A program made the position numbers and the translations under genes. Positions 1 to 10,122 of a DNA stretch of 10,122 bases are shown piece by piece. This stretch comes from Candidatus Iainarchaeum sp. (GTDB taxonomy: Archaea; Iainarchaeota; Iainarchaeia; Iainarchaeales; CSSED10-239): contig JAQVRT010000027.1 in assembly GCA_028700905.1 (NCBI GenBank), positions 1 through 10,122 on the forward strand, in the 5' to 3' direction. Position 1 is the stretch's first letter; the number at the start of each line of letters is the position of its first letter. The notes under the pieces are model-generated. The model was not told where the DNA came from. It searched no databases and worked only from the letters and a program-made list of their open reading frames with translations.

Positions 1-407
1 AAAACACCATCAGCAGGAACTCTTTCTCCTGTTCTTAAAATTAAATAATCTCCAGGCACAATTTCACTTGAAGGTATTTCTATTTCTTTTGAGTCTCTAA
101 TAACTAAAGAAACAGAAGTTATCATTTTTTTAAGAGCAGAAACTGCTTTTTCAGCTCTGTATTCTTGGAAAAAACCTACCCCCACAACTAAAAGAATAAC
201 TGCAATGACTGTATAACCAGTTGCTGTTTTTCCAACTAAAAAAGATAAAAAAGAAGCTGCTAGTAAAAGATAAACTATAAAGTTTGATTTAACTTGTCTT
301 AAAAGAATATCATACCAATAAATTTTATTTACTTCTATGATTTCATTATAACCAAATTGCTTTAGATTTTCTTTAGCTTCCTTTGTAGTTAGTCCTGTAT
401 ATTTCAT
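1..407 (-). CDS. P-type cation-transporting ATPase, N-terminal fragment (gene continues past the window start)
   Basis: Absent from the ORF track because the window edge truncates it. The reverse-strand ATG is at 405-407. Hand translation: MKYTGLTTKEAKENLKQFGYNEIIEVNKIYWYDILLRQVKSNFIVYLLLAASFLSFLVGKTATGYTVIAVILLVVGVGFFQEYRAEKAVSALKKMITSVSLVIRDSKEIEIPSSEIVPGDYLILRTGERVPADGV. It shows the Cation_ATPase_N-type opening (GLT..EA...L..fG.NE), two TM helices, and the actuator-domain PGD....L..GE.VPAD string typical of type II P-type ATPases. Confidence 0.8.
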   Translation of the reverse strand, partial: MKYTGLTTKEAKENLKQFGYNEIIEVNKIYWYDILLRQVKSNFIVYLLLAASFLSFLVGKTATGYTVIAVILLVVGVGFFQEYRAEKAVSALKKMITSVSLVIRDSKEIEIPSSEIVPGDYLILRTGERVPADGV

Positions 408-494
408 AAATATCTTTATTTTAAACAAAAATCAGTTGTTATAATATATATTGTATATTATATTTATAAAGATATCTTTTAGAAATTATAAAAA

Positions 495-2213
495 TTAAAC
501 ATCTTCAAAATGAAGGTCTTCTCTGTTTTCAAAAGAAGAGATCTGTTTAAATTTTTCTTCTAAAAATTTCTTTTTATTAAAACCATGTTTTTCAATCATT
601 GAAGAAATATGTTCTCCGCCTAAAAGATCTGGCATAATAACATGAGTTGCACCTTCTTTATAAAGACTAAAAGTATGCTCTACATTATTAGAAGTTACAA
701 TAATTATTAAATCTTTATTAATCTCTTTTATTTTATTAATAAACATTATATTTGATTCATAGCTTGAAATTATAGAAATAACCATCTTAGTATTCTTTAA
801 ATTAAGATCATCTAAAAGTTCCATGTTTGTAACATCCCCATAGATACATGGAATTCTTCTTCTTGTAAGTTTTTGAATAGTTAAAGGATCATAATCAACT
901 ATTAAAAAATTAATATTATTTCTTTTAAAATGTTTTAAAAGATCATGGCCTACTCTATCATAACCAAAGACAATAACATCGTGAGGTTTATCTTGGTTGT
1001 AAGATGCATCATCAACTTTCTTTCCTTGTTTTTCAAAAATTTTTAAATATTTTGAGATATATGGAAAAATCTTATCAGCATATATAATCATGTAACTTGA
1101 ACCAGCCATTGTTATTAAACCAACAGCAGTAACTAAAGAAAGAATAGTAGTATCAACATGTCCTACAGTTACACCAAGAGCAACTAAAATTAAAGAAAAT
1201 TCACTAATCTGTGCAACAGTTAAACCTGCTAAAAAACCATTTCTTCTTGAATATCCTAATTTACCCATTAGAATAATAACAATTAAAGGATTTCCTATTA
1301 AAATAAATAAAGATAAAAGAATGATTGGTATAATGTATAAACCTACACTTGAAAAATTCATTTGATATCCTAAAAGTATAAAGAAAATTACAATAAAGAA
1401 ATCTCTTATAGGTCTCATTCTAGAACTAATCTCATGCCTGTAAGGAGACATTGAAAGAGTCATTCCTGCAAGAAAAGCTCCAACTTCAATTGAAAAATCA
1501 AAATAATAAAATATAGCCGATAAAATTAAAACCCAACTTATTGAAAAAAGAATTAAAAGTTCTTGAGATTTTGCTAAAAATTTTGTAAATCTTGGAAGAA
1601 CATATAAACCTATTAAAAAGAAAATTACAACTAGTAAAATACCTATTAAAACAGTTTTTATTATTTCAAAAGTAATATTTGTTCCTTGAGAACCTGCAAT
1701 TGAAGATACAACCATTAATATTAATACAGCTAAAATATCTTGAACTATTAAAAAACCAATAGAAATTTTACCATATAATCTATTTGTATCTCCTCTATCA
1801 GAAAGAAGTTTCATAATAATAATTGTACTACTAAAGGTAAGAGCTATTGCAATATAAATAGAAATAACTGTTGAAAAACCTAAAATTTTAGATATCAAAA
1901 AACCAATTACAGATGTAAACACTACTTGGCCTAAACCAGTTATTAAAGAAACTTTCCCAACTTCTTTTATAATTTTTGGATTTAAATGAAGCCCTACAAC
2001 AAATAATAAAAGAGCAATACCAATTTCTGAAAAAATTTTTATTGTTTCTATATCAGTAAGAATATTTAAAATACCAATAATTATTCCTGTAAAAATATAC
2101 CCTATAAGTAAAGGTTGTTTTAATTTTTGCATGATTAAACCAACTAATGTTGCAATTCCTATTATGAGGGCAATTTCAAAAAATACTTCAAACATATTTA
2201 ATCTTTTTAACAA
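495..2213 (-). CDS. Monovalent cation:proton antiporter (CPA2 / Kef-type) with C-terminal RCK (TrkA-N) domain
   Basis: The 572-aa ORF has about 12 hydrophobic helices and the typical CPA2 N-terminus (LKQPLLIGYIFTGIIIGILN). A C-terminal Rossmann-like RCK segment follows (HDVIVFGYDRVGHDLLKHFKRNNINFLIVDYDP...IYGDVTNMELLDDLNLKNTKMVISII). The true start may be the second Met (MFEVFFEIA, about 2195). Confidence 0.85.
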   Translation of the reverse strand: MLKRLNMFEVFFEIALIIGIATLVGLIMQKLKQPLLIGYIFTGIIIGILNILTDIETIKIFSEIGIALLLFVVGLHLNPKIIKEVGKVSLITGLGQVVFTSVIGFLISKILGFSTVISIYIAIALTFSSTIIIMKLLSDRGDTNRLYGKISIGFLIVQDILAVLILMVVSSIAGSQGTNITFEIIKTVLIGILLVVIFFLIGLYVLPRFTKFLAKSQELLILFSISWVLILSAIFYYFDFSIEVGAFLAGMTLSMSPYRHEISSRMRPIRDFFIVIFFILLGYQMNFSSVGLYIIPIILLSLFILIGNPLIVIILMGKLGYSRRNGFLAGLTVAQISEFSLILVALGVTVGHVDTTILSLVTAVGLITMAGSSYMIIYADKIFPYISKYLKIFEKQGKKVDDASYNQDKPHDVIVFGYDRVGHDLLKHFKRNNINFLIVDYDPLTIQKLTRRRIPCIYGDVTNMELLDDLNLKNTKMVISIISSYESNIMFINKIKEINKDLIIIVTSNNVEHTFSLYKEGATHVIMPDLLGGEHISSMIEKHGFNKKKFLEEKFKQISSFENREDLHFEDV

Positions 2214-2277
2214 AAATATTTTTAATTATAAGTTATACTAAAATATACTATAAAACATTTAAAAACAGAACTAATTA

Positions 2278-2925
2278 TTAGTTTTTAAAAATAAGAAATT
2301 TTCTTTTTTCAAGAAAAATATTTTTTTTAAAATAAAGATATAAACCAAAAAATAATATTGAAAGACCTAAAAAATAACCAGCCAAAACATCTGTAAACCA
2401 ATGGATATTAATTATTATTCTTGAAAATCCCATAAAAATAAATAATAGTAAAGAAATAATTGAGATAAATTTGTTATTTTTATAAAACAAGAAAAAAATA
2501 AAACCAAAAAGAACAACACCCATAGTTGCATGTCCACTTGGGAAACTTAAAGTTGTAAGAAATATATTATCAGGTCTTATTCTTCCAATAATGTGTTTTA
2601 AAGAATAAACTATTAAAAGATCTAAAAAAACTAAAAAATAGAGAAGATTAATTTCTTTATGTTTATTTAATAAACTTAAATAAATAGTTAATAAAATGAC
2701 AATTATTAAAACACCGTAAACAGAGCCAATTGCAGAGATTATTTTTGCAAAAGAATAAGTAAAAGTATTTGTTAAATCAACTGTGCTACTGCTTACAAAA
2801 TTATCTAATGAATTTGTAAGATTTATTTTAAATAAAACTAATACTATTGAAAATAAAGATAAAAAAAACAGGGATACTGAAAAAAATCTATTTTTATTAG
2901 AAAAATTATTATCAATCATAAACAA
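2278..2925 (-). CDS. PAP2-family (type 2 phosphatidic acid / undecaprenyl-diphosphate-type) membrane phosphatase
   Basis: All three PAP2 signature motifs are present in order: KHIIGRIRPD (Kx6RP), FPSGHAT (PSGH), and SRIIINIHWFTD (SRx5Hx3D). They are embedded in a polytopic membrane protein. Confidence 0.8.
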   Translation of the reverse strand: MFMIDNNFSNKNRFFSVSLFFLSLFSIVLVLFKINLTNSLDNFVSSSTVDLTNTFTYSFAKIISAIGSVYGVLIIVILLTIYLSLLNKHKEINLLYFLVFLDLLIVYSLKHIIGRIRPDNIFLTTLSFPSGHATMGVVLFGFIFFLFYKNNKFISIISLLLFIFMGFSRIIINIHWFTDVLAGYFLGLSILFFGLYLYFKKNIFLEKRKFLIFKN

Positions 2926-2981
2926 ATCAATTTATTATTAAATATTATAATATTTAGAGGAAATAATTTAAATACTTTTGG

Positions 2982-2993
2982 AAAAATAAAAAA
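2982..2993 (-). terminator. Oligo-T tract immediately 3' of the tRNA gene (archaeal-type termination signal)
   Basis: The minus strand reads C-UUUUUU-A-UUUUU directly after the discriminator base of the tRNA. Confidence 0.5.
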
Positions 2994-2994
2994 G

Positions 2995-3067
2995 TGCCTC
3001 GAGCCAGATTTGAACTGGCGGTCTCCAGATTATGAGTCTGGCGCTTTAACCACTAAGCCACCGAGGC
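2995..3067 (-). tRNA. tRNA with CAU anticodon: elongator tRNA-Met, or tRNA-Ile2 if C34 is modified. No encoded CCA.
   Basis: The reverse complement folds by hand into a cloverleaf: GCCUCGG UG GCUU AGUGGUUA AAGC G CCAGA CUCAUAA UCUGG AGACC GCCAG UUCAAAU CUGGC UCGAGGC A. It has a 7-bp acceptor stem (one G-U), a 4-bp D stem, a 5-bp anticodon stem and a 5-bp T stem with a UUCAAAU loop. The anticodon is CAU and the discriminator is A. G1-C72 and the lack of a GGG/CCC anticodon stem argue against an initiator. The sequence is GC-rich against an AT-rich background. Confidence 0.92.
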
Positions 3068-3156
3068 AAAATATTTTTTAAAAAATAATGATTTTTTTAA
3101 AAAAAAGACTTATTTTACTAATATATAATTATGAAACATATAGTTTATATATATTT

Positions 3157-3855
3157 TTATTTTTGTGCAGAAACCCTATAAACAAGCATTCTCTTAGAAT
3201 TAAAAGACTGCATATAAAAAGATCTGTAATTAACAGGAATATTTTTAGTTTCAACTAAAGATACATTTACTTTTTTAAAATTATTTGAAAAAGCAGAATT
3301 AATATTTTCTAAATATTTATCCTTTGATATAAGTTCAGCTTCTCTAAAAGTATAAACAATTACTTTTCCTCCAGGTTTTAATTTTTTAGAAATTAAATCA
3401 ACTACTTTTTGAGTATATTTCTTAGACCCTGGGTTTACAATTGAGAAGACATTAAAAAATTGAATGAAATTTAAAACTTTTAAATTATTAAAATTTTTAG
3501 CTCTTGAATAAAAACCTAAAGCAAAATCACTTACAACAAGATCTAAAGAATTATTTTTAAATCTTGAAAGACCATTTACAAAATCTTCTTTATATTGTTT
3601 TAAATTTTTAGGAACTGGTTTAAATTGTCTTTTTTCTTTTAAACCGAAATTTTTAAATCTCATTGATTCATGAACATAAGATTCACTTTTTATATCTTTT
3701 AAATCAATTCCAAAAAACATAAATCCAGGAAACTTTTCAGCTAAAACTTTAGATCTAAATGCAGCATCTTCACCTACATTTCCTAAATGTACAATTTTTC
3801 TTTTTGAAGAAGTATTACTTTTTACAAATAAATTAGAACTTTTTTTTAACACCAT
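3157..3855 (-). CDS. Hypothetical protein, probable Rossmann-fold (class I SAM-dependent) methyltransferase-like
   Basis: The 232-aa ORF has MTase-like strings in canonical order: IVHLGNVGEDAA (atypical motif I, no GxGxG), FFGIDLKD (motif II-like acidic end), LDLVVSDFAL (motif IV-like), and KLKPGGKVIVYTF (the classic post-motif LKPGG). This assignment rests on motif resemblance only. Confidence 0.4.
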   Translation of the reverse strand: MVLKKSSNLFVKSNTSSKRKIVHLGNVGEDAAFRSKVLAEKFPGFMFFGIDLKDIKSESYVHESMRFKNFGLKEKRQFKPVPKNLKQYKEDFVNGLSRFKNNSLDLVVSDFALGFYSRAKNFNNLKVLNFIQFFNVFSIVNPGSKKYTQKVVDLISKKLKPGGKVIVYTFREAELISKDKYLENINSAFSNNFKKVNVSLVETKNIPVNYRSFYMQSFNSKRMLVYRVSAQK

Positions 3856-3870
3856 ATAAAGCTACCAAAA

Positions 3871-4542
3871 TTAATTTTCTCTTCTTCTAACAGAAACAGA
3901 ATCTTTTTCAGGATCATAAATAATAACAGTATCTAAAAGACCTAAAAAAACACCAGTTTCTAAAACACCAGGAATGTTTCTTACAGAATATTCAAAATCA
4001 TCTAAAGTAATATTTTTATCTAATTTTATTTTTGCAAGAAAATGACCAATCTCTGTTTTTATAAATTCAGAGTTAGAATCATAAAGAACTTGAGCTATAC
4101 CAAAACTTTGCAAATGTATGATTGTTCTTTGCCATGCAAAAGTTGAAATTTCAACACATACTTCACAATTAATCTCAGGCACATATTTTTTTGTATTTGT
4201 AAGAACTACAAGTTTTAAAGCAGATTGAGAAATCATCTTATCTCTAATAAAAGAATTTGTTTTTATTTTTATAAAATTATTATAATAATCAACTTGATCT
4301 CCAAGCTCTAAAGCAACATCAATCTCTTTATCATTTAAAGAAACAATATTCTGTTTTAAAAAACTTAAATGTTTTGATTGCTTTGAATTAACAGCCACAA
4401 AATATACTACTTTGTTTTCTTGTTCTAAATATTTAACAAGCAAAGAAATAAATTCTAAGTCTTTTGAAAAAGGAGCTATAGCTATTGTATTTTTATTATT
4501 TATTTCTTTAATAAATTCTTGAACAATTAATGATAGATTCAT
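3871..4542 (-). CDS. rpiA: Divergent ribose-5-phosphate isomerase A (RpiA)-fold protein
   Basis: The protein is collinear with RpiA along its whole length. IDVALELGDQVD aligns with the DGADE block, IKIKTNSFIRDK with the IKGGGxxxxxEK block, VCVEISTFA with PVEVIPxA, and the highly RpiA-specific C-terminal NIPGVLETGVFLGLLDTVII with IPGVVExGLF...aD.vlvg. The N-terminal GxGTGST phosphate loop is not conserved (IAIAPFSK). Confidence 0.55.
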   Translation of the reverse strand: MNLSLIVQEFIKEINNKNTIAIAPFSKDLEFISLLVKYLEQENKVVYFVAVNSKQSKHLSFLKQNIVSLNDKEIDVALELGDQVDYYNNFIKIKTNSFIRDKMISQSALKLVVLTNTKKYVPEINCEVCVEISTFAWQRTIIHLQSFGIAQVLYDSNSEFIKTEIGHFLAKIKLDKNITLDDFEYSVRNIPGVLETGVFLGLLDTVIIYDPEKDSVSVRRREN

Positions 4543-4614
4543 AACTAATGATTTATTGTTTGAAAAGTATTAAAAAGTTATGTTTTAAAAACAGAAGCAT
4601 ATAAATATATATTA

Positions 4615-4676
4615 GGCAATGATGATATTGAACACCTGCTGACTTTAAATATGATGATAGATGGGCGGGCTGAGCC
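4615..4676 (+). ncRNA. Archaeal C/D box sRNA (2'-O-methylation guide) with two guides
   Basis: The order and spacing are perfect. Terminal stem half GGC (4615-4617); C box AUGAUGA (4619-4625); 13-nt guide UAUUGAACACCUG (4626-4638); D' box CUGA (4639-4642); 8-nt loop; C' box AUGAUGA (4651-4657); 12-nt guide UAGAUGGGCGGG (4658-4669); D box CUGA (4670-4673); terminal stem half GCC (4674-4676) pairing with GGC. It lies in an intergenic gap and is followed by TTTT (4677-4680). A TTTTAAAAA TATA-like element (4583-4591) sits about 26 nt upstream. Confidence 0.85.
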
Positions 4677-4678
4677 TT

Positions 4679-4921
4679 TTATAAATCTTTTTTAGGTTTT
4701 AAAACTACTTTTTCTTTTATAACAAGATCTTTCTTATTTTCCTCTAAAAGAGATACTCTTTTATTTAAAACTTCTATCTTTGAGTTTAAGATATCAAATT
4801 TAGCATCATTTGATGAAAAATTAAAAGATCTATTTTTTCTTACAATTACATAAGATAATAAGAGATTACCTATAAAAAAAATAATTATAAAAATTATTAA
4901 AATAACTGTTAAAGCATCCAT
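4679..4921 (-). CDS. Small membrane-anchored coiled-coil protein (hypothetical), last gene of the PIN-containing operon
   Basis: The 80-aa ORF has an N-terminal TM helix (LTVILIIFIIIFFIGNLLLSYVIV) followed by a heptad-like charged helix (KFDILNSKIEVLNKRVSLLEENKKDL). A GAGGU Shine-Dalgarno site (complement of 4931-4935) lies 9 nt upstream of the ATG, 23 nt after the upstream gene. Confidence 0.6.
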   Translation of the reverse strand: MDALTVILIIFIIIFFIGNLLLSYVIVRKNRSFNFSSNDAKFDILNSKIEVLNKRVSLLEENKKDLVIKEKVVLKPKKDL

Positions 4922-4930
4922 ATCAAACTA

Positions 4931-4935
4931 ACCTC
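4931..4935 (-). promoter_or_regulatory. Shine-Dalgarno site (GAGGU) for the 80-aa membrane protein gene
   Basis: The plus strand reads acctc, so the minus strand reads GAGGU, 9 nt upstream of the ATG at 4921-4919. This is complementary to the conserved 16S 3' tail CCUCC/UCACC. Confidence 0.55.
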
Positions 4936-4944
4936 TTTTTTATT

Positions 4945-5703
4945 CTAAACAAAAATATAATTTCCTTTTCTTTTTTCAATTATTAGACCTTCTTCTTTTA
5001 AAATCTCAATTACAACTTTTAAAACTTCTTTTGAATAATTAAGTTTTAAAGAAAGAAAATCAAGAGAAAAATTTTCTTTTAAATTAAGATTAAATAAATT
5101 ATTTTTAATTTCTATAAATAAATATTTATAAATAACATAATAATTACCATCAAAAGACTTAATACCAATAATTTCTTTAGATTTTATTAATTCTTCAAAA
5201 TCAAGAGAAAACTTTTTTGCAAGATTAACATCTTTTAAAATAATATATTTATTTGTTTGAAAATCTGAAAAGTCAGAATTTTTAGATTCACTAAAATCTT
5301 TTTTAGAATTTATGTCTTTATAGTTTGAAGATTGATAAACTCCTTTCTTGTATTTAGAAGACATTTTATAGATTTCAATTTCATTATTTTTAAGCATATC
5401 TTTAAAAATTAATAAATCTTCTTTATTCAATAGCTTTTCAAAAGAACCTTCAACTTTATCTTGAAAAGTTAAAGATTTATCATTTAGTAAATGTAATATT
5501 TTTTTTTTTCTTAAATCAACAGAATCATCTTCTTTAACAGAACCCTCTTCTTTTTTAGAAAGTGATTCTTTTAAAGATATTTTTAAAAAAGAGCCTTCTT
5601 TTTCTAAAATTAAAGGTTTACCTATAAATACCTCTAAATCACTAGATTCTTCTTTTGAATCAACATTTAAAAAATAAACTTGATTTTTTTTAACAATTTT
5701 CAT
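4945..5703 (-). CDS. Hypothetical protein with C-terminal winged-helix-like segment(s)
   Basis: The 252-aa ORF has a start codon that overlaps the upstream stop as ATGA (5700-5703). Its C-terminus, SKEVLKVVIEILKEEGLIIEKRKGNYIFV, resembles a recognition helix plus beta-wing of a wHTH. Two earlier segments (ILHLLNDKSLTFQDK...NNEIEIYKMSSKYKKGVY and LAKKFSLDFEELIKSKEIIGIKSFDGNYYVI) have a similar helix-then-hairpin pattern. No confident family assignment. Confidence 0.5.
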   Translation of the reverse strand: MKIVKKNQVYFLNVDSKEESSDLEVFIGKPLILEKEGSFLKISLKESLSKKEEGSVKEDDSVDLRKKKILHLLNDKSLTFQDKVEGSFEKLLNKEDLLIFKDMLKNNEIEIYKMSSKYKKGVYQSSNYKDINSKKDFSESKNSDFSDFQTNKYIILKDVNLAKKFSLDFEELIKSKEIIGIKSFDGNYYVIYKYLFIEIKNNLFNLNLKENFSLDFLSLKLNYSKEVLKVVIEILKEEGLIIEKRKGNYIFV

Positions 5704-6368
5704 AAATTTTCAATATATTCATTAATTTCTTCAAAAGAAACTGAACATCCTTTAAACTTTAAAGCATATAAAGCGCCCTTTAAATTATTTTTATCTTTAA
5801 AAACACTTGATAACAAGCCTTTTTTATAAGCATACACTAAAAAATCTACAGATCTAATAACATTCACATTACCTATAATCTCCATAAACTTAATATATTT
5901 TTGTTCATCAATTGAAACTTTACTAGTTTTATATTTTCTTTTAAAAATTTCTAAAAGACCATGAGGTTGTTCAATAATCATTCTTGTTGTTCTTTCATCA
6001 ACTGCTAAAAAAGAAGCATCTGTAAGACCTAAAAGAGCTAAAGATTCAGCTTCTCCAATTTGAATAATTTTTATTGGATTTCCTCTAACATAAAACATAT
6101 TATTTGTAAGATACATTATTTTATTTGTAGTTTCATCTAAAGCCTTATCACTTTGATAAACATCAAAAATATGTGTTGAAATTTCTTCTTCAATTCTTGT
6201 AGAACTAAGTTTAAATCTCATAACATTTCTAACTTTATCAATACATTCAAACTTAACATTTTTAGTAATTATAAACTCTCCTAAACTCTCTTTTAAATCT
6301 TTAAATAAAGGAATAAAACAAGTTTCAGAAAAACTAATAATTACACCAGAATCAAATACTATTTTCAT
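5700..6368 (-). CDS. PIN-like nuclease domain protein (DUF3368 / COG2405-like) with an internal insertion
   Basis: The 222-aa ORF shows an N-terminal MKIVFDSGVII (acidic D6), IGEAESLAL (E106/E108), LAVDERTTR (D124), then VIRSVDFLVYAYKKGLLSS and LKGALYALKFKGCSVSFEEINEYI. These are collinear with the DUF3368 consensus as I recall it (GEAEaiaLA...lLiDDrkgR...viGtlGvLllAkkkGli...L...gfris.el). Its ATG overlaps the upstream stop as ATGA (6365-6368), and a strong AGGUGAU SD precedes it. Confidence 0.6.
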   Translation of the reverse strand: MKIVFDSGVIISFSETCFIPLFKDLKESLGEFIITKNVKFECIDKVRNVMRFKLSSTRIEEEISTHIFDVYQSDKALDETTNKIMYLTNNMFYVRGNPIKIIQIGEAESLALLGLTDASFLAVDERTTRMIIEQPHGLLEIFKRKYKTSKVSIDEQKYIKFMEIIGNVNVIRSVDFLVYAYKKGLLSSVFKDKNNLKGALYALKFKGCSVSFEEINEYIENL

Positions 6369-6952
6369 TGATTATCACCTTTATCTTTTTCAGACATTAT
6401 TTCTAAAAGATGCACTCTTTCATTTATACTTTTAAATTGATTATCTTCATCTGGCATTTTTGTAATTCCCACATAAGACATTAATTGTTCTTTTGTAATT
6501 GATAAAAGATCAGAAGATTGAGATGCAGATAAACCATAAGCATATGCAGTTGATGCAAGTTTTACTCTTCCATCATCAATAACAACACTTACATATCTTC
6601 CAAGTTCATGATCTGCTTTTTTAATTATTTCTATAATATTTTTAATATAATTATTAAATTTACTAGGATCTTCTTCTCTATAAACATTTAGTGCAGAATT
6701 TAAATTTTCAACAATTGATTTTTTATAATCTGCCCAAGAATTTGTTTGTGAAATATGTTTTTTAGAAATTATTTTTCTTAAACCATAAATCATTACACAA
6801 ATTTCTGAATAATCTTTATTAAAATTTATAATTGCTTGCTCTAAAGTATTATTCTCTATTAAATGTAAAGATTCATAATCATTTCTTTCAAGAAAAACAA
6901 TAGTAGATTTAATAATATCAGTTAATTTTAAGTTTTCAATAATTTCTTCCAT
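6365..6952 (-). CDS. Hypothetical protein: about 125-aa helical N-terminal domain plus a UPF0175-like (antitoxin-type HTH) segment and an acidic tail
   Basis: This 195-aa ORF is the first gene of the operon. The segment RVKLASTAYAYGLSASQSSDLLSITKEQLMSYVGITKM resembles the UPF0175/COG2886 pattern as I recall it (a..lY..G.iSlgkAAeLlGis+.efme.L...gi), which is the usual partner of DUF3368 PIN proteins. The N-terminal domain has no recognisable family. Confidence 0.5.
   Translation of the reverse strand: MEEIIENLKLTDIIKSTIVFLERNDYESLHLIENNTLEQAIINFNKDYSEICVMIYGLRKIISKKHISQTNSWADYKKSIVENLNSALNVYREEDPSKFNNYIKNIIEIIKKADHELGRYVSVVIDDGRVKLASTAYAYGLSASQSSDLLSITKEQLMSYVGITKMPDEDNQFKSINERVHLLEIMSEKDKGDNQ
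6374..6380 (-). promoter_or_regulatory. Shine-Dalgarno site (AGGUGAU) for the PIN-like gene, embedded in the 3' end of the upstream ORF
   Basis: The plus strand reads atcacct, so the minus strand reads AGGUGAU, 5 nt upstream of the ATG at 6368-6366. Confidence 0.6.
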
Positions 6953-7059
6953 CTTTTATCAACTCATTTAATATATTTTTTATAGATATATGTATAAATA
7001 TATAAAACAAAACATATTTATATTATTTTATATATAGATAATATTGGGTAGAATAACAT
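6953..7059. promoter_or_regulatory. Divergent promoter region with two archaeal TATA boxes, both about 28-30 nt from the respective start codons (leaderless or near-leaderless mRNAs)
   Basis: The plus-strand TTTATATA (7027-7034) matches the archaeal TTTAWATA consensus, with its centre about 29 nt before the ATG at 7060. The minus-strand TATAAAAA (complement of 6977-6984) has its centre about 28 nt before the ATG at 6952. Neither first gene has an SD, whereas internal genes do. Confidence 0.6.
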
Positions 7060-7542
7060 ATGAGTCTTTATAAAGAAAATAAATTTGATTTTTTAAAAAA
7101 TAAATATATATGGATAATTATAGGGGCTATACTTGTTCTTGCTATATTAGGTTATCTTTTAACAATGGTTAACTGGAAAGGAATGTTTGAAAAAGATAAC
7201 ATAAAAGTTAAATTTCAAAATAATCCTTTAATTGTTTCAGAAAAAGACAATACTTTAATTGAAATTACTTTAATTAACAACACAGAGAAAGATTTAGATA
7301 ATCTAGAAGTAACCATTAAAGATGTTGAAAATAATTTTGAAATATTTTGTCCAGATTCACAAGAAGATAAAACAAAAGTTATAATTCCAAAAATGGCAAG
7401 TGGTAATGAAAGAATAATTACATGTAATGTAAGGTATGATCCTACAAAAGATTTTTTTGAAGGCACATATAGTTTTGACATAGATTATTCAATTGAAGAT
7501 TATATTTATACAAAAAGAGCAAATTTAGAAGTTAGAAGGTGA
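7060..7542 (+). CDS. Membrane-anchored protein with an extracytoplasmic beta-rich (CARDB/Ig-like) domain, hypothetical
   Basis: The 160-aa ORF has an N-terminal TM anchor (IWIIIGAILVLAILGYLLTMV). An alternating beta-strand pattern follows (LIEITLINNTEKDLDNLEVTIKD...KVIIPKMASGNERIITCNVRY...GTYSFDIDYS), reminiscent of CARDB-type domains. Two Cys residues are present. Confidence 0.5.
   Translation: MSLYKENKFDFLKNKYIWIIIGAILVLAILGYLLTMVNWKGMFEKDNIKVKFQNNPLIVSEKDNTLIEITLINNTEKDLDNLEVTIKDVENNFEIFCPDSQEDKTKVIIPKMASGNERIITCNVRYDPTKDFFEGTYSFDIDYSIEDYIYTKRANLEVRR
7538..7542 (+). promoter_or_regulatory. Shine-Dalgarno site (GGUGA) for the 247-aa membrane protein gene, overlapping the upstream stop codon
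   Basis: In aaGGTGAaaccaaaATG, the GGTGA at 7538-7542 lies 7 nt upstream of the ATG at 7550. The TGA of the preceding ORF is part of the motif. Confidence 0.6.
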
Positions 7543-7549
7543 AACCAAA

Positions 7550-8293
7550 ATGATTAGTAGTGTATGGAAAGGATTTAATTTTTTTAAAAAAAAAGAATTT
7601 TTCAAAATATTTATAGCATTTTTGTTATATGGGGTTTCAACTTTCTTTTTAATAGACTATATTAATAATATAATAGATCAACTAGATTTATTATATGTTA
7701 AAACCATAAACTACCCTCAATTAATAATTAACACCTTAGGTTTTGAAATTTTATTTATTTTAGGTTCAATTTTTGTTATTCTAATAACATACATCCTACT
7801 TTCAATAACAATTGCAAATACAGAAAGTAAAAAGAAAATAAATTTTTTAGAAAAACTAAGATTAAGTTTTAAGTATTCAGTATTATTTTTCTTTATATTT
7901 TTAGCATATATAATCTTGTTTGCTATTTTAGGAAGCGTAATTAATATATTTACAATAATATTAATGATATTACTATTTTTTTCATTAATAATGGTTATAT
8001 TTATGTTCTATATTGGAAGCATGTTTATTGGAATATATAATTTAGATATTAAAATTGCTTTAGAAAAATCAAAAGACTTTTTTAAGAAAAGATTTTGGAG
8101 AACTATTGCTATTTTGATATTAATATATTTAGTAAATGAATTAATTTTTATTATTTTAGACTTCTTATATTTTAATATTTTTATATACAACACAATAGCT
8201 GCAATAATTACAATACAGATAACCTTTTTTATAGGTACAATATATGTATTAAATGCTTTAGCAATATATGTAAAATCTCAAAAATTTATATGA
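7550..8293 (+). CDS. Polytopic integral membrane protein, hypothetical (DUF975/YciC-like architecture is a guess)
   Basis: The 247-aa ORF has about 5-6 long hydrophobic segments separated by short basic loops (KKKINFLEKLRLSFK, EKSKDFFKKRFWR). It starts 7 nt after the upstream gene and has an SD. Confidence 0.55.
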   Translation: MISSVWKGFNFFKKKEFFKIFIAFLLYGVSTFFLIDYINNIIDQLDLLYVKTINYPQLIINTLGFEILFILGSIFVILITYILLSITIANTESKKKINFLEKLRLSFKYSVLFFFIFLAYIILFAILGSVINIFTIILMILLFFSLIMVIFMFYIGSMFIGIYNLDIKIALEKSKDFFKKRFWRTIAILILIYLVNELIFIILDFLYFNIFIYNTIAAIITIQITFFIGTIYVLNALAIYVKSQKFI

Positions 8294-8306
8294 ATGGTTT
8301 ATTAAT

Positions 8307-8990
8307 ATGATTTTTAAAAGAATTTTTAAAAGAAATAATAAACCAAAAATTAATTTTGCAAGCTATCCTGAAAAGAAAGTTAATAAAAAGTATATTGATT
8401 CTTTTTGGGAAAAATACTTTGATGGAACTTTAAAAAGATCTATCCATAAAAGAATAGATAATAATACAATATCAAACTATAATCCTAATGTTAAAATATT
8501 CCCTCTTTCTCCTACAGTTGCTGTTACTATTAGAAAAATTCATAATGGAAAAAGATATCTTGAATTAAATGAATATTTTAAAAATAAACTTAAAAATAAA
8601 AAACTAAAATATTCAGAAATTGTAATTTCAGATATTATTGATTATAAAATAAAAGGAAGAGATTACTTTTTAATGGAAAGAATAATTCCAGGAGCATCTG
8701 TAGCAGATGTATTAAATTATAAACTGTATAATAGAACAGCATTCTTAAATAGATTTAATAATTCATTTCTAAAAATAGTTCAGAAAATGGATAAAAAAAC
8801 TTTAGATAAAATGTATATTAATTTAGAAAAAGCAGTAAATGAACTAAAAATAACTATTAGGGAAAATGAAAAAAAACATAAAATAGATAATTCTAAAGGA
8901 AATATTATAATTATAGACTATAATCCAAATAATGGAAAATTTAAACTAGGATTAATTGACCTTGATAGCTATCTTACATTTAGTTTTTAA
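8307..8990 (+). CDS. Hypothetical soluble protein with protein-kinase-like (RIO/Kdo/APH-type) motif resemblance
   Basis: The 227-aa ORF carries, in kinase order: TVAVTIRKI (beta3-like), DYFLMERIIPGASVADVL (hinge-like, cf. lvMEyi.G..l), H191-KI-D194-NSKG-N199-IIII (Dx4N catalytic-loop-like), and LGLID218LD220 (DFG-equivalent-like). No glycine-rich loop is seen. Weak, motif-level evidence only. Confidence 0.45.
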   Translation: MIFKRIFKRNNKPKINFASYPEKKVNKKYIDSFWEKYFDGTLKRSIHKRIDNNTISNYNPNVKIFPLSPTVAVTIRKIHNGKRYLELNEYFKNKLKNKKLKYSEIVISDIIDYKIKGRDYFLMERIIPGASVADVLNYKLYNRTAFLNRFNNSFLKIVQKMDKKTLDKMYINLEKAVNELKITIRENEKKHKIDNSKGNIIIIDYNPNNGKFKLGLIDLDSYLTFSF

Positions 8991-9100
8991 TTTTAAAAAA
9001 AAGAGCGATGCCTATATTTTACTAATTCTTAAAAAAAAAGTTAAAAAAAATAGGAAATAATGCCTTTTTATAGCAAAGAGCAAGATGTTTTATTTAAGTT

Positions 9101-9108
9101 AAAAAAAA
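9101..9108 (-). terminator. T8 tract directly after the 23S rRNA 3' end
   Basis: Plus-strand aaaaaaaa at 9101-9108 gives UUUUUUUU on the rRNA strand, immediately after the last 23S-homologous bases. Further A8-A9 runs occur at 9031-9039 and 9043-9050. Confidence 0.5.
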
Positions 9109-10122
9109 TCTTAAACTTTACTCGAACCATTAGTATTAGAGAGCTTAAATACTCGCCCGAAGGCTTGCATCGTATACTCCTAACCTATCAAACCGGTCTT
9201 CTTCCGGAGTTCTCGTCTCGCATTTCTGCGAAAATGGCTGTCTCGTTTTAGGGTTCGCTTCGTGCTTAGATGCTTTCAGCACTTATCGAATACAGCGTAG
9301 CTACTGGGCATTGCCTTGTCAGACAACCCACACACCAGAGACTGCGACCCATCGTTCCTCTCGTACTAAACGGATCTTACCTTCAAACAACCAACACAAC
9401 CAATAGATAGGAACCAAACTGTCTCGCAACGTTCTTAACCCAGCTAATGTACGGCTTTAATGAGTGAACACCTCCACCCTTGGCTACTTGTGCACAGCCA
9501 GGATGCCGTAAGCCGACAGCGAGGTAGCAAACCGCGGGGTCGATGTGAACTCTCACCCGCGACAACCCAGTTACCCCCAGGGTAAGTTCACTGTCAGACT
9601 AGGCCCCCATAAATAGGGACACTAGCGTTCGCTAGACCCAAGTTTCCTTCCAACGTTCCGTGCTTTTAGGAACATTGTTAAGCCTGCTTTTGGTCTTGTC
9701 CTCTACGGCTGATTTCTGACCAGCCTGAGCAGACCTTTGGACGCCCCTGATATCTTTTCAGGGGCGTACCGCCCCAGTCCAACCACCCGATCAAGTGATG
9801 TCCGTCATATAGACGTAAGTTGTATTTTTCCTACTAGATGGTGTTACATTGGCGTCTGACTACTTCCTAGCGAAAGCAGCTAAAGCGACTCCCATCTACG
9901 CTCTATAGTAAAAACAATACAACAACACCAGACTGTGGTAAACCTCCGTGGGGTCTTATCCTCCCATTGGTTGTCCGTGGCTTATTCACCACGCTAAGCA
10001 AGTTCACTAAGTTAAAGTTAGGGACAGTGACGATCTCGTTACTTCCTTGGTGCAAGCCGACATTTAATCGGCAAGGTATTACGCTACCATGAGAGCCTCA
10101 GAGTTAGGCCCGCTCTTTACCA
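9108..10122 (-). rRNA. 23S (LSU) rRNA, 3' roughly 1 kb (E. coli about 1925-2904 equivalent, domains IV-VI). The 5' part lies beyond the window end.
   Basis: By-eye alignment of the reverse complement to E. coli 23S is collinear throughout. Landmarks include GAUAAGUGCUGAAAGCAUCUAAGCACGAAGC (complement of 9257-9287), the sarcin-ricin loop AGUACGAGAGGAAC (complement of 9354-9367), GCUGGGUUAAGAACGUUGCGAGACAGUUUGGUUCCUAUC, the A-loop GGAGGUGUUCACUC, GGGGGUAACUGGG...GAGAGUUCACAUCGAC, GGACUGGGGCGGUA and AAGACCCCACGGAGGUUUAC. GC content is far above the flanks. The 3' end is estimated from homology to ...ACUAAUGAACCGUGAGGCUUAACCUU, with an uncertainty of about 15 nt. Confidence 0.95.

Follow-up and report, generated by a model that had tools for sequence, protein, structure and literature searches.

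The closest described counterparts of the locus analyzed here are gene pairs in which a helix-turn-helix (HTH) protein of the UPF0175 family (PF03683/COG2886) accompanies a PIN-domain protein of COG2405 (PF11848/DUF3368), a combination predicted to act as a type II toxin-antitoxin (TA) system (Makarova 2009, PMC2701414; Matelska 2017, PMC5499597). In these pairs the HTH gene precedes and overlaps, in the same orientation, the gene for a VapC-group PIN protein, and their distribution is patchy and mobile. By profile, the family nearest to our PIN protein is PDC-S70 of PADLOC, a candidate single-gene PIN defence system that is itself unvalidated, while by structure the nearest proteins are the VapC toxins (M. 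tuberculosis VapC26, 5x3t, and VapC20, 5wz4; Pyrobaculum PAE0151, 2fe1). A different TA-type module, the MNT-HEPN fusion (cls.004259, NEQ050), is known from DPANN, where it is conserved among housekeeping genes (Makarova, Wolf, Koonin 2019, PMC6393860). The locus described below resembles MNT-HEPN in being a TA-type module unusually conserved across DPANN, in a housekeeping setting and sometimes fused, but it pairs an HTH with a PIN protein instead of a nucleotidyltransferase with HEPN, and the two are not homologous.

The window (the whole stretch of 10,122 nucleotides that was analyzed) shares 95.6% identity with Candidatus Forterrea multitransposorum, a member of the Iainarchaeota (DPANN). 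Four ORFs of 195, 222, 252, and 80 aa lie on its minus strand, at the coordinates given by an earlier, sequence-only reading of this DNA: g1 (6365–6952), the partner protein; g2 (5700–6368), a PIN-domain nuclease of the VapC group, COG2405/PDC-S70-like; g3 (4945–5703), with a C-terminal winged HTH (wHTH) and outside the conserved core; and g4 (4679–4921), with one N-terminal transmembrane helix, as had been proposed, and a coiled-coil-like C-terminus. The minus-strand junctions were likewise found as described, with ATGA stop/start overlaps at 6365–6368 (g1/g2) and 5700–5703 (g2/g3), and a 23-nt spacer between g3 and g4 (4922–4944) in which the Shine-Dalgarno (SD)-like GAGGT stands 9 nt upstream of the g4 ATG. 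The single TATA box and leaderless start that the same reading assigned to the operon found no support: the 107-nt divergent intergenic region (6953–7059) between g1 and a 160-aa membrane-protein gene (7060–7542, divergent from g1) is nearly pure A+T and contains several TATA-like strings, and the SD-like GAGTTGAT (6965–6958), which agrees with GAGGTGAT at 7/8 positions, is found 5 nt upstream of the g1 ATG. This spacer presumably carries the promoters of both genes. It holds many imperfect inverted repeats, none distinguishable from chance as an operator palindrome, searches for operators, promoters, and terminators being uninformative at 20% G+C. Scans of the four window proteins against Pfam, NCBIfam, and PADLOC gave nothing above threshold.

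The AF2 model of g2 (pLDDT 96, pTM 0.90) confirmed the predicted PIN fold, an alpha/beta/alpha arrangement of the VapC group. VapC26, PAE0151, and VapC20 were the top Foldseek matches in the PDB (prob 1.0, TM to target 0.6–0.7); the first 12 matches and most of the top 50 were PIN or VapC proteins, with values for the VapC matches ranging between 0.8 and 1.0 (prob) and between 0.56 and 0.71 (TM to target). The PIN core and the acidic residues at the ends of its core strands are common to g2 and these toxins, but sequence identity is 9–17% and TM to query only 0.29–0.48, the latter due to about 90 additional residues of g2, which form an insert and a helical extension at the C-terminus. The partner also sets the pair apart from VapBC, g1 being no antitoxin of the AbrB, RHH, or Phd type. 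In an alignment of 83 sequences, D6 and E41 were each present in 81/81 of those covering the site, E106, E125, and E133 in 83/83, and D124 in 82/83 (the single replacement is E); conservation of D124–M130 is biased by the search motif, while the other acidic residues are independent of it. Further conserved residues are R126, T127, R129, R172, S173, K204, and G207. The acidic centre is shown by this alignment to be fully conserved and, judged by its residues, intact, as the sequence-only reading would require.

An exhaustive search recovered 626 representatives of the g2 family, nearly all of 215–240 aa, which form a closed group: searches that start from g2 do not reach the general COG2405 family. 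Support for the earlier DUF3368 label comes only from precomputed Pfam tables, in which many relatives carry PF11848.14 (the 96% ortholog as a faint entry, P0089 as an unmarked one, the fusions described below as weak ones); fresh hmmscan runs gave no PF11848 match for the window g2 at E ≤ 1 or for 40 relatives at E ≤ 0.1. PADLOC PDC-S70 models matched 25/40 g2 relatives (best E 5.6e−9) over the GEAE...DERTTR catalytic core, and the window g2 at E 0.0072 (14.2 bits) over residues 101–132 only. HARP or a protein-only RNase P is an unlikely identity for g2, given that Pfam scans returned no PIN_5 match; HARP (PIN_5 family) is absent from all DPANN genomes surveyed (PMC6380272), and an RNase P p30 gene near the pair in locus L001 also counts against it.

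The g1 protein comprises an N-terminal helical bundle (about residues 10–117), a UPF0175-like HTH (about residues 124–163), and a conserved C-terminal tail (165–195) with the motif G-x-T-K-M-P-D-E-D ... E-R-V-H-L-L-E. Its AF2 model, predicted from a shallow alignment, reached a pLDDT of 82.6, near 95 in the bundle and below 50 in the tail. The UPF0175 resemblance noted from the sequence recurs in the family, where PF03683 matched 26/78 g1 relatives, always on the HTH at about residues 119–168 (best E 1e−4), but it is sub-threshold (13.6–16.9 bits in the 10 relatives listed, against a cut-off of 27.9 bits), and the window g1 itself had no PF03683 match. The first two genes can be regarded, as suggested before, as an HTH (UPF0175-like) and PIN pair of the COG2405 TA-like class, and as an enlarged one: g1 has 195 aa against the 75 positions of the UPF0175 profile, and g2 222 aa against roughly 160 in COG2405 and a profile length of 162 in PDC-S70. 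Part of the excess in g1 is the extra 110-residue helical bundle, which is without a fold match (Foldseek, PDB, no match for g1 at E ≤ 0.5), and no member of either family reaches Pfam thresholds in a fresh scan. A HEPN fold for g1 was discarded, as the corresponding Foldseek matches were faint (prob 0.06) and a string that resembles the HEPN Rx4-6H motif, R59-x6-H66, is confined to the close subclade and lost in L001 and in the broad alignment. Sequence and profile searches of g1 and g2 against PDB sequences returned chance or low-complexity matches only; those of g1, g2, and g3 included an AcrIE7-like protein at E 0.12 and designed helical repeats. Identity to L001 is 25% for g1 vs. 38% for g2, i.e., g1 evolves faster.

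Among 80 GTDB species-representative loci, g1 was found upstream of g2 on the same strand in 76, and the remaining 4 are cut at a contig edge, which shows g1 to be an obligate genomic partner of g2. Of 78 related loci, 30 share the 4-nt overlap between the two genes; in 28 more the genes overlap to a different extent or stand ≤ 30 nt apart, which gives 58/78 in total. In 13 loci unrelated genes are inserted between them, tightly packed and with the same strand kept. Eight g1–g2 fusions were found, every one a singleton cluster; two of them recur with identical sequences, P0243 in three independent assemblies and P0189 on three contigs, which led us to reject frameshift artefacts in these cases, and single-gene fusions are real in some lineages. 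The pair occurs in Iainarchaeota, Micrarchaeota, and Woese-/Pace-/Nanoarchaeota, and none of the 80 loci inspected belonged to Aenigmatarchaeota, Nanohaloarchaeota, or Altiarchaeota. The DERTTRM motif is present in 360 species-representative loci, a figure that comes from an exact-motif scan and is not the share of DPANN genomes carrying the pair. A neighbor-joining tree of g2 resolves four clades in line with taxonomy, and a different gene stands downstream in each; synteny with RpiA is retained at 56% identity. The genes around the pair are housekeeping ones (Spt4, RpoE, RNase P p30, PheRS, ProRS, DRG GTPase), further neighbours being RpiA, a tRNA, rRNA, aminoacyl-tRNA synthetases, GNAT, and XPF; a defence-associated context was not found around the pair, nor does it sit in a variable island. 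No relatives were recovered from IMG/VR, PLSDB, or phage genomes, collections that contain few DPANN plasmids and viruses. As each of the 80 inspected loci comes from a different assembly, none of the genomes inspected showed more than one copy, and a patchy, mobile, or multi-copy distribution was not seen in these loci and collections. The pair g1–g2 is a true unit, an enlarged TA-like pair inherited vertically across several DPANN phyla, and in this it departs from the patchy and mobile UPF0175/COG2405 systems.

The two downstream genes behave differently. Only 29 homologs of g3 were found, all Diapherotrites/Iainarchaeota-like, with conserved segments at the N-terminus (MKIVKKNxxYFLN) and in the centre (K68–Y123). 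Of the wHTH-like segments earlier seen in g3, the C-terminal one (about residues 206–248) has weak but recurrent profile matches (HTH_11 in 6/27 members, HTH_24 in 3/27) and a match to PH1932 at E 0.01 in the PDB sequence and profile searches. The single N-terminal hydrophobic helix of g4 is accompanied by a resemblance to PspB (E 8e−4, below threshold). Within the Forterrea-like subclade g4 always follows g3 (in L003 the g4 homolog is 40% identical), and g3/g4 were present in 12/82 loci, all from this subclade. In 10 of the 12, g3 comes directly after g2, while g3/g4 stand about 1.1 kb away from g1–g2 in L003 and L012, an interval that in L003 is occupied by an opposite-strand gene of 329 aa. 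Elsewhere in DPANN this position is taken by a GNAT or ERCC4/XPF gene, including 15 Micrarchaeota loci with an ERCC4/XPF-HhH nuclease gene immediately after g2. The proposal of a four-gene, expanded TA or defence-like module consequently fails the test that the sequence-only reading had itself set, the joint presence of all four genes in related genomes: g3–g4 is a separate lineage-specific pair, separable from g1–g2. As unrelated genes (GNAT, XPF, histidine phosphatase, glycosyltransferase) overlap g2 or g1 likewise in other DPANN lineages, the ATGA overlap of g2 and g3 is probably a product of genome compaction and no proof of shared function.

On balance, and by our estimate somewhat better than evenly probable, g1–g2 would be a fixed two-gene module derived from a TA system, vertically inherited in DPANN and serving a constitutive or stress-related RNA function instead of addiction or abortive infection. 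An ancestor of the UPF0175-HTH/COG2405-PIN (VapBC-like) class would have become fixed at least in Iainarchaeota, Micrarchaeota, and the Woese-/Pace-/Nanoarchaeota group. We infer that g2 has Mg2+/Mn2+-dependent endonuclease activity, most likely on RNA, and that g1 may bind g2 through its conserved, intrinsically flexible C-terminal tail and/or its HTH, either gating the active site in an antitoxin-like manner or recognizing substrates with the extra helical domain. The complex would then take part in constitutive or stress-regulated RNA processing or turnover in reduced genomes, and in the Forterrea-like subclade g3 (wHTH) and g4 (a small membrane protein) would have been packed into its tightly spaced transcription unit. 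Two observations speak against this explanation: by profile, g2 comes closest to COG2405, a family of TA toxins, and to PDC-S70, a candidate defence gene, and an overlapping two-gene layout with the antitoxin-like gene upstream and the faster-evolving partner is the typical appearance of a TA system. A more specific version, which we hold only tentatively, is that the pair forms an essential, DPANN-specific two-subunit ribonuclease that arose from a TA ancestor and replaces a missing enzyme of RNA processing or turnover, with the helical domain of g1 recognizing the substrate; candidate steps would be rRNA or tRNA maturation and mRNA decay. The lineage-specific housekeeping RNase that the sequence-only reading offered as an alternative is, in this general sense, the favoured option, although the lineage concerned covers much of DPANN instead of one genus.

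The same layout could also belong to a type II TA system (VapBC-like) that still works, old and chromosomally fixed in DPANN, in which g2 would cleave an essential RNA and cause growth arrest while a labile g1 neutralizes it and autoregulates the operon. The adjacent, co-directional HTH and PIN genes with their 4-nt overlap, the predicted TA role of the UPF0175/COG2405 pairing (PMC5499597, PMC2701414), the disordered yet conserved tail of g1, which is a feature of antitoxins, its faster evolution relative to g2 in the comparison with L001, and the VapC toxins heading the structural matches of g2 all fit such a system. We nevertheless consider it rather unlikely, because the pair spans phyla congruently with taxonomy, unlike patchy TA systems, occurs without a second copy in the genomes inspected, and is missing from the viral, plasmid, and phage collections; moreover, unrelated genes stand between g1 and g2 in 13 loci, the A+T-rich promoter region has no interpretable operator, and real single-polypeptide fusions argue against a mechanism that needs separately degraded polypeptides. 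The vertical inheritance and housekeeping surroundings also weigh against the idea that g2 is a PDC-S70-type single-gene nuclease of antiviral defence or abortive infection, with g1 as its sensor or regulator. PDC-S70 models do match 25/40 family members, and PDC-S70 is reported to be mostly archaeal and DPANN to be enriched in PDCs (PMC12988326), but the match of the window g2 is marginal, PDC-S70 is only a candidate, g1, g3, and g4 have no PADLOC matches, and g2 differs from a PDC-S70 gene in its obligate upstream partner and its lack of a defence island. We regard this reading as highly improbable, and the abortive-infection-type module raised earlier is disfavoured for a pair that is syntenic, taxonomy-congruent, and set among housekeeping genes.

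Cooperation of all four proteins within the Forterrea-like subclade, as a nuclease complex that g3 and g4 would tether or regulate, is improbable, if slightly less so than the defence reading. It would agree with the g2/g3 overlap and tight g3–g4 spacing, which are seen in the window, L005–L008, and L016, and with the position of g3 directly after g2 in most subclade loci; against it, g3/g4 are missing from all other clades that keep g1–g2, the gap in L003 and L012 (with its opposite-strand gene in L003) breaks the arrangement, and g2 overlaps unrelated GNAT/XPF genes just as tightly elsewhere, so that the overlap reflects compaction. We give least credence to a role of g2 in DNA repair or recombination, where it would cut particular DNA structures and g1 would be its DNA-binding subunit. 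The HTH of g1, the XPF-type genes following g2 in Micrarchaeota, and the presence of DNA flap nucleases in the PIN-like superfamily (PMC5499597) would suit this role, but the structural neighbours of g2 are VapC-group RNases and not FEN-group proteins, and the XPF link is limited to one phylum, the other clades having GNAT or unrelated genes in its place.

DPANN archaea have very small genomes with few lineage-wide genes of unknown function. Against this background, a pair that is retained, syntenic, and sometimes fused is likely to be important for the biology of these symbionts. Only 47 DPANN-specific clusters were counted by Makarova et al. 2019 (PMC6393860). The locus also illustrates that profile-based defence annotation (PDC-S70) and the inference of functional operons from ATGA overlaps can both mislead in compact DPANN genomes; if the essential-ribonuclease reading were true, many of the "PDC-S70 defence" calls in DPANN would be this housekeeping enzyme. 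With two small soluble proteins and a confident nuclease fold, g1–g2 is a tractable target. A PIN nuclease and its partner have been kept across at least three DPANN phyla, and if the favoured explanation is true, they would represent the second domesticated TA-type module in DPANN, after the MNT-HEPN cluster.

Four consecutive genes, g1 to g4, run along the minus strand from 6952 down to 4679, with exactly the coordinates and lengths that had been read from the sequence alone: g1 (6365-6952, 195 aa), g2 (5700-6368, 222 aa), g3 (4945-5703, 252 aa) and g4 (4679-4921, 80 aa). The ATGA overlaps at the g1/g2 and g2/g3 junctions were both recovered, as was the 23-nt spacer between g3 and g4, where GAGGT is located 9 nt ahead of the g4 ATG. 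The proposed promoter (a single TATA box with a leaderless start) could not be sustained: the 107 nt preceding g1 are almost entirely A+T, with several TATA-like strings among them, and a leaderless g1 transcript is not evident, since an SD-like GAGTTGAT lies 5 nt ahead of the g1 start.

The G+C content of the window is ~22%, and the complete genome CP045477.1 of Candidatus Forterrea multitransposorum, a Diapherotrites/Iainarchaeota member within DPANN, is 95.6% identical to the window and collinear with it. On the minus strand, an archaeal 23S rRNA gene, represented by its 3' third (9110-10122; G+C ~50% vs. the 22% background), and a tRNA-Met(CAT) (2994-3067) were identified; an Rfam 'Plastid-ycf2' match on the plus strand of 2994-3067 was discarded as the antisense image of this tRNA and no real element. 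Downstream of g4, also on the minus strand, are an RpiA-like ribose-5-phosphate isomerase (3871-4542; PF06026, E 1.4e-24) and a 232-aa protein weakly similar to methyltransferases (3157-3855), a pair that keeps its place downstream of g1-g4 even in a 56%-identity relative (locus L003). Two membrane-protein genes without a Pfam match, of 160 aa (7060-7542, plus strand) and 247 aa (7550-8293, plus strand), are divergent from g1, and the same position is kept in about ten Forterrea-like loci.

The linkage of g1 and g2 was followed across genomes with a motif-based census, in which a DERTTRM scan of the GTDB species representatives yielded 360 loci, and the best 80 of these were inspected. Their labels are Iainarchaeota, Micrarchaeota, Woesearchaeota, Pacearchaeota and Nanoarchaeota, along with a few bacterial or Thaumarchaeota ones. 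A g1 homolog was present upstream of g2 on the same strand in 76/80 loci, the remaining four being cut at a contig edge, and no genome contributed a second copy of the pair to the 80 loci. The two genes share a 4-nt overlap in 30 of 78 pairs, and 28 further pairs overlap or lie within 30 nt of each other. Fusion proteins of 403-430 aa are known, and at least two are real, as P0243 recurs with an identical sequence in three independent assemblies and P0189 was found on three contigs. Split homologs were seen for g1 (two ORFs, L004:4863-5693) and g2 (two ORFs, L028:1301-1972), the cause being a frameshift error, an assembly error or a rare case of pseudogenisation. Unrelated same-strand genes, many with 4-nt overlaps of their own, separate g1 from g2 in 13 loci (L024, L046, L060, L067, L072, L075, L081 and L086 among them); these inserts include small membrane proteins as well as genes that, by the look of their sequences, we take to be aminotransferase-like, glycosyltransferase-like, histidine-phosphatase-like, HD-domain-like and YjbQ-like.

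The AF2 model of g2 is very confident (pLDDT 96, pTM 0.90), and its nearest PDB structures are VapC PIN toxins (VapC26, PAE0151, VapC20 and Shigella VapC), matched with a probability of 1.0 and a TM to target of 0.6-0.7 at an identity of only 9-17%. Among 83 relatives, the acidic residues D6, E41, E106, E125 and E133 are invariant wherever covered, D124 is replaced once (by E), and R126, T127, R129, R172, S173, K204 and G207 are likewise conserved, the conservation of D124-M130 being biased because this segment was the search motif. The family is closed: an exhaustive profile search returned 626 representatives, almost all of them 215-240 aa long. In the g1 model, residues 10-117 form a helical bundle (pLDDT about 95) without a fold match in the PDB. 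An HTH (residues 124-163) comes next, and then a C-terminal tail that has a pLDDT below 50 and yet ranks among the best-conserved regions of the family. The sequence-only reading had paired a UPF0175-like g1 with a DUF3368-type PIN, which is fair as a family-level description of remote similarity, because UPF0175 has been reported to adjoin COG2405 PINs exclusively (Matelska et al. 2017, PMC5499597) and the pair has been predicted as a TA system (Makarova et al. 2009, PMC2701414). As for the individual assignments, UPF0175 matches on the HTH were sub-threshold in all 26/78 g1 relatives that had them, and a fresh scan of 40 g2 relatives with the current Pfam copy gave no PF11848 match at E ≤ 0.1, unlike precomputed tables, which tag most g2 relatives with PF11848.14 (DUF3368). 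g1 could be the counterpart of N. equitans NEQ484 (cls.004340), listed as an uncharacterised 'alpha helical protein in house-keeping context' by Makarova, Wolf and Koonin 2019 (PMC6393860).

A neighbor-joining tree of g2 resolved four clades that agree with taxonomy and differ in what lies downstream: g3-g4 in the Forterrea-like Iainarchaeota (clade 1); a 154-aa GNAT acetyltransferase, often overlapping g2 by 4 nt, in most other Iainarchaeota (clade 2; loci L017-L061, e.g., L027:1635-2099); a 228-aa ERCC4/XPF-HhH nuclease in Micrarchaeota (clade 3; loci L034-L086, e.g., L077:5683-6369); and no fixed partner in Woese-, Pace- and Nanoarchaeota (clade 4). Five loci labelled Methanosarcinales, Falkowbacteria, Chloroflexi/Chloroflexota or Thaumarchaeota (L039, L041, L042, L043 and L059) belong to probably mis-binned MAGs, as their g2 sequences nest within the Iainarchaeota or Woesearchaeota clades. 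Housekeeping genes adjoin the pair (RpiA, Spt4, RpoE, RNase P p30, PheRS, ProRS, a DRG GTPase and a PIN_9 protein), and searches of IMG/VR, PLSDB and phage genomes, collections in which DPANN mobile elements are poorly sampled, returned no relative.

The conserved unit is g1-g2 and not the four genes, and the interpretation of all four as one expanded TA or defence module fails the co-occurrence check that had been set for it in advance: relatives of g3, with a weakly supported C-terminal winged HTH, and of g4, with one transmembrane helix and a sub-threshold resemblance to PspB, do not extend beyond the Forterrea-like subclade (g2 identity of at least 55%), and even there g3 starts ~1.1 kb downstream of g2 in L003 and L012, with an opposite-strand 329-aa gene in the L003 interval. 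ATGA overlaps in these compact genomes are no evidence of shared function, because several of the unrelated inserts also overlap their neighbours by 4 nt. That g1-g4 form a true four-protein complex within this subclade is unlikely.

In its anatomy the pair resembles a UPF0175/COG2405 TA system, in its population genetics a core gene: it spans phyla, keeps its synteny, agrees with taxonomy and is occasionally fused. We lean towards a domesticated PIN endonuclease under the control of its partner, probably an RNase, for which we infer a constitutive or regulated cellular role; the same argument was made for the DPANN-conserved MNT-HEPN module (PMC6393860). A fixed yet still functional TA, with which the VapC-like fold and the paired arrangement are also compatible, is clearly less probable, and a DNA-directed g2 is improbable, even with a nuclease gene next to it in Micrarchaeota. 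The nearest profile family to g2 in the fresh search was the PADLOC PDC-S70 PIN candidate, which matches the window g2 weakly (E 0.0072) and 25/40 relatives in the family alignment A1 (best E 5.6e-9); that g2 is a defence gene of this type is nevertheless improbable. Since these matches fall within a vertically inherited family, the PDC enrichment reported for DPANN (PMC12988326) may be due in part to the counting of a core gene and not of defence genes.

Follow-up and report, generated by a model that had tools for sequence, protein, structure and literature searches.

Gene organization at the locus

The window analysed here is the whole 10,122-nt stretch of DNA from Candidatus Iainarchaeum sp. 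It carries a 62-nt sRNA segment on the plus strand and, on the minus strand, the 3′ third of an archaeal 23S rRNA gene (Table 1). The full 23S gene, 2984 nt long, lies at 2451-5434 of L001, a contig that is 99.3% identical. Judged by its sequence, the 62-nt segment is a canonical archaeal box C/D sRNA of an AT-rich DPANN archaeon (Iainarchaeota). An earlier note, made from the letters of this DNA, had proposed such an sRNA together with the register of its D′ box, and the boxes and spacers bear out both proposals.

Table 1. Coordinates of the sRNA gene, its flanking elements and its 23S rRNA target in the window
Feature	Position	Strand	Remarks
Putative archaeal TATA element TTTTAAAAA	4583-4591	+	24-32 nt upstream of sRNA 5′ end; read by eye
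Complete box C/D sRNA gene, 62 nt	4615-4676	+	Sole C/D architecture in the window
Terminal stem, 5′ half GGC	4615-4617	+	Predicted to pair with GCC 4674-4676
Box C AUGAUGA	4619-4625	+	Unchanged in relatives
D′ guide, 13-nt spacer	4626-4638	+	23S A-loop paired by 4629-4637; N+5 base A4634
Box D′ CUGA	4639-4642	+	Unchanged in relatives
D′-C′ linker	4643-4650	+	Length and sequence differ among relatives
Box C′ AUGAUGA	4651-4657	+	Conserved in relatives; GUGAUGA in relative L010
D guide, 12 nt, UAGAUGGGCGGG	4658-4669	+	Probable target 16S C1402; G4665 is the N+5 base
Box D CUGA	4670-4673	+	Unchanged in relatives
Terminal stem, 3′ half GCC	4674-4676	+	Pairs with GGC 4615-4617
T-runs	4677-4693	+	TTTT 4677-4680, TTTTTT 4688-4693; read by eye
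3′ third of archaeal 23S rRNA gene	9110-10122	-	Runs off the window end; Rfam RF02540, 886 bits
23S target site, 5′-AGGUGUUCA-3′	9465-9473	-	5′ strand and loop of helix 92 (A-loop)
Predicted 2′-O-methylated U, E. coli U2552 equivalent	9470	-	N+5 from box D′ and alignment to E. coli 23S

The anatomy agrees with the class throughout. Boxes C and D lie near the ends beside a short terminal stem, the internal C′ and D′ boxes are well conserved, the total length fits the range of ~50-70 nt, and the D′ guide forms with the 23S A-loop a duplex of the usual ~9-10 bp with the N+5 position inside it. The D spacer has the canonical 12 nt. The D′ spacer has 13 nt (13-14 in the clade), a mild deviation from the class norm of ~12 nt; among 71 related sRNAs from the genome scan described below, this spacer measures 12 nt in 53 and 13-15 nt in 18. 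No competing internal fold of the sRNA is predicted (z = -0.25), and its GC content is 44% vs ~22% for the genome. The A/T-rich element TTTTAAAAA is a putative archaeal TATA element of the sRNA gene, and relatives have a similar one at an equal distance upstream. The T-runs behind the gene could act as archaeal termination signals.

At Rfam gathering thresholds only the 23S rRNA and one tRNA are matched in the window, and the sRNA is not called. At permissive thresholds the sRNA matches many C/D families, among them the archaeal sR1, snoPyro_CD and sR2, all of them sub-threshold; the best scores are 25.8 bits for sR1 and 24.4 for snoPyro_CD, vs a gathering threshold of 45 in both cases. Because the models are narrow, built around individual guides and genera, the shortfall speaks against those named families only and not against the C/D class. 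Over the ~30 kb of this genome covered by the window and L001, the segment is apparently the sole C/D sRNA.

The D′ guide and the 23S A-loop

The letters at 4629-4637 (TGAACACCT) are the same as those of the plus strand at 9465-9473, and the D′ guide accordingly forms nine contiguous Watson-Crick pairs, at guide positions 2-10, with the minus-strand rRNA 5′-AGGUGUUCA-3′. Sequence comparison thus confirms the complementarity described in the earlier note. With box D′ at 4639-4642, the fifth base upstream is A4634, opposite the rRNA U encoded at 9470. In a MAFFT alignment with E. coli 23S, which is free of gaps, this U is the first of the A-loop UGUUC, the equivalent of U2552 (canonical U2552 is position 2554 in the 2906-nt E. 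coli copy used). The N+5 assignment and the E. coli equivalence in the note were both correct.

Duplex prediction against the full 23S, which the note had put forward as a check, also favors the A-loop. It is the best D′-guide site in the 2984-nt 23S of L001, with a duplex energy of -14.1 kcal/mol vs -10.6 for the runner-up, and the runner-up by contiguous pairing reaches six pairs. Neither the full 23S nor the window's tRNA-Met offers this guide a better target. In C/D RNPs no more than 10 nt of substrate are base-paired, with 9-10 bp as the experimentally efficient range (PMC7229835); the 9-bp D′ duplex lies inside it. Two details of the note need correction. The additional A-U pair that it counted between 4627 and 9463 is isolated behind one mismatch, at guide position 12, and is very probably irrelevant. 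Its refutation threshold, a better target of at least 11 bp elsewhere, is not apt for RNPs with such a pairing range.

Conservation, breadth and covariation

The sRNA recurs in seven syntenic loci of Iainarchaeota relatives whose RpiA proteins are 54-82% identical. Its 62 nt are nearly invariant, whereas the flanks diverge. Over the seven loci no change occurs in the boxes, in positions 1-10 of the D′ guide or in positions 1-11 of the D guide; the linker, the flanks and D′ guide positions 11-14 (in sequence and length) differ. In relative L133 the terminal stem reads AGC/GCU vs GGC/GCC here, a compensatory change. Wherever the 23S gene is on the locus of a relative, its A-loop is identical.

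Covariation within the clade is not available, guide and A-loop both being invariant across the loci; for this reason it was taken from Nanoarchaeum equitans sR10 and Methanopyrus kandleri sR17 with their own A-loops. Among the three organisms, the guide/target pair is U-A vs C-G at position 2, C-G vs A-U at position 4 and U-A vs C-G at position 10. The earlier note had named covariation between guide and A-loop as a test of its proposal, and the outcome is positive.

A genome scan for the A-loop guide, with a pattern that left out box D, shows how widely this arrangement extends. A correctly spaced D box follows in 69 of 76 archaeal matches vs 1 of 44 bacterial matches (Fisher p = 5e-24). The full C/D sRNAs of these 69 archaeal genomes have the A-loop guide register in common, and their guide flanks are lineage-specific. 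The sRNA of the window has the hallmarks of A-loop guides such as sR10 and sR17: GAACA, its last A the fifth base upstream of D′, and flanks that complement its own helix 92.

The D guide and the 16S decoding site

What is new at this locus is the D guide (4658-4669), which by its sequence is complementary to the universal 16S decoding-site sequence, with N+5 on C1402. Computed on E. coli and N. equitans 16S rRNA as proxies for that of this organism, the guide forms eight Watson-Crick pairs and one G.U with ACCGCCCGUCA at positions 2-10 (-19.9 kcal/mol), and G4665 falls opposite C1402. The 16S gene is on none of the loci examined, own or relatives', the 23S gene being unlinked from it. The 16S target therefore rests on universal conservation, and ACCGCCCGUCA is indeed conserved in seven archaea, one of them a DPANN member. 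C1402 in the decoding centre is probably the nucleotide addressed by the D guide.

Comparison with other sRNAs is consistent with this prediction. The window has both the guide and the register of the GAYGGGCG group, whose defining features are NNGAYGGGCGNN before CUGA and complementarity to 16S C1400-C1407. At D guide position 8 this sRNA has U; C stands there in at least 100 complete C/D sRNAs from metagenomes, which carry GACGGGCG in an unchanged register. C or U is what would be expected opposite G1405, since both pair. The conserved U at this position would pair better with an A of some other target, an observation that points away from C1402.

Other targets were considered for the D guide. 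In the 23S no convincing site turned up, and a target there was discarded: the longest Watson-Crick run, at the C′-proximal end, measures 7 nt, and the best duplex (-15.0 kcal/mol) contains three G.U pairs, one of them at N+5. No match was found in the tRNA-Met and tRNA-Glu on the loci, in E. coli 5S rRNA or with a 5S-like regular expression. The 5S loop-B (CCCG..CCCAUC) and tRNA anticodon or acceptor regions were weighed as candidates and dropped, as the C variant of position 8 fits only a target G. Across all loci, the exact complement CGCCCATC turns up on the antisense strand of the guides and at scattered places in coding sequence, and nowhere else. Among the seven archaea that Dennis et al. 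surveyed, none has an annotated C1402 guide, and a published archaeal one was not found. The D guide, with its probable C1402 target, does not figure in the earlier note.

Alternative explanations

The guide might pair with the A-loop region chiefly as a chaperone of rRNA folding or a checkpoint of assembly, with U2552 methylated redundantly or exclusively by a stand-alone RlmE/FtsJ-type enzyme. Yeast employs both devices, snR52 guiding 25S Um2921 and Spb1 making Um2921 too (PMC11542601). Haloferax volcanii and other archaea carry an RlmE homologue for the U2552 site, and N. equitans sR13 has been suggested to serve as an sRNA-based checkpoint on 16S (PMC5389701). The 13-nt D′ spacer is, moreover, off the 12-nt optimum. 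Pairing alone would tolerate shifts, yet the N+5 register is exactly the same in different phyla, and the boxes required to position fibrillarin do not vary. This alternative is, on this evidence, improbable. No FtsJ/RlmE gene occurs in the ~30 kb of window and L001, too small a stretch to be informative. The note's statement that Um2552 is typically guide-directed in archaea belongs here as well. It is too broad: haloarchaea have an RlmE/RrmJ homologue (PMC2584109; PMC11542601), and of seven archaea in the survey of Dennis et al. (2015, PMC4644070) five have a predicted guide.

The sRNA might also be real and its A-loop match coincidental, the true D′ target being another RNA (16S, tRNA or mRNA) outside the window. 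The length of the match is by itself not beyond chance: 4.4-7.3% of random or shuffled 13-mers give at least nine contiguous pairs spanning N+5 in this 23S, and 12% of shuffles equal the D′ duplex energy. In addition, the target scan covered 23S and the tRNA-Met of the window. The match is nevertheless significant because of site identity and comparative data, not because of length. It lands on one functionally conserved Nm site among 2984 positions, neither guide positions 1-10 nor the A-loop vary within the clade, 69 archaeal genomes share the register and have flanks matched to their lineage, and published A-loop guides use it too, with compensatory changes. Coincidence is, in view of these points, very improbable. 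The note had argued that an independently derived match strongly supports both the sRNA and its function. With nine pairs expected by chance in ~5% of cases, this argument owes its force solely to the site, which belongs to a very small set of conserved Nm positions.

That there is no gene at all, the box-like motifs and the 9-mer being chance features of AT-rich intergenic DNA, might be read from the sub-threshold scores of all Rfam families, but the four boxes, two spacers and terminal stem in canonical order, the 44% GC of the segment, and above all the conservation pattern of a nearly invariant 62 nt with a compensatory stem change between diverging intergenic flanks effectively refute this reading.

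Guided methylation is the explanation preferred here, and it is held with considerable confidence: the D′ guide is predicted to direct 2′-O-methylation of the A-loop U2552 equivalent, and the D guide most likely that of C1402. The U2552 part of this prediction rests on anatomy, complementarity, register, conservation and covariation together.

Relation to known guide RNAs and enzymes

The closest published counterpart is sR10 of N. equitans, likewise a DPANN C/D sRNA (Randau 2012; Dennis et al. 2015, PMC4644070). Its D′ guide AGUGAACACCCU precedes CUGA, and its GAACA register puts N+5 on the first U of UGUUC, the U2552 equivalent, with a duplex at positions 2-11. The differences are several. 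The host of sR10 is a hyperthermophile with 26 sRNAs; its flanks match an GGGGGUGUUCACCC A-loop, vs GGAGGUGUUCACUC in the present archaeon; its spacer has 12 nt rather than 13; and its D guide AAAAUCCACACA is unrelated, being annotated to a second 23S site and not to 16S C1402. M. kandleri sR17 (Dennis et al. 2015, supplement) shares the U2552 register through its D′ guide AGCGAACAACCG followed by CUGA. It differs in a degenerate box C (GAUGAAGA), in flanks that match GGGGUUGUUCGCCC and in its D guide.

Sequences from Altiarchaeota and other Iainarchaeota resemble the window sRNA in both halves. In these dual-guide sRNAs the D′ guide is predicted to address A-loop U2552 and a D guide with GAUGGGCG to address 16S C1402. 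The combination of both guides occurs in 25 of the 69 archaeal sRNAs of the scan, with examples in Altiarchaeales IMC4_SM1 (L130), Ca. Iainarchaeum (L054) and Ca. ainarchaeum (L021 and L120). The Altiarchaeota members differ in an ACCN A-loop flank and in an A at D guide position 2, by which the 16S duplex moves to positions 3-11 with N+5 still on C1402. No annotation or description of these dual-guide sRNAs was found in the literature searched.

In eukaryotes both nucleotides are methylated under the direction of guides, and yeast snR70 and human SNORD43 are C/D snoRNAs for the C1402 equivalent. Eukaryotic C/D snoRNAs, such as yeast snR52 and the Arabidopsis 18S Cm1645 guide, share with the window sRNA the chemistry, the N+5 rule and the two conserved ribosomal nucleotides (PMC11542601). 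They differ in being longer, in having degenerate C′/D′ boxes and in dividing the two sites among separate RNAs. Bacteria arrive at the same products, RlmE (FtsJ/RrmJ) making Um2552 and RsmI the 2′-O-methyl of m4Cm1402. Their enzymes are protein-only and recognise folded subunits, no guide RNA being involved.

Proposed mechanism and biological meaning

We infer that 4615-4676 is transcribed, that L7Ae, Nop5 and fibrillarin join the RNA to form an RNP, that methylation follows, and that 16S rRNA is among the targets of the sRNA. In nascent 23S rRNA, as long as helix 92 is unfolded, D′ guide positions 2-10 would pair with its 5′ strand and loop. This pairing would put the first U of UGUUC (9470) in the fibrillarin active site for 2′-O-methylation, and the D guide would most likely do likewise for C1402 of 16S. 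E. coli rRNA has four ribose methylations, those of U2552 and C1402 among them, and one small RNA would here specify these two.

The sRNA is a well-supported but ordinary member of the known archaeal guide RNA class. Guided methylation of U2552 is already documented, and the A-loop guide confirms an expected function without revealing a new one. The value of the find lies in its context, C/D sRNAs of mesophilic DPANN archaea being hardly described; in the literature searched, no paper combining mesophilic DPANN archaea with C/D sRNAs was found. One sRNA would unite guides for U2552 and probably C1402, a guide pairing that recurs in Altiarchaeota, and it is a concrete candidate for a minimal methylation set in reduced archaeal genomes.

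A more far-reaching proposal can be offered only tentatively, as it is rather more likely to be wrong than right. In Iainarchaeota and Altiarchaeota, a single dual-guide sRNA of ~60 nt might be the sole source of Um2552 and of Cm1402 in the P-site decoding centre, replacing RlmE and RsmI as a minimal, possibly ancestral core of guided methylation. If so, the modification of both ribosomal subunits would be tied to one RNA in genome-reduced mesophilic archaea. For the annotation of MAGs, the arrangement provides a signature: TGATGA-N(3-5)-GAACA-N4-CTGA, a short linker, and TGATGA-NNGAYGGGCGNN-CTGA.

Gene anatomy and genomic setting

The sRNA gene lies between rpiA and a convergent 80-codon ORF and has the full archaeal box C/D layout. 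All sequence-level features of an archaeal C/D sRNA are present; the 13-nt D' spacer is the sole deviation. The RNA folds only through its terminal stem, and internal structure is not significant (z = -0.25), as expected because the guides are open. Rfam's C/D models are guide-specific; many families matched, all below threshold (best sR1, 25.8 bits vs a cut-off of 45), which places the sRNA in the C/D class and in no named family. No second C/D architecture was found in the window or in the 20-kb loci of relatives.

Features of the sRNA locus and the rRNA gene
Feature	Positions	Strand	Detail
rpiA	3871-4542	minus	divergent to sRNA
C/D sRNA gene	4615-4676	plus	62 nt
Terminal stem, 5' half	start of 4615-4676	plus	GGC, then single unpaired A
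Box C	4619-4625	plus	AUGAUGA
D' guide spacer	4626-4638	plus	13 nt
Box D'	4639-4642	plus	CUGA
D'-C' linker	between 4642 and 4651	plus	8 nt
Box C'	4651-4657	plus	AUGAUGA
D guide spacer	4658-4669	plus	12 nt
Box D	4670-4673	plus	CUGA
Terminal stem, 3' half	end of 4615-4676	plus	GCC
3' third of archaeal 23S rRNA	9110-10122	minus	RF02540, 886 bits (Rfam)

An A/T-rich, TATA-like element 24-32 nt upstream of the sRNA is a putative promoter element, and T-runs 3' of the stem are putative termination signals. Immediately 5' of the gene, ATATAT (4607-4612) is invariant in all relatives while the remaining upstream spacer diverges. It is too near the sRNA 5' end to be its TATA box; it may serve in processing, extend the stem or belong to the rpiA promoter region.

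GC content is about 22% across the window, except in the 9110-10122 block (roughly 50%). A 120-kb metagenomic contig (L001) carries the same region at 99.3% identity and supplied the complete 2984-nt 23S (2451-5434). The full 23S gene is flanked by protein-coding genes on both sides, with 16S and 5S unlinked. Adjoining the sRNA and rpiA, small-protein genes at 4945-8293 (~160, 195, 222, 250 and 70-80 aa) are without solid Pfam assignment, the DUF3368 and HTH_11 matches being faint or weak; the cluster is strictly syntenic in Iainarchaeota relatives (loci L007, L008, L010, L133, L134 and L135). An Rfam match to RF04354 (Plastid-ycf2 5'UTR) at 2994-3067, plus strand, scores exactly at the gathering threshold and is antisense to the minus-strand tRNA-Met (CAU) gene; it is almost certainly a model artefact.

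Pairing of the D' guide with the 23S A-loop

Sequence comparison bore out the identity of 4629-4637 with plus-strand 9465-9473 that the earlier note had reported, which makes the guide complementary to rRNA 5'-AGGUGUUCA-3'. Nine contiguous Watson-Crick pairs (guide positions 2-10, counted upstream from box D') are followed by a mismatch at 11 and a lone A-U at 12. Counting five bases upstream from D' gives A4634, which pairs with the rRNA U encoded at 9470, as that note had also proposed; ungapped alignment with E. coli 23S identifies this U, the first of the A-loop UGUUC, as canonical U2552. When the duplex was compared with the full 23S, a check the note had called for, the A-loop was the unique best site. 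By contiguous pairing the next site reaches six pairs; by duplex energy the A-loop scores -14.1 kcal/mol and the runner-up -10.6. The window's tRNA-Met held no better D' guide target.

Match length by itself is not far beyond chance: 4.4%-7.3% of random or shuffled 13-mers can form an unbroken nine-pair run across N+5 at some site in this 23S, and 12% of shuffles match the duplex energy. Even so, 9 bp is the functional optimum for a C/D guide duplex. No more than 10 nt of substrate pairs in a C/D RNP; modification is efficient with 9-10 bp, and longer duplexes are inhibitory at lower temperature (PMC7229835). The additional A-U pair counted in the earlier note is thus present but probably irrelevant, and its demand for a target of at least 11 bp is an unsuitable test, 9-10 bp being the efficient range (PMC7229835).

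Conservation and published counterparts

The sRNA occupies the same position at seven loci with RpiA identities of 54-82%. The 82% relative lies on contig JBBISB010000002, which is labelled Candidatus Iainarchaeum and places the host among the Iainarchaeota, as a DPANN archaeon. These loci agree throughout the boxes, D' guide positions 1-10 and D guide positions 1-11; they differ in D' guide positions 11-14 (1-nt insertions included), in the linker between D' and C' and in the intergenic DNA on either side. The terminal stem of syntenic relative L133 is AGC/GCU, a compensatory change, and the A-loop is identical at every syntenic locus that also carries 23S.

A scan of 185,579 species genomes with TGATGA-N(2-6)-GAACA-N4-CTGA-N(2-14)-TGATGA, box D being left out of the pattern, matched at least 120 loci. 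Among the matches listed, a correctly spaced D box follows in 69 of 76 archaeal loci vs 1 of 44 bacterial ones (Fisher p = 5e-24), and the archaeal matches span Micrarchaeota, Altiarchaeota, Iainarchaeota, Undinarchaeota, Woesearchaeota/Nanoarchaeota, Methanosarcinales and Thermoproteota. Among these matches, each lineage has its own non-random set of four bases between GAACA and D' (ACCN, CCCN, CCUG, GACN), as the 5' strand of helix 92 would require.

Guided U2552 methylation has been predicted in 5 of 7 archaea (Dennis et al. 2015, PMC4644070), and the supplement of that study provides sR10, sR17 and the A-loops of both organisms. The D' guide of N. equitans sR10 (AGUGAACACCCU + CUGA) and the guide of M. 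kandleri sR17 (AGCGAACAACCG + CUGA) both place N+5 at the first U of UGUUC, as the window sRNA does. Covariation between guide and target, which the earlier note had wanted examined, is evident among the three RNAs and their own A-loops: position 2 is U-A in the window sRNA vs C-G in sR10 and sR17, position 4 is C-G but A-U in M. kandleri, and position 10 is U-A but C-G in M. kandleri. The window sRNA is predicted from its sequence to act like sR10.

The D guide and its probable target, 16S C1402

No site in the 23S is a convincing target for the D guide UAGAUGGGCGGG. Its duplex with the universal 16S decoding-site sequence ACCGCCCGUCA has eight Watson-Crick pairs plus one G.U (positions 2-10, -19.9 kcal/mol) and puts N+5 at C1402; seven archaeal 16S, among them that of the DPANN member N. 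equitans, carry the decoding-site sequence. In Altiarchaeota, sRNAs that share this A-loop D' guide carry CUGAUGGGCGAG as D guide, which moves the 16S duplex to positions 3-11 with N+5 still at C1402. A metagenome scan for a position-8 C variant (NNGACGGGCGNN + CUGA after a C' box) returned nearly exclusively full C/D sRNAs among the matches listed; the variant is abundant there, so guide position 8 is C or U. This alternation fits G1405 as the predicted partner and would exclude an A-containing target. C1402 is the likely target, judged on the universal 16S sequence.

In E. coli, C1402 is m4Cm, made by RsmH and RsmI; the rRNA of this species has only four Nm sites, C1402 and U2552 among them (PMC11542601; PMC11551388). 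The equivalent methylation in plants is snoRNA-guided (PMC11542601).

Other RNAs carry related guides. Very abundant full C/D sRNAs on metagenome contigs (L136-L255, matches listed) have the D guide NAGACGGGCGAN, which is fully complementary to 16S C1400-C1407 with N+5 at C1402, a GCCAC/GUGGC terminal stem and D' guides other than A-loop guides; a recurrent D' guide, AAACCCAGCU, has its complement in 23S AGCUGGGUUU near G2581. An Altiarchaeota-like MAG (L053) has a second sRNA-like element (~4600-4660, minus) ~0.9 kb from its dual-guide sRNA, with the same D guide (CUGAUGGGCGAA) and an atypical D' half.

Proposed mechanism and novelty

For an RNA with the anatomy, complementarity, register, conservation and covariation observed here, established knowledge of C/D RNPs suggests that L7Ae would bind the k-turn and k-loop, that a Nop5 dimer would bridge the two, and that fibrillarin would methylate the ribose opposite the fifth guide base upstream of D' or D. 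Since helix 92 is a hairpin, pairing would have to take place on nascent, unfolded pre-rRNA. Other routes to U2552 exist: haloarchaea possess an RlmE-type enzyme (PMC2584109), and in yeast snR52 and Spb1 both serve the equivalent site (PMC11542601).

In the literature searched, a C/D sRNA of this type appears undescribed in mesophilic, AT-rich DPANN lineages, as does the linkage in one RNA of guides for U2552 and, putatively, C1402. This linkage is common to Iainarchaeota and Altiarchaeota (25 of 69 archaeal sRNAs among the matches listed). The sRNA would gain somewhat in weight if no other route led to these two conserved methylations.

Micrarchaeota guides and the A2503 position

In Micrarchaeota (loci L012, L014, L022, L040, L049 and others) the sRNAs carry the A-loop D' guide together with another D guide, GGYUGAUAGCGU, whose pairing site on the Iainarchaeote 23S is UCGCUGUCGGCU. 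N+5 then falls on the equivalent of E. coli U2504, in the peptidyl-transferase centre region ~48 nt upstream of U2552. At 9519, the rRNA strand has C at the E. coli A2503 position (CCUCGCUGUCGG here vs CCUCGAUGUCGG). This nucleotide is located at the peptidyl-transferase centre and exit tunnel entrance, and both E. coli and the seven archaea in the alignment of Dennis et al. (PMC4644070) have A there. The C recurs in every Iainarchaeote 23S compared (window, L001, L007, L008, L010, L095, L133 and L134), which excludes an assembly error. A G in the Micrarchaeota D guide faces this position, implying C in that group too.
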